This document shows, in pieces, positions 1 through 64,000 of a stretch of 64,000 nt of DNA. The notes beneath the pieces are model-generated. The model was not told the DNA's origin, made no database searches, and was given only the letters and a program-made list of their open reading frames with translations. Where the stretch lies: IMG/VR virus record IMGVR_UViG_3300020172_001601, positions 248,001 through 312,000 of that record. One strand, written 5' to 3'. Each line of letters opens with the position of its first letter. Positions within the stretch are counted from its first letter, which is position 1. Position numbers and translations under genes: made by a program.

Positions 1-302
1 TAGAAGCCGAACAACCAGTAACAAACCCTGCCGCCCCAATCCAGAAAGGCGTCGGATACTACCTGCGCCTTGCCGGACTACCCCAAGGTGTCGCCAAACA
101 CCCTGATGCCTATAAACTCATTGAGCAGGCATACAAGCAACTCCAAGCCCAAGGCAATCCAGAAGCCCATGAAGCCTATATCCGACTGCACGGCTATCTC
201 GATAGACAACAGGGCGGCAAACACTTCAATAACTTCTTTACGGACGTAACACAAGGCAAAGAAGCATACGTTCCACACTCTGAGTTCCAGCCAGTCCTTG
301 AT

Positions 303-1433
303 ATGTCACAACAACAAGACTGGATGAAAACAAGAGAACAATACCACGGCAACTTCGACAAGCATATCAAAACCAGCATCCCTACGTTCGGAGAACTACA
401 GGATAAGAAAGGCCATGCAATATCGACTGCCTTCAAAGACCAAGAACTCGATATGCTCGATATTGGTGGCTCTGAAGGATCATTCGCCCGCACCATCAGC
501 CATATGACTAATGGTCAAATAAAGACTGAAGTGCTGGACCCTAACGATGCCATGCACGACTTCTACCACAGCAAGGGACAAACCCCAGGCAGCACATATA
601 ACAAAGCCGCTTTCATGAAGGGCTGGATCAATGACGATGGCTCGAAAACGCCCGAACTCAATAGCGAGACAACAGATAAACGATATGATATTATCCACGA
701 GTCTATGGCATTCCAGTTCATGAGCAACCAACGTGATGCCCAAGTCGCCGAGGCCAAGGCATTACTCAAGCCAACTGGCATGTTCCTCACCGAACAAAAG
801 CTAAAGAACGATAATTGGGACGCCAATGAGAAGTTCAAAGACGAAAACCACAAGAACCTCTATTACAGCAATGAGGCACTGAAACAAAAAGAAAAGGTTG
901 TCGCCTTCGCTGCGGAAAAGAAGCCACAGTTTGCTCAAAATCAAGACGAAGAAGAAGCAGTCGGCATGGTGAATAACATGGTTCACCACAATGAATACGA
1001 ACAAACCCTTGCCAAACACTTCCAAATCGTGTATCAGTATTGGGATAGCGGGAACTTCAAAGGCTACGCAGCCAGCGATCAACCCGATATGGTCACAAAG
1101 TTCCTGCACGCATTGGGCAACGTCAGTAGTAAATTCTCAAACGTCCCGCTCCCAAGAAGAATAACGGTCGGAGAATCCATCATGCCATCCTTCAAAGAAT
1201 GGTCGAAACAACACAGCATCGAAGACGTGACCAACGGCATCCTCCCGCACCGGGACAAGCTGGAGAAAATGACCGGCCATGAGATCAAGAAGCTGTACGG
1301 GGATAAACTCGTACACGCCGCTCGTAAACTCGATATGGACCTCAGCGACGACGATATTGATGAAATCATCGACAAGGCATGTGGAATCGAAGAAATCGAG
1401 CCGCACCACAGCCACTACCATCTGCACACTTAA
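303..1433 (+). CDS. Class I SAM-dependent methyltransferase-like protein
   Basis: LDIGGSEG SAM-binding motif I; downstream YDIIHESMAFQF resembles motif IV. Confidence 0.65.
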   Translation: MSQQQDWMKTREQYHGNFDKHIKTSIPTFGELQDKKGHAISTAFKDQELDMLDIGGSEGSFARTISHMTNGQIKTEVLDPNDAMHDFYHSKGQTPGSTYNKAAFMKGWINDDGSKTPELNSETTDKRYDIIHESMAFQFMSNQRDAQVAEAKALLKPTGMFLTEQKLKNDNWDANEKFKDENHKNLYYSNEALKQKEKVVAFAAEKKPQFAQNQDEEEAVGMVNNMVHHNEYEQTLAKHFQIVYQYWDSGNFKGYAASDQPDMVTKFLHALGNVSSKFSNVPLPRRITVGESIMPSFKEWSKQHSIEDVTNGILPHRDKLEKMTGHEIKKLYGDKLVHAARKLDMDLSDDDIDEIIDKACGIEEIEPHHSHYHLHT

Positions 1434-1626
1434 AAGCTATCCTGATAGCCATTAAGCCCCTAAAAGACCGATAATAGCTATCCTGGTAGCTTTTATCGGT
1501 CTTCTTATTTTGCCTACTTTACTGATGATAAAATTGGCAAGTTATGATTTACAGAAACACCATTACAGTGGTAAAATGCCTTGGTCAACTTTTCGACACT
1601 CTCTGTCCCCCTTCTAGGACTGTCCC

Positions 1627-2004
1627 ATGCGATTGTTCACTGCCCTGATCGTTTCGTTGATTTTGTTCTCCACAGCCTCGACTGCTGAAGCTGGCAGAAA
1701 ACACAGATGCCAGCCCCGATGCGTCCAATATCGTCAGCCTGTTCATTGCCAACCAAGATGCGTCCAATATCGTCAGCCTGTTCATTGCCAGCCCCGATGC
1801 GTCCAGCCTCAGCCTCAGCCTCAGCCTCAGCCTATTTACGTCGATCCAATTCACTCAGAATCTCAAACCAAATACATCGCACAACCACAACTCAATCAGA
1901 ATATCATCGAGAACCCACAGCCTGCTTCTGTTCCTGATAAAGACAAGCCGTTTATGCAGCGGCCATCAGACTTTGGCAGAGTGCCATACAATCAGGGCGT
2001 TTGA
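1627..2004 (+). CDS. Secreted Cys/Gln/Pro-rich repeat protein
   Basis: Signal peptide ending AEA-G; HCQPRCVQYRQPV repeats; QP run. Confidence 0.7.
   Translation: MRLFTALIVSLILFSTASTAEAGRKHRCQPRCVQYRQPVHCQPRCVQYRQPVHCQPRCVQPQPQPQPQPIYVDPIHSESQTKYIAQPQLNQNIIENPQPASVPDKDKPFMQRPSDFGRVPYNQGV
1707..1833 (+). repeat. 39-bp coding tandem repeat (~2.5 copies) followed by (CAGCCT)5
   Basis: tgccagccccgatgcgtccaatatcgtcagcctgttcat repeated; cagcct run. Confidence 0.9.
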
Positions 2005-2033
2005 TTTACAGGCCGAAAATTTCGTGGTAGAAT
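2005..2033 (+). promoter_or_regulatory. Sigma70-type promoter TTTACA-N17-TAGAAT
   Basis: Same architecture recurs at 1548, 5617 (+) and 52360, 55346, 58234, 63775 (-). Confidence 0.7.
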
Positions 2034-2060
2034 GACTCGTCAGCTTGAAAGGAGCCTGCC

Positions 2061-2354
2061 ATGAACCGCCAAGAAGTTATTGCCCTGATGCAGACCAGCA
2101 GGGACGAAAACGAGTGGAATGCCAACTGTGATACCGTCAAGCAGAAATGCTACGGCTATCCAGGCTTCTGGTATGAAGCCATCATGCTCTCCGGCATCGC
2201 CAACAAGGTCCGCAATAGCTGGATGTCAACAGCCGTTCGTGGCAACCTTGCCGACATTATGCCAGCAGAAGTAGCTGGCAGCGTTCAATCAATCGAACTC
2301 CTGCCACCAACCGACGAAGAGATCGCCGAAATCAAAAGAGCCAACAATGGATAA
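2061..2354 (+). CDS. Hypothetical protein
   Basis: AGGAG RBS, ORF directly after promoter. Confidence 0.7.
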   Translation: MNRQEVIALMQTSRDENEWNANCDTVKQKCYGYPGFWYEAIMLSGIANKVRNSWMSTAVRGNLADIMPAEVAGSVQSIELLPPTDEEIAEIKRANNG

Positions 2355-2691
2355 TGGAAAAGATATTTCGCCCCGCAAGCCTTGGACTCATGAACAACTG
2401 CAAGAGTTGCTACCAAAGCTGAAGGCCGAAATCGCCCGTGAAGAAGCGGAAGACCCCAATATCCGTCCACTGCCGCCAATGACCGTGGATGAATGCAAGG
2501 ACTTCTTCTTCCGACTCAATGATATTGCCAGCCAGAGGCCATTCACCGCCGATGAATGCTGTATCATGGGCCAATTGCTTGCTGTATTCCAATATGCAGT
2601 CCGAGCCGAAACCCTGGGTCGCAAAGGTCGATACTTCGTCCTCAGTGAAGAAGACATTAACCGGATGATGCAAGAGCAAGGCGTGCAATGA
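2347..2691 (+). CDS. Hypothetical protein
   Basis: Overlapping, translationally coupled ORF. Confidence 0.65.
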   Translation: MDNGKDISPRKPWTHEQLQELLPKLKAEIAREEAEDPNIRPLPPMTVDECKDFFFRLNDIASQRPFTADECCIMGQLLAVFQYAVRAETLGRKGRYFVLSEEDINRMMQEQGVQ

Positions 2692-2984
2692 ACTTGGTAA
2701 AAGTCCAATATCGTCGTGTACACAACGACGCAAACGTATCCGACTGGAAAGATTGGCCAGACTTGGGTACGTTTGAATCATTGGACCAAGCCAAAGCCGC
2801 TGTGTCTCTCGAATTCCGTGGTTGCGCACTACAAGATGTATCGTTCGACCAAATAGGCGTCTATGAACCCATTGATTACCATCCTCGCTGGTGGCAAATG
2901 AGATTCCAGCCTACAAAAGATAGACTTCCTCGAACACTGAGCGAACGAGAAAGTCCTTGGAAGGTGGGACTCAATGAAGCGTAA
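2688..2984 (+). CDS. Hypothetical protein
   Basis: ATGA overlap with the upstream gene. Confidence 0.6.
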   Translation: MNLVKVQYRRVHNDANVSDWKDWPDLGTFESLDQAKAAVSLEFRGCALQDVSFDQIGVYEPIDYHPRWWQMRFQPTKDRLPRTLSERESPWKVGLNEA

Positions 2985-3183
2985 ACCCTATTGCCCCTGG
3001 TCAGGTTGCGGCAGACCTAATGGAGCCGCACCACCCTGTCCAGTCAAATGCAAACACTGCGGACATGGCACATACGACAAGCCATATACATTAACAAACT
3101 TCGACAAGGTTTGCCCTATGTGCAAACACTGCTTGTCGTGTGGCAGATTGAGTAAAAAAGAACATGACAAAGCCCAAGCCTGA
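2974..3183 (+). CDS. Small Cys-rich zinc-finger-like protein
   Basis: Several CxxC pairs. Confidence 0.55.
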   Translation: MKRKPYCPWSGCGRPNGAAPPCPVKCKHCGHGTYDKPYTLTNFDKVCPMCKHCLSCGRLSKKEHDKAQA

Positions 3184-4000
3184 TAAACCCTTCGTTGAAG
3201 GTCTGAGTATCGCTGGGCTTCTCAAAGAGCCAGAGCAACCAAAGCAAGAGAAAACAGCCAAGGATTTCTCACGCACTCCGGGATGGTTCGATTACAACAA
3301 AGAAATCCGTGACGATGAGGATGGCTGGATTTACCAGAAGCTACGCAATAACAAAAAGGGAAAGAAACTCCGTAAGTCCATGCAGCAGCTTCACCGTGGC
3401 TACAGCGGCGATGATAATATCTCGTTCTGGAAGCCAAAGCTGAATGACCTCGCCTTCTGCGAGGCCAAACGCTGGATGGCAGTTCAATATCAACAGAAGC
3501 AATTCCCCAAGATCACTGGCGTATTTGAAGACGTATTGAACAATACGCCCTTCTGTTGTATTCGCCTGACCGACTCTTCCCCAGGCTTCGAGTGGGTTGT
3601 CTTCCCGCACTACGAAGGCCATAATCGTGGCGTCTCGTGGGAATGGTGGGAAAGCAACCACAAACGAAGAAACAAAGAAGAACATCTCGAACGACCCAAT
3701 TGCCAACTCCGGCAGGATATTGGCGATGCTTGGTTCCACTACGAAGACCGATCACGCCAAATCCGTCAACGAGTAGGCTATTTCGAGCAACTGTTCCACA
3801 TGGCGCTCGAAAAGCGATACTCATATGAGTTCTATCGGGACCGTGACCGATTCCACTACAAAAAGAAACTAATCATCAATGGCCGGGAATACCTCATCGG
3901 TGAAACTAATGGTCGATCCTTCGGAGTAATCGCATATCCAGAAACCACCATCACCGAAATCGTTGAGCCAGGGCCACCACCACATCCAATCAAGGAATGA
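3164..4000 (+). CDS. Hypothetical protein
   Basis: 278-aa ORF in operon. Confidence 0.7.
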   Translation: MTKPKPDKPFVEGLSIAGLLKEPEQPKQEKTAKDFSRTPGWFDYNKEIRDDEDGWIYQKLRNNKKGKKLRKSMQQLHRGYSGDDNISFWKPKLNDLAFCEAKRWMAVQYQQKQFPKITGVFEDVLNNTPFCCIRLTDSSPGFEWVVFPHYEGHNRGVSWEWWESNHKRRNKEEHLERPNCQLRQDIGDAWFHYEDRSRQIRQRVGYFEQLFHMALEKRYSYEFYRDRDRFHYKKKLIINGREYLIGETNGRSFGVIAYPETTITEIVEPGPPPHPIKE

Positions 4001-4003
4001 TAT

Positions 4004-4426
4004 GTGGACGACCCACACCTATTGCCATCCAGACAACGACGAATTGTTTTCTTTTTCCTTGTGTCGTTTTTTGCCATTAAACATGGACTGCATATTGCCG
4101 TCCATGTATTCCAAATAAATGCCATCTTTGGTGTCTTAATTGGAATAGCAATGGCAGCGATCATGATATACACCTTCAAAAGCATTTTCGATAGAGCAGA
4201 CAGATCAGATCAACAAGCTGCATTTCTCGATGAACGCCTAGATGAAAGAAGACAACGCCTAGATGAAAGACTAAGGCGACTGCGTGATGAAATGAGTGAA
4301 GAACTCAGAAAACTAGAAGAACTCAATGCACGCAGACTTCAAGAAGAACAAATCGAAGAAGAACAAAAAATAAGCCCTTGGTATGTAGGATTGAATGATG
4401 ATCGCTCGCATCCTAAAGACCTCTGA
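4004..4426 (+). CDS. Membrane protein (2 TM plus coiled coil)
   Basis: Two hydrophobic segments, then an E/R-rich coil. Confidence 0.6.
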   Translation: MDDPHLLPSRQRRIVFFFLVSFFAIKHGLHIAVHVFQINAIFGVLIGIAMAAIMIYTFKSIFDRADRSDQQAAFLDERLDERRQRLDERLRRLRDEMSEELRKLEELNARRLQEEQIEEEQKISPWYVGLNDDRSHPKDL

Positions 4427-5138
4427 CCCTTACCTCAAGTTAATGGTCATATACAGCACCATCATCTATTTGCTCGAAATATCAACCGGGCAAAGAGATC
4501 ATGAGTTCTTCGTATGGTCACAGCGAATCATCGGAGTGGTATTCACCATCGAATACATCTTTCGATGGCTCGATGACATTAACGACAACAAAGGCTGGCA
4601 CTATCCACACTCGCCACTAGGCATCATTGATCTTATATCAATCATCCCATTCTGGGCGCAGTTCTTCGTGCCACCACAATATCTGCACCTTGTTCGCACT
4701 CTAAGAATATTTAGGTTGCTGAAGTTCTTCAGATACTCCCGAAGCCTCCAACTCGTTGCCCTTGGCTTCTATCGAGCAGCACCAGCACTCAAGCCACTTG
4801 TATTTTCACAAATCATTGTCGGCCTGTTCTGCACCGTGGCAGTCTTTGAAGTCGAATCTCCAGCACAACCAGAGAAATTCGGCACACTGTTCGACGCCGC
4901 TTATTTCACGATGGTTACTGTTGCTACAGTTGGATATGGTGATCTAAGTCCCATCACCCCGTTGGGAAGAATGATTGCCATGTTTACATTCGTGACGGCA
5001 TTGGCTATATTTGCAGGCATCTTGGGCGTACTCGGTTCCAGCTTCTTCAAGGTCATGGAAGAAGAAATTGATCCGACCATTGACCCTCTGGAAGAGTTCC
5101 ATAAAGAGAAAGAACGAAGATTGCTTCTGAAGAAATGA
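4395..5138 (+). CDS. 6TM voltage-gated-type potassium channel
   Basis: TVATVGYGD selectivity filter; S4-like RTLRIFRLLKFFRYSR; multiple TM helices. Confidence 0.92.
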   Translation: MMIARILKTSDPYLKLMVIYSTIIYLLEISTGQRDHEFFVWSQRIIGVVFTIEYIFRWLDDINDNKGWHYPHSPLGIIDLISIIPFWAQFFVPPQYLHLVRTLRIFRLLKFFRYSRSLQLVALGFYRAAPALKPLVFSQIIVGLFCTVAVFEVESPAQPEKFGTLFDAAYFTMVTVATVGYGDLSPITPLGRMIAMFTFVTALAIFAGILGVLGSSFFKVMEEEIDPTIDPLEEFHKEKERRLLLKK

Positions 5139-5224
5139 TCTGTCGCATCCCACTTGACTCTCATTGTCCCAGCCTGTAGACTTTACCCTGATTCACAACC
5201 TCGTTTCCATGAAAGGAACATCCA

Positions 5225-5560
5225 GTGAAGAATCTCTTTGTTTTGGGCATCGTCGCCCTCGCCGCAGCCGCTTTCTCCGCATCTAGCGCAGAAGCCGGTC
5301 ACAAGTCCCGTTGCTGCAAGCCAGCCCCGGTCGTTTGCTGCCCCGCTCCCGTAGTCGTTGTTTGTGAGCCAGCACCAGTTGCTTGCTGCCCAACCAACTG
5401 CTGTGAAGTGGCCTGCCGTCGCCCGGTCAGAAACTTGCTCCACAAGCTCAAGAGCCGTCGCTGTTGCTGTGTTGTCGCAACCTGTTGCAACACCAACACT
5501 ACCGGCGCAGCACCCGCCGAGCCGAAGACCGTTGTTATGCCAGCACCGGCATCCAACTAA
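5225..5560 (+). CDS. Secreted Cys-rich protein (planctomycete-style)
   Basis: Signal peptide ending AEAG; CC/PAP repeats; AGGA RBS before GTG. Confidence 0.7.
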   Translation: MKNLFVLGIVALAAAAFSASSAEAGHKSRCCKPAPVVCCPAPVVVVCEPAPVACCPTNCCEVACRRPVRNLLHKLKSRRCCCVVATCCNTNTTGAAPAEPKTVVMPAPASN

Positions 5561-5579
5561 GTCTTACGATGACAACGCT

Positions 5580-5616
5580 AAAGGCCAGCAAGGTAACACT
5601 TGCTGGCCTTTTTTTG
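5580..5616 (+). terminator. Intrinsic terminator
   Basis: aaggccagcaag...cttgctggcctt followed by T-run. Confidence 0.85.
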
Positions 5617-5645
5617 TTTACAGATGGTCAATATCGTGGTAGAAT
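5617..5645 (+). promoter_or_regulatory. Sigma70-type promoter TTTACA-N17-TAGAAT
   Basis: tttaca gatggtcaatatcgtgg tagaat. Confidence 0.7.
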
Positions 5646-5808
5646 ATTGGCGTCGGATTCAATTTTGTAGCCGCTTGCTGATGCCGACAATACTGCCAAC
5701 GAAGGACGACGGCTCGAACCCTTCCAAGCAAAGAAAGCCAAACAAGCAATCGAGCAATTGCCTTGTCTGATTTTCTTTGCTTGGAAGGGTTTTTTGTTGC
5801 TAGAGGTA

Positions 5809-6462
5809 ATGATGGAAACTTATTTCAGACACCAAACATCCCAGCCTGCCTATTGGGAATTGCAAACAAAGGTATTGGCGAGGGCTGAAAACATCGCCTT
5901 ATATCGACGCTTGAGCGGAAACTATTCAATCCCTCAAAATCGAGGATATTGGACTCTTTGTCATCGCCAGCCACCAGATTCCCCAGGCAGCGAAATCAAT
6001 CAGGTTTGTGATGCTGGACTCATCACTAAAGACCAATTCTTTGGCGTAGATCGAGACGACGACCCTGACTATCCCGAAATGATTGCTCAAAACGCAATAT
6101 GGCATCCTGAAGCAAATTGGTATAAGGGGGAATGGGTTGATGTGATTCAAGAACTCGATAATTTCAACCCCGCCCTGGTATATCTGGATACCACTAGCCT
6201 TTCTGGATATTCATTGGCCGCACAGCTTTTGGCCTCAACGATGTACCTGTGCCAAGTCAACACTTTGATATTGGCTAACGTCATGCTCAACAACCCACGC
6301 AGCAAAGAAAGATATAGCCCGTCTCAACTGGTAAGATTCTTAGAACGAATCGTTGCGCCCATCGAACTATCCAAATGGCGACCTGAAGTCGAAAACTTCA
6401 CATACAATGGCAGCGGTAAGACCAACATGATTACCTATGCTCTCTACAAGAAAGAAGCATAA
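5809..6462 (+). CDS. Hypothetical protein (possible divergent Rossmann/MTase-like fold)
   Basis: GAGG RBS before ATG at ~5809; FFGVD and LVYLD segments. Confidence 0.55.
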   Translation: MMETYFRHQTSQPAYWELQTKVLARAENIALYRRLSGNYSIPQNRGYWTLCHRQPPDSPGSEINQVCDAGLITKDQFFGVDRDDDPDYPEMIAQNAIWHPEANWYKGEWVDVIQELDNFNPALVYLDTTSLSGYSLAAQLLASTMYLCQVNTLILANVMLNNPRSKERYSPSQLVRFLERIVAPIELSKWRPEVENFTYNGSGKTNMITYALYKKEA

Positions 6463-8476
6463 CATGGACGACACACAATACATTGACGACGCTGGAAGAT
6501 ATAGAGTCTTTGGACACAACCCGAACTATGGACGATCAGAAAACATCTATCCAACCGAAAGTGTCATAAAGGCCATGTTCGGCTGGCAAAAAGACGCTTT
6601 CGAGATGGGAAAAGATGAACGATTTTTCTTGACCCAGGCGTTCTGTGGTAGTGGGAAATCCATTCTTCAAATCAATCTGGCTATCCACGATATTGTCTCC
6701 AGTGGATATAGACAGAAGCAGTTGTTCGTAGTTCCACAGGAGCATATTCACAAAGGATTTGTGGGCGATGGACTCGACCTGTTCATGAGAGTCCAACAGG
6801 GAGGCGTAGAATACAATTGGGCCATTCAACCACATCACAATTTCTGCCACGGTATCAGCCGCATTGAAAACCTCAAGAAGTGGTTACTCACGCCCCCTGA
6901 AAAGCTCGCCAAGGGATTCACCGGACAAGTTATTGGTGGACTAAATGCCGTTTGCTCTCATGCTGCACTGGCTCAAGCATGGAAGGAAATCAAGGCAGAA
7001 TACGGCAATGAAGGTCTAAACAAGATCATTCGCAATCTGACTCTAAGGGTCGATGAAGCACACCATATCAGTCTTGTATTCATGGAGGGCGAAGACCTCA
7101 CTTATGATGAATGGAAGGCCATTAAAAGTGAAATTACCGCTCTCGGCGACATCTGTACCTATATCGTGAATAGCCGTGTCCGGTCGTGCAAACTCCATCT
7201 CACAACTGCAACCATGTATCGGGGCGATTCTCGCATTGTTCTATCACTGGAGGTTCGAGCCAAATTTAAGCCATACTACTTGGATTGGATTAAGCATTTT
7301 GAATCTCTGAACATCAGAGAGTTTCTTCTTCAATATGAATTCTATGAGGAAAATCCCATTGACCTCATGGTGGCACGCATTCTTGCTGAACCCAATGAAA
7401 AACACTTCGTTGTTGTTCCAAGGTCTGGCAGCAAGTGGAGAAGTGAAGGCAACGAACATGAAGCTATATTTGACAAGCTCAATGGTAGTGGACTTCGGGT
7501 TCTTGATCTCGTCACCAAGACGACGCAAAAAAAGAACAAGAAACTATTGCTCGATGAACCTAAGTCTTTCAACCCTGATACGCCATCGAATTTCGATGTG
7601 GTCGTTGTCTGTAATTTAGGTCGAGAAGGAACAGATTGGTGTCCCTGTTCACGACTTCACAATTCATCTTGTGAGGCGTCTATCACCCTCGCAGTCCAAA
7701 CTGTTGGTAGGCCGTTTCGTCGCTATCAAGGCAAAGAAACAGTCAACATCTATCACTATGTCAAGAAGTTCGTGATGCCGAAGAAAGGCATCACCCTCAA
7801 AGAACTCCTTGGAGATCGAACCACTGCCATCCTCTACTGTATGCAAATAGAGGATTTGACGAATCCAATACTCATTATTGACGATTCGTTTGAACTGCCT
7901 GACCAAAATCCCAATCCGAAAGATACAGAAAACACAGAAGGCATAGAGCCAACTACAGCCCTAGTTCCTTTTCAGAATTACTTTGGGGATCAATACGAGA
8001 ATGTCATTCGAGCCGCATTACAAGGATATGAAAAACTGACTCAAGAGTTTGAAGATCGGCCCAAGTCCAAAGACGTTTATAACTTAATGGGCCAAATCTG
8101 TGATGAATTTGGAATCGACAAAGATCATGAATCTCGTGATAATATCCAATGGGCGCTTACAAGCCGTTTCATACGAATGGCATCACCACAAGCAAAACTT
8201 GATGGCGTCGATGTTGAATTCCTCCGACAAGCTGGCTTCAATGAAATTGACGTGAAGTATGAACTTGACCGATCCATTTACTTCAAGAACTGCTCCAAAG
8301 AAATCTGGCTCACTATCAGAACCATCATACATGGAGAGTGGCAAGAAAAGTTCGATCAAGTCAAAGCGATTGGATTGGAAAACATTATCAAACTACAAAC
8401 TCATCCTTTGTTTTGGTTCGTGAAGCATCAGTTGTATATTCATGGAAATAAACGACAGATTCATGGAAAGCAGTAA
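6437..8476 (+). CDS. Superfamily 2 helicase/ATPase (restriction Res-like)
   Basis: Walker A AFCGSGKS, DEAHH, TAT, GREGTD, QTVGRPFR motifs. Confidence 0.8.
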   Translation: MLSTRKKHNMDDTQYIDDAGRYRVFGHNPNYGRSENIYPTESVIKAMFGWQKDAFEMGKDERFFLTQAFCGSGKSILQINLAIHDIVSSGYRQKQLFVVPQEHIHKGFVGDGLDLFMRVQQGGVEYNWAIQPHHNFCHGISRIENLKKWLLTPPEKLAKGFTGQVIGGLNAVCSHAALAQAWKEIKAEYGNEGLNKIIRNLTLRVDEAHHISLVFMEGEDLTYDEWKAIKSEITALGDICTYIVNSRVRSCKLHLTTATMYRGDSRIVLSLEVRAKFKPYYLDWIKHFESLNIREFLLQYEFYEENPIDLMVARILAEPNEKHFVVVPRSGSKWRSEGNEHEAIFDKLNGSGLRVLDLVTKTTQKKNKKLLLDEPKSFNPDTPSNFDVVVVCNLGREGTDWCPCSRLHNSSCEASITLAVQTVGRPFRRYQGKETVNIYHYVKKFVMPKKGITLKELLGDRTTAILYCMQIEDLTNPILIIDDSFELPDQNPNPKDTENTEGIEPTTALVPFQNYFGDQYENVIRAALQGYEKLTQEFEDRPKSKDVYNLMGQICDEFGIDKDHESRDNIQWALTSRFIRMASPQAKLDGVDVEFLRQAGFNEIDVKYELDRSIYFKNCSKEIWLTIRTIIHGEWQEKFDQVKAIGLENIIKLQTHPLFWFVKHQLYIHGNKRQIHGKQ

Positions 8477-9386
8477 TATGTCAGAAGAAAAATCTATACG
8501 ACAGATTCAGGCCGATCTTTGGATGACAGTTCCAGGCTGGAAAGAACTACTTGATAAATGGAACAGCAGAAAATCTGACGAAGAGAGATGGGCAGAAGGC
8601 ATAGTCGAATTGAAAAGAATGGCAATTGCCGGTGAGCCACGCCCAAAAGAGAAAACGCCTCTCGGTCGCCTTCTTTATCATATTACAACCACAAAGTCAG
8701 CCGCTCAAGGCGGTGGGCCGTTTCCTGTTGCCCTAATTTTTCCAAATGCACACACAGAACTAATGGAACTAGCGCCTAAGTGGTTTAGAAAAAAGATCGG
8801 ACAAAAAAAACGAACATTTAACAATATGTCTGCCGAAGAGAAAGTTGCGGCTTTATGGGAAATAGCAAAGAAACAAAAAGCTGAAGCCGCTGCTATAGTT
8901 GAAGGCAAATATCAATATACCAGACCGCAAAGAACAGAAGAATTGGGGAATGCCTTAACCAATTACACTAACAAAAAGAATAAGGCTTATAGGTCTGATT
9001 TTGACGAAGCAATCAGAAAGTTCATTCCAGAATGGTTCCATCAATCCCGGAAGGAAAATAGAAGGACATTATGGGAGGCTCAAAAGAAAGAACTTCTGGA
9101 TATGGTCCGACGTGGAGAAAAGCAACCTTTTGTTAAGAAGAAAAACAGAAAGATTAAAGAAAACCAAGACCGCAAAGAAAGGGACTTGGCATTCGCTTTA
9201 CGAGACTTTACTCGAAAGGCTTTTCAAAAAAGAAATGGCGTCCTACAACAGAATCCTAAGTATGATCCCGATTTCACGAAGGAAATAATGGAGGAAAACA
9301 GAATCTATCAAGCAGGTTGGACATTTGGCTCTGATGAGCCAAATATCGAATTCACACCGAAACGAAAATATGCCACAGCGGGATAA
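8442..9386 (+). CDS. Basic protein with ~3 internal repeats (LGxxL...Y..F...P.WF)
   Basis: Repeated segments visible in the translation; coupled to the helicase. Confidence 0.55.
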   Translation: MEINDRFMESSNMSEEKSIRQIQADLWMTVPGWKELLDKWNSRKSDEERWAEGIVELKRMAIAGEPRPKEKTPLGRLLYHITTTKSAAQGGGPFPVALIFPNAHTELMELAPKWFRKKIGQKKRTFNNMSAEEKVAALWEIAKKQKAEAAAIVEGKYQYTRPQRTEELGNALTNYTNKKNKAYRSDFDEAIRKFIPEWFHQSRKENRRTLWEAQKKELLDMVRRGEKQPFVKKKNRKIKENQDRKERDLAFALRDFTRKAFQKRNGVLQQNPKYDPDFTKEIMEENRIYQAGWTFGSDEPNIEFTPKRKYATAG

Positions 9387-9421
9387 ACAAAAAGGCCAGC
9401 AAGAATATTGGCCTTGTTTGT

Positions 9422-10246
9422 TTATAACAACTTAACCATACGACCGTAATCCATCCTAAGCCCCGCAAATATCTTCATCATTTCAGGATGCTTAATTCGA
9501 CACATCAAGCCGACAAAGACAGGATGAAATAACTGAGCCTGTATCAGACCACGCCAAGGATCAAGCCGCATCCACTCAGGCATTCGCTCACCAATACGAT
9601 ACATCCCCAAATGTATCCCGTGCGTCATCCTCCATCTGTGCCTCCGAGATAGATCACTCGACTCCTTCACCCCAATCCCAGCCTTCACCAAATGATATAA
9701 CAGCCGCTCATTCGCCATCAATGGATTCGTGCCAGATACCTGCATCGAAACCGGCGAAGCTATGTAAGACTCAATCACCGGCCCCATCTTCTCAAAATAT
9801 GGCTCGACCTCAAAGAAATGCCAGCCAGTCATGCAATCTGAAAATATTCCCTCTCGTACCACATTGGAATATGGGAAGCCATCATCAGCACATGCCGCTA
9901 ACTCCTGCTCCAACCAAGTCGGCGTCTCCAGATAATGTAAGAAATCCACGTCGCCTAACCAAACATACTTGAAATCAGCAAAATAAGACTTGGGCAACAA
10001 CCAACGCTCATACATCCCGTCAGGATACCCAGGTAAACCCAATGGCTTCTTCTCAATAACGTCGAACCGAGTAAACCCACAAGATCGCAAATGCTCAAAA
10101 CACTCACCCACGCAGGCATTCAAAGGCTCCAATAAGATAAACCTAACAAATGCCTCTGGATATGCCTGCAATACAGAAAATACATGAATCGGCATGAAAT
10201 ACTGATACCAGCCCCAGACAAGATATAAACATACAGTGTCTCTCAC
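9422..10246 (-). CDS. GT-A fold glycosyltransferase-like protein
   Basis: YVWLGDVDF DxD motif. Confidence 0.5.
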   Translation of the reverse strand: MRDTVCLYLVWGWYQYFMPIHVFSVLQAYPEAFVRFILLEPLNACVGECFEHLRSCGFTRFDVIEKKPLGLPGYPDGMYERWLLPKSYFADFKYVWLGDVDFLHYLETPTWLEQELAACADDGFPYSNVVREGIFSDCMTGWHFFEVEPYFEKMGPVIESYIASPVSMQVSGTNPLMANERLLYHLVKAGIGVKESSDLSRRHRWRMTHGIHLGMYRIGERMPEWMRLDPWRGLIQAQLFHPVFVGLMCRIKHPEMMKIFAGLRMDYGRMVKLL

Positions 10247-11568
10247 TACTTCACACCACGATTCACAAGATTAGATACAACAACCGATACCTTAGACCCC
10301 TCACCATCAGGCTCAAATTGTACCGATGTCCCATAATGATTCCCGCCACCTACCATATACACAATCTTGACATAGGTGCTGTTCGCCTTGACCTCAATAA
10401 CCGGCGATGATCCCACCTTGGCACCTAACTTCCTGCCCGGACCCTCACCCGTCACAAAATCCTTCCCAATCGCAGAACTCCAACCCGGAGATGAATCAGC
10501 CTGCAACAATGAACGATAAGCCGGAATCGTGTCAGCACCACCCGTAACCAATAACTCCAGCAATGCCGCAAACTTCTTAGGCTTGTTTGTATAATTCGCC
10601 TCTGCCGCTGCTTTCATCTGATCCAACAAATAGGCACGCTTCTCTGCCGCCTCATACAAAGGATTGCTGCCCATGTCCTTCATCGTCCTCAATACCCGAC
10701 GACCAGCACCCAATACAGATAATGCCTTCAATGGCCCTAAACTACGAACATCCACCTGAGTCTCCGTCACCGCCTTCAAACTGAATCCAACGTCAGATCG
10801 CATCCCAGGCAAATACTTCTCACAACCAATACGCAAATCTGCCGTATCTGACTTCAATCGAGCCGAATACTCTCCACCATCCCCACCCGTAAACTCAATA
10901 GAATCCACCACACATTGTCGAACTAATGCCATCGCCTTGCTGTGAATCAAATTCCCCATGCCCGTCTTGCCAGTCGCATGTTGCTTAATGAACTCAACCA
11001 CCAAACGACCTAAATTAGCCCCAACCTTGCCAGTAATCACACCACCTAATCTAGCCTGCTCCTGTAAGGCCCACGCTAAATCCTTCTGCCCCACAGCCTT
11101 TAACTTGAACGTCTGAACTAAAAAAGCAAATACCTCAACCTCAAACAATAAACCCATCTCCTTGCCCACTAACTGAGGTATCGAACGACGACCAGCATTC
11201 ATCCCCTTCTCAAATGCCGACGTGTCCTTGGCGTTCCAACCTAACCCCATCCCAGCCGCAGCCTGAACCGCTGCCTTGCCCTTCCAACCCTTCTCCGTTA
11301 CCTCGCCCAATAAAGGCCCAGAATGAGCCACAGAAGCCGCTAAAGCCATAGGTGCGACAGAAGACGCACCCACAGGAGAAACAGGCACAGAAGGCGTTAC
11401 AGGAGCTACAGAAGCTAAAGAACTGATAGAGACTGAGATGTAACCCTCAGATGGACGAATAGAAGCGGCAATACGAGACATAAGACCGGACATCCATGAG
11501 GCAACCTCACTCATCCCGCCCTCAGATGCTCCTAACCATTCTTTGAAATTACTCATGTTTTGTCTCAA
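10246..11568 (-). CDS. Hypothetical protein with N-terminal SNFKEWL motif (putative virion internal protein)
   Basis: 440-aa ORF; motif resembles T4 capsid-targeting sequences. Confidence 0.65.
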   Translation of the reverse strand: MRQNMSNFKEWLGASEGGMSEVASWMSGLMSRIAASIRPSEGYISVSISSLASVAPVTPSVPVSPVGASSVAPMALAASVAHSGPLLGEVTEKGWKGKAAVQAAAGMGLGWNAKDTSAFEKGMNAGRRSIPQLVGKEMGLLFEVEVFAFLVQTFKLKAVGQKDLAWALQEQARLGGVITGKVGANLGRLVVEFIKQHATGKTGMGNLIHSKAMALVRQCVVDSIEFTGGDGGEYSARLKSDTADLRIGCEKYLPGMRSDVGFSLKAVTETQVDVRSLGPLKALSVLGAGRRVLRTMKDMGSNPLYEAAEKRAYLLDQMKAAAEANYTNKPKKFAALLELLVTGGADTIPAYRSLLQADSSPGWSSAIGKDFVTGEGPGRKLGAKVGSSPVIEVKANSTYVKIVYMVGGGNHYGTSVQFEPDGEGSKVSVVVSNLVNRGVK

Positions 11569-11909
11569 TTAAAAGTTCTCCCAAAACCTCAATTCTGCCA
11601 ACCAATTTTTGAAATTTGGATTGATCCACTGTTTCAATTTCATTTATGTAAGAATGAAGTTCAAAACAGAGCTTTTTGTATTCACTCTTCATTTCTGCTG
11701 CTTTTAATTGACCCTTTGAAGCCTTCTCGTAATATGGCAACTTTACACGAAAATGGTCATGTGTCAGCAATGCAACACCACCCTTTTCCTTCGCCATATC
11801 CGAAATCTTTTTCGCACCCTCAAGCCTCTTTTTTGCAAATGATTCCAACTGGTCCTGATTTTCATTTAGCAAACCACTTAGCCTAAGTGTGTGTTCATTT
11901 ATTTCCATA
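11549..11909 (-). CDS. Hypothetical protein
   Basis: GAGG RBS before MEINEH; ORF track 11549-12013. Confidence 0.6.
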
Positions 11910-11922
11910 TTCCTCACCATGA

Positions 11923-12225
11923 TTAACAGTTCCAACGGTCTAATGCAGCGCCCTTTGCTGTTTTCTTGCCGTCTCTGGACGTAGGACCAGAAACACCACT
12001 CATCCTGGCACAAAAACTCTTACGTCTTTTGGCCTTTTTAGAATCAGGGTCCAATTTGGATGGAGCGTCGGTAACAGGTGGCTTCAAATTAGCACCTTCT
12101 TCCCTCTTAAACTTAGCACGACCCTTGGCATTTAAGCCGCCTTCCTTGCTGTGCCTGTCTGGATCGTAACCATGAAAAGGCTTTTCTCCCTCCATCATCT
12201 CTAACCATTCTTTGAAACTTTCCAT
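11923..12225 (-). CDS. Conserved phage basic protein (DUF6321-like)
   Basis: GGLNAKGR...NLKPPV...RRKSFCARM...RWNC pattern, recalled from phage proteins. Confidence 0.6.
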   Translation of the reverse strand: MESFKEWLEMMEGEKPFHGYDPDRHSKEGGLNAKGRAKFKREEGANLKPPVTDAPSKLDPDSKKAKRRKSFCARMSGVSGPTSRDGKKTAKGAALDRWNC

Positions 12226-13641
12226 TTAACGACCTCGACTCATTCTTATTTGATCTCGTACAGCATTAGCCTTTCTCTGAATTTCAGCTAATTCATCAGG
12301 ACTTAATCTGCTGGCTGGCCCACCATCATATAACCTGCCTTTAGGCAATGTTCCAGTCGTGTCAACGCCCGGTTCCTCTAATCCCGCAACAGGCTCCCCA
12401 ATATGACCGCCCCAGAATCGACCCGATGATTGCTGACTCGATGTCCCAGGAACATATTTGCCCGCTGGTGTATCAACTATGCTCTGACCAAGTTTAGTTG
12501 TCCCAGGACCACCAGGATTCGGATCAACCCAGCCAGTTGTCCCATCAGGACTAGAATAATGACCCTTGCCCTGAGATAAAAATCCCTTATCGACATTAGC
12601 ACCAGCATCAACAGCCGGACCAGCATCAACACTAGCAGTATCAACTCCCACCGAGGCAGCTACAGAATCTATCTCCTGACCCGACACAACTCCCGAATCC
12701 TTCAACCCACCAATCGCCTGAGATGCTATCCCGTCACCACCAGTCAAAGAACCATAGGCCATCCCAACGCCCGCTCCCAATAATGCCCCTACACTAAACA
12801 AAAATGCAGCCTTGCCTATCGCTAACTTGTTCTGAGATGCAAATTGAGATAAATCCCTAAACGAAGTCTTCAAAAGACCACCAACCTGACTCGATCCACG
12901 CTTCGCCTTGCCAGAGACATAACCAGCAGCCTTGCCTATTGCACCACCAACTTGATCCGCTCCCTTGTCCTTCCAATAATTGCCAGCCTGCTTAATCTTG
13001 TCCCCAAACCAACCCTCATGCAAATCCCGTAAATCCTTGTAGTCCTCGAAACTCGTCCATGATCGCTGTAAACCAGATACCCGACCACCATTCCAATCAG
13101 CACTCCCAGGTAATATCAATCGACTAGGCTGAGATGGAGCAGCAGGAGTAGCCGCAACAGGCGCAGGAACAGGAGCCGCAGCCTTCTTGCCAGTCAATCC
13201 AAGTTTTTCCGCACCCTTGTCAAATGCCTTGCCCGCAACATTATTGACCTGCTTGCGAACAAAATATAACAAGGCAGCAAATGGCACAGCCCCAGGACCA
13301 CCCACAAGACCAGCCGTGATTATGGCAGTCGCAAGTGTCAATGGTATCCCTAACTTCTCAGAATACTGCTTCGCTACACCACTCGCCTTCTGAATGGCAG
13401 GCAATACCTTAGATGAATACTTCTCGTAATCCTCGCCACGCTCTTGAGGAACCGAATTCTTTGCATATTGACTCTGAAACCCCTGCTTCATCGAATCAAA
13501 GAATCCTTCATCCAGATCACGATGGGCAATATAAGCCCTGAATCCCTCAGAAGCTACACAATTAGGCACTGTCTTGCCACCCTTTTTCTTAGAACCAACC
13601 ATCTTATAGCCAGTCCAACATGGATCGTTTTTCATTACCAA
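12226..13641 (-). CDS. Putative virion internal/membrane-associated protein
   Basis: N-terminal PCWTGY...VPNCV phage motif; two F..Y...DLxEG repeats; two hydrophobic segments. Confidence 0.65.
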   Translation of the reverse strand: MVMKNDPCWTGYKMVGSKKKGGKTVPNCVASEGFRAYIAHRDLDEGFFDSMKQGFQSQYAKNSVPQERGEDYEKYSSKVLPAIQKASGVAKQYSEKLGIPLTLATAIITAGLVGGPGAVPFAALLYFVRKQVNNVAGKAFDKGAEKLGLTGKKAAAPVPAPVAATPAAPSQPSRLILPGSADWNGGRVSGLQRSWTSFEDYKDLRDLHEGWFGDKIKQAGNYWKDKGADQVGGAIGKAAGYVSGKAKRGSSQVGGLLKTSFRDLSQFASQNKLAIGKAAFLFSVGALLGAGVGMAYGSLTGGDGIASQAIGGLKDSGVVSGQEIDSVAASVGVDTASVDAGPAVDAGANVDKGFLSQGKGHYSSPDGTTGWVDPNPGGPGTTKLGQSIVDTPAGKYVPGTSSQQSSGRFWGGHIGEPVAGLEEPGVDTTGTLPKGRLYDGGPASRLSPDELAEIQRKANAVRDQIRMSRGR

Positions 13642-15041
13642 TTGTCTCCAAATAAACTAGGCTGCAATGCAGCATTACGACGCTTCTTAGCCTTCTTGCC
13701 ACCTAATTCCATACGCTGCTGAATAATCGAACGAATATGGTCAGGGTCAACAGTACCACCAGCACCCAATGCAGGCGATAAATAATGCAAGGCAGTCGGC
13801 TGACTACCTAAATTCTGATCCAATGACCGACCATCCGGCCCCTTGCGGAACTTAACCGCACGAGCAGCTAATTCCTGCGGATCAGTCACCAAAGAAGCAG
13901 GCTTCTCAATCCCACCACGAGAATACAAGTTGTAGAAGTGCTTCAAAGCATCATCCGGGTCCATCAATGAATGCGTAGCCGATGCACCCATCCCCAACTT
14001 GCCACCAGCCAATGGCACCATCACACCACCACGATCCTTCCCAATACCCAACTTCGGTATCTTGATCCCCTTCATGGAGTCATACTCAGGAGCATCCTTG
14101 TCCAATGCCCCACCCTGCATGTCGTAATACCCCTTGCCGTGATGAGTCACCATAACATACATGGTTTCCACGAAATCAACCCACACATCCCATAACTGCT
14201 TAGTCCCAATGCCACGGGAAGATAATTTGTTCAATGTTTGCACATATCGCTCTGCCCCACCCTTCGGCTTACCCCATGACTTCTCATCGAAATCACCAGC
14301 CTTGTCCATGTCCGGGAATACTTTGCTATAAATGTCAATGTTGTGAGTGTCAATACAGCCAGCACGTCCCCATAACAATTGAGCAATAAACCCAGCCTTA
14401 ACCGGCTGAACTCCCTTAATCATGGATAAACGCTTAATCAACTGCGTGTCGTCACCACCCTTGGCTATTCCATTTAGTTCATGAAATAGATTGTCCTTGT
14501 TAGACCAAATGTCCGCAATAGTGTCTAACTTGAACCCACCAATCGTATGGGCCAAAGCATGATACTTGTCACCAAATGAATCCACAGCATGTTCAATCTC
14601 CTGACGAGTCACCCGCTCAGGGAACTGATGCTTCAATATCGCCATCAGCATGTAATAGTTGTCCCAATGCTTCGCAAATGGCACATTCGCAGACAATGGA
14701 CTAAACATTAACACCTGAGCGAAATTGGCCGGGGAACTCTTGGCAAATGCCTGAATAGCCCCAATGTGAGAAGCATATCCAGATAATGGCGTAATCTGAC
14801 ACGATCCACCCTCGTCACCCACTAACTTGTCTACCTTCTGCTCAGGATCGGCACCAGCATCCTCGTCCCCAAATAAATTGGGATCGCCACCCTTCTTAGG
14901 CGTAAAATCCATCCCAGCTAACTGCCTGCGATTCACTCGCCCCTCATTCAACCAAGAGGATACCTCAGACATCAATGAGGAAAGAATGTATCCCCCAAAT
15001 GCCTCGTCGTCACTCATCCACTCTTTGAAATTACTGGTCAT
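13635..15041 (-). CDS. HhH-GPD/glycosylase-superfamily-like protein
   Basis: KGVQPVKAGFIAQLL...CIDTHN resembles HhH followed by catalytic Asp; N-terminal SNFKEWM. Confidence 0.5.
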   Translation of the reverse strand: MTSNFKEWMSDDEAFGGYILSSLMSEVSSWLNEGRVNRRQLAGMDFTPKKGGDPNLFGDEDAGADPEQKVDKLVGDEGGSCQITPLSGYASHIGAIQAFAKSSPANFAQVLMFSPLSANVPFAKHWDNYYMLMAILKHQFPERVTRQEIEHAVDSFGDKYHALAHTIGGFKLDTIADIWSNKDNLFHELNGIAKGGDDTQLIKRLSMIKGVQPVKAGFIAQLLWGRAGCIDTHNIDIYSKVFPDMDKAGDFDEKSWGKPKGGAERYVQTLNKLSSRGIGTKQLWDVWVDFVETMYVMVTHHGKGYYDMQGGALDKDAPEYDSMKGIKIPKLGIGKDRGGVMVPLAGGKLGMGASATHSLMDPDDALKHFYNLYSRGGIEKPASLVTDPQELAARAVKFRKGPDGRSLDQNLGSQPTALHYLSPALGAGGTVDPDHIRSIIQQRMELGGKKAKKRRNAALQPSLFGDNW

Positions 15042-15465
15042 CTTCTTCAATCCCCTTTGCTGTTGGCAGAATAATTGCATGCGCCCGTCCCACACCGTCT
15101 ATCCCAGCCAGTAACTCCCGATCAAATGCCGCCTTCATCTTCGGATAACGGAATGCAGATGCCTTCTCCCGTGCCTTCGCAAAGATGTCCCGTAATTGAC
15201 CGTGAATCCCCTGTAAACTCTGAGCAGATTGTGCTATATCTGGATCAATAGGCTTAGTTTGACTAGAACCAGGACGATAATCCACCGTCTTGTCCGACAT
15301 AGCATTGTCAGTCGATGCAGAACCCCTAGCCGCCATAGCAGCCTGACTCTGATCCGATGGAGTGTACCGAGATGGCACATACTCATGCGTCTTGTCCGGG
15401 TCGTAAACTTGAGCCGGAGCAGCTTGTAACTCCAACCATGTGGTGAATGATCGTATTTTTCCCAT
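15031..15465 (-). CDS. Hypothetical protein
   Basis: N-terminal RSFTTWLE motif; first gene of the minus-strand cluster. Confidence 0.6.
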   Translation of the reverse strand: MGKIRSFTTWLELQAAPAQVYDPDKTHEYVPSRYTPSDQSQAAMAARGSASTDNAMSDKTVDYRPGSSQTKPIDPDIAQSAQSLQGIHGQLRDIFAKAREKASAFRYPKMKAAFDRELLAGIDGVGRAHAIILPTAKGIEEDDQ

Positions 15466-15511
15466 ACGCTATATAGAGAAAGATTAAAGAAATGACCACT
15501 CAATATATTGG

Positions 15512-15745
15512 AAGCCCAGCTATCTCCACAAGCTATCTCCACAAGGATATAGCCCCAGCTATCTCCACGAGCTATATCCTCAAGCCCAGCTATCTCTGCG
15601 CAGAGTATTCCACAAGCTAAATCCAGAGCTATGTCCCAAGCCGCCCACCCACACCCCAGCTTGTGAATGCCTCATGACCTAACGTGTGAAGCACCACTAC
15701 CCTAGTGTGTGAAGCCCTATAGAGACGCTATGTGAAGCCCTCACC
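15512..15745. repeat. Iteron-like short direct repeats (AGCTATCTCCACA-type, then TGTGAAGC-type)
   Basis: About 6 imperfect agctatctccaca copies in 15518-15640; tgtgaa(g)c x4 in 15662-15741. Confidence 0.65.
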
Positions 15746-15843
15746 ACTAGCGCCCCAGGTATTAAAAGACGCTATTAACGAAAAAAGGGGCCAATTTAAG
15801 GCCCCCTTACGCAATCCTCAACAATACCTGAATCAACCACCAC

Positions 15844-16674
15844 TCATTCCCGGAAAGCCCGCAAATGCCCCTGAACCTTCTCCTCAATACTTCCAGGCAA
15901 TACACCAATTGAATCCCATGTGAACAACTTACCAGAGGACTTGGTGTTTTTCATTATTTCCTCAATCACCTTATCCCATCGCTCCATCAACCGCTGGCCA
16001 CTCTCCTTCTCCACACGGCACTTCTCCAATTCAGCAGCAACCTTCAAATAACGCACCATAATCATGTTGGCACTGTCACAATCCAGTGTGGGATCACATA
16101 ACTGGTCATTCATCTTGTCCCATTCATTAAACAAATAGGCAAACCTCGCCTCCAATTGAGCCACCCGATCCTTCATCGCCATGTAATCCCCATTAGGCAT
16201 AGGCTCCAACTCAGGCAACTCCGGCCTGCTCTGGTCTGTCTCACCAGTTAATATGCCACGCAACTCACCAAACCCCACCGTGTCCTGCACATCACAGGAT
16301 CGACGCAAGGAACGCTCCGTTGGACCCATCTTGCTGCCTTGTGTTTTCATCTTGATGACCTCGAAAGCATATAAAGATTCAGGGTTGATACCCAGCCACT
16401 TAAAATACCCAATCTGATTTCCTAACTCCTTGGCATTCACTGATAAACCATATAACTTCCCGCCAGAATCCAAAGACAACCGAGAGTCATGCGGCCAATC
16501 CCACTCCTGAAACCCACGAGGAGGCATCTGGTGAACCAGTAATATGTCACCGTGATCCAGCGATAACCGATGTATTAAATCAGGTGATAATGCCCAATGA
16601 GCGGCTGTCTTGAAACACACCACCATCCCCCGATTGTGTGAAGATACCAAACCACGATATGTCGCTAAATTCAT
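15844..16674 (-). CDS. Hypothetical protein
   Basis: GAGGGG RBS; C-terminal coiled coil. Confidence 0.65.
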   Translation of the reverse strand: MNLATYRGLVSSHNRGMVVCFKTAAHWALSPDLIHRLSLDHGDILLVHQMPPRGFQEWDWPHDSRLSLDSGGKLYGLSVNAKELGNQIGYFKWLGINPESLYAFEVIKMKTQGSKMGPTERSLRRSCDVQDTVGFGELRGILTGETDQSRPELPELEPMPNGDYMAMKDRVAQLEARFAYLFNEWDKMNDQLCDPTLDCDSANMIMVRYLKVAAELEKCRVEKESGQRLMERWDKVIEEIMKNTKSSGKLFTWDSIGVLPGSIEEKVQGHLRAFRE

Positions 16675-17271
16675 CCCAATCCCCTCATGATATTAACACC
16701 AGATGGCATCCTACCAAATCCAGGCAACTTTCCCAGACCAACCCCAGGCTCCGGCAACAAAAGCTCCAAAAACACCCTTTTTTCATGTCGGACGTAAACC
16801 CAATGTGTGAAGGCACTTAGGACACGTTGATGGGAAGTGATGGATTTTAGAGGTAGGAAGGGCCTAGCCAGCCTTTCATTGTGTCCTTTATTCCCCCATA
16901 TCCCCCAGGGAAAAAGTTCCAGAGGCGTATTTGATGAATATTGGAAAGAAAATGTATATCGTTGTGAAGCGATATATGAAAAACAAAAAGAAATGTGTGA
17001 AGGGAAAAGTATCCAAGGGGATCATGATATATTCAGGACCAACTAAGGACACAATAAGGCAACGATATATTTTTCAATATTGAGTTCTAAGGTAACGCTG
17101 CCTTATCTTACCTTTAGTTTTTGTTAGTTGCCCTTGATTGCCTTTTGATTGCCTTCGCTGACTTTGTTGCCTTTTCGTCCTGGATCGCCGCCTTTAGTTG
17201 ACTATTGTTGGCTTTTGGCCATTTAGGTCTATTGTACCCTTGCTTTTAGCCAATGGATGATTGGTGTGCCG

Positions 17272-17308
17272 AAGGGAGCAGTTAGGGGAACCGACTGCTC
17301 CCTTTTTT
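17272..17308 (+). terminator. Intrinsic terminator
   Basis: gggagcagtt...gactgctccc followed by T6. Confidence 0.8.
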
Positions 17309-17535
17309 GTTGCATAACGGGTACAAATGAGGTCAGGTCTATTGTACCCTAGCGGGCTGTTCGTATTTTCGGGTTTGGTTGGAGTCAGCGATGGTCACAT
17401 GCTCATATTGTGGTGGCAAAGGATATGACGTAAAGGACGTGCCGGGGACGAGCAAGCAGTGTCCTGTTTGCAAGGGTTCGGGAGAAGTGAAGCGTTAGGT
17501 CTGGTGTACCCTGGGAGTTGTCGGAAGAAATCGAC

Positions 17536-17565
17536 TTGAACCAAACATGGGTTTGGCTCTCTAGG
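17536..17565 (+). promoter_or_regulatory. Second motif class TTGAACC-N14-CTCTCTNGG (also at 19917, 20581, 24581)
   Basis: Four copies with an identical 14-nt spacing and unrelated spacer sequences. Confidence 0.75.
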
Positions 17566-17583
17566 TGTTTCAGGAGACAATAA

Positions 17584-18681
17584 GTGCTGCAACAAAACCA
17601 ACGCATCTTCTTCGGCCCGAAAGACCCTTGGGGTCATACGGAGCCGAGTGAGGAGCAACGTCGGGAAGCTGTATCCCGGACGAATGTGGCTTCGCCGTTC
17701 GCCAAGTTCATTGGGAACGACAAGGCTATTCGTAAATTGCAAACCGCTGCGTACAAGGCATTGGGTCAGTTCAACCATATGATGCGGGATTTGGCATTTG
17801 CCATTTTTGGCCCGTCATCGGCTGGGAAGACCACCATTGCCCGGTTGTATGCTGAGGTTGTGGAGCTTCCGTTTGTCGAGATCAGCCCGAAGGCGATCAA
17901 GACGGTGGACGATTTGTTCAAGGAAATCAGTCGGGTATTGGCCGAAGCTGGCCTGCCGCTGGTGGAAGTGATTCGTCGTGGTCATTACGTTCTGCCTCCT
18001 GTGGTCATCCTGATTGACGAAGTTCATGCTTTGTCGGATGGGGTTGTGCAGGGGTTGCTGAAGGCAACGGAATACAATGACGCAATGATGGCTACGGAAT
18101 CGGGCAAGACGGTGAACACCCACAATGTAACGTGGATGATTGCCACGACCGATGAAGGGAAGCTATTTGATGCTTTCCGTACTCGGTTCAGCCCGGTGAA
18201 CCTGAAGTATTTGGGCAAGGCCGATGTTGCCAAGATCGTTAAGCTGGCGAACCCAGATTTGAGCGATGATGTGTGCAGCATGGTTGCCCATTACAACAGC
18301 CGTATTCCTCGCAAGGCATTGGAATTCGCCCGGTATATGCGCCTGGTGAAAGATATGTCAGGCGGGACGTGGGAAGAGGTTGCCCGGCAGGTGGCCGAGG
18401 ATGAAGAGATTGACGAGCATGGGATGCACGCCGTCCATCTGAAGATTCTTCGGGCATTGGGTCAGGGGCCGATTGCCCGGAACCGTATTGCATTGGTGGC
18501 TGGGCGTAAGGATGAAGAGGTTGAGAAGTTCATCCTGCCTTGGTTGTTGACTGAGACTGACGATCAGGCCGCTTTGGTGACTGTATCCAGCAAGGGCTAT
18601 ACAATTACTGAGGCTGGGCTTGCTGAGTTGGAACGGCGGGCGATCAACCACAAGGGCGAGAAGGCTCTTGTGGCGGCTTAG
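17584..18681 (+). CDS. ruvB: RuvB-like AAA+ ATPase (Holliday junction branch migration)
   Basis: FIGN, GPSSAGKTT, IDEVH, ATT..G.L...RTRF, PRKA sensor, C-terminal wHTH with GP...E....PWL...KG..IT; order matches RuvB. Confidence 0.85.
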   Translation: MLQQNQRIFFGPKDPWGHTEPSEEQRREAVSRTNVASPFAKFIGNDKAIRKLQTAAYKALGQFNHMMRDLAFAIFGPSSAGKTTIARLYAEVVELPFVEISPKAIKTVDDLFKEISRVLAEAGLPLVEVIRRGHYVLPPVVILIDEVHALSDGVVQGLLKATEYNDAMMATESGKTVNTHNVTWMIATTDEGKLFDAFRTRFSPVNLKYLGKADVAKIVKLANPDLSDDVCSMVAHYNSRIPRKALEFARYMRLVKDMSGGTWEEVARQVAEDEEIDEHGMHAVHLKILRALGQGPIARNRIALVAGRKDEEVEKFILPWLLTETDDQAALVTVSSKGYTITEAGLAELERRAINHKGEKALVAA

Positions 18682-18799
18682 GAAAATATCAACACGCTGC
18701 ATATTGGGCGGTAGTACCTGGGGGACCAGCGAATCATCGGTGTCGAGGCCGACGTGTTGACTTTAGGTCTAGTGTACCCTGGCTGTCGGAGGAACAACA

Positions 18800-19270
18800 A
18801 TGAATACCAGAGTTGAAAAGCTGACGGCCAAGGTTGCTGCGGTGAATCGGGCCAACGAGTATGCGGCACGGTTATATGCTGCACTCGTCGAGAAGTTTGC
18901 CCCATTGGTTGGGCAGAAGATTCTCAAGGTAGATGGCACGCTGCTCGCCAAGTATGAGGGGCTGGTGCCGGTGCTGCCTTGTTCGCCCGATCTGCACGTT
19001 TACCGGCATTCGTCCGACTATTCGTTGGCGTGGACTGTGAAGACCTGCGAGTTCATGCCGCCGCATAGCTGCATGTACCATGAGGTTACGGTTTATGTCG
19101 GCGATCTTCGGGGTGCGACCTTGGAGAAGATGACTGTCCATCCGTTCACGGGTCGCACGGATTATTCTGTGGAAGAGATCACGGCGAAGCGGTTGTCGTA
19201 TGAGTCGGCGAAGCGGGTGGCCGATGAGCTTCGGGGCGAATTGTATCCTTTTGGGGAGGACGACCGATGA
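18800..19270 (+). CDS. Hypothetical cassette protein
   Basis: Motif, then GGAGG RBS. Confidence 0.8.
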   Translation: MNTRVEKLTAKVAAVNRANEYAARLYAALVEKFAPLVGQKILKVDGTLLAKYEGLVPVLPCSPDLHVYRHSSDYSLAWTVKTCEFMPPHSCMYHEVTVYVGDLRGATLEKMTVHPFTGRTDYSVEEITAKRLSYESAKRVADELRGELYPFGEDDR

Positions 19271-19410
19271 AGCGGATCAAGAAGACATATAAGACGCTCA
19301 AGCAGGCCGAGCGTTATCAGAACCGATTGTACAACAAATACAACTCGGTTCAGTTGGTTTCGTTTCCTCGATTCAGTGAGGACGGCGAGTACGTTTGGGA
19401 AGTGGCTTAG
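19267..19410 (+). CDS. Small hypothetical protein (47 aa)
   Basis: GGAGG RBS, ATGA overlap, stop is the motif TAG. Confidence 0.65.
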   Translation: MKRIKKTYKTLKQAERYQNRLYNKYNSVQLVSFPRFSEDGEYVWEVA

Positions 19411-19461
19411 GTCCAGTGTACCCTAGTGGGTGTTCGATTCAAAATCACACAGGAGAGTTCG

Positions 19462-19914
19462 ATGCCTTATGTTCCGAAGCACTTGGAGTTCTTGTCTCAT
19501 TCTGGAACTGCGGACGGCTGGCCCGCTGGGATAACTGAGGTTGGCAAGGAGTTTGCCACCAAGCGGGTTGCTGCTGGCTTGGAGAAGTATGGCCAGTTGA
19601 CGCTGGACACGGCGAAGGGTTGCATTTTCGATCATTACATTGACCGGGAGCCGGTGCCGGAAGAGTTGAAGGGTGTGACGTGGGATTGGTTGTATGGTGT
19701 GACGCATCGGGCGTTGCTGGCGGCATCAGCGCAGCAGGTGTGGGTGGCCGAGAAGTCTTACGTCAAGAAAAAGAAGACGAAGAAGGAATGGCATCCGGTG
19801 GCGGTGAGTCGTGCCGACGTTGAGGCACTGGAGACGGCGGGGACGGTGACGTTGGGTGTGACGGGTGAGCGGGTTCGGGCTTTGGCTGGTGTTCTTGGTC
19901 AACTGGTCAAATAG
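19462..19914 (+). CDS. Hypothetical cassette protein
   Basis: AGGAG RBS. Confidence 0.75.
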   Translation: MPYVPKHLEFLSHSGTADGWPAGITEVGKEFATKRVAAGLEKYGQLTLDTAKGCIFDHYIDREPVPEELKGVTWDWLYGVTHRALLAASAQQVWVAEKSYVKKKKTKKEWHPVAVSRADVEALETAGTVTLGVTGERVRALAGVLGQLVK

Positions 19915-20176
19915 CGTTGAACCAAACAACCTCTCAACTCTCTTGGGTATTGTAAGGGGTTGAGAGTTTACTTCGGATCGGTCAAACAGGGCGGGTGATC
20001 TTCGGACTGCCGCCGAGTTTTGTGAACGAGTAAAACATGCACTGGCCGTAGTTCGTGCGGGAGTGAGTCCCGCTTGGGTCACAGGACCGACCCTAGCAAG
20101 TGGTCCCTGCCAGTAGAACGCCGAACCGGGCAACAACCCATGCAATACACTTCTGGATTTTTTCTCTTCTTTTGTT

Positions 20177-20221
20177 GAAACGTCCGGGAGGCCCAGCACG
20201 TCTGCCTCCCGGACGTTTTTG
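20177..20221 (+). terminator. Intrinsic terminator
   Basis: aaacgtccgggaggc...gcctcccggacgtttt. Confidence 0.85.
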
Positions 20222-20300
20222 TTTGCTCACCAAGGGTACAAATGGGCTGAGGTCTATTGTACCCTAGTCGGCGTCAACGCAACTTTTCAAAGGGAATGAA

Positions 20301-20534
20301 ATGATTCGAGAAGCAAAGTGTATTGGTGTTGAGGGTGACGAAGACGGCGAGTTCAGTGATCTGGTCGGTACTTCGGGCAAGCTGCGGCTTGACGACAAGA
20401 GTACGGACAGTGCCGTGAACTGGTTCAATGGTGGTGGATCGGTCAACTTCACTCGTCGCCGGGTGGCTGAGAAGGATGGCGTGGTGAAGGTATTCACGAA
20501 GTTGGGGAACGTCTTCAAGTTCAGATTGGTTTAG
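20301..20534 (+). CDS. Hypothetical cassette protein
   Basis: Stop is the motif TAG. Confidence 0.7.
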   Translation: MIREAKCIGVEGDEDGEFSDLVGTSGKLRLDDKSTDSAVNWFNGGGSVNFTRRRVAEKDGVVKVFTKLGNVFKFRLV

Positions 20535-20634
20535 GTCCAGTGTACCCTAGCTGGTGTCGGAAAGAAAAAAAGAGATCGCCTTGAACCAAGTGTTTGGTTG
20601 GCTCTCTCGGATAGAACACACAGGAGACTTTACG

Positions 20635-22218
20635 ATGGCTGCGTTTTTGATGATTCAGAACCCCGGTGTTGCTCCCGAAGAGGCTTTCACTCTGTTGGGT
20701 GCTTCAACCAAGCGGGACAGTGAAAACGGTGCGACGATTGGTAAGTTCGGTACGGGGAACAAGCACGGTGTTGCGGTTCTGCTTCGCAACCAGTTGAGTC
20801 CTGTGGTGTTTGCGGGGAATTTGAAGCTGGAGTTCGGGACTCGCCAACAGCCGGTGAATGACGGGATCAAGAATACCGTCTTCAACCGTGTTGTGGTGAA
20901 GTTTGGCGGCAAGGACCGGGCGGGTGTATCACGTTCGGCGACGGAAGACCTTGGCTTCGTTCTGGAGCATGGGTCGGCAGACTGGCTGTCCGTGGATTTG
21001 GCCCTTCGTGAGTTCGTGTCCAACTCTTTGGACCGAGCTATTGAGGAAGGGGAAGTTCAGTTCGTCCATCAGTACATCACGTCCCGGTCCTTGGAGTTTC
21101 AGCAGGCTGCTGCCATCAAGGGATCGTATGAGAATCGGGAGATTGCCGATGCTCTGGCGATCTATCGCAAGACTTCGACGGACTACAAGAACGTCGTGGT
21201 TGAAGTGGTGAATGATGGTCAGGTTCGGGCGAAGGCGGGGCATACTCGCATCTTCATCCCGTTGACTGTGGAAGTGCTGGCCTTCTTCAATGATTTGGGC
21301 AAGTGGTTCCTGCACTTCAGCGAGCCGGAACTGTTGAACAAGACGATTCTGCCGAAGTCGAATCGTAACCTTGGGGATCGTCGGTCGGCTGTGATATATC
21401 GTCGTGGTGTTCGTGTTCGGGAATTCGAGTCATCGGATACGCCGAGCCTGTACGACTACAACTTGGAGAATCTGAAGCTGGACGAATCCCGTCGTGTGGA
21501 CGATTGGTATGTCCAGTATGAAGCGGCGGCGGCTTTTGCTGCTGCTGACGTGGAAACGGTGTCCCGGTTGTGGCAGTCGTTCCTTGACGGTCAGAAGTAT
21601 TGGGAGCATAGCTTCCAGTCCTATGGGCTGGAGACTGGCATCCACAAGGAAGAACAGAAGGCAGTATGGACGAAGGCATTCGAGAGCGTGGCTGGTGAGA
21701 ACGCTGTCGTCTCAACTGAGGAAGGCGGGCAGCAGGCTGCTCGTAAGGGCTTCAAGGTTGTGACTGCACCGCAGGCGTTTGTGCAAGCTGCCGAGAAGCA
21801 TGGGGTTCGCACTCCTGCCAAGGTGTTGTCTGAGGACGAACGGGCTGGCCGGACGATCTTCGATGCAACGCCGGATGCCGAGGCTGCTGTCGAGTTTGCA
21901 TGGTATTTGGTCAACAAGTACGGGGTCACGAATGGCAAGAACAAGCCGGTTGTGAAGACGTTCCGAAAGATCATGGATGCCGGGTCGCAGACGTTGGGGT
22001 TCTACAAGGATGGCGTGGTGTACATCAACCAAGACATTGCAGCGAGTGGTTCGCTGTCTCTTGGGTGGCATTCACTGACTCAGCAATTGCTGGTGACGGC
22101 AATTGAGGAAGTGGCACACCATGTCACGGGAGCTACGGACAACAGCCGGGACTTCCAAGACTTCCTGTTGAATCTGGTGGTCTACATGGCGAAGGAACTG
22201 TCAGGTGTGACGTTCTAA
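20635..22218 (+). CDS. GHKL (HATPase-like) ATPase with C-terminal zincin-like segment
   Basis: GASTK...IGKFGTG and ALREFVSNSLD; C-terminal EEVAHH; AGGAG RBS before ATG 20635. Confidence 0.75.
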   Translation: MAAFLMIQNPGVAPEEAFTLLGASTKRDSENGATIGKFGTGNKHGVAVLLRNQLSPVVFAGNLKLEFGTRQQPVNDGIKNTVFNRVVVKFGGKDRAGVSRSATEDLGFVLEHGSADWLSVDLALREFVSNSLDRAIEEGEVQFVHQYITSRSLEFQQAAAIKGSYENREIADALAIYRKTSTDYKNVVVEVVNDGQVRAKAGHTRIFIPLTVEVLAFFNDLGKWFLHFSEPELLNKTILPKSNRNLGDRRSAVIYRRGVRVREFESSDTPSLYDYNLENLKLDESRRVDDWYVQYEAAAAFAAADVETVSRLWQSFLDGQKYWEHSFQSYGLETGIHKEEQKAVWTKAFESVAGENAVVSTEEGGQQAARKGFKVVTAPQAFVQAAEKHGVRTPAKVLSEDERAGRTIFDATPDAEAAVEFAWYLVNKYGVTNGKNKPVVKTFRKIMDAGSQTLGFYKDGVVYINQDIAASGSLSLGWHSLTQQLLVTAIEEVAHHVTGATDNSRDFQDFLLNLVVYMAKELSGVTF

Positions 22219-22319
22219 CATCAATTGAGCCTGTGTGTGACGGACGGGGGACTGCCAACCCCGTCCGTTTTTTTGTTTATTGCGGTAGGTCTATTGTACC
22301 CTGGGTGGTGGAGGGACAA

Positions 22320-22577
22320 ATGAGAAAACGAATCGTGTTGAATGGTCGGAACGAATACGATGGAAGTCCATCGCATTACTGTTTTGATTTCGATGTCAAG
22401 TTCAATCGGCATGGCAACATTGAAGTGATTGTTGACAAAACGTCATCTTCGTTTGTTTCCTTTTTCCGTGCTGGCAAGTACGTCTTCACTCGGTCGGGCT
22501 TTTGCATTTCGCATCCTGCATCGGAGCGATATCGCTATCACAAGGTCAATGCCGAACTGGTTGAGAGTCACACATAG
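22320..22577 (+). CDS. Hypothetical cassette protein
   Basis: GGAGG RBS; stop is the motif TAG. Confidence 0.7.
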   Translation: MRKRIVLNGRNEYDGSPSHYCFDFDVKFNRHGNIEVIVDKTSSSFVSFFRAGKYVFTRSGFCISHPASERYRYHKVNAELVESHT

Positions 22578-22608
22578 GTACAGTGTACCCTAGTGGGTGG
22601 AGGATAAC

Positions 22609-22812
22609 ATGAAATATGAAAAGTGGATAAGAGATCATCTTTGTGATGTTCATTTTCAGAGCAATGGTTCTACGGGTGGTTGGACTGTTAAGACTTGGGT
22701 TGGCTTTGTGAATGGCTTTATTACAACGGAACATTTTGGTTCTTTGCCGCCTGTGATGGACGAAGTGGTTGAATCTATTCTTAGGAAGGTTGGAAGCAAT
22801 GACGAACGATGA
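22609..22812 (+). CDS. Hypothetical cassette protein
   Basis: GGAGG RBS. Confidence 0.65.
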   Translation: MKYEKWIRDHLCDVHFQSNGSTGGWTVKTWVGFVNGFITTEHFGSLPPVMDEVVESILRKVGSNDER

Positions 22813-23020
22813 ATTTGAAGAGTTGCAGTCTGAAGCTGGCGACTTGGAAGGTCAGTTGGACGAAGCGAAGGATCACTTGAGTAGTGTCACGAGTTGCGAA
22901 ACGCAATCGGACTTCAAGGCGAACCTTACTGAGCTACGGCAAACTCTGACTGTGCTATTGGCTGAAACCACTGATTTGTGGCAGCGTGCTGGTGGTCGTC
23001 CTGTTCGGAAAGCCAAATAG
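22799..23020 (+). CDS. Small coiled-coil protein
   Basis: Stop is the motif TAG. Confidence 0.65.
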   Translation: MTNDEFEELQSEAGDLEGQLDEAKDHLSSVTSCETQSDFKANLTELRQTLTVLLAETTDLWQRAGGRPVRKAK

Positions 23021-23044
23021 GTCCAGTGTACCCTAGAGGGCATC

Positions 23045-23374
23045 ATGCAAAAAACAATTGAAGGACTACAAGCGAAGCTGGACGAGCAGAAGCAACTGCT
23101 TCGCACCCTTGCGATGTGGGGCAAGGTTCAAGAGCAGGGCATCAATCCTGACGATGTTAAGTCGTTCGGGTTTGATCCTGCCTTGATGACTGCCCAAGAA
23201 CGCAACGAGGCACGCCGGGCGAATCGGTTGAACTACACAACCAACAATCCCTATGGCTGGCCGATCAGTCGGAATGAGGAAGGGCAGGCCAGGATTATTG
23301 GACTGAAGCACAACTTCGTCCGGTTGCACTCTGGCGAAAAGGTGAAGTTATCCCCAATGGTGGATCGGCCTTAG
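23045..23374 (+). CDS. Hypothetical cassette protein (near-leaderless)
   Basis: ATG 3 nt after predicted +1; stop is the motif TAG. Confidence 0.75.
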   Translation: MQKTIEGLQAKLDEQKQLLRTLAMWGKVQEQGINPDDVKSFGFDPALMTAQERNEARRANRLNYTTNNPYGWPISRNEEGQARIIGLKHNFVRLHSGEKVKLSPMVDRP

Positions 23375-23425
23375 CTCCAGTGTACCCTAGTGGGTGTTAC
23401 TTCAACAATTCACGGAGACTATGCG

Positions 23426-24040
23426 ATGAAGATTGGTGATACGGTCAAGGTGTTGTCTCGGAAGGCACTTCCTCCGGGGCAGGATGTGTGGCAACGGGGC
23501 AAGGTATTGAGTGTGCGGGACATTGATCCTCCGGTCAGTACCACGGTGTATAACATCGGTTTCGGCGAGTTCTCTTCTTATGAAGAACGGGAATTCGAGC
23601 GTCACGAGATCAAGTCGTATCAGGAACAATCTGATGCCGACTACAACGCCAACATCGAACGGGACATACCGATTGGTCTTGCCTTGGCGAATGAGGCATT
23701 GGCCGAGTTGCTGCCGGGTGAAGTGGTGGTGTTCAAGGATGCCGATGGCGAGTTGTCGGCATACCACGGTGGGGTGACGATCAGTCCAACGCAATACGAT
23801 CAACCGAAGATTGGTGGTTTGATTGAGCGGACGGGGTGGGAAGTCACGACATGGGATGTGCAACCTTCGACCCGGTGGCATCCTGAAGAGTACATTGATT
23901 CGCCTGTTGGGACGTTCCCGACGATTCAACGAGCGGTTCAGGCGTTGATCGAGACGATTTTCAAGTTGAAGGCGAAGGACTATTGGACTGCCAAGGCAGA
24001 TGCAGCGCAGGCCGAGGCATGGGCAGCGGGAGAGATGTAG
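23426..24040 (+). CDS. Hypothetical cassette protein
   Basis: GGAG RBS. Confidence 0.75.
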   Translation: MKIGDTVKVLSRKALPPGQDVWQRGKVLSVRDIDPPVSTTVYNIGFGEFSSYEEREFERHEIKSYQEQSDADYNANIERDIPIGLALANEALAELLPGEVVVFKDADGELSAYHGGVTISPTQYDQPKIGGLIERTGWEVTTWDVQPSTRWHPEEYIDSPVGTFPTIQRAVQALIETIFKLKAKDYWTAKADAAQAEAWAAGEM

Positions 24041-24255
24041 TGAAGAAGTTGACGGTATCGGTTGAGGACGCACAGCGGTTATTGTCCTCAACCGATTTTG
24101 CATATTTGTCAACATGGCATCGGGAGGAATTGGCCAAAGCATTGGCAGACCTTCCTCAACCGCCGCTTGTTGGCATTGGCATAACGGAAGATGATCGCAA
24201 GCTGACGATGTTGGACCATGCTTTCGCCGAGATTGGCAGACGGCGAACAAGGTAG
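24040..24255 (+). CDS. Hypothetical protein
   Basis: TAG/GTG coupling; stop is the motif TAG. Confidence 0.6.
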   Translation: MKKLTVSVEDAQRLLSSTDFAYLSTWHREELAKALADLPQPPLVGIGITEDDRKLTMLDHAFAEIGRRRTR

Positions 24256-24308
24256 GTCCAGTGTACCCTAGTGGGTGTTCCAACAACGAAACCTTTCTGG
24301 AGGATGCG

Positions 24309-24578
24309 ATGGCAGACAAGTTTGTTCAAGTGATTCGTAGTGATGGGGAGCCTGGGCCTTTGTATGGTCCTTACGACTACAACGAGGCCGAGAAGGTATT
24401 GCTTGCAGTATTGCAAAGCAACAAGACGGACAACGGCCCGGTGGAGATCACGGACGAAGTTACTTCTACCATTTCGACGGATGGATGTTGGTCCTTCGAT
24501 GGTGGTGGCGGGGTGTACATTGTCGAGAGTGAAGAGTTCACTCCCGACGAAGAAATTGATGAAGAAATTGACGAGTAG
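24309..24578 (+). CDS. Acidic hypothetical protein
   Basis: GGAGG RBS; D/E-rich tail. Confidence 0.7.
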   Translation: MADKFVQVIRSDGEPGPLYGPYDYNEAEKVLLAVLQSNKTDNGPVEITDEVTSTISTDGCWSFDGGGGVYIVESEEFTPDEEIDEEIDE

Positions 24579-24646
24579 CATTGAACCTAATCGTCAGGTT
24601 GCTCTCTAGGTGTTTGTGAAACCTTCCTTTCTTTGGAGACAGAAGC

Positions 24647-24841
24647 ATGTGGGACTTGGATACCATTGTTCGGATCAATCAGAAGGCTGCGGCTCAGGCC
24701 AGCAAGGGTTTGCCGGAGCGGGACGCCTTGTTCTTGGCGACTCAGACTCGTGACTCCAGCAAGCCGAATCTGAAGGACGAAGGCGAGATCATCAAGCTGC
24801 CTTCGCCGAAGCCGGTGGCTTGTGCATGTTGTGTTGGCTAA
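24647..24841 (+). CDS. Hypothetical protein
   Basis: Follows the TTGAACC-N14 motif; GGAG RBS. Confidence 0.65.
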   Translation: MWDLDTIVRINQKAAAQASKGLPERDALFLATQTRDSSKPNLKDEGEIIKLPSPKPVACACCVG

Positions 24842-24913
24842 CTTCTCCCCGTGGGCGTGGCACGATCTGTGCCACGTCTCACCCTGCGTTATCAACAGGG
24901 GAGAGGAAACAAC

Positions 24914-25306
24914 ATGAGAAGCCGAGAATTGGGAAAGATTGCGGTCGATGCTGGAGACATTGTTTGTTTCAGCATGGACAGCGTGATGCGTTTGGCTGAG
25001 AAGCTGGGCGTGTCTGAGGATACGTTAATCAAGCGATACAACGGTGTGGAATGCGGGTTTGGTGCCGATGGAAACTACGGCGTTGACTCCATGACTGCCG
25101 TTGATGTCGATGGCAAGACGTATTCGGTGGTGATGATTGGTGGTGAACCGGATAAGTTTTTACGCTTTCTTGGCGAGACTGATCCGACGTTCACTTCATT
25201 TTATCACGGTCATCCTCGCTATGCCGAAGTCGGCAAGGGCGAGCAGTTCAACCGGGAACTGTTTGACAGTATTGCAGCGGAGTACCGGGCGAAGTTGCTT
25301 GGATAG
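24914..25306 (+). CDS. Hypothetical protein
   Basis: GAGG RBS; stop is the motif TAG. Confidence 0.7.
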   Translation: MRSRELGKIAVDAGDIVCFSMDSVMRLAEKLGVSEDTLIKRYNGVECGFGADGNYGVDSMTAVDVDGKTYSVVMIGGEPDKFLRFLGETDPTFTSFYHGHPRYAEVGKGEQFNRELFDSIAAEYRAKLLG

Positions 25307-25355
25307 GTCCAGTGTACCCTACGGGGTGTGACACTGATTACACCTTTTACGGAGA

Positions 25356-25736
25356 ATGGACATGAAAGCCGAGTTACCAACGATCAGCAGCTATGGCAAC
25401 TACAGTTCAAGCAACTATGGTGCGCATACCCTGCGGGTTGACCTGGGACCACTGACTGTGTGGTTCAGCTACAAGACGCCAGTTGCCTTCCGAGCGCCGG
25501 GGACGCCGACGATTGTTCGCAAGAACGATTGGGGTGCCACGACGGGCAAGCACCTGAAGTGGATCGACGGTGAGACGAGCAAGACTGCCAAGAACCGGGT
25601 GGACGGTGAGCAGTTCGAGCAGTTGTGGGCGCAGCACGTCGAACCGTTGTTTGAGGATAAGCCCGCACCGGAGCCGGGCATCTTTGCTGGCATCGGCAAT
25701 CTTTTGAATGTGGAACATCCGAAGGACGGCATCTAG
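25356..25736 (+). CDS. Conserved phage hypothetical protein (FSYxTPVA...TTGKH family)
   Basis: Motif pattern recalled from phage early proteins. Confidence 0.7.
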   Translation: MDMKAELPTISSYGNYSSSNYGAHTLRVDLGPLTVWFSYKTPVAFRAPGTPTIVRKNDWGATTGKHLKWIDGETSKTAKNRVDGEQFEQLWAQHVEPLFEDKPAPEPGIFAGIGNLLNVEHPKDGI

Positions 25737-25924
25737 TGGTCGAGGACAAAACAGATTGGTGTGGACGGCACAAGGACAGATTTGGAAAGTCCGTCTACAT
25801 TGATCTGACTCTCAGTCACGATGGAACTTGGTCCTATTTCTATGATGGGAATAGGATCAAGAGTGGCATTCATGGCAAGAAGAATGCGATGGCAGAATTG
25901 CTTGCTTACATAAAGAGCATTTAG
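25736..25924 (+). CDS. Hypothetical protein
   Basis: Coupled start; stop is the motif TAG. Confidence 0.55.
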   Translation: MVEDKTDWCGRHKDRFGKSVYIDLTLSHDGTWSYFYDGNRIKSGIHGKKNAMAELLAYIKSI

Positions 25925-25979
25925 GTCCAGTGTACCCTAGTGGGTGTGACAGCCCACTGGACTTTGCGAGGAAGTGACC

Positions 25980-26411
25980 ATGACTGAACACTATTTGCGT
26001 TTCTTGGAAAACGAAGATGAAGCACAGATGACTGGCTACAAGTTTTCTGTGCAGGGCGACCGGGTGATTATCAGTCAGACGTTCCATCACTCGGAATACG
26101 AGACTGATCGTCCCAAGAACTATTCCAAGCCAGAAGCCCGGAAGTTTTGGGCGAGCCTTATTGCTTCGGGGAAGTTCGAGGAAGTTCGCCCTTCGCTTTC
26201 TCAGGTGTTGGCGAATGCCAAGTCCAATCATGGTTTCTTGACGATGAATGATTTGCGAGTCATCGCCAAGGAAGATCGGCTCAAGATGATTCTGGTCCGA
26301 ATGGGCAACAGCCGATTTTTGGCCCATGCCCAGGATGTGAAGTGGCTGGTTGATATTGTTCAGCGGGACGGCAAGGATTATGTCCGGGACATATCATTGC
26401 CAGCCAAGTAA
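25980..26411 (+). CDS. Hypothetical cassette protein
   Basis: GAGG RBS. Confidence 0.75.
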   Translation: MTEHYLRFLENEDEAQMTGYKFSVQGDRVIISQTFHHSEYETDRPKNYSKPEARKFWASLIASGKFEEVRPSLSQVLANAKSNHGFLTMNDLRVIAKEDRLKMILVRMGNSRFLAHAQDVKWLVDIVQRDGKDYVRDISLPAK

Positions 26412-26521
26412 ACCGTCTTCTTCCGAACGGGCGTCGGAAGCCGTGTTCACCGAGCGGGCGTCGGTGTTTTAGGTCCAGTGTACCCTGGTGGTTGTAACAA
26501 CAACCTTTTGCGAGAGAACAA

Positions 26522-27076
26522 ATGACAAAGCAATACAGAGAACGCTACGGCACGCATTGGGACATTCGCACCCCGCTGGAAGTGATAGCGGTGCTTGAGA
26601 CGGCCCGGCAGAACCGCACTCGACTGCATATCAGCTTGGGTTATACCGAGCATGATGCGGTTGAATGGGAAAACTCATTGGGCGACGAGAAGAAGGCGGT
26701 CGGCCTTGACTGGCTCGAAGAGTATATGAGCTATGGCTACATTGGCCGCAGCACGGGAAGTGTGAAGATACCCCTGTTGGTTCACAATGAGCGGAGCTAT
26801 GGTGGCGGGGCGTTGCTGGACCATTGTATTGTCCGCATTCGCACGAGTCGTGGCGGGCGTGTGCTGTGGCAGCATCCGAACTATCATCACGGCAAGATCA
26901 CGATTCACCGCAAGCCGATCCCTCTGGAATATCCGGGTGGCGTGTTGACGGTGGACGTTCGCCGGAATGGGCAGGAGCAGGCAGCGTTTAAGGACATGGC
27001 ATCGGCCCGGCGTTACGTCAACAAGCTGGGATTGAAGGCCGAGATTGTAAACGCTCTGGAAGCGGCCTTGGCTTAG
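26522..27076 (+). CDS. Conserved phage hypothetical protein (GYIGRSTG..KIPL...GG family)
   Basis: Recognisable motif; stop is the motif TAG. Confidence 0.75.
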   Translation: MTKQYRERYGTHWDIRTPLEVIAVLETARQNRTRLHISLGYTEHDAVEWENSLGDEKKAVGLDWLEEYMSYGYIGRSTGSVKIPLLVHNERSYGGGALLDHCIVRIRTSRGGRVLWQHPNYHHGKITIHRKPIPLEYPGGVLTVDVRRNGQEQAAFKDMASARRYVNKLGLKAEIVNALEAALA

Positions 27077-27127
27077 GTCCAGTGTACCCTAGTGGGTGTA
27101 ACCAACAACAACACACGGAGAGATACG

Positions 27128-27331
27128 ATGGACGCTGATTTCAAAGTTTCGGTTCAAGGCAGCATTTGGTTGTTCGAGCCGGTCACTGAGACTGCGAAGA
27201 ACTTCACCGGCACTGACCTTGACGTTCAGGGTTGGCAGTGGATGGGCAAAGCCTTCGGGGTGGATGCCCGGATTGCCAATGCCTTGGTGAGTTCTCTGGA
27301 AGACGAGGGCTTCGTTTTGGAAATCACATAA
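27128..27331 (+). CDS. Hypothetical cassette protein
   Basis: GGAG RBS. Confidence 0.7.
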   Translation: MDADFKVSVQGSIWLFEPVTETAKNFTGTDLDVQGWQWMGKAFGVDARIANALVSSLEDEGFVLEIT

Positions 27332-27355
27332 GGGGATCGCTTCCTCTTGTGTGGC

Positions 27356-27502
27356 ACGGCGGTACTTTAATGGCAGAAGGCGGCTCCAAGCAAGGTTCGA
27401 GTCCTTCTTAGGCTGGAGTTCTGGAGAGTTAGCTACTCTTTGGACCTCCCCCTTTGCATGGAGTACGGGGCGGCAGTGCGGGTTCGACTCCCGCTCGCTG
27501 TG
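27356..27502 (+). ncRNA. tRNA-like RNA with expanded anticodon domain
   Basis: Acceptor ACGGCGG/TCGCTGT, D-arm CTTT-AATGGCA-GAAG, T-arm GCGGG-TTCGACT-CCCGC; ~95-nt structured middle region. Confidence 0.7.
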
Positions 27503-27561
27503 TTTTTAGGTCTGGTGTACCCTAGTGGGTGTTACGAAACTTTCCTTTTGGAGAACGAACT

Positions 27562-28056
27562 ATGTTGAAGGAAGCCTGTCGCAAGGGCATGAAGGTTTAC
27601 TTCGGTCGGTCGAATGGCGAGAAGACCTTGGGTGAGGTTGTGAAGCTGAATCCGACGAAGGCCAAAGTGCGAACCCTGGAACAACGGGGCAATGGTCGTG
27701 GGTCGGCTATTGGCACGGAATGGGGCGTTCCCTATTCGATGCTGACGCCAGCCGAAGGTGAAACGGTGGGCATTGTTGTTCCGATTCAACGGGAGCATCT
27801 GACCTACAACCCGTTCACCTACATCGAGAATCTGATTCTCGAAGCCATCCTGTCCTGTTACAGCGGCCTGTCGCCGGAGAACCTGTCGGCTGATGGTGAG
27901 GCGAGCATCACGCATATTCGGACGACTCGTGCCAGACTGGAACGGCAGCTTCGGGGACTGCAAGCGGCCTATGGTCGGCAGGTAGACGAAGCCGAAGTGT
28001 ACGGTTGGGCAGGCAGCAAGTCGGCCTACGAACTGGCCCGCAAAAAGCAGGCATAA
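27562..28056 (+). CDS. Hypothetical cassette protein (SH3/KOW-like N-terminus)
   Basis: GGAG RBS; followed by a terminator at 28074-28105. Confidence 0.75.
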   Translation: MLKEACRKGMKVYFGRSNGEKTLGEVVKLNPTKAKVRTLEQRGNGRGSAIGTEWGVPYSMLTPAEGETVGIVVPIQREHLTYNPFTYIENLILEAILSCYSGLSPENLSADGEASITHIRTTRARLERQLRGLQAAYGRQVDEAEVYGWAGSKSAYELARKKQA

Positions 28057-28155
28057 GTTTGTGAAGGGCAGCGAAAGGCAGGGGTATATCCCCTGCCTTT
28101 TTTTGTGTCCATATTGTTTAGGTCTATTGTACCCTAGAGGGTGGAGGATAAGAAA

Positions 28156-28365
28156 ATGAAAAAGAATCCAACTGCGAGTGAACTGGTTGATCGACGAAAC
28201 TTGAACAATTACAAGCGATGGCTTCGAGGGCAATCTGCCCGTCTCGAAGGCAAGCCATGTGCTGAGAATCATGGGGTTTATTTGGACGGGTTTTATTCAC
28301 CCGATGCAATCATCCCGGATTTCTTGACTCACGACGAAGCGGCCCGGCTGCGAAGGCAGATGTAG
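28156..28365 (+). CDS. Hypothetical cassette protein
   Basis: Stop is the motif TAG. Confidence 0.7.
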   Translation: MKKNPTASELVDRRNLNNYKRWLRGQSARLEGKPCAENHGVYLDGFYSPDAIIPDFLTHDEAARLRRQM

Positions 28366-28408
28366 GTCCAGTGTACCCTAGTGGGTGTCACCTAACGGGA
28401 GAAGTCGA

Positions 28409-28579
28409 ATGTGGTATGTGATCCAAGATGACGATGGACCATTCCTGACGAATGAAACGCCTGCGGAAACAGATGTGATTCTGTTCCAAGGCACTATTGT
28501 CGAGGCCGAACGAGCCTTGCAGCGTGCTTGTGAAGATTGGGAATCCGAACACGACGACATGAACGAGGACTTTCAATGA
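28409..28579 (+). CDS. Small acidic protein
   Basis: GGAG RBS. Confidence 0.6.
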   Translation: MWYVIQDDDGPFLTNETPAETDVILFQGTIVEAERALQRACEDWESEHDDMNEDFQ

Positions 28580-28983
28580 TTTTTGTAAGCGTCACAAAGA
28601 ATGACGGCCAAGCCGTTGTTTCGATCAACGCTGCTCAGGAAAGGAAGTATTTTCCTTTGACGAAGCGGGGTTGTATTGCTGCGGGTAAGTGGCTGGCTGA
28701 GATCGGAGCGGATAGTTGGAGCAATAGTTCCAGCGTTGACTTCCCGAAAGAAGTCAAGCCTCGCTTCCGGCACAATGTTTCAGACCTGATGACTGAGGGC
28801 TTTCGGTCGGTGCCGCCTGTGGTCCAAGAGACTGTGGTTGGCGACTACGAAATTCGTGGCAATCAATACGTTGCGATTGCCATCAACGTCAAGAACCCGA
28901 AGGACTCTCATTACTTCGACCCCGATGTGAACAACAACGCCTTTATTCGAGCCTGTGGTTGGGCTTATGAACCGGAGGACTAA
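28576..28983 (+). CDS. Hypothetical protein
   Basis: GAGG RBS; ATGA overlap. Confidence 0.7.
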   Translation: MIFVSVTKNDGQAVVSINAAQERKYFPLTKRGCIAAGKWLAEIGADSWSNSSSVDFPKEVKPRFRHNVSDLMTEGFRSVPPVVQETVVGDYEIRGNQYVAIAINVKNPKDSHYFDPDVNNNAFIRACGWAYEPED

Positions 28984-29235
28984 ATGTCTTTTCCAAAAGA
29001 CGGGACAGTGTTAAATGGGGCATTCTGGCTAAATGGGGAATCATGGCTAATCATGGAACCCCAAAAGCCACTGAATGAATATCTTGCACAATCATTGCAG
29101 GAGCAGCGGCAATACATTGAACGCCTGACCAAAAGGGCAGACGCACTGGAACAATGGCTGGCTAGGTCCAGTGTACCCTCAAGGGCAAGGAGAACAAAAC
29201 ATGGCAAGTCCTTGGAACGTGGTGGAACTGGTTGA
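28984..29235 (+). CDS. Hypothetical protein reading through the motif (RSSVP)
   Basis: GGAGG RBS. Confidence 0.55.
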   Translation: MSFPKDGTVLNGAFWLNGESWLIMEPQKPLNEYLAQSLQEQRQYIERLTKRADALEQWLARSSVPSRARRTKHGKSLERGGTG

Positions 29236-29638
29236 GAAGCCGAAAGGCAGTGTTGGCATGAGTCTGGCTGAGGCCGACAAGTTGCTGCGAACTGCGGGAT
29301 ATTTGCAAGGTGATTGGGACTATTTGAAGGACTATCACTTTGCGAAGTACGTTTACTTCGACATCAACACAGTGGAAGACGTGGAAGCCTTCCTTGTGAA
29401 GCTGGACAAGGACAACGAAGACCATACGAAACCTGGGCCATTCCGATGGGGCTGCTCGAAGGCGAAGGGCATTCGGTCCTATTTGAAGAATGAAACATGG
29501 AAGAAGGACGAAACTTGGCTAAGGGCAGCAATATCCCACAATCGTCGCATCATTTGTTCCTGCCATGAGGGTGGGTCATATAAGCGACGGGATGAACTGC
29601 CGATTGGTCATCAAGAGAGGCCGTGGGGGATGAAGTAG
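29201..29638 (+). CDS. Hypothetical cassette protein
   Basis: AGGAG RBS; stop is the motif TAG. Confidence 0.75.
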   Translation: MASPWNVVELVEKPKGSVGMSLAEADKLLRTAGYLQGDWDYLKDYHFAKYVYFDINTVEDVEAFLVKLDKDNEDHTKPGPFRWGCSKAKGIRSYLKNETWKKDETWLRAAISHNRRIICSCHEGGSYKRRDELPIGHQERPWGMK

Positions 29639-29690
29639 GTCCAGTGTACCCTAGCTGGTGTTGAGAGAACGAACTCGAACTGGAGAAATC

Positions 29691-30401
29691 ATGAAAGAAC
29701 TCGAAGCTGCGTTGAACGAAGAGTTGGCGAAGGTGCTGGGTGCAAAGCACAACTGGATGGGCGTGATTGCCGGGGTTGCCGGTCGCCGAGCCAGTGAGTT
29801 TGCCCGGACGAAGAACGGTTTGCTGGAAGACGTTGTGACCGACGTGACTGGCGACATCATTCTTCAGGCGAAGGAAGGCAAGCTGGCGGGTGCGGTGATT
29901 CGTGCCAAGGAAGCATCCCATACGGATGAAGAACTGGTGGAGAACTTACGGCACGTCGTCATGAAGGCGGCGTTCTACCGGGTGAGTGATGCCATGAAGT
30001 GGCGCTATCGCAGCGGCACTCAGTTCAGCCAGATCAGTGCTGAGAATGACTTCTCCGAGACTGTGGAAGCTCGCCCGGAAACCGAAACCGACTTGACCTA
30101 TTACACGGACCTGTTGGTGAATGAGTTGGAAGTGATGGCGACTGCTGCCGACTGGAAGCACAATCGCACCGGGAACCCCAGCTATCCGAAGCAGGCGAAG
30201 CGGTTACGGAAGTCCAAGGAAATGGTGCCGGATCGGGTCGAGGGGATGGCGTTGAAGGATTTGATGGAGAAGTACAGCGTCGGCAGCAAGGGCGGGATGC
30301 AACAGCATCTTGACGACATTGGGCAGGCACTTGCCCGTGTTGCCGGTCGGCTGGGTGATCCTACCTTGGTTCGAGGGACCAAGGGGATCGAGGTTGCTTA
30401 G
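29691..30401 (+). CDS. Divergent ECF-type sigma factor-like protein
   Basis: Region-2-like EDVVTDV...LRHVVMKAAFYRVSDAMKWRYR; region-4-like EGMALKDLMEKYSVGSKGGMQQHL; 236 aa. Confidence 0.5.
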   Translation: MKELEAALNEELAKVLGAKHNWMGVIAGVAGRRASEFARTKNGLLEDVVTDVTGDIILQAKEGKLAGAVIRAKEASHTDEELVENLRHVVMKAAFYRVSDAMKWRYRSGTQFSQISAENDFSETVEARPETETDLTYYTDLLVNELEVMATAADWKHNRTGNPSYPKQAKRLRKSKEMVPDRVEGMALKDLMEKYSVGSKGGMQQHLDDIGQALARVAGRLGDPTLVRGTKGIEVA

Positions 30402-30455
30402 GTCCAGTGTACCCTAGTGGGTGTAACAACCCACTAGACTTTGCGAGGGAATCAA

Positions 30456-30740
30456 ATGCCAAAAGGTCAATTGCCAAAAGATCAAATTGTATATCAGGTC
30501 GTCACTAAAGGTGGCGGCGTTGATGGTCGGGACCATACTGACAAGGGCGGCAACATCAAGTTCGCATCCTTTGATCGTGCCGAAGCTGAGAAGCAAGTCA
30601 CGGCATGGGATGACCTGAAGTTGGTTGCCATGAGTGGCAAAGAATTGCTGGCCCTTAAAAAGAAGGTCTTGGCAAAGTTGGACGGTGTTGAAAAGCTGGT
30701 GCTTGAGTTGCCCGCAACGGTGCGGACGAACAATTGGTAG
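30456..30740 (+). CDS. Hypothetical cassette protein
   Basis: Stop is the motif TAG. Confidence 0.7.
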   Translation: MPKGQLPKDQIVYQVVTKGGGVDGRDHTDKGGNIKFASFDRAEAEKQVTAWDDLKLVAMSGKELLALKKKVLAKLDGVEKLVLELPATVRTNNW

Positions 30741-30796
30741 GTCCAGTGTACCCTAGTGGGTGTAACAGCCCACTGGACTTTGCGAGGAAGTGAACC

Positions 30797-31123
30797 ATGC
30801 GATTGAGATATGACTATTCAACAAAGATGTGCCGTGACCGATTCGCAAGGATCGAGAAACTCGGCAAGATCAAGTTGGTGCGGGGCTATCGCTACTTTGG
30901 CCGGTACAACACGAGCCATGAAGCGGTGCTAGTTGTCGGAGAGAACGGCACTGCACGCTTCGGCGGGTTGTTGTGGGGTTATGGTGGCGAAGGTCCACGG
31001 GGATTGCAGGAACTATTGTTGAAGCTGAATGTGCCAGCGGCACAAGCTGAAGCGATTGCTTTCTCAACACCCCGGAAGGATGAGATCGGCGAAGACTGGC
31101 GGCTGGTGCTGCCGGTCAACTAG
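30797..31123 (+). CDS. Hypothetical protein (WGYGGEGP motif)
   Basis: GAGG RBS; stop is the motif TAG. Confidence 0.75.
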   Translation: MRLRYDYSTKMCRDRFARIEKLGKIKLVRGYRYFGRYNTSHEAVLVVGENGTARFGGLLWGYGGEGPRGLQELLLKLNVPAAQAEAIAFSTPRKDEIGEDWRLVLPVN

Positions 31124-31185
31124 GTCCAGTGTACCCTAGTGGGTGTGCTGGTGAGTGTTTCAAAACCCTGTTTCGGAGAGATCGA

Positions 31186-31452
31186 ATGAGCAAGTCAAGT
31201 GCAGTTGTGGTTGTTGGTCGTGGCCGTCCTGAGCAGTACAGCGCCGGATTCATCCGTGCCTTCAAGGTGATCGTGCGGAAGCACGGTTTGCTGGCGGGTC
31301 GGGAGTTCATCAACGCCAACGGCGTGACGGTCGGCGGGAAGCATCGGGACGTGAGCATCAGCTTGCCGACCCTGAGCAAGTACGTCAAACGTGATGAAGT
31401 CGGTGGCAAGGCCGTGCCTCTCTTCCGTGGTCGTCCTACGAAGGCAGCGTAA
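31186..31452 (+). CDS. Small basic protein with two GRP motifs (possible DNA binding)
   Basis: GGAG RBS; RGRP twice. Confidence 0.65.
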   Translation: MSKSSAVVVVGRGRPEQYSAGFIRAFKVIVRKHGLLAGREFINANGVTVGGKHRDVSISLPTLSKYVKRDEVGGKAVPLFRGRPTKAA

Positions 31453-31607
31453 CCTTCGGGTATGCGGGGCAGGGAATGGTCCCTGCCCTATAGGGTGCTT
31501 GGCCTAGCCGAGCAATAGCAATACCCAAATGAGAATCACTGGGCGGCGTTTAGGTCTAATGTACCCTAGAGGGTGTTGAACACAACATCCTTGAATGCGA
31601 GGAAATC

Positions 31608-32432
31608 ATGAGTGGATTTGCAGTCGGAACGTATGTTGGCCCGGCTGGTGTTCGTCGGCTGTCTTATGAGGACGGGCTGGCGAAGCTGAAGGGAAAAGAC
31701 CAGAAGAAGTTGGAAAACAACACCTATCTGGTGAAGGTGGATGACAAGACGCTGGGCGTGAAACTTCACAATACCATCGTCGTCTACATCTTCAAGAGCG
31801 GGGTGTACCAACTGGACACGGGCGGTTGGCGTACCGTGACCTCAAAGGACCGCATCAACCGATATGGTCCAGCGACGGTGCATCAGAAGAACAACATTTG
31901 GTACATCGGTGACGGCATCTATGAGGATGGCGTCCGGGTCAATGCTGAAGGCAAGGTGTTGACGCCGCAACGTGGGGTCAAGGTGGTCGAAGCGAAGAAA
32001 CGCAAGCTGGACCGCATGGTGTTGAAATACATCAAGGGGTTCGGGGAGCATGTGATTCGCAACGGGTTGCAAGTGGATAAAGCTGACAAGCCCACCGAGC
32101 AATCGCCGTGGAAGGTCGTGGAGTTAGTTGAAGGCCCCAAGCCTATTGCTCCGGGGCCGGGAGACTGTTGGGCGTGTTACTTCGGTATCACGTCAGACGA
32201 TCCCCTGAAAGAGCCACTAGGGGTCGAGCATCTGCTTGAGCATATGCTCGAAGCATACTTCGTCCCCAGCTTACTCTGGAAGGCGATTGTGGCGAATGGG
32301 TATCAAAACCCCGGCTTCATCTGGCATAGCATTGCCAGCGATGCCCGGCGTGGCGAAAGCCGGTTCCTAAGTCGTGTCCTGACTGCCTACTTCCGAAAGC
32401 GGAAACCGGCACTGTTGGACTTGATGGAATAA
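31608..32432 (+). CDS. Conserved phage hypothetical protein (LDTGGW.TVT.K.RIN family)
   Basis: Recognisable N-terminal domain; GAGG RBS. Confidence 0.75.
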   Translation: MSGFAVGTYVGPAGVRRLSYEDGLAKLKGKDQKKLENNTYLVKVDDKTLGVKLHNTIVVYIFKSGVYQLDTGGWRTVTSKDRINRYGPATVHQKNNIWYIGDGIYEDGVRVNAEGKVLTPQRGVKVVEAKKRKLDRMVLKYIKGFGEHVIRNGLQVDKADKPTEQSPWKVVELVEGPKPIAPGPGDCWACYFGITSDDPLKEPLGVEHLLEHMLEAYFVPSLLWKAIVANGYQNPGFIWHSIASDARRGESRFLSRVLTAYFRKRKPALLDLME

Positions 32433-32506
32433 AAAACAGGAACCCGCCATGAACTGAATCATGTGCGGGTTCTCTTGATTTACAACTTGTGAAAGGCTGG
32501 TGGACA

Positions 32507-32806
32507 ATGAACGCTGTTGGATTGAAGAACTTTACTGAACAGGTGATAAACTCGCCTGAACCCGTGCTGGTTGACTTCTGGGCAAGTTACTGCGCTCCAT
32601 GCCGGGCGTTAAAGCCGATCCTGAATGAAGTGTCAGCGACGGGGGCCAAGGTTGTGACGGTGGACATAACCGAGGAACCTGAACTGACTGCCCACTACGG
32701 CATCACTGCAATTCCTACGTTGGTCGTCTTCAAGGGCGGGCAACCGGGCCAGCGGGTTGTCGGGGTGAAGAAGAAGGACGAACTTCTGCAACTCATCAGT
32801 GCCTAA
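32507..32806 (+). CDS. trxA: Thioredoxin
   Basis: VLVDFWASYCAPC; YGITAIPTLVVFKGG. Confidence 0.9.
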   Translation: MNAVGLKNFTEQVINSPEPVLVDFWASYCAPCRALKPILNEVSATGAKVVTVDITEEPELTAHYGITAIPTLVVFKGGQPGQRVVGVKKKDELLQLISA

Positions 32807-32888
32807 ACCGTGTGCCGCCTTCGGGCGGCAACACCTTGCGAAGTCTAGTGTACCCTACGGGGTGTTCCAAGAAAGAAGAGGAGCTACT

Positions 32889-33494
32889 GTGAATGAGCTT
32901 GCGATTGCACGCCCCGGAAGTCTTGATCCCCGAACCCGTGTTCGTCACGGCAGAGAACGTGAACGGCAGATCGCCGTTGCGTTGAAGGATCAAGTGGGCC
33001 TCCCCATTACTGATGCCACTGAGTTCGAGGACAAAGAACGCAAGGTTGACCGATGGATCGCCTATCCTTCGGGCCGAGTTGCCCTTCAGATCAAATACCG
33101 AGAAGTCGGGGAAGACCTTCTGTTCGAGGTCTACGACAAGTTCTTCGGTTGGGATGATCCGAAGAACAAGCTGGGCCGGGATATGTTCGGCGATGCCAAG
33201 GAGTACGCCGTGCTGCTGGCTGACCGTCATACCGTCGTGATGGTTCCGACACAGCTTGCCAAGGATACCGTCGCCAAGATGACGGAGAAGGCACGCAAAG
33301 AAGGTTTCACGCATGGAGCGGTGAGTTCAACTCTCCGCTACTATGTTCACGGCCTGAAGCTGGAATTGAAGGTCCAGCGTGATCCCGGCGACGGACGCCA
33401 GAAGATGGTGGCATACATCCCCGCCAGCTACTTCGTGGCCGAGGCTCAAGCCAAGGTTTACCAAGTGGCACTGCCGAAGAAGTGGCAATCGTAG
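32889..33494 (+). CDS. Putative PD-(D/E)XK nuclease-like protein
   Basis: D..RKVD...ALQIKYR pattern; GAGGAG RBS; stop is the motif TAG. Confidence 0.45.
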   Translation: MNELAIARPGSLDPRTRVRHGRERERQIAVALKDQVGLPITDATEFEDKERKVDRWIAYPSGRVALQIKYREVGEDLLFEVYDKFFGWDDPKNKLGRDMFGDAKEYAVLLADRHTVVMVPTQLAKDTVAKMTEKARKEGFTHGAVSSTLRYYVHGLKLELKVQRDPGDGRQKMVAYIPASYFVAEAQAKVYQVALPKKWQS

Positions 33495-33550
33495 CTCCAG
33501 TGTACCCTATGGGGTGTGAAGACAATATTGCACCCCATAGGGAGATGATG

Positions 33551-33772
33551 ATGAGCATTGAACGACAACTTGTGAAGGGAGTAACGACGACTGATGTTGC
33601 CGAAGTCGTCAAGGTCAATGAGTGCATTCGCTACATTGAATCTTGCGGCTGGTTGTTGAAGCAACGTGCCAGGGGCTATTACTACTTTCGCAACGAAAAC
33701 GCCAATGAAGGTCAGCGAGACATGACTTTTTCCTTGGCAGAACTTCGGGAGGCATACCACAATGGATGGTAA
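33551..33772 (+). CDS. Hypothetical cassette protein
   Basis: GGAG RBS. Confidence 0.65.
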   Translation: MSIERQLVKGVTTTDVAEVVKVNECIRYIESCGWLLKQRARGYYYFRNENANEGQRDMTFSLAELREAYHNGW

Positions 33773-33966
33773 AGTCAAAATAAGTCACAACTATTGGTGG
33801 GAAAACGCAGTGTATTACAGGCGTTCCATCTGCGGCGGCAATATTCAGGTCTGGAACGGTCGAATATGGACTGATGCTGCCGAGTCCTGACTTATACTGA
33901 CTATTGCATACCCTTCTCCATAGGGAGTATGGGGAAGAAAGTCAGGTCTATTGTACCCTAGCCGGT

Positions 33967-34268
33967 GTAATCGCAAATTACAACACCCAGCACGGGTGGA
34001 ACGCCGAGAGCCACAGGAGTAAGCACAGAAAGCATCCTCGCTGCGAAAACAATCGAGGATCGACCCGGAATAAGCCGGTCAGACAGAGTGTGAAGGCAAG
34101 AGGGTAAGCCCCTCCCACAATATATCACTCTGAATCAGTGTGGCCACACTGAGTCTGATCGAACGAAGAAGGGCAGTGCCGAAACGACTGGACGGGCGAA
34201 AGTCAGTCACTTGCTGTTGCACAGTGCATCGAAGACCGAAGGGGACGCCCTTCGGTTTTTCTTTTTTC
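33967..34268 (+). ncRNA. Candidate structured ncRNA (~300 nt)
   Basis: Lies between the motif and a terminator; no convincing ORF; at least 6 hairpins. Confidence 0.55.
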
Positions 34269-34325
34269 ATTTTGTTTAGGTCTATTGTACCCTAGCTGGC
34301 ACAACCCCTAACGAAAGGCAATGCG

Positions 34326-34514
34326 ATGAACGAACAAGAATGGCTGGAAGCATTCAATGCCGAGTTCCTGCGTAAAACCGGCATCACATGGGCAGACGGT
34401 GGGCTGGAAGATCAGGACGCCATCAATCGCTACTTCCCGGAAGACGTGAAAGACGCTGTTCTCCAGCACATGGAGAAATACGACTTGGACGACGTGACCC
34501 AACTGTGGGCATAG
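34326..34514 (+). CDS. Small acidic protein
   Basis: Stop is the motif TAG. Confidence 0.7.
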   Translation: MNEQEWLEAFNAEFLRKTGITWADGGLEDQDAINRYFPEDVKDAVLQHMEKYDLDDVTQLWA

Positions 34515-34535
34515 GTCCAGTGTACCCTATTGGGT

Positions 34536-34651
34536 GTAATCGACCCGGCAACGCCCGAAAGATTCTAGGCAAGTACGGCGTAACCGTGACATTCCGATCA
34601 TCCTGTTCACCGGCCTGCGGGTCAAAGGGGATAGAGAGTCGGGTCGATTAC
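34536..34651 (+). ncRNA. Candidate structured sRNA/leader
   Basis: GTAATCGACCCGGC at predicted +1 pairs with GTCGGGTCGATTAC; T-run follows. Confidence 0.55.
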
Positions 34652-34678
34652 ATTCTTTTTCTTTTAGGAGAACCTGCG

Positions 34679-34843
34679 GTGAAGAAAAAATACCTTATTG
34701 CTCTGCCTTCTTTCCCTAATTCCAAGGGATTCAATCATCGAACCATTCTTGTCAGTGCAACCGACAAGAACGATGCCGTTAGCCTTGCCCGGCATTTGCG
34801 TCCGGGTGAAAACATTGGCGACATCAAGGAAGTGAACTACTAG
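34679..34843 (+). CDS. Small hypothetical protein
   Basis: AGGAG RBS; stop is the motif TAG. Confidence 0.6.
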   Translation: MKKKYLIALPSFPNSKGFNHRTILVSATDKNDAVSLARHLRPGENIGDIKEVNY

Positions 34844-34899
34844 GTCCAGTGTACCCTAGTGGGTGTAACGATCACTCAACCCCTGCGAAAGAAACGACA

Positions 34900-35331
34900 A
34901 TGGACAACCTCACGAAACTTGCGATTTCCAAGGCTCTGGAAAAGGACACGAAGAACTTCAAGGCCACGCCGGGAGTTCACGACATCGACACCACGATCAC
35001 CCTGCGAGTCAAAGGCACGGTGAAGAAGGGTGCGGATTCGGATTACACGCCGACCGTGGACATTCCGCTCCTGCCGACCTTGGCACTCGTCATGGAGAAG
35101 GCTGGCTTCATGCGGGAACGGGCAAAGGAATTGCTGATCGAAGCAATGACGGAAGCCCTCGAACTCAGCACCAAGGGCGAAGAGTTCGTTGCCGACCGTG
35201 TGAAGAACATCGACGAAGCGATGGCGCACGTCCGGGAAGTCACCGGGGCCTTGCCGAAGAAGACCAAGAGCGGGGCAACGAACGTCACCGTGACGGTCGA
35301 AGAAGTCGCTCCGGTCGAAGTCGGTGCCTAA
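34900..35331 (+). CDS. Hypothetical cassette protein
   Basis: Followed by a terminator at 35340-35375. Confidence 0.75.
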   Translation: MDNLTKLAISKALEKDTKNFKATPGVHDIDTTITLRVKGTVKKGADSDYTPTVDIPLLPTLALVMEKAGFMRERAKELLIEAMTEALELSTKGEEFVADRVKNIDEAMAHVREVTGALPKKTKSGATNVTVTVEEVAPVEVGA

Positions 35332-35437
35332 CACTGACCGCACGGCAACACTGACAATGTTGCCGTGCTTTTTGTTGGTCGTTGTTAGGTCTAGTGTACC
35401 CTATTGGGTGTAACGAACCCCAACCTGCGAGAATAAA

Positions 35438-35770
35438 ATGAAAACTGCGACCATCCCGCAACGCAATCAACGCCTGTACAAGTGCTGGAACGGCGAACTG
35501 GAAACAGTGCTGTTCCGTGAGCAATCAATCTCCGAAGGGGCGTTTGCCGAAACGTGGCTAGTGTTCGACCCGAAGGACAGCCGCCGCATTCGTTGCAGCA
35601 TTGGCAGCTACTTCACCACGCCTTACTTGGCATGGAAGGCCGAACTCAAGAGCTACCAAGACGGCCTGAAGGCCCAACGGGTGGCACTGAAGAAGGCACG
35701 GGAAGAGATCGTCACCACGAAGGCCACCATTGCCCGGCTCAAGGACATGGTTGCCCGCTCAAGCACATAA
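35438..35770 (+). CDS. Hypothetical protein with C-terminal coiled coil
   Basis: Follows motif and leader. Confidence 0.7.
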   Translation: MKTATIPQRNQRLYKCWNGELETVLFREQSISEGAFAETWLVFDPKDSRRIRCSIGSYFTTPYLAWKAELKSYQDGLKAQRVALKKAREEIVTTKATIARLKDMVARSST

Positions 35771-35780
35771 GGAAAGAACA

Positions 35781-36014
35781 ATGGCACGGCCTCAAGCATA
35801 CGACCCGCAAGAGGGTTACAAGTATCAAATCCTGACCCGCAATCCAGCGTATGGCAGAGCATGGGAGCATTGCGACTATGCGAAGGACAAGGACGAGAAA
35901 AACCACTTGATCGGCGAATATCGCTTGGCCTATGGTGCCGGGTGGGAATTCAAGGTCATCACGTTGCCCGTCAAGTATTGGCCGAAGAGGTCCAGTGTAC
36001 CCTTGATGGTGTAA
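35781..36014 (+). CDS. Hypothetical protein reading through the motif (RSSVP)
   Basis: AAGGA RBS. Confidence 0.65.
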   Translation: MARPQAYDPQEGYKYQILTRNPAYGRAWEHCDYAKDKDEKNHLIGEYRLAYGAGWEFKVITLPVKYWPKRSSVPLMV

Positions 36015-36038
36015 CCAACACCCTGCGAGGACAAGACA

Positions 36039-36269
36039 ATGATTAGCCGTGTGCAAGTATTTGAAACCAAGGGCAAGCAGTTCCCGACCTTGAAGAAGGC
36101 AATTGACTTCCGGGAGGGGCTGATTGAAGAGTTCATTCGGAAGCTGCCAGGGTTCGATCAAATGCGACACAAGGACCGCATTGCCTTCATTCAATCCATC
36201 ATCGACAACCGTGAGGTTCTGGTGGACTTGTTTGACTACAACGAAATTCTGGACGAAGACGAAGAATAA
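36039..36269 (+). CDS. Hypothetical cassette protein
   Basis: GAGG RBS. Confidence 0.7.
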   Translation: MISRVQVFETKGKQFPTLKKAIDFREGLIEEFIRKLPGFDQMRHKDRIAFIQSIIDNREVLVDLFDYNEILDEDEE

Positions 36270-36506
36270 AGAGGATCATTCAGGTCTGTGAGCAGCGGGG
36301 TAACTGGCAGGGAGGCATCCTGTCAGCCTGAATCGAGCGATGGTAAGGGCCAGCGAGGGGGCTGGACATTCGACTGTATTAGGTTCCAGCCCTGATGCGA
36401 CCGAATGCCCCTCGCTGGCACCTGCCTGCATTCAAACCAAGGGTACAAATGACCTTACGTCTATTGTACCCTAGTGGGTGTAACAAACAACAAGAAAAGG
36501 AACACA

Positions 36507-36668
36507 ATGAACCCTGCCCTGCAAGCTGCTTTGATTACACTCGTTCAAGTCATTGTGAAGCTGGAGCCGCATCAATTGGCTGCGGCCCTTGACGAAATCG
36601 ACCTGAGCGATGAAGGGTTCGAGGAAGAACTCAATATTGTGAAGCAAGCCATCAAGTGGCAGGATTAG
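36507..36668 (+). CDS. Small acidic protein
   Basis: Stop is the motif TAG. Confidence 0.65.
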   Translation: MNPALQAALITLVQVIVKLEPHQLAAALDEIDLSDEGFEEELNIVKQAIKWQD

Positions 36669-36721
36669 GTCCAGTGTACCCTAGTGGGTGTAACGAATAA
36701 CAATCATCAAGGAAACCGATC

Positions 36722-36925
36722 ATGGCTCGCAAGACCAAAGAAGAAAAACGAATCGAAGCCGCTGTCGATGCCGCCTTCAGCAAGGTGGGCAACCGTCGCC
36801 AGTTCAACATCTTCGACCTGAGCAAGATTCAAGCCGCTGGTGTGGCTGCTGGCAAGGCCGGGGAGGACATTGAAGCCGCCGTGAGCAAAGCCTGCGATCA
36901 ATACGAGATCAAAGAAGCAGCGTAG
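36722..36925 (+). CDS. Hypothetical cassette protein
   Basis: Stop is the motif TAG. Confidence 0.7.
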   Translation: MARKTKEEKRIEAAVDAAFSKVGNRRQFNIFDLSKIQAAGVAAGKAGEDIEAAVSKACDQYEIKEAA

Positions 36926-36975
36926 GGCCAGTGTACCCTAGTGGGTGTAACGAACAAAACTAATGCGAGACACTC

Positions 36976-37413
36976 ATGAACACCTGCAAAACCTGCAAAT
37001 CTTGGAATGATGGCATTTGTGAATTGGCTGATACGGTCACAGGGCCTAAATTGTTTGACATTGTTGTTAGGGTTGCCGACGATCACGGACTTGAAACATC
37101 ATTGAGAACAGGTCCAGACTTCGGCTGCGTTCATCATTCAAGCCCTGCCGTGCGACTTGGCACGTTGAACGTAGAGACTGATTGGGATTTCAGTCTTGAA
37201 TTGAATGGCACTGTTTACAGCGACAGCGAGTTTTCGATTGATATTGATTCGATGGATCAATTGGAATCAATCCAAGTTATGGGGCCATTCGGTTCACCGT
37301 CTGGCGGCAAACAATGGGAAATCCTTGCAGCTTTGGAAGCAATCAAGGCAAATCCTAGTGAGTTCTTTTCTAATCAGGGCGGCAACCGTGGGGCAATGTG
37401 GCATCCGAAATAG
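36976..37413 (+). CDS. Hypothetical protein with N-terminal CxxC
   Basis: Stop is the motif TAG. Confidence 0.7.
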   Translation: MNTCKTCKSWNDGICELADTVTGPKLFDIVVRVADDHGLETSLRTGPDFGCVHHSSPAVRLGTLNVETDWDFSLELNGTVYSDSEFSIDIDSMDQLESIQVMGPFGSPSGGKQWEILAALEAIKANPSEFFSNQGGNRGAMWHPK

Positions 37414-37448
37414 CTCCAGTGTACCCTGGTGGGTAAGGAGATCAAACC

Positions 37449-37742
37449 ATGCTGACAACTGCGGAACGAATTGAACAAGCGACAGCTTACGGCGTAGGCA
37501 CCAAAGCCTATGTTGACACCTTCGGGGGAATGGTCCCCTGTGTGGTCACGGAAATTCACAAGCCGAACGCCAATGGCATTGTCATCGGCCACGACGAATT
37601 GACCGTGCGAATTGAAGAAACCCGTGGGGGATATACGAAAGGCGAGATCGTCACACGGTCAGCCGCATACACTCCCCCACGAAAGCATCGTATCCTGCGG
37701 GGATACAGCTACCGAATCAACACGGCGTACAAGTACGTCTAG
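37449..37742 (+). CDS. Hypothetical cassette protein
   Basis: AAGGAG RBS; stop lies inside the motif. Confidence 0.75.
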   Translation: MLTTAERIEQATAYGVGTKAYVDTFGGMVPCVVTEIHKPNANGIVIGHDELTVRIEETRGGYTKGEIVTRSAAYTPPRKHRILRGYSYRINTAYKYV

Positions 37743-38146
37743 TGTACCCTACATGGCAACACGGTATGGCTGCTCAAGTGGTGTTGCAGCATTGCTTGAG
37801 CATAACACGAGGAGAGAAAAACCAATGGGCAACTAATTCCCCGATGATGACAAATAGGCGATGCAACAAGCCTTGATCGGACGCAATCGTGCTGCAATAC
37901 GATTGAACAAGACAAGAAACGACTGCAAGACCTTGCTGTTTAGGGGCGACCATACGGAATGTCGCAAAACTTAGCCGTGCCGAATTGGTCAGTGCGCAAA
38001 GCAGAGAAAACCAGCACCAGCTACCACTGGTGAAAGGCATCGGTAGAGCAGGTTGGAGTCCTGCAAATCTGGTTTTCTCTGCTTTGGGCATAGGTCTAGT
38101 GTACCCTAGTGTGTGTAACGAACACTCAACCCTGCGAGACAAGAAC

Positions 38147-38512
38147 ATGGCCGACTTGAAAGAAAAGATTGCTGAGTTTGTGAAGGCCGCTGACGAAGTG
38201 TCTGCCGCTTATTGGGAGCGACAGAAATTCACCTTCGCCAAGCCGACGCAACACCGTGCCGACTTCATCAGCGACAAATGGGTGCGTGTCGTGTCTCTGG
38301 ACGTGCCGCATGAAGGCCCGCCAGTCGTGTCGTCGGTCTATGCCTTCATCGCCCTGCAAGACGGCCACACGAAGACGCTGGGAGCAATCAAGGCGGGCGA
38401 CATTCACAAGCCTGCCGGGTTCAAGGCCCCTGCCAAGCACGCACGGGGCAACGTCTTCGAGGATGACTTCCGCAAGGCTATCCAGCCGAACGGCATCGTT
38501 TACTTGAAATAA
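38147..38512 (+). CDS. Conserved phage hypothetical protein (GDI.KPA..KAPAK.ARGN family)
   Basis: Recognisable motif. Confidence 0.75.
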   Translation: MADLKEKIAEFVKAADEVSAAYWERQKFTFAKPTQHRADFISDKWVRVVSLDVPHEGPPVVSSVYAFIALQDGHTKTLGAIKAGDIHKPAGFKAPAKHARGNVFEDDFRKAIQPNGIVYLK

Positions 38513-38644
38513 TACAACGCAGACTAGGCCAGTCTGCGGGGGAGCCAACGAGCGGCTATGCCAAGCAGGAAACTCCCCTGAAATCACAGGTCCAGTGTAC
38601 CCTGGTGGGTGTGAATAACACCCACCACTTCTAAGGAATGCGAG

Positions 38645-38872
38645 TTGACTTACCAAGAATTGAAAGCAAAGGTCAGTGCAGCACTTGGCGACGTTGGATT
38701 TTCCATCGAAGCGACGGACGACGGCCAGTTGGTCATTTATACCGACTTGAAAGAAGTCGAAGATCAGGACGAACTGGAGAACTACGAGCCGACGAATGAA
38801 CCCTTGGAATCATTGGACGACTTTCTGAGAGAAGAGTTGGGCGACAAAGACGCTTCCCTGTTTCTCAAGTAG
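38645..38872 (+). CDS. Small acidic protein
   Basis: AAGGA RBS, TTG start; stop is the motif TAG. Confidence 0.65.
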   Translation: MTYQELKAKVSAALGDVGFSIEATDDGQLVIYTDLKEVEDQDELENYEPTNEPLESLDDFLREELGDKDASLFLK

Positions 38873-38926
38873 GTCCAGTGTACCCTAGTGGGTGTAACGA
38901 ACAACCTCAACACGGAGAACTCTGCG

Positions 38927-39157
38927 ATGGCTATTACGCTGACCCCTTCCTATGGTCGTGACTACAAGAACGGCAAAGAAGTCCAAGAAGCCTGGGACGC
39001 TGGCAAGGACTTCACGATCAACTCCATCGGCCACCCGGACGATGGGCGGCAGATCAACAAGCAGGACGCCGAACGTGAGGGCGGCACCTTCAACATCCGG
39101 TACAAAAAACTGACCCAGATCAAGGTCATCAAGGTCAAGAAGGTCGCTGCGGCTTAG
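38927..39157 (+). CDS. Conserved phage hypothetical protein (PxYGRDYK...W..GKDF)
   Basis: GGAG RBS; stop is the motif TAG. Confidence 0.75.
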   Translation: MAITLTPSYGRDYKNGKEVQEAWDAGKDFTINSIGHPDDGRQINKQDAEREGGTFNIRYKKLTQIKVIKVKKVAAA

Positions 39158-39178
39158 GTCCAGTGTACCTTACACAGT

Positions 39179-39435
39179 GTAACGCCTCCCAAACATCGGC
39201 CTTGGGCAAGCCAATCAATCAGAATAAAGGAACCCCTTCCCATGAATGTCTGAAGTCCGCTAACTCCCCGGCGTAGTCATCCACGTTAGAGCGGGGCGGG
39301 ACTGCAAAGCGATGGCCGCACGTCAGCAATGGGCAGCATTGTGCTGGCTGACGTGTGAATGAAGTGCCTCCCAAACATTGGCCTTGGGCAAGCCGAAAGC
39401 AAATGCGTAGGGCAGGACCAACCTGCCCTTTTTTT
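39179..39435 (+). ncRNA. Candidate ncRNA bracketed by two 29-nt direct repeats
   Basis: gcctcccaaacatYggccttgggcaagcc at 39184 and 39366; terminator at 39410-39435. Confidence 0.6.
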
Positions 39436-39490
39436 GTTTTTGTTTGTGTAGGTCTATTGTACCCTAGAGGGTGTAACAAGCGAACAACAT

Positions 39491-39628
39491 GGCGGCGTAG
39501 CTCAACTGGCTAGAGCAACCATCATTATCGTAGCGATTGATCGGGGGTCCACGGTCAATGCGGCCAACGTGTGTACAGCGTTGGTTTGAGAGGATGGGAA
39601 GACGGGGGTTCGATGCCCTCCGCTGTCT
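39491..39628 (+). ncRNA. tRNA-like RNA with ~70-nt insert replacing the anticodon loop
   Basis: GGCGGCG/CGCTGTC acceptor, GCTC-AACTGGCTA-GAGC D-arm, CCATC/GATGG stem, GGGGG-TTCGATG-CCCTC T-arm. Confidence 0.75.
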
Positions 39629-39743
39629 GCTTACACTGTAGGGCATTTGCCCGAACAACGAGGCGTCAGAACACGCCTACAACCCCGAAAGGGGAGAGAG
39701 TGTAAGGTAGCCGTAGTGTACCCTAGTGGGCAGGAGAACAACA

Positions 39744-39902
39744 ATGCGAAAAACTGAAGGGGCAACCAAAGCCCACGCCTCTGTCGGGTATCACAAACAC
39801 CTTCGACCATTCGGCAAGCGACTGGCGAACAAAGCCACTCGCAAGAATGGCAAGCGTAGCACCAGTGTACCCTATGGGGCAGGAGACAAACATGGAAATT
39901 GA
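39744..39902 (+). CDS. Small basic protein reading through the motif (STSVP)
   Basis: AGGAG RBS. Confidence 0.55.
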   Translation: MRKTEGATKAHASVGYHKHLRPFGKRLANKATRKNGKRSTSVPYGAGDKHGN

Positions 39903-40263
39903 AGACGTGCGAAATACCCGATCCATGAGAATGGACCCGGAAAGCCCTGCGGAATACGACGAGATGGACGCCATCACCGCTGGCCCCAATGGTATGAAAT
40001 TGATGCCAGTGTTCAGCGGTGAGATGTTTCAACAGTCCGTTGCCTATCCCGTCATCGTGGAAGCATGGGACAAGAAGAACAGCGGACGCCACAAACGCCG
40101 ATGGGAAGCGACATTCACCCAAGCCGAACGGAACAAGATCAGCCGGTATTATGGCCGGTTTTACCGCTGGTATCTGGTCAGCGGCACGCCCAAACGTGTG
40201 TCACTGCAATTGAACACCTTGACCCTCCTGCAAAGGGCAGTGAACTTCTTCGCTGAATGTTAG
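39892..40263 (+). CDS. Hypothetical cassette protein
   Basis: AGGAG RBS; stop is the motif TAG. Confidence 0.75.
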   Translation: MEIEDVRNTRSMRMDPESPAEYDEMDAITAGPNGMKLMPVFSGEMFQQSVAYPVIVEAWDKKNSGRHKRRWEATFTQAERNKISRYYGRFYRWYLVSGTPKRVSLQLNTLTLLQRAVNFFAEC

Positions 40264-40284
40264 GGCTAGTGTACCCTAGAGGGC

Positions 40285-40578
40285 ATGATGAAAGACGCAT
40301 ACGGAAACGATCAAGTATATCTGGTCCAGCCCACAACTCTGGACTATGAGATCAGCTATGGTGGCGATGGTGTCAAAACATGCCAAGAGGGACGCTATCG
40401 ACACTATTTCACTGCCAGTGCTGGCGGTTTGTCGGGTAGCATTAGAATTCAATTGAACCGAGTCAGCGCCGAACGGTTTGCTGCCTATAACGGCCTGCGG
40501 TTGATAACCGACGTTGAACGTGAAGAAATTCAAGAAAGGTGGAGCGTCAGAGTGCCGGATTGGTCCAGTGTACCCTAG
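40285..40578 (+). CDS. Hypothetical protein (predicted leaderless)
   Basis: ATG exactly 7 nt after TACCCT; ends SSVP inside the next motif. Confidence 0.7.
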   Translation: MMKDAYGNDQVYLVQPTTLDYEISYGGDGVKTCQEGRYRHYFTASAGGLSGSIRIQLNRVSAERFAAYNGLRLITDVEREEIQERWSVRVPDWSSVP

Positions 40579-40615
40579 ACGGTGTAACGATCACTCAACC
40601 CTGCGGAGAATGACA

Positions 40616-40867
40616 ATGGTTCAATTGAAAGTCGTGGCTGTGTCGAGCAACCACAATAGTTTCGGCCTGCGAAACATGATCCTCATCGGGGACAATGGCG
40701 AAGGCTGGCAAGCTGCGGCCAATGACCTGAACGTGAAGCCGAAGGATACCATCCTGCGGATACCCGAAGGGCAGGACATTCCCACGTTCCTGACGCTGCA
40801 ATCTTTCGAGATTCCTTCACAACTGGCCGACCCGCCTGCCGAACTATTGAAAGAAGTTTGGGGCTAG
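40616..40867 (+). CDS. Hypothetical cassette protein
   Basis: GGAG RBS; stop is the motif TAG. Confidence 0.7.
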   Translation: MVQLKVVAVSSNHNSFGLRNMILIGDNGEGWQAAANDLNVKPKDTILRIPEGQDIPTFLTLQSFEIPSQLADPPAELLKEVWG

Positions 40868-40925
40868 GTCCAGTGTACCCTAGAGGGTGTAAGGAACACT
40901 TCAGTCCTCTGCGAAAGGCAATGCG

Positions 40926-41261
40926 ATGTTGAGCCACAAAATTGCGATTTACATTCCTTCCACTGTCAACGGCAATCAGCCCGCCCCGGTTGATATGATC
41001 GAACGGTGGGTGCGGGCCAGCAAGATCAAGCTGGCCAACCTGTTCGGTGGGTTTACGACCTACAACGGGCAAGGGGGATGGTACTCGCCCGAACACGGTT
41101 TGATCGAAGAGAACGTGATTATCGTTCAAGCGTTCACCGATCAAGAGGGGCTGACCAAACTGGACAAAGTGAACGAACTGGCGAAGGAAATCGCCAGCGA
41201 CATGGGCCAGGAAATGGTGTCGGTCGAAGTCGATGGAACACTCAACTTCGTGACAGCGTAA
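40926..41261 (+). CDS. Conserved hypothetical protein (FGGxT...G.W...E, DUF3574-like)
   Basis: Motif pattern; followed by a terminator. Confidence 0.7.
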   Translation: MLSHKIAIYIPSTVNGNQPAPVDMIERWVRASKIKLANLFGGFTTYNGQGGWYSPEHGLIEENVIIVQAFTDQEGLTKLDKVNELAKEIASDMGQEMVSVEVDGTLNFVTA

Positions 41262-41329
41262 GGCAGGGACGGGCAGTAATGCCCGTCTTTTTTTCTGAGT
41301 TTGTGTAGGTCTATTGTACCCTAGAGAAC

Positions 41330-41596
41330 ATGAGAGTCAGCAACACATTATTGATTTCCCTGTTTTATGAACCGGGAACGTCACATATTGCCGGAATTGA
41401 AAACCGAGCAATACAAGCGATGGAATTGGGGATGATTTCAGAACTCCCCAAGATCACTGTGGCGAAAAGTGAGAAGACACCATTCTGGCACTTGAAGCTG
41501 GAAGTCAAGGATGAAGATCGGCCATTCTGGTTCGGTTTTTACTTAGGGAAAGACTTCTGCATCAACAATCGACCAATCACTGTCGGCTGTGATTAG
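41330..41596 (+). CDS. Hypothetical protein (predicted leaderless)
   Basis: ATG exactly 7 nt after TACCCT; stop is the motif TAG. Confidence 0.7.
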   Translation: MRVSNTLLISLFYEPGTSHIAGIENRAIQAMELGMISELPKITVAKSEKTPFWHLKLEVKDEDRPFWFGFYLGKDFCINNRPITVGCD

Positions 41597-41650
41597 GTCC
41601 AGTGTACCCTAGAGGGTGTAAGGAACACTTAACCCCCTGCGAGATACGCC

Positions 41651-41836
41651 ATGCCGAAGAAAATGGATCATGCCGCCTACCAACGTGGTCTGCGGTCGAA
41701 GTCGGTTGCTCAACTCCAATTTATTGCGAAGGATGCCAACGAAGCCGCCACGGTTAACCCGCAAGGCGAAAACGCTGGCTACTACGCCGACGAAGTGCAT
41801 TATGCACTCGCCGAACTCAAACGTCGTCAAGGATGA
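41651..41836 (+). CDS. Small conserved phage protein (YY.DE.HY...EL.RR)
   Basis: Follows motif and leader. Confidence 0.7.
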   Translation: MPKKMDHAAYQRGLRSKSVAQLQFIAKDANEAATVNPQGENAGYYADEVHYALAELKRRQG

Positions 41837-41841
41837 AAAAC

Positions 41842-42012
41842 ATGAAACTGGCAAGCATAGCGGTCGCATTCCTCCTGTTGGCGGGATGCGCCGCTCCTCC
41901 GAGACATTGGGAAGCTCCCCGTGAGCATTACCACAAGGAATTAAGCGTCGAAGTCCGGGAAAGCGGCGATGGCCGTCCCCAAGTCGTTGCTACGTTCAAA
42001 ATCACCAACTAG
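41842..42012 (+). CDS. Small lipoprotein
   Basis: MKLASIAVAFLLLAGC lipobox; stop is the motif TAG; not in the ORF track (56 aa). Confidence 0.7.
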   Translation: MKLASIAVAFLLLAGCAAPPRHWEAPREHYHKELSVEVRESGDGRPQVVATFKITN

Positions 42013-42066
42013 GTCCAGTGTACCCTATATGGTGTGAAGGACACCAACAAAAAGGGAAACCAAGCC

Positions 42067-42252
42067 ATGCACACAACGACCGCACGAAAGGACAACAAGA
42101 AAACAACAATCGTTCTGCCGCCGCTTCCACCGTGGCAAGTGGCGAAGGGACACCAACAACACCGTGGCGGGGCAGGCACTCACGCCGACCGCCGCACGAA
42201 CCGTCAACGGACACGAGCCGCCCAACAACGGGCAGCAGTGTCAGATGACTGA
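42067..42252 (+). CDS. Small basic protein
   Basis: Follows motif; H.D.R..R.RTR motif. Confidence 0.6.
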   Translation: MHTTTARKDNKKTTIVLPPLPPWQVAKGHQQHRGGAGTHADRRTNRQRTRAAQQRAAVSDD

Positions 42253-42434
42253 AAGGCACCATCATGTGCAAACTAAACTCTAAGGCAAGGAGGCTGCAAA
42301 AGGCAAGACGTTGGGCTGAAAAGATGCTGATCGACCTGAAGACGTGGCCCGGTGGACTTGAAGACTTCGCCGAAGCACTTAGGTCCAGTGTACCCTATAT
42401 GGTGTGAAGAACACTCAACCCTGCGAGATCAATC

Positions 42435-42662
42435 ATGAAGACCGAACCGAAGACGTTCCGCTTGGGCAGCAACGACATGGTTTCTGCCCCCGGCATCCTC
42501 AAGTGGGCCATGAATGGCTACAAATTCAAACGTGACCGCAAGAAGATGGTCAACGTGATGAAAGCGTGGGAGGGCCTGACCGATGCCCAATGGGGCAAGG
42601 TGCTGGCGGGTGAAATCCCCCACACCATCGAAGGCGATGTCGTGGTAATCACCATCGAATGA
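42435..42662 (+). CDS. Hypothetical cassette protein
   Basis: Followed by a terminator at 42668-42697. Confidence 0.7.
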   Translation: MKTEPKTFRLGSNDMVSAPGILKWAMNGYKFKRDRKKMVNVMKAWEGLTDAQWGKVLAGEIPHTIEGDVVVITIE

Positions 42663-42755
42663 CAACAAAGGGCAGCAAGTCGCTGCCCTTTTCTTTTATG
42701 TTTTTGTGTAGGTCTATTGTACCCTAGTGGGTGTCACACAAAGGAGACAATTGCG

Positions 42756-43103
42756 ATGATTACCAAAGTATCTGCTGACACGTTTCACAATGATGTTTAC
42801 CACCACGATGGCCCTGTCGTCGTGACCTTCGGCTATACGGGCTGCGGCCCATGCCGTTCCTTGCAACCCAGCCTTGAGAAGCTGGCCGAAACTGGCGTCA
42901 AGGTCGTCAAGGTCGATATTGTCGATGACCCTGACATTGCCACGCACTTCGGCATCAGCAGCGTGCCGACAACCCTGTTCTTCGCCCGTGGCGAACCACG
43001 ATTGTCGTTCAATGGCGTTGCCAACGTCAAGAAGCTGCAAGCACTGCTGGCTGAAGCCGTGGCCGATGGCGAGAAGTCGCCCGCCGACCACGCCCATGCC
43101 TAG
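42756..43103 (+). CDS. Thioredoxin
   Basis: YTGCGPC active site; FGISSVPT cis-Pro loop; stop is the motif TAG. Confidence 0.88.
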   Translation: MITKVSADTFHNDVYHHDGPVVVTFGYTGCGPCRSLQPSLEKLAETGVKVVKVDIVDDPDIATHFGISSVPTTLFFARGEPRLSFNGVANVKKLQALLAEAVADGEKSPADHAHA

Positions 43104-43157
43104 CCCTAGTGTACCCTATAGGGTGTGATGGAACGAAACCTTCAACGGAGAACTGCG

Positions 43158-43397
43158 ATGGCTAACGGTTGGCATGAAGACTTTGAAGACGAAACCTTCC
43201 CGCCCGAACTGCACGAGCAGGAAGACTGGAGCGAACTCGAAGAAGACTTCGACGACGAAGAGTTCGACGATGACGAATTCGAGGACGATGACGGCGAACT
43301 GGCCCGTGACCTGATCCTTGAACGTCAGGAACTCGAAGACTTCGAGGGCCTTGATCCCTTCGAGGATCGCTACGACTACGAAGGCGACGGCTTCTAA
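43158..43397 (+). CDS. Extremely acidic small protein (DNA-mimic candidate)
   Basis: About half of the residues are D/E, interspersed with aromatics. Confidence 0.7.
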   Translation: MANGWHEDFEDETFPPELHEQEDWSELEEDFDDEEFDDDEFEDDDGELARDLILERQELEDFEGLDPFEDRYDYEGDGF

Positions 43398-43513
43398 GGG
43401 CAACGAAGGACAGGGAAAGCCTCCCTGTCCTTTTTCTTTCTGAGTTTGTGTAGGTCTATTGTACCCTAGTGGGTGTGTCGAAGAGAACGAAACCTGTCCA
43501 ACGGAGAACTGCA

Positions 43514-43699
43514 ATGGTGACTGCGACCATCGAAGGCAACGAACTCGTGATTCGCCTTCCCCTCAACACGCCCCGGCCCAGCGCCACGGGCAAGACGCTC
43601 GTGGTTGCCACGAGCAGCGGCAACAAGGCCACCGAAGCCGAAGTCAACGGGCAAAAGGTAGTCGTCGGCGTCAACGCCTACATCTACCCGCCCAAATAG
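43514..43699 (+). CDS. Small conserved protein (PSxTGKTxVVA...GN...GVNAY)
   Basis: GGAG RBS. Confidence 0.75.
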   Translation: MVTATIEGNELVIRLPLNTPRPSATGKTLVVATSSGNKATEAEVNGQKVVVGVNAYIYPPK

Positions 43700-43779
43700 T
43701 CAACAAAAGGCAACACTAGGGTACGTCCAGTGTACCCTAGTGTGTGTTGGGATCAATCACCTTCACTCAAGGATCGACC

Positions 43780-44025
43780 ATGCGAGTATTGGCTAAGACG
43801 TTCGGCTGGCTTGTCGTCAGTGGGCTTATCATCTTCATCAGCAACCTGAGCGCCGGTGTCGATTGGAAAGTCGCCCTGATCGGTGCGGCTGTTGCGAAGA
43901 TCGGCACGACCATTGCCTACTTCTTCTACGAAATCGGCTTCGAGAAGGCGTGGAAACGTCAGCCAAAGGCAACGACGGTCACGGCAACAACGGCATCGGC
44001 AACGCCATGCCCTTGCCCGGCTTAG
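43780..44025 (+). CDS. Small 2-TM membrane protein (DUF2061-like)
   Basis: KT..W...K...YF.YE pattern; stop is the motif TAG. Confidence 0.65.
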   Translation: MRVLAKTFGWLVVSGLIIFISNLSAGVDWKVALIGAAVAKIGTTIAYFFYEIGFEKAWKRQPKATTVTATTASATPCPCPA

Positions 44026-44093
44026 GGCTAGTGTACCCTAGAGGGTGTCCAACACGGACGAACGACAACCCCCTGCGAATGAGGAACTGAGTT

Positions 44094-44501
44094 ATGGCCA
44101 CTACTGAAGTCAAGCTGGTATCGGAAATCATCGAAGCTGTCCCCGGCGTCAAGCGTGCGTTCCACGTCTTCACGCCAGCCCTTCAGCATCGCCTTGAGAA
44201 CAACGCCAGCAACCTGCCGGTGATGGCCCTGCGGTCTTCAATCCACAACTACGGCAAGATGAAGCTGTACGCTCGCATCGAATGCCTTGGGCCGTCCAGC
44301 CTTGACCCGCTGTTCGGCAACCCACTGCCCGGCACGGGTGGCCGTGGCGTGGCAATCATGTTCACCGAATTCCCCCTTCGGGTATGGTATCCCGAAGGGC
44401 AAAAGCCCCCGGTCGTTGACACGCCGGACGGACGCAACCCGAAGGACATACTTGAGGAAGTCAAGCTCAAGTATGAACTCGCCTTCCACGACGATTTCTA
44501 A
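44094..44501 (+). CDS. Hypothetical cassette protein
   Basis: GAGG RBS; terminator at 44510-44540. Confidence 0.75.
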   Translation: MATTEVKLVSEIIEAVPGVKRAFHVFTPALQHRLENNASNLPVMALRSSIHNYGKMKLYARIECLGPSSLDPLFGNPLPGTGGRGVAIMFTEFPLRVWYPEGQKPPVVDTPDGRNPKDILEEVKLKYELAFHDDF

Positions 44502-44855
44502 TCGTCAGGAAAGGGCAGCAAGTCGCTGCCCTTTCTTTTTGTTTATGTTTGTGTAGGTCTATTGTACCCTAGAGGGCAAGGAGATCGGCACATGACCTTT
44601 CGAGAGTGGTATCGGATGACCGAACGTGAGATTCGGTGGAATCGCAGTTTCCTGTATCGTGTCTTCAACAAGATCGGACTCGCATGATTCGCAAAGCTCT
44701 GGCCTTCGTGGTCAACGTCTTCAACTTCCTCGTTCCTGCGAACCAAGGGCCGCAACCGACGCCGCCCAACTACTTCGGCCCCTGCCCGTAGTAGGTCAAG
44801 TGTACCCTAGTGAGTGCGGGCAATGTCGCCCGCCTCACTCTTGGGGTTTTACAAA

Positions 44856-44996
44856 ATGAAAAAGAAACATCGCAACGACAAGAACCACGGGCGCAACGGC
44901 TGGGTCGGTGGCAACCCACGCTATGCGGGCAAGGGATTCAAGAAGGGCGACCGAGCCAAGGCAAAGGCCGAAGCCCGTAGGTCCAGTGTACCCTAG
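44856..44996 (+). CDS. Small basic protein ending RRSSVP inside the motif
   Basis: K/R/G-rich; last unit of the array. Confidence 0.5.
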   Translation: MKKKHRNDKNHGRNGWVGGNPRYAGKGFKKGDRAKAKAEARRSSVP

Positions 44997-45325
44997 TGAG
45001 CTAGTGTACCCTATGGTGCATAGTGCATAGTGCATAGCATAGACTATGCACTTCTTTATTCAAAGAAGCATAGGGTACAATAGCCCTAACAATGTTGCAT
45101 AATTAAAAACAAAACAATTATTCGAGAAAACATTGGGTACAATAGACCTACCCACCCCCTCCCCCACGCAATGACTGTGTTTTCTTTTTAATGTCCAAAA
45201 GAAAAATCCTGGCCGGGGAAAACAAAAATCGCAAATCGGCAATTTTGAGTATGTCCTGCCACGATTTTGAGTTTTTGTGTGAACTCATCCTGAAAAAATC
45301 GCCGGGGCAAAAATTCTGGCCCTGG

Positions 45326-45931
45326 CTAACCTTTTGATCGCTCGGCTTTGTTTAAGTAGTATGCCACCTTCTCCTCAATAGTGGCCCACATTCCTGGCTT
45401 GGCCCGGAACTCTTCCTCAATGACATCATGATCCCACCAATATGTCTTGTGAACTGGCACCTGAAGTTCCACATCCTGCACTTCTTCGTCTTCTGGAAAG
45501 ATTGCGTCATGTAAAGGCAACAAGTCTGGTGGTAGTCCAGCAACTTTCGTCAGTGTGTCGGCAATTAGACTTTGCCGCTTCAATTCACAATAGGCTTCTG
45601 GATTGGTCCTGTAGCCATTCATGGTATTGGGACTGTTCTCCTCGACAACCCACCCGATGGCAATCTTGCGAAACTTCTCTTCGACCGGAGGCACTTCAGT
45701 AGTTTCTTTGATGATTCGCTTTAAGACGATATGCTTGTCTGCATCCTTGAAGTATTCATCGTAGTCTTCGTTAGGTTTGCCAAAGTGCCGCTTGTCAAAT
45801 TCCCGTGGTGTGACTTGATTTGAGTAATCGCTATATGGAGATTCTGGCACTGAACCAATAGTGCCGCAACCATAAGAAGTCACAGTATTAGATGGCGGGA
45901 ACCCTTTTAATATTGCCATATCTTCTCCCAA
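45326..45931 (-). CDS. Hypothetical protein
   Basis: ORF converging on the array end. Confidence 0.65.
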   Translation of the reverse strand: MGEDMAILKGFPPSNTVTSYGCGTIGSVPESPYSDYSNQVTPREFDKRHFGKPNEDYDEYFKDADKHIVLKRIIKETTEVPPVEEKFRKIAIGWVVEENSPNTMNGYRTNPEAYCELKRQSLIADTLTKVAGLPPDLLPLHDAIFPEDEEVQDVELQVPVHKTYWWDHDVIEEEFRAKPGMWATIEEKVAYYLNKAERSKG

Positions 45932-45986
45932 GGTAGAGCAATGGCTGGGGAGAAGCCCCAGCCCTGCTATGCGAAAGCATTATCAA

Positions 45987-46679
45987 TTATCCTAACAAGT
46001 TGGCGATCTCTACTGCTGACACCATATTAACGATCTGGGCAGTCTGCTCCAGGCTCAATGACTCGGACAGATCGAGTGAGTCATGATAAGCTCGGTGAGC
46101 GGCATTAGCAGCGAACAAAGCCGGGTCATCCAGCATCACCGATGCCAAAACAGCATGGCAACAAGCGGTGTATTCGTGTTCCCTGGGAACATTCGTCCCC
46201 AATTGGGCAATTAGCTTTTCATTCACGGCATGGGCCGATTCCTTGGTCTGATCTTCCCCACGGAGATACTTCAAGGCCCACTCACGGAACAAGGGATTCA
46301 ACACCAAGTTCATGGCACAGAGAATTCCGAAGGTTACTCGCTGTTCGGTCGTGGGGAGCGTGATCGGAAGCTCATTGACCGTAGTGAGTTTGGCGAATTT
46401 GGTCCTGAACCCCTCATCACGAGTGAGATGTTCCCCAGCCGCCGTCCAAAGTTTCGGATTCTTGGTTCCCTCGTAACAGGGATACATATAGCAAGCGACT
46501 TGGGGGCTATTGTAAACGACAAAGTGATAATTGGAGTTTTCCTCCTCGTGGGTGACGTTAGCGCCCCACTGAATATCTCGCCAAGTCTTGTTGTCTTGAT
46601 CTGTAATCAGGTAAAACATGAAACTACCTATTCCCAATAGAAAAGATTGGACGATCTTATTCATCCTCTTCTCAGGCAT
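45987..46679 (-). CDS. Hypothetical protein
   Basis: 230-aa ORF; true start may be 46619. Confidence 0.65.
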   Translation of the reverse strand: MPEKRMNKIVQSFLLGIGSFMFYLITDQDNKTWRDIQWGANVTHEEENSNYHFVVYNSPQVACYMYPCYEGTKNPKLWTAAGEHLTRDEGFRTKFAKLTTVNELPITLPTTEQRVTFGILCAMNLVLNPLFREWALKYLRGEDQTKESAHAVNEKLIAQLGTNVPREHEYTACCHAVLASVMLDDPALFAANAAHRAYHDSLDLSESLSLEQTAQIVNMVSAVEIANLLG

Positions 46680-47262
46680 CTTTATTGTGTATTTAAGTGG
46701 GGCCGAAGAACGTACTCATCCCGATGAATACGTTATAAAATTCAATTCGCCCCTGCAACAACCGGATCACATCACCTGTGGTCCAACGTCTGCTGCCATG
46801 ATACTTCATCATTACGATATAAGAGTATCCCCAGACGAAGTAAAGAAACATAGCAAAACAGTTTGGTTTGCCCAAAACGGTAAAGATGTCGGCATGACTA
46901 GCCCGGATTACCTGCCCATCGCCATGAACAAGCTCGGTTTGCCCGCCACGATGAAATATGGCGATCTGGACGTACTAAAGCACTATGTTGCCAAAGACAA
47001 ACCCTGTATCGTATTGGTGCGAAGCGGCGAAGCTCTCTGGCATTATGTTGTTGTTTATGGCTTCACCCCGGAAAAACTCAATATCGCCGATCCAGGGAGC
47101 GGGACTTTATACGAAATGACTGAGAAAACATTCATCGGATGCTGGTCCTGGGCCACCGACATGGACGGAATTGCCTGCGGGAACAAATACCTTTGTACTC
47201 TATTACAAGCAATGGAGGTTTATCCCTATACCTTCATTTGCCCGGACAAGTCGCCGAACTAA
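46618..47262 (+). CDS. C39-like cysteine peptidase
   Basis: QQPDHITCGPTS (Q..C), HYVVVYG, IADP catalytic triad. Confidence 0.85.
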   Translation: MKLPIPNRKDWTILFILFSGIFIVYLSGAEERTHPDEYVIKFNSPLQQPDHITCGPTSAAMILHHYDIRVSPDEVKKHSKTVWFAQNGKDVGMTSPDYLPIAMNKLGLPATMKYGDLDVLKHYVAKDKPCIVLVRSGEALWHYVVVYGFTPEKLNIADPGSGTLYEMTEKTFIGCWSWATDMDGIACGNKYLCTLLQAMEVYPYTFICPDKSPN

Positions 47263-47273
47263 AGGAACAATAT

Positions 47274-48281
47274 ATGGGTGACAGCAGAATCAAACTCTTG
47301 ATCGTTGCAATTATTCTCATGCTGGGAATTGGCTATGCTTACAAGCAAAAACGACATGACACACCCATTATTCAAGAACAGCCCACGCTGCCAATCCCCA
47401 CTCCACCGGAAACACCCCCGGAAAAGCCTCCACAACCACCGCCAGAGATTAAATCCGTAGAACCTCAGTTTGATCCCTGGCCGAAAGTCCGCAATGTACA
47501 AAATACGGCCCTGGGGAAAATCCTCCAAGATATTGATTCCCATATGCCTGCCGGACACCAATATTCCGATGGCAACAAAGTAACCTGGGCGCACGAAACC
47601 ACCCACGGCATCAATAGCAATATCCGCAACAAACAACAAGCATTGGAATTTGAAAACAAAACCAAAAAGATAGCCAACGGCTTCTATTGTCTGCAAGATC
47701 GGGCCTGCGTCATCTATGAACCCAAAACAACGATCCGGGCTATTGCCCCCAAGGTTCCCCAGGCTCTCCGAGGACCAAGTTATCAGTTGTATCTGGTACA
47801 ACAAGCAGGGGACTGGAATGATCGACCGCTTTATCTCTTTGATGAGTGGATTGCCTATACCAATGGTAGTGAAACAGGCAGAGAACTGAATCACCAGGGT
47901 TGGTATTACGAATTGCTCCAGGCACATAACTTCAATGTGTATTGCATGTATCTGGCCATGACCGTCAAGAAGACTTGCCCGGAATACGATGACAAACAAA
48001 TGAAGGCATTCATGATGTGGAACATCGAGCGTACCTTCCGGTTGGCCGCACCCTTTGAGAAGCGAGCAGTTATGCAATCTGAACCAGAGGAAGTCGGCAA
48101 TATATTGAAGAAACACTTGCACCACCATGATATTCCACATGGCGGGGACGATAATGATCCGATTACCAGTGCCTTGGGATATGTCGAAAAGGTGAGAACC
48201 CTACCCGAAGCGGAAGAACTCAGGAAGTTCGCCAGGGACTATTTCGGGGCCGACTGGTGCAAGAAGGTCTATGGATTCTAA
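47274..48281 (+). CDS. Membrane-anchored zinc metallopeptidase-like protein
   Basis: N-terminal TM, Pro-rich linker, AHETTHG plus downstream DEW. Confidence 0.6.
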   Translation: MGDSRIKLLIVAIILMLGIGYAYKQKRHDTPIIQEQPTLPIPTPPETPPEKPPQPPPEIKSVEPQFDPWPKVRNVQNTALGKILQDIDSHMPAGHQYSDGNKVTWAHETTHGINSNIRNKQQALEFENKTKKIANGFYCLQDRACVIYEPKTTIRAIAPKVPQALRGPSYQLYLVQQAGDWNDRPLYLFDEWIAYTNGSETGRELNHQGWYYELLQAHNFNVYCMYLAMTVKKTCPEYDDKQMKAFMMWNIERTFRLAAPFEKRAVMQSEPEEVGNILKKHLHHHDIPHGGDDNDPITSALGYVEKVRTLPEAEELRKFARDYFGADWCKKVYGF

Positions 48282-48323
48282 CCAGATGACTACATATGGT
48301 TGCCCCAATTAGGAAGCCACCTT

Positions 48324-49199
48324 ATGCCGAAGCTAACCAGAGAACAAAGCGAAGAGATCGCCAAGTGTGCCGCAGACTTTCCCTATTTCTGCGAGCAGTA
48401 TGTAAAGATATACGTTACCAAGGGTGCTAACACGGAAATACAGCCGTTTAAGCTGCATCCTTATCAGGTACGTTTATATGAGCATGTAGAGGATAATCGC
48501 TTCTCCATATTCAGTAAATTCCGACAGGGCGGCTTTACGACGGAGTTAGCGATTTATGGACTCTGGAAGTGCTTATTCCGATTGGATCAGCGGGTATTGT
48601 GGTTATCTCAATCAGATCGTGCGTCACAGGATGTTTGTGATCGGATCGTGAAGCGAGTCATTGACCATTTGCCGGAATGGATGAAGGGCAATGTCATGAA
48701 GATGACGAATTCCCATCAGAAGTCCTTTCCTGATACGGACAGTGCGATGCAGTTCTATACACCGGAAGCAGCGTGTGGTAAGTCAGTCAGTTTATTGATT
48801 GTAGACGAAGCCAGTTTCATCAAGGATATGACTAAGCATTGGAAAGCCATGTGGCCTTGTTTGAGTACGGGCGGCAGTGCCATTGTATTGAGTACCCCCA
48901 ATTATGATGACGATTGGTTCTGGCAGACGATGGAGGATGCAGCCCTGAAGTTGAATTCATTTGCCATTTATCGCTGCAACTATAAGGAGCGGCCAGAACA
49001 TTGCGATCCCCAATGGGAGATGGATGCCAAGAACAATCTCGGTCAGAAGGGATGGGAAGTCGAGTACGAGCAGAAACCTATGGAAAGGGTGCAGATCGAG
49101 AAGACCTCCAGGAAGCCCTCCAAGAAGCTGTGGCGGTCTATTTGGGATGAATGGGATAGTTCGTCGTCTTTAGATGAGAGGGGCTTAGAAGGGCAATGA
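48324..49199 (+). CDS. Terminase large subunit ATPase domain only (T4 gp17-like)
   Basis: FKLHPYQ, KFRQGGFTT, LIVDEASFI, STGG...LSTPN; no C-terminal nuclease domain. Confidence 0.75.
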   Translation: MPKLTREQSEEIAKCAADFPYFCEQYVKIYVTKGANTEIQPFKLHPYQVRLYEHVEDNRFSIFSKFRQGGFTTELAIYGLWKCLFRLDQRVLWLSQSDRASQDVCDRIVKRVIDHLPEWMKGNVMKMTNSHQKSFPDTDSAMQFYTPEAACGKSVSLLIVDEASFIKDMTKHWKAMWPCLSTGGSAIVLSTPNYDDDWFWQTMEDAALKLNSFAIYRCNYKERPEHCDPQWEMDAKNNLGQKGWEVEYEQKPMERVQIEKTSRKPSKKLWRSIWDEWDSSSSLDERGLEGQ

Positions 49200-49420
49200 G
49201 AGATCGTAGGAGGCTGGATCAATTCCTTCATGTCAAAGAGACGATAAAAAGACTAGAGGCGTCGAGGCGACGGTATCGTTCGATGAACTTCGCCAACTTG
49301 CAGGCTTTGATTGTACTGTTGGGCAGAGTATTAGAGGGAGCTTCGCCGGGGCGATACACGGCGATGGTGAAGTCGATCATGAACGAGCATACAACCGATG
49401 AGGATGTAAGATGGCATTAA
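49196..49420 (+). CDS. Hypothetical protein
   Basis: ATGA overlap. Confidence 0.5.
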   Translation: MRDRRRLDQFLHVKETIKRLEASRRRYRSMNFANLQALIVLLGRVLEGASPGRYTAMVKSIMNEHTTDEDVRWH

Positions 49421-49531
49421 GGTATTAAGGTATTAAGTGCGGCCCAGATGTATGTAATGGGGCAAAAATATTTAATACGTCTACCCCGATAGGACACCCG
49501 TGATTTAATAGGGTATCCCTTAACGGGTATA

Positions 49532-49795
49532 TCAAGCCTGAAAATCGACGTTTGTTACATATCCACCTTGTTCTTCCACTTCAAAGTTGTAGTCGAACGG
49601 ATCATTGCCATCTGAGAAATACTTCAATTCATCCGGGTGGGCTTTGAAGTATTTGACAACAACTTTGCGCATAGATGTAAACAAGTCGTCAATAGGATTT
49701 AACTTATGTCCGACGAACTTCAGTAACATTCCATTGATAGCACGGGTAGCAAGCCTCTTGCCTCTACGATTTGTCCAATAATTGATTGCTGGCAT
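49532..49795 (-). CDS. Hypothetical protein
   Basis: GGAG RBS. Confidence 0.6.
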   Translation of the reverse strand: MPAINYWTNRRGKRLATRAINGMLLKFVGHKLNPIDDLFTSMRKVVVKYFKAHPDELKYFSDGNDPFDYNFEVEEQGGYVTNVDFQA

Positions 49796-49871
49796 ATTAC
49801 TCCGAAAACGAAAAAGGCCCGATAAGCTATTTAAGCCTTATCGGGCCTTTGTTTTTCGGAATGTTGCCAGA

Positions 49872-50204
49872 CTACGAGAACTTGCGGTCGGCGAACTCCT
49901 GCGCCTTGTCGAATCGTTCTTTCGAGATGTGTTTCGTGAACTTCTTCTTCTGCATCAGTTCAAAAACAGCCTCCAATTGATCGAAGCTGACTGGCTTGGA
50001 GAAGTGAACCTTCTCTTCACCCTCAAGCCTGCCGATGTAGGCTAAGACTTCTGACGTATGTGGATCGGTCAACTTCACCACATTGTCGCCGAACCCCGAA
50101 AGGTCATTGCGAGTGGTCGGGGTTTCGGTCACGGCTTTCTTCGGCACGAATTCTCTCCTATCATTGAGGAACGGATCACCAAGGCGGGGTCCAGTCATCA
50201 TCAA
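49872..50204 (-). CDS. Hypothetical protein
   Basis: Part of the minus-strand operon. Confidence 0.6.
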   Translation of the reverse strand: MMMTGPRLGDPFLNDRREFVPKKAVTETPTTRNDLSGFGDNVVKLTDPHTSEVLAYIGRLEGEEKVHFSKPVSFDQLEAVFELMQKKKFTKHISKERFDKAQEFADRKFS

Positions 50205-50543
50205 TGGTCCGATGACTTGGTTTTTTCTTGGCTGGTTTGTTGTTCTTTTGGTTTATCTGATCCTCAATTTTCTTGAGGACTATCTTGGCTGTCAGTTTTA
50301 CTGGATTCGTCGGGATTGGCAAGACCATCCACTTCGTTGATGTTTTTTTCTTCTTGCTTATCATGACGTTTCCTTCTTCCGTCTCTACCATTGAGAGCAG
50401 AAGATTCCGCTGACCCATAGTCGAACTCACCAGGGTCAGCGGACAAGTCTTTCAAGAAGCGTCGAAGTTTTCGCTTTCCTGTTTTTTTGACCTCTTGCTT
50501 CAGCTTTCGATAAAATCGCTTGTCGTCCATACCTTATTTAGTC

Positions 50544-51311
50544 TCAGCCCAGCTTGTCTTCGTCCTTCCAAGCCGAGTCAGAAATCTTCTTGAGAATATC
50601 GGCGACACCTTCGTAGATCATACGACCGATGCGACGAAGCGGGTCGTTGAGCAGAGTCCAGAACAAGGACGGTGGCCAATACACAATCCATGCGGTAATG
50701 CGTGCCTTGAACTTATCTGGAGTCGGCTTTTCAATGCTGATCCGGCGACCAAACCAATCCGAAAAGGTAGATTCCTGTTGATAGGACTTCCAATACGGAA
50801 GAAGGGCTTCGGTCATAACGCCATTGGAGGCCGTCCATGCGTTCAATTCTTCAGTGGCCCTGTCAATAGCTTGTTGATATTCGGGGTTGAGTGAATTGCC
50901 GTTGGCGGTATCACGCTTGGAGCGTTCCGTGTTGTTTTGGATAGTATACTTCAAATCGGTAATGTGACGCTGCCAAGCTGCGAGCCAAGTCTGCTTCTGC
51001 TCCCGGTTGTTGTCACGAACATCCCGAACGAACCACCACCATTTTCCGATATACGGAGAAATGACGTAGAGCGTACCGAATAGGAAATAACCAAGAACAC
51101 CCGCCACAGTATAGGTGGGATTGTTATAAACCCACCGGACCAAATCCCCCAGGCCGGAGCCGCCGAAAATCACCAAGCCCAGCACGAGCAATAGGGAGAA
51201 GGGCGCTGCCAAATATCGTTCACGTTCCAGAAAGTATATCAGGAAAATGAATTCGATGGCGATCAACGCCCAAAACCAAAAAGTACCCACCACAAACAGT
51301 TCAAAAAGCAT
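50544..51311 (-). CDS. Multi-pass membrane protein
   Basis: Three N-terminal TM segments and a C-terminal hydrophobic WP segment. Confidence 0.7.
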   Translation of the reverse strand: MLFELFVVGTFWFWALIAIEFIFLIYFLERERYLAAPFSLLLVLGLVIFGGSGLGDLVRWVYNNPTYTVAGVLGYFLFGTLYVISPYIGKWWWFVRDVRDNNREQKQTWLAAWQRHITDLKYTIQNNTERSKRDTANGNSLNPEYQQAIDRATEELNAWTASNGVMTEALLPYWKSYQQESTFSDWFGRRISIEKPTPDKFKARITAWIVYWPPSLFWTLLNDPLRRIGRMIYEGVADILKKISDSAWKDEDKLG

Positions 51312-51330
51312 TTCTTCTTCTTCCTTCTTC

Positions 51331-51699
51331 TTACTGGACGACTTGGACAACACCACGAAGCACGAGCGGTTGGGCCAACGGCGTCCAATTGGTCAACTCA
51401 TTGCTGTGCTTCGCTTTACCCCCGCCGTTCACATTGACGGCCACGGTAATATGTTTAATCTTGTTATTGCTGGGGACCATTGATGCAACGCCCACAGCAA
51501 ATACACGTTTATCCTGGCCAACAGTTGTGGCTGTAACCACGAATTCCTGCCCAATCAAATCAGCAGCGGGTCCGGCCTCGGCGTTACCAAGGTTGATCGT
51601 CATGTGATGAGCAATTATCTGCCAATCACTTGGCACAACGAATTGTGCCACTAATTTGGCATGAGATTCTGCATCAAGAACTAAGGCAGTGTATGTCAT
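51331..51699 (-). CDS. 2H phosphoesterase (RNA 2',3'-cyclic phosphodiesterase-like)
   Basis: Two HxT motifs: HHMTI and KHITV. Confidence 0.75.
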   Translation of the reverse strand: MTYTALVLDAESHAKLVAQFVVPSDWQIIAHHMTINLGNAEAGPAADLIGQEFVVTATTVGQDKRVFAVGVASMVPSNNKIKHITVAVNVNGGGKAKHSNELTNWTPLAQPLVLRGVVQVVQ

Positions 51700-52415
51700 T
51701 CCTTCTCTCTCTTTTGGCGAGCAATATTGTCCAGTGCTTCTTCAATAGCCCCTGGAACTGCCCCGGCGAAATTGACTGGCTCGCCATTGGCTTTTTGTTC
51801 AATGGCTCGCTTCTGAATGCAAGGTACGCAAATCAGATTGGCTTTGGGATTTTCCGCAAGGAACTTTTGGCTGGTAGGTGCCAGATGAATTTCGATACCA
51901 CAAGTTCCGCAGTGTTTAACGACACATCCTTCAGCGACATTCGAGGGATTCCACAATCCCATCTGGACGGTCATGCAGCCGATATAAATCTCGTCTTCCT
52001 TCGTTTCATCGGTCACGATCATCGTCCTCATAGGGCAAGTAGTCGTAATTATCCCGATAACTACGTCTAGTTTGATTTTGATATTGTTCGATGGTTGTAT
52101 TGGCGGCACGGAGCCGAGCCTGAAGCGAAGCGACCAATGCCTCAAGTTCCTTGATCCGTGCTTCCTTTGCTGCGTCGTTTTCGCTCATATACCTTCATGT
52201 TCTTGAATTGAAGGGTTTCGTTGCCTTGTTCGTCCGACTCTCGTTCGATAAAGACTTGCTTGGCAACGGGTTGCGGAGGCTCCCACATGGAAACGCTCCA
52301 AGGTTCCTCTATTGAACGAGCTTTAAGTTTCCTACGACGCTTCTTCATCTTGACTCACCATTCTACCACGAAAAAGCAGACTTGTAAAATGTCTGCCTGA
52401 AACCTAAATAATCCC

Positions 52416-52775
52416 ATGACGACCTTCCGTGATTTCATAGAGACAGCAGCAACTCCGGTTTACTATCGGTATATTCATCGAAACGGCCTGGGGCTGATGA
52501 ACAATCAGGGGTTGAATCGCAGTCGTTTGAACGATGACGAAGAAGCAGAATTGGTTGATTTGATGGATTTTGGTTTGCGACAACCCATTCAAGTCCCCAA
52601 TGATGCAATATTCGCATTTACCGAAGAAGGCAAAAGACGCCATTTGCGTCTAATCAATCTTTTGAAAAAAGCATCCATTTACGGAGTCACGATGCAAAAA
52701 TTACCGGGTGTTAATTATCAGGTGATTTGGGATAGTGGCGATGGTCAAGTTGGACTACGGCCTATTTCTTCCTGA
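52416..52775 (+). CDS. Hypothetical protein with N-terminal TFRDFIE
   Basis: Preceded by CTAAATA, a late-promoter-like element. Confidence 0.6.
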   Translation: MTTFRDFIETAATPVYYRYIHRNGLGLMNNQGLNRSRLNDDEEAELVDLMDFGLRQPIQVPNDAIFAFTEEGKRRHLRLINLLKKASIYGVTMQKLPGVNYQVIWDSGDGQVGLRPISS

Positions 52776-53241
52776 AATCCCAGGGCGGGACGGGATGTTT
52801 ATCGGCCCACAGGCCCAGCTTATGGCTTTTGGCGTATTCTTGTGCCTCGGCCATTTCCGGTGAATGAGAATAATCCGTATAGTGCCATGCCCAGCCTTCC
52901 TCGATCATTTCCTTGTTGATGTACCTGCCATTCAAATAGACCTTGCCGATAACTCGACCATATCGGTCTTTTTTGGTCCATTCCACTTTGACGTATTTGC
53001 CGAATATTTTCTCGCTGAGTGCTTCTTTGGCTTTGGTTCCGAATGGCTGTTTCTTTTCGGGACAGTCGATTTCGGCCAAGCGAACCTTCATTTGAGTTTT
53101 GTCAGGCTGCAATACTGTGATGGTATCGCCATCGGATATGCCTACAACATTCCCTGGGTCGGAAATAGAAAGACATATCCAAATCACTGGAATGAACGAA
53201 AGTATGGCAAGAACATAAACCGTCTTATACAGTTTGCTCAT
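52762..53241 (-). CDS. Thermonuclease (SNase family)
   Basis: DGDTI, VRLAEIDCPE, QPFG, DRYGR, GLW. Confidence 0.92.
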   Translation of the reverse strand: MSKLYKTVYVLAILSFIPVIWICLSISDPGNVVGISDGDTITVLQPDKTQMKVRLAEIDCPEKKQPFGTKAKEALSEKIFGKYVKVEWTKKDRYGRVIGKVYLNGRYINKEMIEEGWAWHYTDYSHSPEMAEAQEYAKSHKLGLWADKHPVPPWDFRKK

Positions 53242-54341
53242 TAGTTGATCCTAACGAAATCACGGCGTCCACATTGAACGACTTGCCCTGATTGCAGCAA
53301 CAATTGTTCATCAAAGACTTTGGTGCCGTCTACTTTGACGGCTCCATCTTTAAGTCTTTGTCGGGCAGCGGTTTTCGAGATATTGCAACAGGCAACTACG
53401 GCACTCAATAGCGAAGAGGCCGGTAGTGTAGGAATATCTGGAGGCAGTTCTTTGTTCTGCACGGTCTTGAGGAAGTGTTCCTGAGCCGCCTGAGCGACTT
53501 GTAGTGTGTGTAGTTGATTCACGATCTCGACGGCAAGAATCTTCTTCTTGTCCATCGGATGAATATCCTCGACTGTGAAATCTACAAATAAAGGGAACCA
53601 TTCCTGCATGACGGCATCAGGAATAGACATGACCTTCCCAAATACGTCATTAGGGTCTTCATCGAAGAAGATGCAGTTGTCCAGGCTCTTGCTCATCTTT
53701 CTGCCATCTGTGCCATTGATGATGGGCATCATGATGCAAGACTGAGGTTTCTGTCCGTTGGCTTCTTGTAGATGCCGGGCGACTTGAAAGTTAAACAATT
53801 GATCCTGCCCGCCGATTTCGATTTCAGATCGGAGGGCAACACTATCCCAGCCTTGGCAGATAGGGACCAAGAGTTCGTGCATACCAATAGATTGCTGATT
53901 GGCAATACGATCTTGGAAGGCGTTACGGCTGGTCATGTGCGAGAGTGTGAACTTTGCCACCTGTTTCATAAAGGTGGGAAGTGTCATCTGATTATGCAGC
54001 CAACCATTTTTACATATGGTCCATTTTCCTGGGGATTCTGGCCCGAAGTTATCGTTGCCAAGTATTTGCTTGATTTGCACGAAGATGGATTCGGCGTTGG
54101 CTTCAACATCATCTTCAGCCAATATTGGCCGGGTTGTATCACGACCAGAAGGGTCGCCGAGTTGGGCTGTGAAAGTTCCCAATACGATTGTGAGTTGATG
54201 CCCTTCTTGCATCATCTTTTTGGCGAGACGTAGCGGCACAAGATGCCCCAAATGCAAACGGGGGAAGGTCGGGTCGATCCCAAACTTCACCCGTTTGCAA
54301 GGGGGCAAATCGGCATTTTCAGGAAATACTTGAAAAGCCAT
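53241..54341 (-). CDS. tyrS: Tyrosyl-tRNA synthetase
   Basis: GIDPT, HLGH, GGQDQ, KMSKS and a C-terminal S4-like domain. Confidence 0.93.
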   Translation of the reverse strand: MAFQVFPENADLPPCKRVKFGIDPTFPRLHLGHLVPLRLAKKMMQEGHQLTIVLGTFTAQLGDPSGRDTTRPILAEDDVEANAESIFVQIKQILGNDNFGPESPGKWTICKNGWLHNQMTLPTFMKQVAKFTLSHMTSRNAFQDRIANQQSIGMHELLVPICQGWDSVALRSEIEIGGQDQLFNFQVARHLQEANGQKPQSCIMMPIINGTDGRKMSKSLDNCIFFDEDPNDVFGKVMSIPDAVMQEWFPLFVDFTVEDIHPMDKKKILAVEIVNQLHTLQVAQAAQEHFLKTVQNKELPPDIPTLPASSLLSAVVACCNISKTAARQRLKDGAVKVDGTKVFDEQLLLQSGQVVQCGRRDFVRIN

Positions 54342-54350
54342 GACTATTGC

Positions 54351-54920
54351 TCACACTAAATCTTTCAGGGACAAACCCGCTGCTCTTGCCTTCTGAATGA
54401 AGGCAGTGACCTTCACAGCAAAGGCGTCATAGTGGGCCATCAGTTCTTCAGGGATCACGTCGAAAATATCATCGCAGGCATTCTCGGCATAATCGGCGAT
54501 GACCCCATTGAGGGTAGCAACTTGACTCTTGGTCAAGTTATGGTCTTTCATCAGTTTCGCTTCAAATCTATGACTGAAGAGATCATCTTCAGTCACTTCG
54601 CCGTCATAGGCAAAGATGTTGGTGTAGGTGTCATCTTGGCCCAGGTTTGGCCCTTCGGTATTGATGGTGAATCGAATTGGAAGCACCAATTCAAAGGTGG
54701 ATTTCCGGGCCAGCTTCTTGCCTTCTTTTCCGAGAGCCAGGAATTCCTTCTTGAAGGAATCCAGTTCACCGGACGCTTTGAGGGCTTTGACAGCCGCCTT
54801 GGTTTCTTTTTCACCTTGTTCGATTGCCCTAGTTCTGGCCTCTACGACCAGTGCTTCGAGTTGCGCAGTAGACAATCCAGTGAGATCAACGCCACTTGCC
54901 ACGGGTTTTGTTTTCGCCAT
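54351..54920 (-). CDS. Hypothetical protein
   Basis: 189-aa ORF in operon. Confidence 0.65.
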   Translation of the reverse strand: MAKTKPVASGVDLTGLSTAQLEALVVEARTRAIEQGEKETKAAVKALKASGELDSFKKEFLALGKEGKKLARKSTFELVLPIRFTINTEGPNLGQDDTYTNIFAYDGEVTEDDLFSHRFEAKLMKDHNLTKSQVATLNGVIADYAENACDDIFDVIPEELMAHYDAFAVKVTAFIQKARAAGLSLKDLV

Positions 54921-54925
54921 TGGAC

Positions 54926-55318
54926 TTAGAGTTCCTTTTGGAATAGAGACACTTGCTTAGTCTTGACACGATCCATCCAGACCATCTGGACAGGATTCGC
55001 TTCAATAGTAAGCTCAACAACTACTTCGCCGACTTTGGTTTCAATTCCATTGACGGTTGCGAACAACCGCACATAGGAGTTGTCGGCGGCGAGTTCGAGT
55101 CGAAGCGGCTGGCCATCAGAAGTGGCCTTATCGCCCTCGATGACCATTACCAGATTGCCATCTGGTTCAAACCCGTTGCCATCCGGGTCGGTAATTTCAA
55201 CGACTTTCCATTTGCCCTGAATATCCGTGATGGAAGAAATCGTCCTCACAGTGGGTTTTTCAGGGGCGCAGCCAGATACGAGCAGGGCCAAAACAAGGCA
55301 CGAAAAAGCCTTCCACAT
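54926..55318 (-). CDS. Lipoprotein
   Basis: LVSGC lipobox; downstream of a TTTACA-type promoter. Confidence 0.7.
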   Translation of the reverse strand: MWKAFSCLVLALLVSGCAPEKPTVRTISSITDIQGKWKVVEITDPDGNGFEPDGNLVMVIEGDKATSDGQPLRLELAADNSYVRLFATVNGIETKVGEVVVELTIEANPVQMVWMDRVKTKQVSLFQKEL

Positions 55319-55678
55319 GATCTTTCTCCCGAATGAAGGAGACAGAATATACCACAGGGACCGGCATTTTGTAAAGTCGATTTCGTCACTCTGGACTGCC
55401 GTAGTATGGATACGGACAGATTTTGGTTTCGTGATATAGAATCAGTTTGTTCTTGGCTGAATTGAGAACATCGAGAACGAACGAATATGCCCGATGACTT
55501 TTTTCGTCCGTGCAATTATCGAGCAAAAATTTGATGCGATCACAAACGAAATATATTTCAGCAATTTCTTTTATTCGACAAAAGCCTGAGTCTGTGGTTA
55601 TTTCAATGCAACCTGTTTTGTATTCGACTTTCATATAGTTGCTCAATCATTCCGAATGGGAAGGTCATATATAACAGC

Positions 55679-56290
55679 ATGTACGATGAGTTGCAAGGCT
55701 TTAAGAAGTTTCTGATTGAAAGTGAACTCGCTCCGGTAAGTCGGGATGCGGGCCATGCCGAACTTGCACGTCTGGAGCGAGGGCATTATTTCTTTGTTTT
55801 GCCCACCGATCATAAGCTCGCTGGATATTTCATGCAGGGACACCTGATGAAAGCCAGCTTCATGAATTCTACATCGGCAGACGAATCTGATATTGGAAAA
55901 GCAATTACAAAATTGACACCAGAAAAAGACACCCTATTGATTGTCTGTTTCCCCAAACGATGGGAGAAGAAATTGGGACGTGGCAAAAACGTCAAAGAAT
56001 TGTTTGCCAATATGTTTGGTTCGCATGGAAAATCTGCTCAATATGTTTGGGGCATATATTCACATTGGAATCCACGGCTTGAAGATCATGACGAGGGACA
56101 TTTCTTCCGTAATCCAAAATATCATGCCAGCGACAGCTTATTGGACAAGTGGTTGGAAAAGCATCCAGCCGTTAAAGAGAAGCCCGCAGTGCCGTTAAAT
56201 CGCCAACCAAGAGTAATGGGACACCATTTATTGGATCAAGGCCGTCCTTCATTTCACGGTTGGAAAGAACCGGAATTACCGAGCAGCTAG
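55679..56290 (+). CDS. Hypothetical protein with N-terminal GFKKFLIE
   Basis: 203-aa ORF. Confidence 0.6.
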   Translation: MYDELQGFKKFLIESELAPVSRDAGHAELARLERGHYFFVLPTDHKLAGYFMQGHLMKASFMNSTSADESDIGKAITKLTPEKDTLLIVCFPKRWEKKLGRGKNVKELFANMFGSHGKSAQYVWGIYSHWNPRLEDHDEGHFFRNPKYHASDSLLDKWLEKHPAVKEKPAVPLNRQPRVMGHHLLDQGRPSFHGWKEPELPSS

Positions 56291-57133
56291 GCTTCTCTTT
56301 GCTAATTCAGAAATGAAGTGTGCGCTTTCGGTCGGAGAGTTCTCAGCCAACACTTCAAATGGATCACCGAACGATACGAAGTCTGGTGCTGCATATTGGA
56401 ACATTGTCTTATTGAAGACAGGCGGCAACCCATGCTCATAATGAACAAATGGCGAATTGCTGCTATCCAGCATGGTCATAGTCAGAGTGTAGTCTCCTCT
56501 TAGCAATAGTTGTCCTACAAAATCTGATAGGTTCATAGCCCAGGCCAAAGTAGCTGTATGTTCCCATATTGGTTGTTTGTTTAGCAATTGTTGAAGTGCC
56601 AATTTCTCAGCTAACACAATAGCTCTATCGAAAAAGTCTTCTGGTATTTTGTTGAATACCATGATGGGTCCAAGTGGAATCCATGCCGTTTCATAGTCAG
56701 CCCTATTTTTGTTTGTTACTTCCCAAAATGGACCAACTGCTTCTTCTGCCGATTCCAGCGTGAAGAATGGCGATGGAGAGAATACAACTTCTGAAAATTC
56801 AGATTGTAGCTGGATGTCGAGTTTGTTTTTCAAAACAACATCTGTTGGGATATAAGCAAAAGGCTGAGTGATCCACTTGCTATGGACGGCCCAGGCGAGG
56901 TCATAGAGAGCGTTAAGTCCTTTATAACCTCTGATCTTGCCTATGTTTTCGTGGCCTTGAATTCTTTGATGTGTAGCGATATTGCGCCAAAACAAAGGAT
57001 GTGTTGGCGCATCAGACTCGGCTAGGCAAACCAGCAGGTCTTTTTCGCAATTATGATATTTGAAGCTCTCGATCAAGAGTTCAAGTTGCCATTGTTGATA
57101 TGGCGTGTTTTCGGCGCTTACTAAGTAGTCCAT
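56276..57133 (-). CDS. Putative glycosyltransferase (resembles plant peptide O-glycosyltransferase N-terminus)
   Basis: YQQWQ..LL..SF start; PTD in the DxD position; HYEHG. Confidence 0.4.
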   Translation of the reverse strand: MDYLVSAENTPYQQWQLELLIESFKYHNCEKDLLVCLAESDAPTHPLFWRNIATHQRIQGHENIGKIRGYKGLNALYDLAWAVHSKWITQPFAYIPTDVVLKNKLDIQLQSEFSEVVFSPSPFFTLESAEEAVGPFWEVTNKNRADYETAWIPLGPIMVFNKIPEDFFDRAIVLAEKLALQQLLNKQPIWEHTATLAWAMNLSDFVGQLLLRGDYTLTMTMLDSSNSPFVHYEHGLPPVFNKTMFQYAAPDFVSFGDPFEVLAENSPTESAHFISELAKRSLAAR

Positions 57134-57145
57134 ACTTTGAAAGAG

Positions 57146-57517
57146 TTATTTGTACCGAATTTTATTGCACTTGGTCGTTTCATTTACTGTCGTCAAGTAG
57201 CATTGTTCATAAACCCGATAAACTTCACTATAGGCAACGCCCCAGGAGGCGTCGTGAGATCGCTTCTCGAATTCATGCCAATCTAAAGAGTCATGCAAAT
57301 GATTCCAGGCAATGGCGTGCGCCCATTCATGCAATAGCGTATCAATAGCCGAAGACTCAGATATGTCTCGGTTAATACGAATGAAGAATCTCTTTTTGCC
57401 AAGACTGCAATCACCATCTAATCCAACCATCTTTACCCGGCGAACACTTACGGGAAAAGCAGCAGGGCATTTTTTCTTTAATATGCACACCAAATGTTTA
57501 TAGGCTCGATAATCCAT
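57146..57517 (-). CDS. HExxH metallopeptidase-like protein
   Basis: TLLHEWAHA...H...W. Confidence 0.7.
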   Translation of the reverse strand: MDYRAYKHLVCILKKKCPAAFPVSVRRVKMVGLDGDCSLGKKRFFIRINRDISESSAIDTLLHEWAHAIAWNHLHDSLDWHEFEKRSHDASWGVAYSEVYRVYEQCYLTTVNETTKCNKIRYK

Positions 57518-57599
57518 TTTCGTCCCCCAATGCCAATGAAAAAACCCATGAGTAAGCCGGGCGGCTCGCTCATGGGTATATACTGGCAGGGAGGGCTAA

Positions 57600-58202
57600 T
57601 TAAATATCGTGTTTTTCACCAGTTAAAACGTCGTGAATAACGATTCTCTCCAAATGAGTGAATTTAGCCTTCCAACGCTTCGCCAAGGTGAAAAATGCAC
57701 TGGTATGTTCAGGCCGATCTTCCCAAATCTCCAGCACCGTAAGTCCTTCGTGCATAAGGTCTTCGGTGATAAAGTTCGACTTGATCTCCAGCGTATCCCT
57801 TCCTTTTTGACCGGGTTGCCCCCTGAAATAGTGGCCGTGGAAGATCAGGTCAAAATGTTCACAGATCGCAATAACTCGCTTGCGATTCTTGAACGGACGA
57901 CCTGTCATAAGGACGAGTTCGGTTTCGTCGTCCTTAAAATCTTTCCGATATGCAGTGATGGTATCTGCAATCAGCCACTCTTCTCCTGGCTTTTCCGGGA
58001 CGATAGGTGGCGACAGAGATTCCAATCGACCCCACCATCCAGGGAACGGCAGCGTATTCCCGGTAGCTTCCAGGTACGCAAGTTCCCCAGCTTCTCGGTC
58101 GGGAGAATTGAACAGGGTTCCGTCGAAGTCGTAAATAACCAACCGCTTTTTACGGTTGCGGGGCTTCGGGAGCCATTTTTCGAGGGTTTGTTGCTTGCTC
58201 AT
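57600..58202 (-). CDS. HAD phosphatase (Swiss-Army-knife RNA-repair type)
   Basis: DFDGTLF.SP, MTGR, K, WEDR motifs. Confidence 0.8.
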   Translation of the reverse strand: MSKQQTLEKWLPKPRNRKKRLVIYDFDGTLFNSPDREAGELAYLEATGNTLPFPGWWGRLESLSPPIVPEKPGEEWLIADTITAYRKDFKDDETELVLMTGRPFKNRKRVIAICEHFDLIFHGHYFRGQPGQKGRDTLEIKSNFITEDLMHEGLTVLEIWEDRPEHTSAFFTLAKRWKAKFTHLERIVIHDVLTGEKHDI

Positions 58203-58297
58203 GATATACCTTGCCTACAGATTTCAAGAATATATCTTACCACAAAATATCCGGTCTGTAAAGCACAAAGGCCAGCTTTTGCTGGCCTTTGCTTTGA

Positions 58298-59914
58298 TTA
58301 TTCGTCGTCTTCTGGTGATGGAGAACCTGAAGGAGCGGCGGGTTTGCCGCCACCACTCTTCAGCTTGTTCAGACTGTCCTTCCAACGCTGAGTTGAAAGA
58401 TTTCGTTTGACGGAATCGAACTCGCTGCCTTGTGGCGCACGTCCCAGGAACTTCGTATATTCTGGGTTGACGGTTCTTTTGCCATCAGCACCCTGCGAAT
58501 ATGGTGTCAAATCTTTGTCGTCATGAGCTAAGAAGTTATCGACTTCTGGACCGTGAGCTTTGGCCATCTGCATCCATTCACGAATCTTGCTCTTGGTCAA
58601 ACCTGTGTGTGCAGATTTCATGTCATAGAAGTCTTTAGGGTCGAACTTGTTCTTGGCTCCCCACTGATACAGCTTAACCAAATAAGCAATATCTCCAGAC
58701 TCTTGCTTGGACCAACCGCCACCAGTCAACATTTTCTTGACATCTTCTGGATCGTTATTGCGAAGAACCCAGGCCGGAGCCAACCAACGGTCGCCTCGGA
58801 AGTCTTCTGGCATTTGTTCTGGGTCAAAGTCAACACCTGGGAAAACACTATTGAGCAAACCAGTATTCTGGAATGCCTTCATGTATTTGCGAGGATCGCT
58901 ATCTGGATGTTCCAGACCGCTAAGGAATTCCTTACGAACTGTGTCCTTATCGACGCCATTCATGTCTTTGTGACGGGAGATAGATGCTTGATACTTTTCA
59001 GGAATCTTGTCGGAATTGCCATATCGTGTGACCATCTTCATATATCGCAGAGCGGTAGATGGGTCTTCTGACATGCGGGATTCCAGGTCGTCGCCAACAG
59101 CCTTAACTTCACCATTCTTCAAATGGTGAGCGCCACCGTGCGGGTCGATCAAGTCGCTATTGTCACCGTCCGCAGTCGTCAGCGGGATGTATAGTGAGTT
59201 AATCGTAAAGTCACGATTGGCTGAATCTTCTTCCACGGATGCGGCTGATTCACCCTTGTCAGGCTGAACTCGGCGGCTCTTAGAAGACTTAGAAAGGGTG
59301 GCAATAGAGAATTGTTCGCCGTTGATTTCGGCGGTTACTTCCAATTCTTTGCCTTGTTTGTCCCAGCGAGAAGCGTAGAAAATCTTGTTCTTAGTGCCTG
59401 GAGATGGAAGTTTTGCATATCTCTCGTCGCTGGCGTAGTCTCCTTCACGGGGCTTCGTTTCGGAAAACTGCGTTTCTAGCTGAGTCAGAATCATACGCAT
59501 TTCACTTGGCGTAGCATCTGTAACCAGATCGTAGTTACGAGGGGTCTTGCCCTTCAAATGGTCACGAACGGCACCACCTGTGAGGTACAATACCTTCTTT
59601 TTGAGGTTTGGCTCAACTTCACCCTTGGACTTATCAATCGTGGTGTAGCCTACTCCCACGTTCTGGGAGTCGGCAAATGCCTTGATAAGCACTCTAAGGT
59701 TAGGGTGCGTGGTTTTATTGATGGTAAACGGTGCGAATTCCTTGGAGCCTTCCTTCTTCTGCAATTTAATGCGTGAAGTGATGTTTCCGGCTCCTGGTTG
59801 ACCGCTACTACCGCTACTACCGCTGCCACCATTTCCACCGCTGGCCTCGCCTTCACTTGGCTTGGCTCCGGTTTCTTCTCTTAACTGAAAGTAACTTGCG
59901 AATAACTTTTTCAT
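58298..59914 (-). CDS. tRNA nucleotidyltransferase / poly(A) polymerase family protein
   Basis: GGAVRDHL, (N)YDLVTDA, RDFTINSL, EDP..ALR; first catalytic Asp appears to be Asn. Confidence 0.85.
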   Translation of the reverse strand: MKKLFASYFQLREETGAKPSEGEASGGNGGSGSSGSSGQPGAGNITSRIKLQKKEGSKEFAPFTINKTTHPNLRVLIKAFADSQNVGVGYTTIDKSKGEVEPNLKKKVLYLTGGAVRDHLKGKTPRNYDLVTDATPSEMRMILTQLETQFSETKPREGDYASDERYAKLPSPGTKNKIFYASRWDKQGKELEVTAEINGEQFSIATLSKSSKSRRVQPDKGESAASVEEDSANRDFTINSLYIPLTTADGDNSDLIDPHGGAHHLKNGEVKAVGDDLESRMSEDPSTALRYMKMVTRYGNSDKIPEKYQASISRHKDMNGVDKDTVRKEFLSGLEHPDSDPRKYMKAFQNTGLLNSVFPGVDFDPEQMPEDFRGDRWLAPAWVLRNNDPEDVKKMLTGGGWSKQESGDIAYLVKLYQWGAKNKFDPKDFYDMKSAHTGLTKSKIREWMQMAKAHGPEVDNFLAHDDKDLTPYSQGADGKRTVNPEYTKFLGRAPQGSEFDSVKRNLSTQRWKDSLNKLKSGGGKPAAPSGSPSPEDDE

Positions 59915-59989
59915 GTATCCTTCCCGGCTGATAATGAGACGACTGGTTTATTTACTCTTGTGGAGTGATATTTTTGCGTTTTATCAGAG

Positions 59990-60487
59990 TTAGTTTGGTG
60001 GTGCTTGTAATCCCAACTTGTAAAGAATGTAGCCCGCAATACACATAAGGGCTACTTTCCATACGGCATCGAATATTTGAGTCCACCTGTGATCGTGATG
60101 CCCGATCCTCATTTGAATGGTTTCGGCCTTGACTTCAAGGTTGTGGACTTTGGTTCTTAGTTCAATCAACTCTTTTTGAGGATCGTCGCTAACAATAATA
60201 GCAACCTTCTCACTAAGAGAGTGTAGGCTTTCCTGAACGCCATTGAAGTCTTTTGACTCTACAGCAGACAATCGAGTAAGGGTGCTATGTTGTAGTTCCA
60301 AAAGTTTTTCAATTTGTACATCAAGTTCTTTTTGTCGTTCAATTAGCATTTTGACCCGTTCATCAATCCTTGACGTTAATTCAAAGAGCATTTGGATTGA
60401 TTCGGAGACTTGTCCAAAGAACTGTTCTGTCAGGGCAGCGTCTTTAACAGTCTTAGATGTTGGCGGCATATTTTTCCATTTCTCCAT
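59990..60487 (-). CDS. Coiled-coil protein with C-terminal TM
   Basis: Heptad pattern, hydrophobic C-terminus. Confidence 0.65.
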   Translation of the reverse strand: MEKWKNMPPTSKTVKDAALTEQFFGQVSESIQMLFELTSRIDERVKMLIERQKELDVQIEKLLELQHSTLTRLSAVESKDFNGVQESLHSLSEKVAIIVSDDPQKELIELRTKVHNLEVKAETIQMRIGHHDHRWTQIFDAVWKVALMCIAGYILYKLGLQAPPN

Positions 60488-60510
60488 TTCCTGCCCTATA
60501 TATTTACGCT

Positions 60511-61059
60511 ATGACGAATAAACCCAAAGTCGAAGAAAAACAGGAACCAGCAGTCACTCTGGAAGAAATCCCAGAGCAAACTGACGATAATTCTTTATGC
60601 GAACAAACCGATGAATTCTCTGAAGATGATCTCGATTTGCCACAAATGAATGTCACCATGCCTGCCCAACAGGGGTCCGACGCCTCAGCCTTAATTACCG
60701 ACTCTCAGTATCTAGGAGTGTTGGATGAAATCATGAACAATATCCGGGAAGACCGGAAACAAGTTAGTGATTACATTGACAACATAGCCGATATGGTCAT
60801 CAATGATGGTGATGCGACGACTTCCAGCAAGGAAGCCTTGGTCAATTTTGTAAAAATCAAAACTGACCTTCAGGACAAGATGCTAAAAGCTGCGGATTTG
60901 ATGACAAGGTTGAAGCTAAAGAATACATATGCGTATTCTGGTCCCCACTTAAATGCTATGCAGCAAAACAATTTCAATATTGGTGGCGGGGATTCGACGG
61001 ATTTCAGCCGTAAGGAACTGATCCGAGCTATCAATCATGCAAAGAAGAAAAAGGATTAA
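60511..61059 (+). CDS. Hypothetical protein
   Basis: Acidic N-terminus, helical core. Confidence 0.65.
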   Translation: MTNKPKVEEKQEPAVTLEEIPEQTDDNSLCEQTDEFSEDDLDLPQMNVTMPAQQGSDASALITDSQYLGVLDEIMNNIREDRKQVSDYIDNIADMVINDGDATTSSKEALVNFVKIKTDLQDKMLKAADLMTRLKLKNTYAYSGPHLNAMQQNNFNIGGGDSTDFSRKELIRAINHAKKKKD

Positions 61060-61062
61060 ACA

Positions 61063-62367
61063 ATGTCAAACCATGCACTAGAAGAATGGCTGATCGAAGA
61101 TGCCGGAAATGTTGCTGGCGGTCCTCCAATGGCTGGCGGTGGCCCTCTTGGTGGAAACCCTGGTGCCGCTCCGGGAGCAGGTGCGCCTAATGATCCCAAT
61201 GTTGCCAACCCAGCACCGCCAGACAGCGATCCTGAGCCACAGCAGCAGCAAAACTCAATGCCGGACATCACTCACGATCCCGCTACTCCAGATATGCCTG
61301 AGCAGATGGACGAGCAAGACTTCGAGCAATGGAAGGACTCATTCTTCAAAGAAACAGTCAAAGGCGATGTCAACAAATTGGTAGACATGATTAGTCAAGT
61401 CCGTGATTTAGACTTGGATGCCTATCCCCGCAAATTCGTAGAAGACAATCTTCAAGTATGCTTTTTGCGACAGCACGCCAATGTGGATAAGGCGTCCAAA
61501 GAAATCAGGAAGTTGGTAAAAGACGATCTCGATCAGAACAATCCTTCTGTATCTTTGGTTAACCACATTATCAACACACTAGGAGCCATGCCTGAACTCA
61601 ATAACGTCTTCATTAAGCTGAAGGGCTTATTGGGCATGAAGGGCGATCTCCACCGCAAGTTCATTACTGGCATCATTGGCGGCGTTCAGGTTGGAACAGG
61701 CGGCAATAACGAAGATGTGGTCTACAACGAAAAGGACTACTCGATTCGTTTGTCCACTCGATATAACGACAAGTGGGGCAAAGTCGATATTGGCAAGTGG
61801 AGTCTGCGAGAAGACGATCCAGAGCGATACCTGACTGAGCCGGAACAACGACGTTTGGAAGAAGGCAGTCCAGAAGAAAAGGATGTACTTCGTCGTCGAG
61901 TGGTATTGGAAAGTATTGCCGAAACATTCAAGAAACGTGGCTTCTTGGTTAATGTTGTTGGACAAGACGGAACCATTTATACACTTGGATGGGATTTGGC
62001 TGGCAGTTTGAAGGGTGCTTATACAGACGGCAAGTTGGTTGTCCGCACCATTCAAAGCGACAATAGCGAGGCCATGATTGACGATCAGGGTGCCATCATT
62101 CCTTATGTGGACATCAAGATCAAGTATGTCAAAGAAGCTGGCGGTGTTGATGACCAAGGCAAACCAGCCAAAGAAGAACACGATTTCATGGAACGCATTG
62201 ATGGGATGCTGTTTTTGACGGCTCAGTTCAATATTATCCGTGAGGCATCAACTTCATTCCCTGGCATCGTATTGAAAGAAACACCATACACAGGCAATCC
62301 TAGCGACCTGAGAGTTCTTCAGCGTTGCGTGCCGAATGCCCCTGAAATTCTAATGAGGCAATGCTAA
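61063..62367 (+). CDS. Hypothetical protein (possible virion protein)
   Basis: 434 aa; LEEWLIE N-terminus, G/P linker. Confidence 0.7.
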   Translation: MSNHALEEWLIEDAGNVAGGPPMAGGGPLGGNPGAAPGAGAPNDPNVANPAPPDSDPEPQQQQNSMPDITHDPATPDMPEQMDEQDFEQWKDSFFKETVKGDVNKLVDMISQVRDLDLDAYPRKFVEDNLQVCFLRQHANVDKASKEIRKLVKDDLDQNNPSVSLVNHIINTLGAMPELNNVFIKLKGLLGMKGDLHRKFITGIIGGVQVGTGGNNEDVVYNEKDYSIRLSTRYNDKWGKVDIGKWSLREDDPERYLTEPEQRRLEEGSPEEKDVLRRRVVLESIAETFKKRGFLVNVVGQDGTIYTLGWDLAGSLKGAYTDGKLVVRTIQSDNSEAMIDDQGAIIPYVDIKIKYVKEAGGVDDQGKPAKEEHDFMERIDGMLFLTAQFNIIREASTSFPGIVLKETPYTGNPSDLRVLQRCVPNAPEILMRQC

Positions 62368-62849
62368 TGGCTATTCAATTTCTTGAATTCGTTGACCGTA
62401 AGCAGCGTGAGGGCAAAAAGCATCTCAAGTTGATCGAGCGTCTTCTGCGTAAGGGCGGGATGCAAGTCTATGCTCACCTAGAAGACGAAGAACAGCCCTA
62501 TGTCTTTGTCAAGGCTCCTAATGAGAAGTTGAGCTTTGATGGAATTCGTGTTTACGAAATTGGCGAAATGATTGCCTATCGTATTCAGAAGGAAGAGAAG
62601 ACCCACCCGTTTGGTAAGGCTTATATGTTAGACATTGAAGATATGTTTAACGATTTCATGTCTGAGAACATGGAAGAGGAAGAAGCAGGACAGAAAGTCA
62701 TTGAAAGCGTGGTTGAAGAACTGAAGAAGTTCTTTACCAAGAGTGGTAAGGCAGAGCAAGAGATGCGAGATAGCGGGGCAGATGGCAGTGGTTTGATTAT
62801 CAAGACAGGCGGCAACGATTATGCAAGCTCAGTCTTAAACCGTGCCTAA
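62361..62849 (+). CDS. Hypothetical protein
   Basis: Coupled ORF. Confidence 0.65.
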   Translation: MLMAIQFLEFVDRKQREGKKHLKLIERLLRKGGMQVYAHLEDEEQPYVFVKAPNEKLSFDGIRVYEIGEMIAYRIQKEEKTHPFGKAYMLDIEDMFNDFMSENMEEEEAGQKVIESVVEELKKFFTKSGKAEQEMRDSGADGSGLIIKTGGNDYASSVLNRA

Positions 62850-62890
62850 TTTGCATATATAAGGTGTCTCTTTACCACATGGAGGTTTCA

Positions 62891-63097
62891 ATGGACGACA
62901 ATAACGAAGTACAGAAACAAGACGTGCAAATTGATGAGACGAGCCTCATCGCTCTCATCCTAGCTTTCTTTCTGCCACCTTTGGGTGTAGCGTTGAAGGA
63001 TGGGCTGGGCAGTAGCTTTATCATCAACTGCCTGTTGACCCTGCTAGGGTTTTTCCCAGGCATCATTCACGCTCTGTTCGTGATCTTGAGAAAGTAA
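62891..63097 (+). CDS. YqaE/Pmp3 family small membrane protein
   Basis: ILAFFLPPLGV...INCLLTLLGFFPGIIHAL. Confidence 0.9.
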   Translation: MDDNNEVQKQDVQIDETSLIALILAFFLPPLGVALKDGLGSSFIINCLLTLLGFFPGIIHALFVILRK

Positions 63098-63101
63098 ACG
63101 A

Positions 63102-63132
63102 GAAGGCCCCGGAGAAATCCGGGGCCTTTTTT
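63102..63132. terminator. Terminator between convergent genes
   Basis: aaggccccgga/tccggggcctt with T-run. Confidence 0.8.
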
Positions 63133-63730
63133 ATTCGTCATCAATCCCATTGTGATATTTGAACATGAAGTCATTTTTGACTTTAGCAACCAGATATGGT
63201 GGCAAGTTCAATAATCTTTGAGCCTCATCCAATTCTGCTTCAGTCCAGCACTTATCCAGGATGAATTGTTTGAGATTAGGGTTGGAAAGCACTGTCCGAA
63301 TAAATTCGACCTCGACAAGAAATTCTTCATGTCGATTTTTTGGATAGTTGGCAAAGGGATCGGCAGGAGCCACGGCAACTTGTTGCGTTGACACCGGCTG
63401 TTCGACTCGTGGGTTATTTGTATTTTCGTTGATTCGAGAGGTTGGCAATCCTTTTCCACATGCCCAGCAGTGGCTTGGCGAGGATGAACCACCGTCACCA
63501 ATGCGAATCCGTGAATTACAGTACGGACAAGCCGTATGATTTGGGAGTTCGTAAGAGTCTCCCCAAAAAAGCGAGAGAGGGTTCAAATATTTGTTCACGA
63601 CAAAATCGAGAGCAGCAAGATTAGCCCAGATTCCACGAAATCGCCGCCCACAATTGCATGTGAAGATGTCGTAACGGCTTTCAGCGCCAATATCCACTCG
63701 GCTTTGACAAGACGGACAGATGAGTTTCAT
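63131..63730 (-). CDS. Zinc-ribbon protein
   Basis: CPSC, CNC, CPYC, CWAC. Confidence 0.65.
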   Translation of the reverse strand: MKLICPSCQSRVDIGAESRYDIFTCNCGRRFRGIWANLAALDFVVNKYLNPLSLFWGDSYELPNHTACPYCNSRIRIGDGGSSSPSHCWACGKGLPTSRINENTNNPRVEQPVSTQQVAVAPADPFANYPKNRHEEFLVEVEFIRTVLSNPNLKQFILDKCWTEAELDEAQRLLNLPPYLVAKVKNDFMFKYHNGIDDE

Positions 63731-63817
63731 GGAAGTCTTTCAAAAAATGGAGGAGTACCCGTCCTCACATTTATATTGTACCGTGGAAATACCCGGTTGT
63801 AAAGCCTAAATATCTGC

Positions 63818-64000
63818 ATGGCGATACCTTTTCAAGATGCGGTGCTTCCCAGCGGTCTGTCGGCTCCTTCCACGGTCAACCCTACAGTGGGCCGAGGCAG
63901 TCTCGTAACCTTCAGCTACCTATTCCACAAACCGGGCCACGATGCGGCTCCTTTGGTGCTGGTGACAGATGTTTGGGGCAAGTACATTCGGGGTATTAAC
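63818..64000 (+). CDS. Partial ORF, possibly T4 gp2-like DNA end protector
   Basis: ...F.Y...D..PLVL...GIN; preceded by CTAAATA; runs off the window. Confidence 0.35.
   Translation, partial: MAIPFQDAVLPSGLSAPSTVNPTVGRGSLVTFSYLFHKPGHDAAPLVLVTDVWGKYIRGIN

What the first reader, a model, noticed from the sequence alone, without database searches (positions are those of the whole stretch)
39184..39394. ncRNA with two 29-nt direct repeats that could form small pseudoknots
Seen: gcctcccaaacat(c/t)ggccttgggcaagcc occurs twice, 182 nt apart, between a motif and a terminator. Each copy has a cccaa/ttggg stem whose loop GGC can pair with the downstream GCC. The interval contains cacgtcagc/gctgacgtg. 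Established: type III antitoxin RNAs are short repeated pseudoknots and phage mimics of them are known; solitary CRISPR-repeat mimics also exist. Inference: a protein-sponging anti-defence RNA.
Basis: partly seen in the sequence, partly recalled or inferred. Interest (0 to 1): 0.6.

Follow-up and report, generated by a model that had tools for sequence, protein, structure and literature searches.

The report
Orphan small RNA gene of a huge phage
The two 29-base repeats lie in a real, conserved and apparently expressed small non-coding RNA gene (about 250 nt) in the early region of an uncultured freshwater giant phage, but the conserved part is a central two-hairpin core rather than the repeats, and nothing tested links it to type III antitoxins or CRISPR-repeat mimics.

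Summary
Two 29-nt direct repeats (28/29 identical) sit at 39184-39212 and 39366-39394. They lie between a variant of a phage promoter-like motif, present about 57 times in the window, and an intrinsic terminator.

The unit has no conserved ORF and no Rfam match. It is found only in three closely related phage lineages.

Against the most divergent relative (L004), the 105-nt core (39255-39359) is 92% identical, while the spacers on either side are 30-45% identical. One stem shows a compensatory change. In two independent metatranscriptomes, the only contigs on a 1.7-kb stretch fall inside this unit.

The second repeat is missing in L004, so the repeat pair is lineage-specific. The 29-mer folds no better than shuffled sequence, and the proposed pseudoknot has no covariation support.

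The repeats are not tandem. No ToxN gene, CRISPR array or CRISPR-like array carrying this repeat was found.

Best reading: an independently transcribed, stable, structured phage small RNA that probably acts in trans by binding a partner. The function is unknown, and the anti-defence sponge idea is untested.

Next to it lie a tRNA with a 62-71-nt conserved insert and, 5 kb upstream, a second ORF-less promoter-to-terminator unit.

The parts
39156..39182 (+). Variant copy of the promoter-like motif. The upstream half (GGTCCAGTGTACC) is kept and the downstream half is replaced.
   Evidence: Member of repeat family D1. The consensus motif occurs about 57 times, all on the + strand, between window 17.3 and 45 kb, each just upstream of a small gene. 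The core GTGTACCCTA is perfect in L003, L004 and X5. Promoter function is inferred, not shown. No T7-type RNA polymerase was found in the 69%-complete record.
39184..39212 (+). 29-nt repeat, copy 1: the conserved 5' module of the RNA, with possible CCCAA/UUGGG hairpin and 9-nt loop.
   Evidence: It is present in all three lineages (L004 lacks one G). Among all copies seen, variation is confined to unit positions 13-14, in the loop.
39213..39253 (+). Variable spacer with an SD-like AAAGGA (39226-39231) and a three-codon mini-ORF (39242-39253).
   Evidence: 45% identity to L004. L004 nevertheless has ATG, two different codons and a stop at the same alignment columns, behind AAGGAG. The meaning is unknown.
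39254..39303 (+). Core domain 1: outer stem AGUCC/GGACU enclosing an irregular hairpin (CCCCG GCGU ... ACGU ... CGGGG).
   Evidence: RNAalifold consensus. Pair 39255/39302 is G-C in the window and L003 and A-U in L004, a compensatory change. A 46-nt block is identical in L004. An alternative pairing, CCGCUAAC/GUUAGAGCGG, is equally conserved and cannot be excluded.
39317..39357 (+).
   Evidence: MFE -22.2 kcal/mol, z = -3.45. The 8-bp central stem is kept in L004, and its changes fall in the apical loop and at the helix ends.
39366..39394 (+). 29-nt repeat, copy 2: a lineage-specific 3' copy.
   Evidence: It is present in L003/L012/L013 and in the relative seen in run X5, but absent in L004/L014, where unrelated sequence takes its place.
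39409..39436 (+). Intrinsic terminator.
   Evidence: 8-bp stem (6 G-C pairs), 5-nt loop and a T7 run. Conserved in L003 and L004. T-runs of 6 or more are rare in this gene array, with six found in 28 kb.
39450..39706 (+). Adjacent unit (context only): promoter motif 39450-39477, a tRNA with a 62-71-nt insert at 39491-39628, and a structured 3' trailer at 39629-39706.
   Evidence: Rfam tRNA model, 32.5 bits, with 71 nt in place of the 7-nt anticodon loop. Two compensatory pairs against L004. The insert is 92% and the trailer 89% identical to L004.

Best explanation
The interval is the body of an independently transcribed, stable small non-coding RNA gene. It runs from roughly 39178 to 39432 on the + strand, about 250 nt, in the early-type gene array of an uncultured freshwater/sediment huge phage (a record of at least 340 kb). 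The RNA is modular. It has a conserved 29-nt 5' module directly behind the promoter-like motif, a fast-evolving spacer, a strongly constrained 105-nt core of two hairpin domains, and an intrinsic terminator. In one lineage (the window, L003 and the relative seen in run X5) a second copy of the 5' module lies between the core and the terminator, and this creates the direct repeat. Inferred mechanism: the RNA accumulates early in infection and acts in trans as a structured RNA that binds a partner. A protein partner is more likely than an mRNA, because about 100 nt of mostly base-paired sequence is conserved rather than a short single-stranded seed. The 29-nt module would serve as a 5' (and, where duplicated, 3') recognition or stabilising hairpin. 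The gene, its conservation and its presence in RNA libraries are shown. The transcription start, the ends, the partner and any anti-defence role are inferred or unknown.
For: Anatomy: a variant promoter-like motif, no conserved ORF, and a terminator. The motif heads about 57 small genes on the same strand.

Conservation against L004: core 92%, 5' module 28 of 29 bases kept (one G deleted), spacer 45%, 3' region 30%, upstream coding sequence 86%.

Conservation among close relatives: the core is 100% identical in L003, and there are no changes between 39197 and 39378 in the relative in run X5. Flanking genes in those relatives carry 3-6% substitutions.

Structure: one compensatory pair in the outer stem of core domain 1, and a hairpin z-score of -3.45.

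Expression: two metatranscriptome runs from different studies (wastewater and freshwater) each hold a single contig on the 1.7 kb laid, at 39209-39358 and 39199-39378. Both runs have zero coverage of the flanking genes.

Uniqueness: single copy in the genome and no Rfam family.
Against: Only three lineages carry the RNA. Covariation therefore rests on one pair, and the fold of core domain 1 is ambiguous. The whole-RNA folding energy is not better than shuffles (z = -0.47).

The RNA evidence comes from assembled contigs, which give no strand, ends or abundance, and DNA carry-over in RNA libraries cannot be fully excluded. The contig ends coincide with polymorphic sites and are not RNA ends.

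Promoter function of the motif is inferred, and no matching RNA polymerase was found. No partner has been identified.
Confidence: 0.55

Rival explanations
1. A base-pairing regulatory small RNA of the Hfq-dependent type. The conserved 5' end (which contains CCUCCC, an anti-Shine-Dalgarno-like string, in each copy) would pair with ribosome-binding sites of host or phage mRNAs, and the terminator with its U-tail would serve as the chaperone-binding module.
For: The 5' module sits immediately behind the promoter-like motif and is conserved in all lineages. The unit has an intrinsic terminator with a U7 tail. The CCUCCC string is read directly from the sequence.
Against: The strongest constraint is on the structured 105-nt core, not on a short single-stranded seed. 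The best antisense matches in the 340-kb phage record are at chance level (E = 0.07-2.9). Duplex energies against the neighbouring RNAs are no better than shuffles. The host is unknown, so host targets were not tested.
Confidence: 0.15
2. Not an independent gene: a structured 3' UTR or processing product of the upstream 76-aa gene's mRNA, or a leader of the downstream tRNA precursor. It would act in cis as a stabiliser, insulator or terminator cassette.
For: The promoter motif copy deviates from the consensus in its downstream half. Abundant 3'UTR-derived ncRNAs are documented in virulent phages (PAK_P3 ncRNA1/2; PMC10914365). The unit is followed 20 nt later by a tRNA unit.
Against: The upstream half of the motif, its most invariant part, is kept in all lineages. 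The RNA-library contigs do not extend into the upstream coding sequence. A simple stabiliser or terminator would not need a 105-nt, nearly invariant core.
Confidence: 0.12
3. An RNA anti-CRISPR (Racr, solitary repeat unit) or CRISPR-like regulatory RNA. Each 29-nt module would mimic a host CRISPR repeat and titrate Cas6 or Cas7-type proteins.
For: The unit is 29 nt long with a hairpin in its 3' half. Copy 1 lies immediately downstream of a promoter-like motif, as described for solitary repeat units (PMC10651486). No cas genes were noticed nearby; the 10 neighbouring ORFs gave no informative Pfam or PHROG match.
Against: No CRISPR array carries this repeat. A 19-specified-base pattern gave 4 single hits in 596 Gb of species genomes, about the number expected by chance. 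A looser 16-base pattern gave only single unrelated hits in IMG/VR. The 153-nt spacing is not array-like. The module is embedded in a longer RNA whose core is the most conserved part. The 9-nt loop and weak fold are atypical for Cas6-type repeats. The scans were for exact patterns only, so a diverged repeat family could have been missed.
Confidence: 0.05
4. A type III antitoxin mimic (pseudo-ToxI). The repeats would be processed by, and would neutralise, a host ToxN/AbiQ/CptN-type endoribonuclease.
For: Short repeated units with pseudoknot potential, read from the sequence. Phage pseudo-ToxI is a known precedent (PMC3475682, found; summarised in PMC5086642).
Against: Type III antitoxins and their phage mimics are head-to-tail tandem arrays. 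Here there are two copies 182 nt apart and no tandem array. One lineage has a single copy. No ToxN-family gene is in the record. The pseudoknot is not supported.
Confidence: 0.02
5. A minigene or ribosome-loading RNA. The conserved feature of the spacer would be a three-codon ORF behind a Shine-Dalgarno-like site, which loads ribosomes or sequesters peptidyl-tRNA, as the lambda bar minigenes do (own knowledge).
For: ATG plus two codons plus a stop occupy the same alignment columns in the window and L004, although all six sense-codon bases differ. An SD-like site lies 10-11 nt upstream in both.
Against: There are only two independent lineages, and chance retention is a few per cent, which is not negligible. 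The SD spacing is long. This reading does not explain the conserved core.
Confidence: 0.05

Closest known systems
Abundant phage-encoded ncRNAs of unknown function in virulent and jumbo phages (PAK_P3 ncRNA1 at about 210 nt and ncRNA2 at about 120 nt; phiKZ ncRNA candidates; PMC10914365). From my own knowledge, also the T4 stable RNAs rnaC/rnaD in its tRNA gene cluster.
   Same: A short, ORF-less, stable transcript of a lytic-type phage, conserved only among close relatives, with no assigned function. Like T4 rnaC/rnaD, it lies beside a tRNA gene.
   Different: There is no sequence or Rfam relationship. This RNA appears to have its own promoter-like motif and terminator rather than arising by UTR processing. 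It has a duplicated 29-nt module.
Racr / solitary repeat units (RNA anti-CRISPRs), PMC10651486
   Same: A short hairpin-containing unit of CRISPR-repeat length directly downstream of a promoter-like motif in a phage, with no cas genes noticed nearby.
   Different: No similarity to any CRISPR repeat was found. The unit is part of a 250-nt RNA with a more conserved, unrelated core. The two copies are 153 nt apart.
ToxI and phage pseudo-ToxI (type III antitoxin RNA), PMC5086642 and PMC3475682
   Same: A repeated short RNA unit with conceivable pseudoknot pairing in a phage.
   Different: The repeats are not tandem, there are only two copies (one in a relative), no cognate toxin is known, and the pseudoknot is unsupported.
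Lambda nut (boxB) and HK022 put RNA elements (own knowledge)
   Same: Small hairpin modules placed just downstream of early promoters and upstream of terminators. A 52-aa, very basic ORF lies 350 nt downstream, only in the lineages that have two modules.
   Different: There is no boxA/boxB or put similarity, and no evidence of read-through. Downstream genes have their own promoter-like motifs. This is a resemblance only and was not tested.

Membership tests
Type III antitoxin RNA / phage pseudo-ToxI | Head-to-tail tandem array of short (about 34-36 nt) repeats | tested here: not met
   Two copies with start-to-start spacing of 182 nt. Tandem Repeats Finder finds no such array in 38800-39800. 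L004 has one copy. The definition is taken from PMC5086642.
Type III antitoxin RNA / phage pseudo-ToxI | Cognate ToxN/AbiQ/CptN-type endoribonuclease (adjacent in bacteria; in the host for a phage mimic) | tested here: not met
   No PF13958 match in the 340-kb record. The host is unknown, so a host toxin could not be examined.
Type III antitoxin RNA / phage pseudo-ToxI | Each repeat folds as a pseudoknot | tested here: inconclusive
   The pairing is possible on paper. The 29-mers fold no better than shuffles, with competing structures. No covariation is available.
Racr / solitary CRISPR repeat unit | Sequence and structure similarity to the repeats of a real CRISPR array | tested here: not met
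   Only single matches in GTDB species genomes, at about the number expected by chance, and single unrelated matches in IMG/VR. No locus has multiple copies. The scans used exact patterns, so sensitivity is limited.
Racr / solitary CRISPR repeat unit | Located just downstream of a promoter, not associated with cas genes | tested here: met
   Copy 1 starts 2 nt after the promoter-like motif. The 10 neighbouring ORFs gave no informative Pfam or PHROG match. No CRISPR-like array is in the record.
Any curated RNA family (Rfam 15) | Covariance-model match at or near the gathering score | tested here: not met
   No hit at gathering threshold in the window. With E up to 10 on 39140-39720, only terminator-driven noise falls on the ncRNA unit. 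The neighbouring tRNA matches.
Hfq-type trans-acting sRNA | Own promoter, intrinsic terminator with U-tail, and a conserved single-stranded seed with target complementarity | tested here: inconclusive
   The terminator is met and the promoter is inferred. No significant complementarity was found within the phage. The host is unknown.
Phage stable small RNA linked to tRNA genes (T4 rnaC/rnaD type) | Stable non-coding transcript adjacent to phage tRNA gene(s) | tested here: met
   A tRNA unit starts 60 nt downstream. The RNA-library contigs are restricted to the unit. Co-processing with the tRNA is not testable here.

The most novel reading that the evidence does not exclude
The RNA is a new kind of phage counter-defence or host-takeover decoy. 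Its invariant two-hairpin core and its one or two 29-nt hairpin modules, whose two loop positions vary between strains, would capture a host (or phage) RNA-binding protein early in infection. It may work together with the neighbouring insert-bearing tRNA and the small basic protein that co-occurs with the duplicated module.
Probability: 0.1. Interest if true: 0.75.

Novelty: new member of a known kind. Interest (0 to 1): 0.38.

Why it matters
Non-coding RNAs of huge uncultured phages are almost unexplored. This locus gives a concrete, conserved candidate that can be recovered from RNA libraries, in an unusually regular early-gene array where about 57 genes each have the same 27-nt upstream motif. 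It sits beside a tRNA with a conserved 62-71-nt insert and near a second ORF-less unit. If a partner were found, it could reveal a new RNA-based host-takeover or anti-defence mechanism. As it stands, it is an orphan phage small RNA, and the attractive analogies to ToxI and Racr should not be carried forward.

Tried and rejected
1. Rfam at gathering and permissive thresholds: nothing on the unit.
2. blastn against 50,697 phage records: no match.
3. Homologue hunts: four exact-pattern scans of IMG/VR for the RNA or the tRNA insert, two searches with the flanking proteins, and one metagenome scan. Together they recovered only two other lineages (L003/L012/L013 and L004/L014). The three other metagenome hits were chance matches inside unrelated sequence.
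4. Covariance model of the core against the phage's own record and four more distant relatives, one of them complete at 224 kb: only the query locus matched. Relatives that carry homologues of the flanking proteins (L006, L009-L011) lack both the motif and the RNA.
5. CRISPR-repeat test by pattern scans: chance-level single hits only. No CRISPR-like array in the record.
6. ToxN, RtcB, tRNA-splicing endonuclease and T7-type RNA polymerase families: all absent from the record. For the polymerase search the control genomes did not ring either, so that absence is weak.
7. RNA-RNA duplex search of the ncRNA against the tRNA unit and against the second ORF-less unit: no better than shuffles.
8. Antisense matches in the phage genome: chance level.
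9. A bulge-helix-bulge reading of the two repeats paired in trans was considered and dropped. The bulges would be 5 nt long and staggered the opposite way from the archaeal motif (the motif's geometry is from my own knowledge), no splicing endonuclease was found, and L004 lacks the second copy.
10. A coding reading was rejected. The ORFs across the unit are short, cross the terminator, or are frameshifted in L004.

Full report
**Observation.** The 29-nt unit occurs at 39184-39212 and 39366-39394 (28/29 identical, start-to-start spacing 182 nt). No further copy with 9 or fewer mismatches exists on either strand of the whole 340,341-bp virus record that contains the window. Each copy contains CCCAA ... 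UUGGG around a 9-nt loop that includes GGCC, followed by CAA and GCC. All statements of the observation are therefore literally correct.

**Genomic setting.** The window is part of an IMG/VR record of 340 kb, estimated 69% complete.
- The record carries 52 canonical tRNA genes, including two with anticodon CUA.
- It carries a class I Trp/Tyr-type aminoacyl-tRNA synthetase and a CCA-adding-type nucleotidyltransferase, and an RNA ligase.
- The nearest isolated phage, judged by a helicase, is Tunturiibacter phage Tunturi_5 at 39% amino-acid identity.
- Between window 17.3 and 45 kb, a 27-nt motif (consensus close to TAGGTCCAGTGTACCCTAGTGGGTGTAAC) occurs about 57 times, always on the + strand. Only 1.3 matches are expected by chance. 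Almost every copy lies 15-45 nt upstream of a small ORF.
- I read the motif as a phage promoter, but that is an inference. No T7-type polymerase was found in the record, and that search's controls were silent.

**The transcription unit.** The unit starts with a variant of the motif at 39156-39182 whose invariant upstream half is intact. In L003, L004 and the relative in run X5 the core GTGTACCCTA is perfect. It ends at an intrinsic terminator (39409-39429 plus T7), one of only six T-runs of 6 or more in the 28-kb array. No ORF across the unit is conserved. The longest ORFs cross the terminator or are frameshifted in a relative.

**Relatives.** Exact-pattern scans of IMG/VR and of JGI metagenomes, and searches with both flanking proteins, recovered only two other lineages.
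- L003/L012/L013 is about 97% identical, and L013 comes from a separate sample.
- L004/L014 is about 79-82% identical.
- More distant phages that carry homologues of the flanking proteins have neither the motif nor the RNA. A covariance model of the core found nothing in them, including a complete 224-kb genome.
- No phage in the GenBank-derived collection matches, and no Rfam family matches.

**What is conserved.** Identity against L004 (5' module):

| Segment | Identity to L004 |
|---|---|
| 5' module (repeat copy 1) | 28/29 bases kept (one G deleted) |
| Spacer 39213-39254 | 45% |
| Core 39255-39359 | 92% |
| Region from core to terminator | 30% |
| Upstream coding sequence | 86% |

- The second repeat copy is absent in L004, where unrelated sequence takes its place.
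- Within the close cluster the core has no change at all. It is 100% identical in L003, and there are no changes from 39197 to 39378 in the X5 relative. The flanking genes in those relatives carry 3-6% substitutions.
- Selection therefore acts mainly on the central core and the 5' module. The repeat pair as such is lineage-specific.
- The only positions that vary among all observed copies of the 29-mer are unit positions 13 and 14 in the loop: U/A and C/U.

**Structure.**
- RNAalifold on the three sequences gives four elements: a hairpin in the 5' module, a first core domain, a long second hairpin, and the terminator.
- The first core domain has an outer stem 39254-39258/39299-39303 enclosing an irregular hairpin. 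The second hairpin spans 39317-39357.
- The outer stem shows one compensatory change, G-C to A-U at 39255/39302.
- The long hairpin is the only element clearly better than shuffled sequence (z = -3.45).
- Core domain 1 has an equally conserved alternative pairing (CCGCUAAC with GUUAGAGCGG) that cannot be excluded with so few sequences.
- The whole RNA does not fold better than shuffles (z = -0.47).
- The isolated 29-mers do not either (z = +0.5), and they have competing pairings.
- The pseudoknot is possible on paper but has no support.

**Expression.** Of 23 runs listed, 20 hold at least part of the stretch, from 13 studies of freshwater, sediment and wastewater. Two are metatranscriptomes from different studies.
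- When 1.7 kb (38600-40300) was laid on them, each RNA run gave a single contig, at 39209-39358 and 39199-39378. Both lie inside the unit, and neither run covered the flanking genes at all.
- The two DNA runs laid (X5, X2) covered 26 and 27 of the 30 depth bins across the stretch.
- This argues for a stable, relatively abundant RNA.
- It does not give the strand, the ends or the level. The contig ends coincide with polymorphic sites (39196/39197 and 39379), where assembly graphs break, so they are not RNA ends.
- The freshwater RNA contig is a further variant whose differences all fall in the spacer.

- *Type III antitoxins* are tandem arrays of short repeats processed by an adjacent toxin (PMC5086642). 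Here there is no tandem array, one relative has a single copy, and no ToxN-family gene is present.
- *Racrs* are defined by similarity to CRISPR repeats and often lie just behind a promoter (PMC10651486). The position criterion is met. However, scans of 185,579 species genomes and of IMG/VR returned only single matches: about the number expected by chance in the genomes, and all in unrelated sequence in IMG/VR. The record contains no CRISPR-like array.
- The module is also embedded in a longer RNA whose unrelated core is the most constrained part.
- The specific mimic hypotheses are therefore not supported. A generic protein-binding role remains possible but untested.

**Most likely mechanism.**
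- Shown: a discrete, conserved, ORF-less unit with a terminator that is present in RNA libraries.
- Inferred: it has its own promoter, it accumulates early, and it acts in trans.
- About 100 nt of largely paired sequence is conserved rather than a short open seed. No significant antisense target exists in the phage. I therefore favour a partner-binding structured RNA (decoy, scaffold or cofactor) over a base-pairing small RNA. I put this reading, the gene and the trans-acting binding role together, at about 0.55. The existence of the RNA gene is much better supported than the binding role.
- The 5' hairpin module could simply stabilise the 5' end. Its near-invariance outside two loop positions suggests specific recognition instead.

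**Unexplained details.**
- The spacer holds a three-codon ORF behind an SD-like site. Its start and stop are at the same alignment columns in L004, although the codons between differ completely.
- A 52-aa, very basic ORF (39745-39902) is present only in the lineages that have the second repeat copy.

**Verdict.** This is a real feature: an orphan phage small RNA, a new member of a known but poorly understood kind. The interpretation as an antitoxin or CRISPR-repeat mimic is not supported.

Noticed in passing
window 17342-45018 (+ strand): About 57 copies of a 27-nt motif (consensus close to TAGGTCCAGTGTACCCTAGTGGGTGTAAC) lie upstream of small ORFs, all in one orientation (a few lie inside or overlap an upstream ORF). 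They contain a small CCC/GGG hairpin with a variable loop. The TAG at the 5' edge of the motif often serves as the stop codon of the upstream gene. A sub-variant (GGTCTATTGTACC) follows the terminators at 34262 and 39429 (it also occurs elsewhere) and heads the two neighbouring RNA units. No literature hit for the motif and no T7-type RNA polymerase in the record.
   Followed up: partly
window 33951-34270 (+): A second promoter-to-terminator unit without an ORF, about 290 nt, with a terminator hairpin and T-run around 34237-34270. It is 98.9% identical in L003 and 85% in L014, higher than the neighbouring coding sequence (74-80%). No Rfam hit. Probably another phage ncRNA gene.
   Followed up: partly
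window 39491-39628 (+), trailer 39629-39706: A tRNA whose anticodon loop is replaced by 71 nt (Rfam tRNA, 32.5 bits). ARAGORN with introns allowed reads tRNA-Leu(GAG) with a 62-nt insert right after the 5' strand of the anticodon stem. By my reading, the L004 orthologue would have anticodon AAG, also Leu. The insert forms a branched structure, is more conserved than the exons (92% against L004), and is far too short for a group I intron. No RtcB or splicing endonuclease is in the record. The 3' trailer forms three small hairpins closed by an 8-bp stem.
   Followed up: partly
window 39745-39902 (+): A 52-aa, very basic ORF behind a strong AGGAG site. It is present in the window and L003 (the lineages with two repeat copies) but absent in L004 (one copy). 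No Pfam or PHROG match. It is a possible RNA-binding partner, but the correlation rests on two lineages.
   Followed up: no
window 39242-39253 (+): A three-codon mini-ORF (ATG, two codons, stop) 10-11 nt behind an SD-like site. Its start and stop are at the same alignment columns in L004, although both sense codons differ.
   Followed up: partly
G000 72800-101233, 182011-182084, 182708-182778 (outside the window): 52 canonical tRNA genes in the phage record, mostly in one cluster, including two with anticodon CUA (amber-suppressor type, labelled Pyl by ARAGORN). I did not test whether TAG is recoded in any gene set. With introns allowed, ARAGORN also proposes several other insert-bearing tRNAs, for example at window 27355-27503 and G000 76158-76304.
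   Followed up: no
window 53241-54341 (-), 58298-59914 (-); G000 159336-159815: A class I Trp/Tyr-type aminoacyl-tRNA synthetase, a CCA-adding-type nucleotidyltransferase and an RNA ligase (PF09414). This phage is heavily invested in tRNA supply and repair.
   Followed up: no
G000 339576-339960 (record end, outside the window): A tandem array with 33/66-nt spacing at the very end of the record. It could be a terminal repeat region or an assembly artefact. It is not CRISPR-like.
   Followed up: no
window 42620-42698 (+): A sub-threshold Rfam match to DapZ (36.4 bits against a gathering score of 56, E = 0.002). It was not examined further.
   Followed up: no
sequencing runs X5-X13: DNA runs labelled with a single organism ('organism A') rather than a metagenome hold a relative of this region about 97% identical, at roughly 10x depth. 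This is a possible lead to the host or to a culture containing the phage.
   Followed up: no

Follow-up and report, generated by a model that had tools for sequence, protein, structure and literature searches.

The tRNA-shaped element at 39491-39628 is probably not a tRNA with an intron, but the front half of a two-domain phage non-coding RNA of about 218 nt (39491-39708), which is absent from the RNA family library searched and recurs in uncultured phages from lakes and oceans. We give this reading a probability of roughly 0.55; the existence of the RNA and its biological role are inferred from sequence alone. The element lies in a window of 64,000 nt, bases 248001-312000 of a 340-kb IMG/VR phage record (IMGVR_UViG_3300020172_001601) that CheckV estimates to be 69% complete. 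The original prediction described it as a tRNA-like RNA ("RNA 2") with a two-hairpin insert of about 70 nt in place of the anticodon loop and its own promoter, and every sequence feature that it listed is indeed present in the DNA. The unit can be divided as follows:

39458-39471 (+), phage promoter-like motif TGTACCCTAGAGGG that precedes the RNA
39472-39490 (+), predicted 5' leader ending in ACAU, with U at -1 before G+1
39491-39627 (+), tRNA-like domain: acceptor 39491-39497/39621-39627, D arm 39500-39516, anticodon-type stem 39519-39523/39593-39597, variable region 39598-39603, T arm 39604-39620
39524-39592 (+), 69-nt anticodon-arm extension: internal loop AUUA/GAG, 3-bp helix UCG (39528-39530)/UGA (39587-39589), hairpin 1 (39533-39561), hairpin 2 (39562-39586)
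39572-39577 (+), self-complementary hexamer UGUACA in the loop of hairpin 2
39628 (+), discriminator U, invariant in all family members and followed by invariant GCU
39629-39708 (+), conserved 3' four-way-junction domain: P1 39630-39637/39699-39706, J1/2 GUAG, P2 39641-39652, J2/3 GAACAAC, P3 39661-39678 inside the invariant 24-mer 39657-39680, J3/4 AA, P4 39683-39694, J4/1 AGAG 39695-39698

The body reads as a complete cloverleaf, with a 7-bp acceptor stem (GGCGGCG/CGCTGTC, two G-U pairs), U8, a D arm GCTC-AACTGGCTA-GAGC containing A14, G18 G19 and A21, a CCATC/GATGG stem, a 6-nt variable region, a T arm GGGGG-TTCGATG-CCCTC with T54 T55 C56 and A58, and a discriminator U without an encoded CCA. 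With permissive filters, the Rfam tRNA model (RF00005) matches 39491-39628 end to end (model positions 1-71) at 32.5 bits, above the gathering score of 29 (E 1.3e-4 for the 1.2-kb search), with 71 nt inserted at the anticodon loop. ARAGORN with default settings and Rfam at its default filters both miss it, whereas ARAGORN with the intron option calls a tRNA-Leu(gag) with a 62-nt intron. Since 69 nt lie between the two strands of the stem, the element has no contiguous 7-nt anticodon loop on a 5-bp stem. The minimum-free-energy fold reproduces the cloverleaf together with the two predicted hairpins, attgatcg/cggtcaat and ccaacg/cgttgg. However, the fold energy of the insert alone is not exceptional (z -1.4), and the hairpins thus rest mainly on conservation and on the shared architecture of relatives.

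The motif TGTACCCTAnnGGG lies at 39458-39471, 20 nt before the first G. It is one of 61 matches in the window, all but one (a two-mismatch match) on the + strand between 17343 and 45018, against 2.6 expected by chance. Nearly every copy sits in front of a small gene, which fits a phage promoter, although this function is an inference. The U(-1)/G(+1) step at the end of the leader is the usual context for RNase P. Two metatranscriptome runs aligned to 38500-40500 cover only the upstream RNA at 39199-39378 and not RNA 2, and a run search with the 241-nt unit listed no RNA run.

DNA patterns and the downstream 123-aa protein (43 homologues) led to syntenic loci in other contigs (designated L followed by a number). 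L009 and L095/L096 carry an identical RNA and L010/L092 a diverged one, and the promoter-like motif is conserved in front of the RNA in L009, L010 and L092. Between the two lineages several changes are compensatory: the anticodon-type stem changes C-G to U-A, acceptor pair 3:70 changes C-G to G-C, and the 3-bp helix between the start of the insert (UCG) and the nucleotides next to the 3' strand of the stem (UGA) changes to UUG/UAA. The insert is at least as conserved as the body, and the whole intergenic block is conserved, including about 80 nt after the RNA. The possibility of a dead tRNA gene disrupted by an insertion, to which the failure of standard detectors and the unremarkable fold energy of the insert might point, is very unlikely given the dedicated promoter-like motif, the intact tertiary-interaction nucleotides, these compensatory changes and the recurrence of the same design in dozens of phages, coupled to a covarying 3' domain. 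More distant homologues of the downstream protein (L091, L093, L094, L098-L100) lack the promoter motif, and ARAGORN with the intron option finds no RNA 2-like gene in their flanks; a covariance model of the 3' domain (R1, see below) found no such domain in the five of these to which it was applied (L099 was not included). An insert-specific pattern, meant to reveal a mobile module, found only the two known relatives, and a pattern combining promoter and T-loop gave one unrelated chance hit (L090).

In a more distant relative (L102/L103, 66% protein identity) the same promoter motif is followed at the same place by a different 135-nt tRNA-like sequence, with another acceptor stem, a 7-bp anticodon-type stem, an unrelated 66-nt insert and no credible anticodon loop, and yet by the same trailer as in the window. 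This trailer (39628-39708), which the original prediction left outside its finding, folds into a four-way junction with z -5.1 (0 of 200 shuffles as stable), in the order U, G, P1 (8 bp), GUAG, P2, GAACAAC, P3 (GAGGCGUCAGAACACGCCUAC), AA, P4, AGAG, P1' and GU. Its 24-nt core occurs exactly in 50 metagenome and 5 viral contigs, most of them marine, some freshwater and a few from soil. The marine loci that were scanned carry tRNAs, and two of them (L117, L122) carry manA RNA, a motif known from marine T4-like phages; the proteins neighbouring one marine unit all fall in PHROGs families of unknown function. In about 47 of these loci (34 distinct units) the domain directly follows a tRNA-like gene of 111-149 nt with an extended anticodon arm carrying two hairpins, always through the same junction of acceptor 3' strand, U, then GCU; in an alignment of the family the columns T1 G2 C3 T4 are invariant. 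In L114 the preceding gene is tRNA-Lys-like with a normal anticodon arm.

Model R1, built from the four freshwater copies, matches 28 loci and aligns them; it scores 112 bits in the window, where the full set of junction strands and the P3 hairpin is present, and 41-109 bits in 21 other loci. On this alignment 96.9% of cells are paired, against 43-58% when partners are slid, 15 of 20 pairs show changes on both sides, and no shuffle reaches the observed values. Covariation is strong in P1, P2 and P4, whereas P3 never varies, partly by construction, because the loci were collected with an exact 24-mer. The domain is far more conserved than the tRNA-like part. It occurs once in the 340-kb record and is absent from the T4 tRNA region (model R1), from 50,697 phage records (blastn with the 3-kb region and with a marine unit) and, as the exact 21-mer of the P3 core, from 185,579 representative bacterial and archaeal genomes. 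No Rfam 15 family matches it: at E up to 10 there is no ribozyme or riboswitch hit, including the hammerhead, twister, twister-sister, pistol, hatchet, HDV-like and hairpin classes, in 38800-40000 or in marine unit L122 (6200-6540), nor any match to the domain at gathering score in 12 loci. Readings of the domain as a tag-like ORF, an HDV-like fold or a second tRNA were rejected on inspection of the sequences, the nested helices being covarying. ARAGORN finds no tmRNA, and the reading frame through the domain is not conserved between the freshwater and marine forms, as judged by reading the sequences. The P3 module also appears in other multi-helix arrangements, some beside tRNA arrays, but a reading of these outlier loci as circular permutations of the junction is not established.

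This pattern, with junction strands (UGCU, GUAG, GAACAAC, AA, AGAG) and P3 invariant across phages of very different base composition while the helices covary, is typical of ribozyme or riboswitch cores. The domain could therefore be a cis-acting catalytic or sensing RNA, that is, a new self-cleaving ribozyme or a ligand- or protein-responsive element, which would set the 3' end of the upstream tRNA-like RNA at the U/GCU junction or control read-through into the downstream genes, the tRNA-like part being its substrate rather than its handle. The occurrence of P3 in other arrangements and the lack of a terminator before the next promoter are compatible with this view. We nevertheless consider it unlikely, as no known ribozyme or riboswitch model matches, the idea rests on conservation rather than on any cleavage data, and the invariance of P3 is partly imposed by the search.

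Is RNA 2 a spliced tRNA-Leu with anticodon GAG, its 62-nt intron lying between the 5' strand of the anticodon stem and position 32 and being removed by an unknown phage or host activity to give a working decoder? Several observations would agree with it. Within the RNA 2 lineage, the 7-mer next to the 3' strand of the stem looks like a good anticodon loop (UUGAGAG; UUAAGAA in the L010/L092 homologue), in which U33 and A37 are kept and the anticodon change (GAG to AAG) is Leu-synonymous, and a compensatory change keeps the insert paired with U33-G34-A35, as introns do in pre-tRNAs. The record has 52 standard tRNAs but none for Leu, it encodes one RNA ligase (PF09414), and a CCA-adding-type nucleotidyltransferase lies in the window at 58298-59914. 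Moreover, introns have been reported in phage tRNAs (PMC6784885). However, the body is class I with U73, whereas bacterial tRNA-Leu is class II with A73. The modelled intron position, 31/32, is not canonical (37/38), and the fold shows a symmetric 4x3 internal loop and a 3-bp helix rather than a bulge-helix-bulge, with its two 3-nt bulges separated by 4 bp. At 62-69 nt the insert is too short for a group I intron, which needs about 200 nt or more for its P1-P9 core, and no intron family matches at E up to 10. Neither a splicing endonuclease (PF01974) nor RtcB (PF01139) was found in the record, although this absence weighs little since the record is only about 69% complete and the host is unknown. 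No insert-free allele was found in IMG/VR with a pattern requiring the same D arm and T loop 20-32 nt apart.

The isotype, kept as Leu within the RNA 2 lineage, is unstable across the wider family and at the syntenic L103 locus. The intron option of ARAGORN calls Ser, Ser, Arg and Phe for the near-identical L122, L128, L133 and L137, and Leu versus Pyl for L110 versus L157, while none of the family is called without that option. The "GAG" of RNA 2 aligns with a purine-rich junction strand (UAGAG, UUAAG, UUGAG) that closes the three-way junction in relatives. Finally, splicing does not explain the conserved 3' domain. Comparative evidence thus speaks against it, and we regard this rival as unlikely.

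In the marine members the anticodon-type stem is lengthened (for example, 8 bp in L122) and opens into two hairpins whose stems covary and whose loops, AUACUAGUUA and CUGAUCA, are conserved. RNA 2 has the same layout of stem, three-way junction and two hairpins, but its insert has no convincing sequence homology with theirs, so that the relationship of the tRNA-like halves is architectural and their shared ancestry is not proven. The insert hairpin loops carry 6-nt palindromes that change while staying palindromic: ACUAGU, ACAUGU, UCUAGA, CCUAGG, GCUAGC and UGAUCA in relatives, GAUAUC in L103 and UGUACA in RNA 2. Across 30 distinct inserts, 67 palindromic hexamers were observed against 32.5 +/- 5.4 in dinucleotide shuffles, a count that is only indicative because the sequences are related. 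The pattern suggests loop-loop self-pairing, which is an inference.

Based on the above data, we propose that RNA 2 is the 5' tRNA-like module of a two-domain RNA that would be transcribed from its own phage promoter inside a cluster of small, separately promoted genes. What the analysis shows is a module that keeps every element of the tRNA L-shape but lacks a contiguous anticodon loop, a covarying four-way junction fused to its 3' end, a promoter-like motif upstream, no terminator before the next promoter, and the recurrence of this pairing in marine T4-like phages and freshwater huge phages; transcription, processing, CCA addition, dimerisation, protein binding and function are inferred. 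In this model, the tRNA-like module is recognised by the tRNA machinery of the host, RNase P would cut at U-1/G+1 and an RNase Z/BN-type enzyme after U73, releasing a stable, non-decoding tRNA mimic of about 137 nt, which could receive CCA from the phage or host nucleotidyltransferase, and the 80-nt junction RNA. Processing would be needed to define the 3' end, given the lack of a terminator. The tRNA shape would thus serve as a processing and stability handle and as a docking surface for tRNA-binding proteins, and the UGUACA loop would let two copies pair loop to loop. Because the same 3' domain follows an unrelated tRNA-like body in L103 and even a tRNA-Lys-like gene in L114, it looks like the constant functional part, with the invariant P3 hairpin as the likely effector surface for a partner common to very different hosts or phages. 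A bolder and only tentative possibility is that the unit is a new class of phage RNA, in which the invariant junction is a catalytic or universal-factor-binding core delivered and processed by a tRNA mimic, whose palindromic loops would make it self-associate into dimers or higher assemblies, as recently reported for other phage-associated large RNAs; this would be an RNA-only device used by both marine and freshwater phages.

The interpretation given in the original prediction is therefore only partly supported. A tRNA-scaffolded RNA of roughly 140 nt rather than a standard tRNA, membership in a family, a promoter-like motif of its own, the lack of an encoded CCA and the presence of a CCA-adding-type enzyme in the window all hold. 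In contrast, the family is not defined by RNA 2 together with RNA 1, the other tRNA-like RNA with which it had been grouped, but by the 80-nt four-way-junction domain immediately 3' of the discriminator (39628-39708). RNA 1 exists at 27355-27503 with a comparable design, but it has no 3' domain and is not the same family. The proposed involvement of RNA-repair enzymes stays conjectural; the record has one RNA ligase but no RtcB and no splicing endonuclease.

Phage tRNA genes with unexplained inserts have been noted since 2019, and T4 RNAs C and D have had no known function for fifty years. Our analysis indicates that at least one such "tRNA with insert" is half of a larger conserved RNA, whose second half is nearly invariant from AT-rich marine phages to a GC-rich freshwater phage of more than 340 kb, matches no Rfam family and was not described in the papers searched. 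This gives a concrete, testable object for asking what tRNA mimics do for phages, how they are processed and what universal partner the invariant hairpin recognises. It also warns that intron-mode tRNA calls in phage genomes can be artefacts.

YrlA-type Y RNAs, the Ro60/Rsr partners that mimic tRNA and are known in phages (PMC4201824), are among the closest analogues. They have D and T arms and all tertiary contacts, their anticodon arm is replaced by another functional stem, and they are recognised by RNase P, the CCA-adding enzyme, TruB and DusA. The genome studied here encodes a full-length Ro60 orthologue (PF25045, 59 bits; PDB 2nvo, E 7e-18), and 60 nt downstream of it lies another tRNA-like RNA with a 51-nt anticodon-arm insert, a pair that is kept in L165. 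RNA 2 might thus use its extended anticodon arm to bind Ro60 and tether it to another factor, as YrlA does in bacteria and mycobacteriophages, but this is doubtful. By the criteria of PMC4201824, YrlA is encoded within about 4 kb of rsr on the same strand, is circularly permuted (V, T, closed acceptor, D), ending in the Ro-binding stem, and has a GNCGAAN0-1G motif. RNA 2 (genome position 287491) is 181 kb from rsr (104332-106074), it has the normal tRNA strand order with an open acceptor stem, and a regular-expression search of 39472-39712 finds no such motif. Its insert does not align with the rsr-adjacent RNA, Ro60 relatives in other phages are followed by ordinary tRNAs, and no TROVE protein was found in the three family-bearing viral contigs searched, which are fragments. 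YrlA has no 3' four-way-junction partner.

The "enigmatic" introns of Lak megaphage tRNAs (Devoto et al. 2019, PMC6784885) resemble RNA 2 in appearance, being inserts of tens of nucleotides in the anticodon loop of huge-phage tRNA genes, highly conserved, without a known splicing mechanism and called only in intron mode. They differ in behaviour, since for Lak alleles with and without the insert exist and the tRNA type is stable, whereas here no insert-free allele was found, the called isotypes are unstable across relatives and a conserved 3' domain is attached. A tRNA or tRNA-like fold directly next to a second functional RNA, such that RNase P or RNase Z cleavage would define both products, also occurs in MALAT1/mascRNA, MHV68 tRNA-miRNA units and bacterial 3' external transcribed spacer RNAs; those systems are eukaryotic, herpesviral or chromosomal, and none has this four-way junction or an anticodon-arm extension.

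The other nearest analogues are the stable RNAs C and D of bacteriophage T4 (rnaC, species 1, 139 nt; rnaD, species 2, 119 nt), whose function is still unknown (PMC3014915, PMC9697503). Like the present unit, they are phage-encoded, non-coding and linked to tRNA genes, they are two adjacent RNAs of sizes similar to the two domains described here, and rnaC carries a T arm (CCGGG-TTCGAAT-CCCGG) and an acceptor-like stem. There is, however, no sequence or model similarity between them, and rnaC has no clear D arm. The T4 RNAs are reported as late, whereas this unit sits in a cluster of small promoter-led genes. RNA 2 can thus be placed among phage tRNA-mimic RNAs.

Just upstream of the two-domain RNA that contains RNA 2 lies a separate non-coding unit, and further features of interest are distributed over the window as follows:

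39164-39436: non-coding unit of about 260 nt
27355-27503: RNA 1, a tRNA-like sequence
17343-45018: cluster of promoter-like motifs, all but one on the + strand
39745-39903: small, very basic ORF
53241-54341 (-): class I Trp/Tyr-type aminoacyl-tRNA synthetase
58298-59914 (-): CCA-adding/poly(A) polymerase-family nucleotidyltransferase
4395-5138 (+): ion-transport channel protein

The upstream unit has its own variant of the promoter-like motif, a long hairpin, a 27-nt direct repeat (CCTCCCAAACATYGGCCTTGGGCAAGCC at 39187 and 39369), and an intrinsic terminator at 39409-39429. It is conserved in the syntenic relatives L010/L092/L103 and is the only part of the region seen in RNA libraries (contigs 39209-39358 and 39199-39378), while a search against Rfam gave no match. 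On the other side, directly after the two-domain RNA, lies the small basic ORF (MRKTEGATKAHASVGYHKHLRPFGKRLANKATRK...), which is conserved in L103 but absent in L010/L092.

The motif TGTACCCTAnnGGG, with up to two mismatches allowed, is matched 61 times between 17343 and 45018, against 2.6 matches expected by chance. Nearly every one of these precedes a small ORF with a Shine-Dalgarno sequence a few bases after the motif, so that the region looks like a long cluster of individually promoted small genes.

RNA 1 is a tRNA-like sequence with a 65-nt insert that itself contains a T-arm-like hairpin (AAGGTTCGAGTCCTT); it is co-transcribed after a small ORF and ends in a T run. It has no 3' four-way-junction domain, and is therefore not of the same family as RNA 2. 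The invariant hairpin module of that domain, AACGAGGCGUCAGAACACGCCUAC, also occurs in other multi-helix RNAs that lack the standard tRNA-like partner (loci L106, L113, L120, L121/L147, L136, and L154). In L121 it lies just upstream of a tRNA array, and in L113 it lies among tRNAs.

Insert-bearing tRNA genes are common in viral metagenomes. A loose D-arm/T-loop pattern returned at least 80 viral contigs from IMG/VR (L011-L088), most of which carry tRNA genes with 26-66-nt anticodon-loop inserts from many unrelated families, and several of these inserts (in L012, L026, and L053) contain a T-arm-like hairpin. In addition, a distant huge-phage relative (L093, a 223-kb contig) has at 7380-7557 a 178-nt tRNA-like gene with an 86-nt insert, about 2.4 kb upstream of the homologue of the protein encoded downstream of RNA 2; a Thg1-family gene lies nearby.

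The synthetase, the nucleotidyltransferase, and the channel protein encoded in the window were identified at 183, 74, and 86 bits, respectively. At 70-107 kb and 182 kb of the phage's own genome, there are 52 standard tRNA genes plus two amber-suppressor-type tRNAs (anticodon CTA), whereas no standard tRNA for Leu, Ser, Tyr, Cys, or Phe was found in the 340 kb examined. TAG recoding is possible. Several further tRNA-like genes have 17-51-nt anticodon-loop inserts (70325, 101019).

Lastly, two loci outside the window deserve mention:

own genome 104332-106256 (637-2561 of locus L159): Ro60/Rsr gene and the tRNA-like RNA that follows it
own genome 79999-80122: second tRNA-like gene

The phage encodes a full-length Ro60/Rsr orthologue (Ro60 vWA domain, 59 bits; D. 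radiodurans Rsr structure 2nvo, E 7e-18), followed 60 nt later by a tRNA-like RNA with a 51-nt anticodon-arm insert. A paralogous insert sits in the second tRNA-like gene at 79999. This is a likely Y-RNA pair, with normal, not permuted, tRNA strand order.
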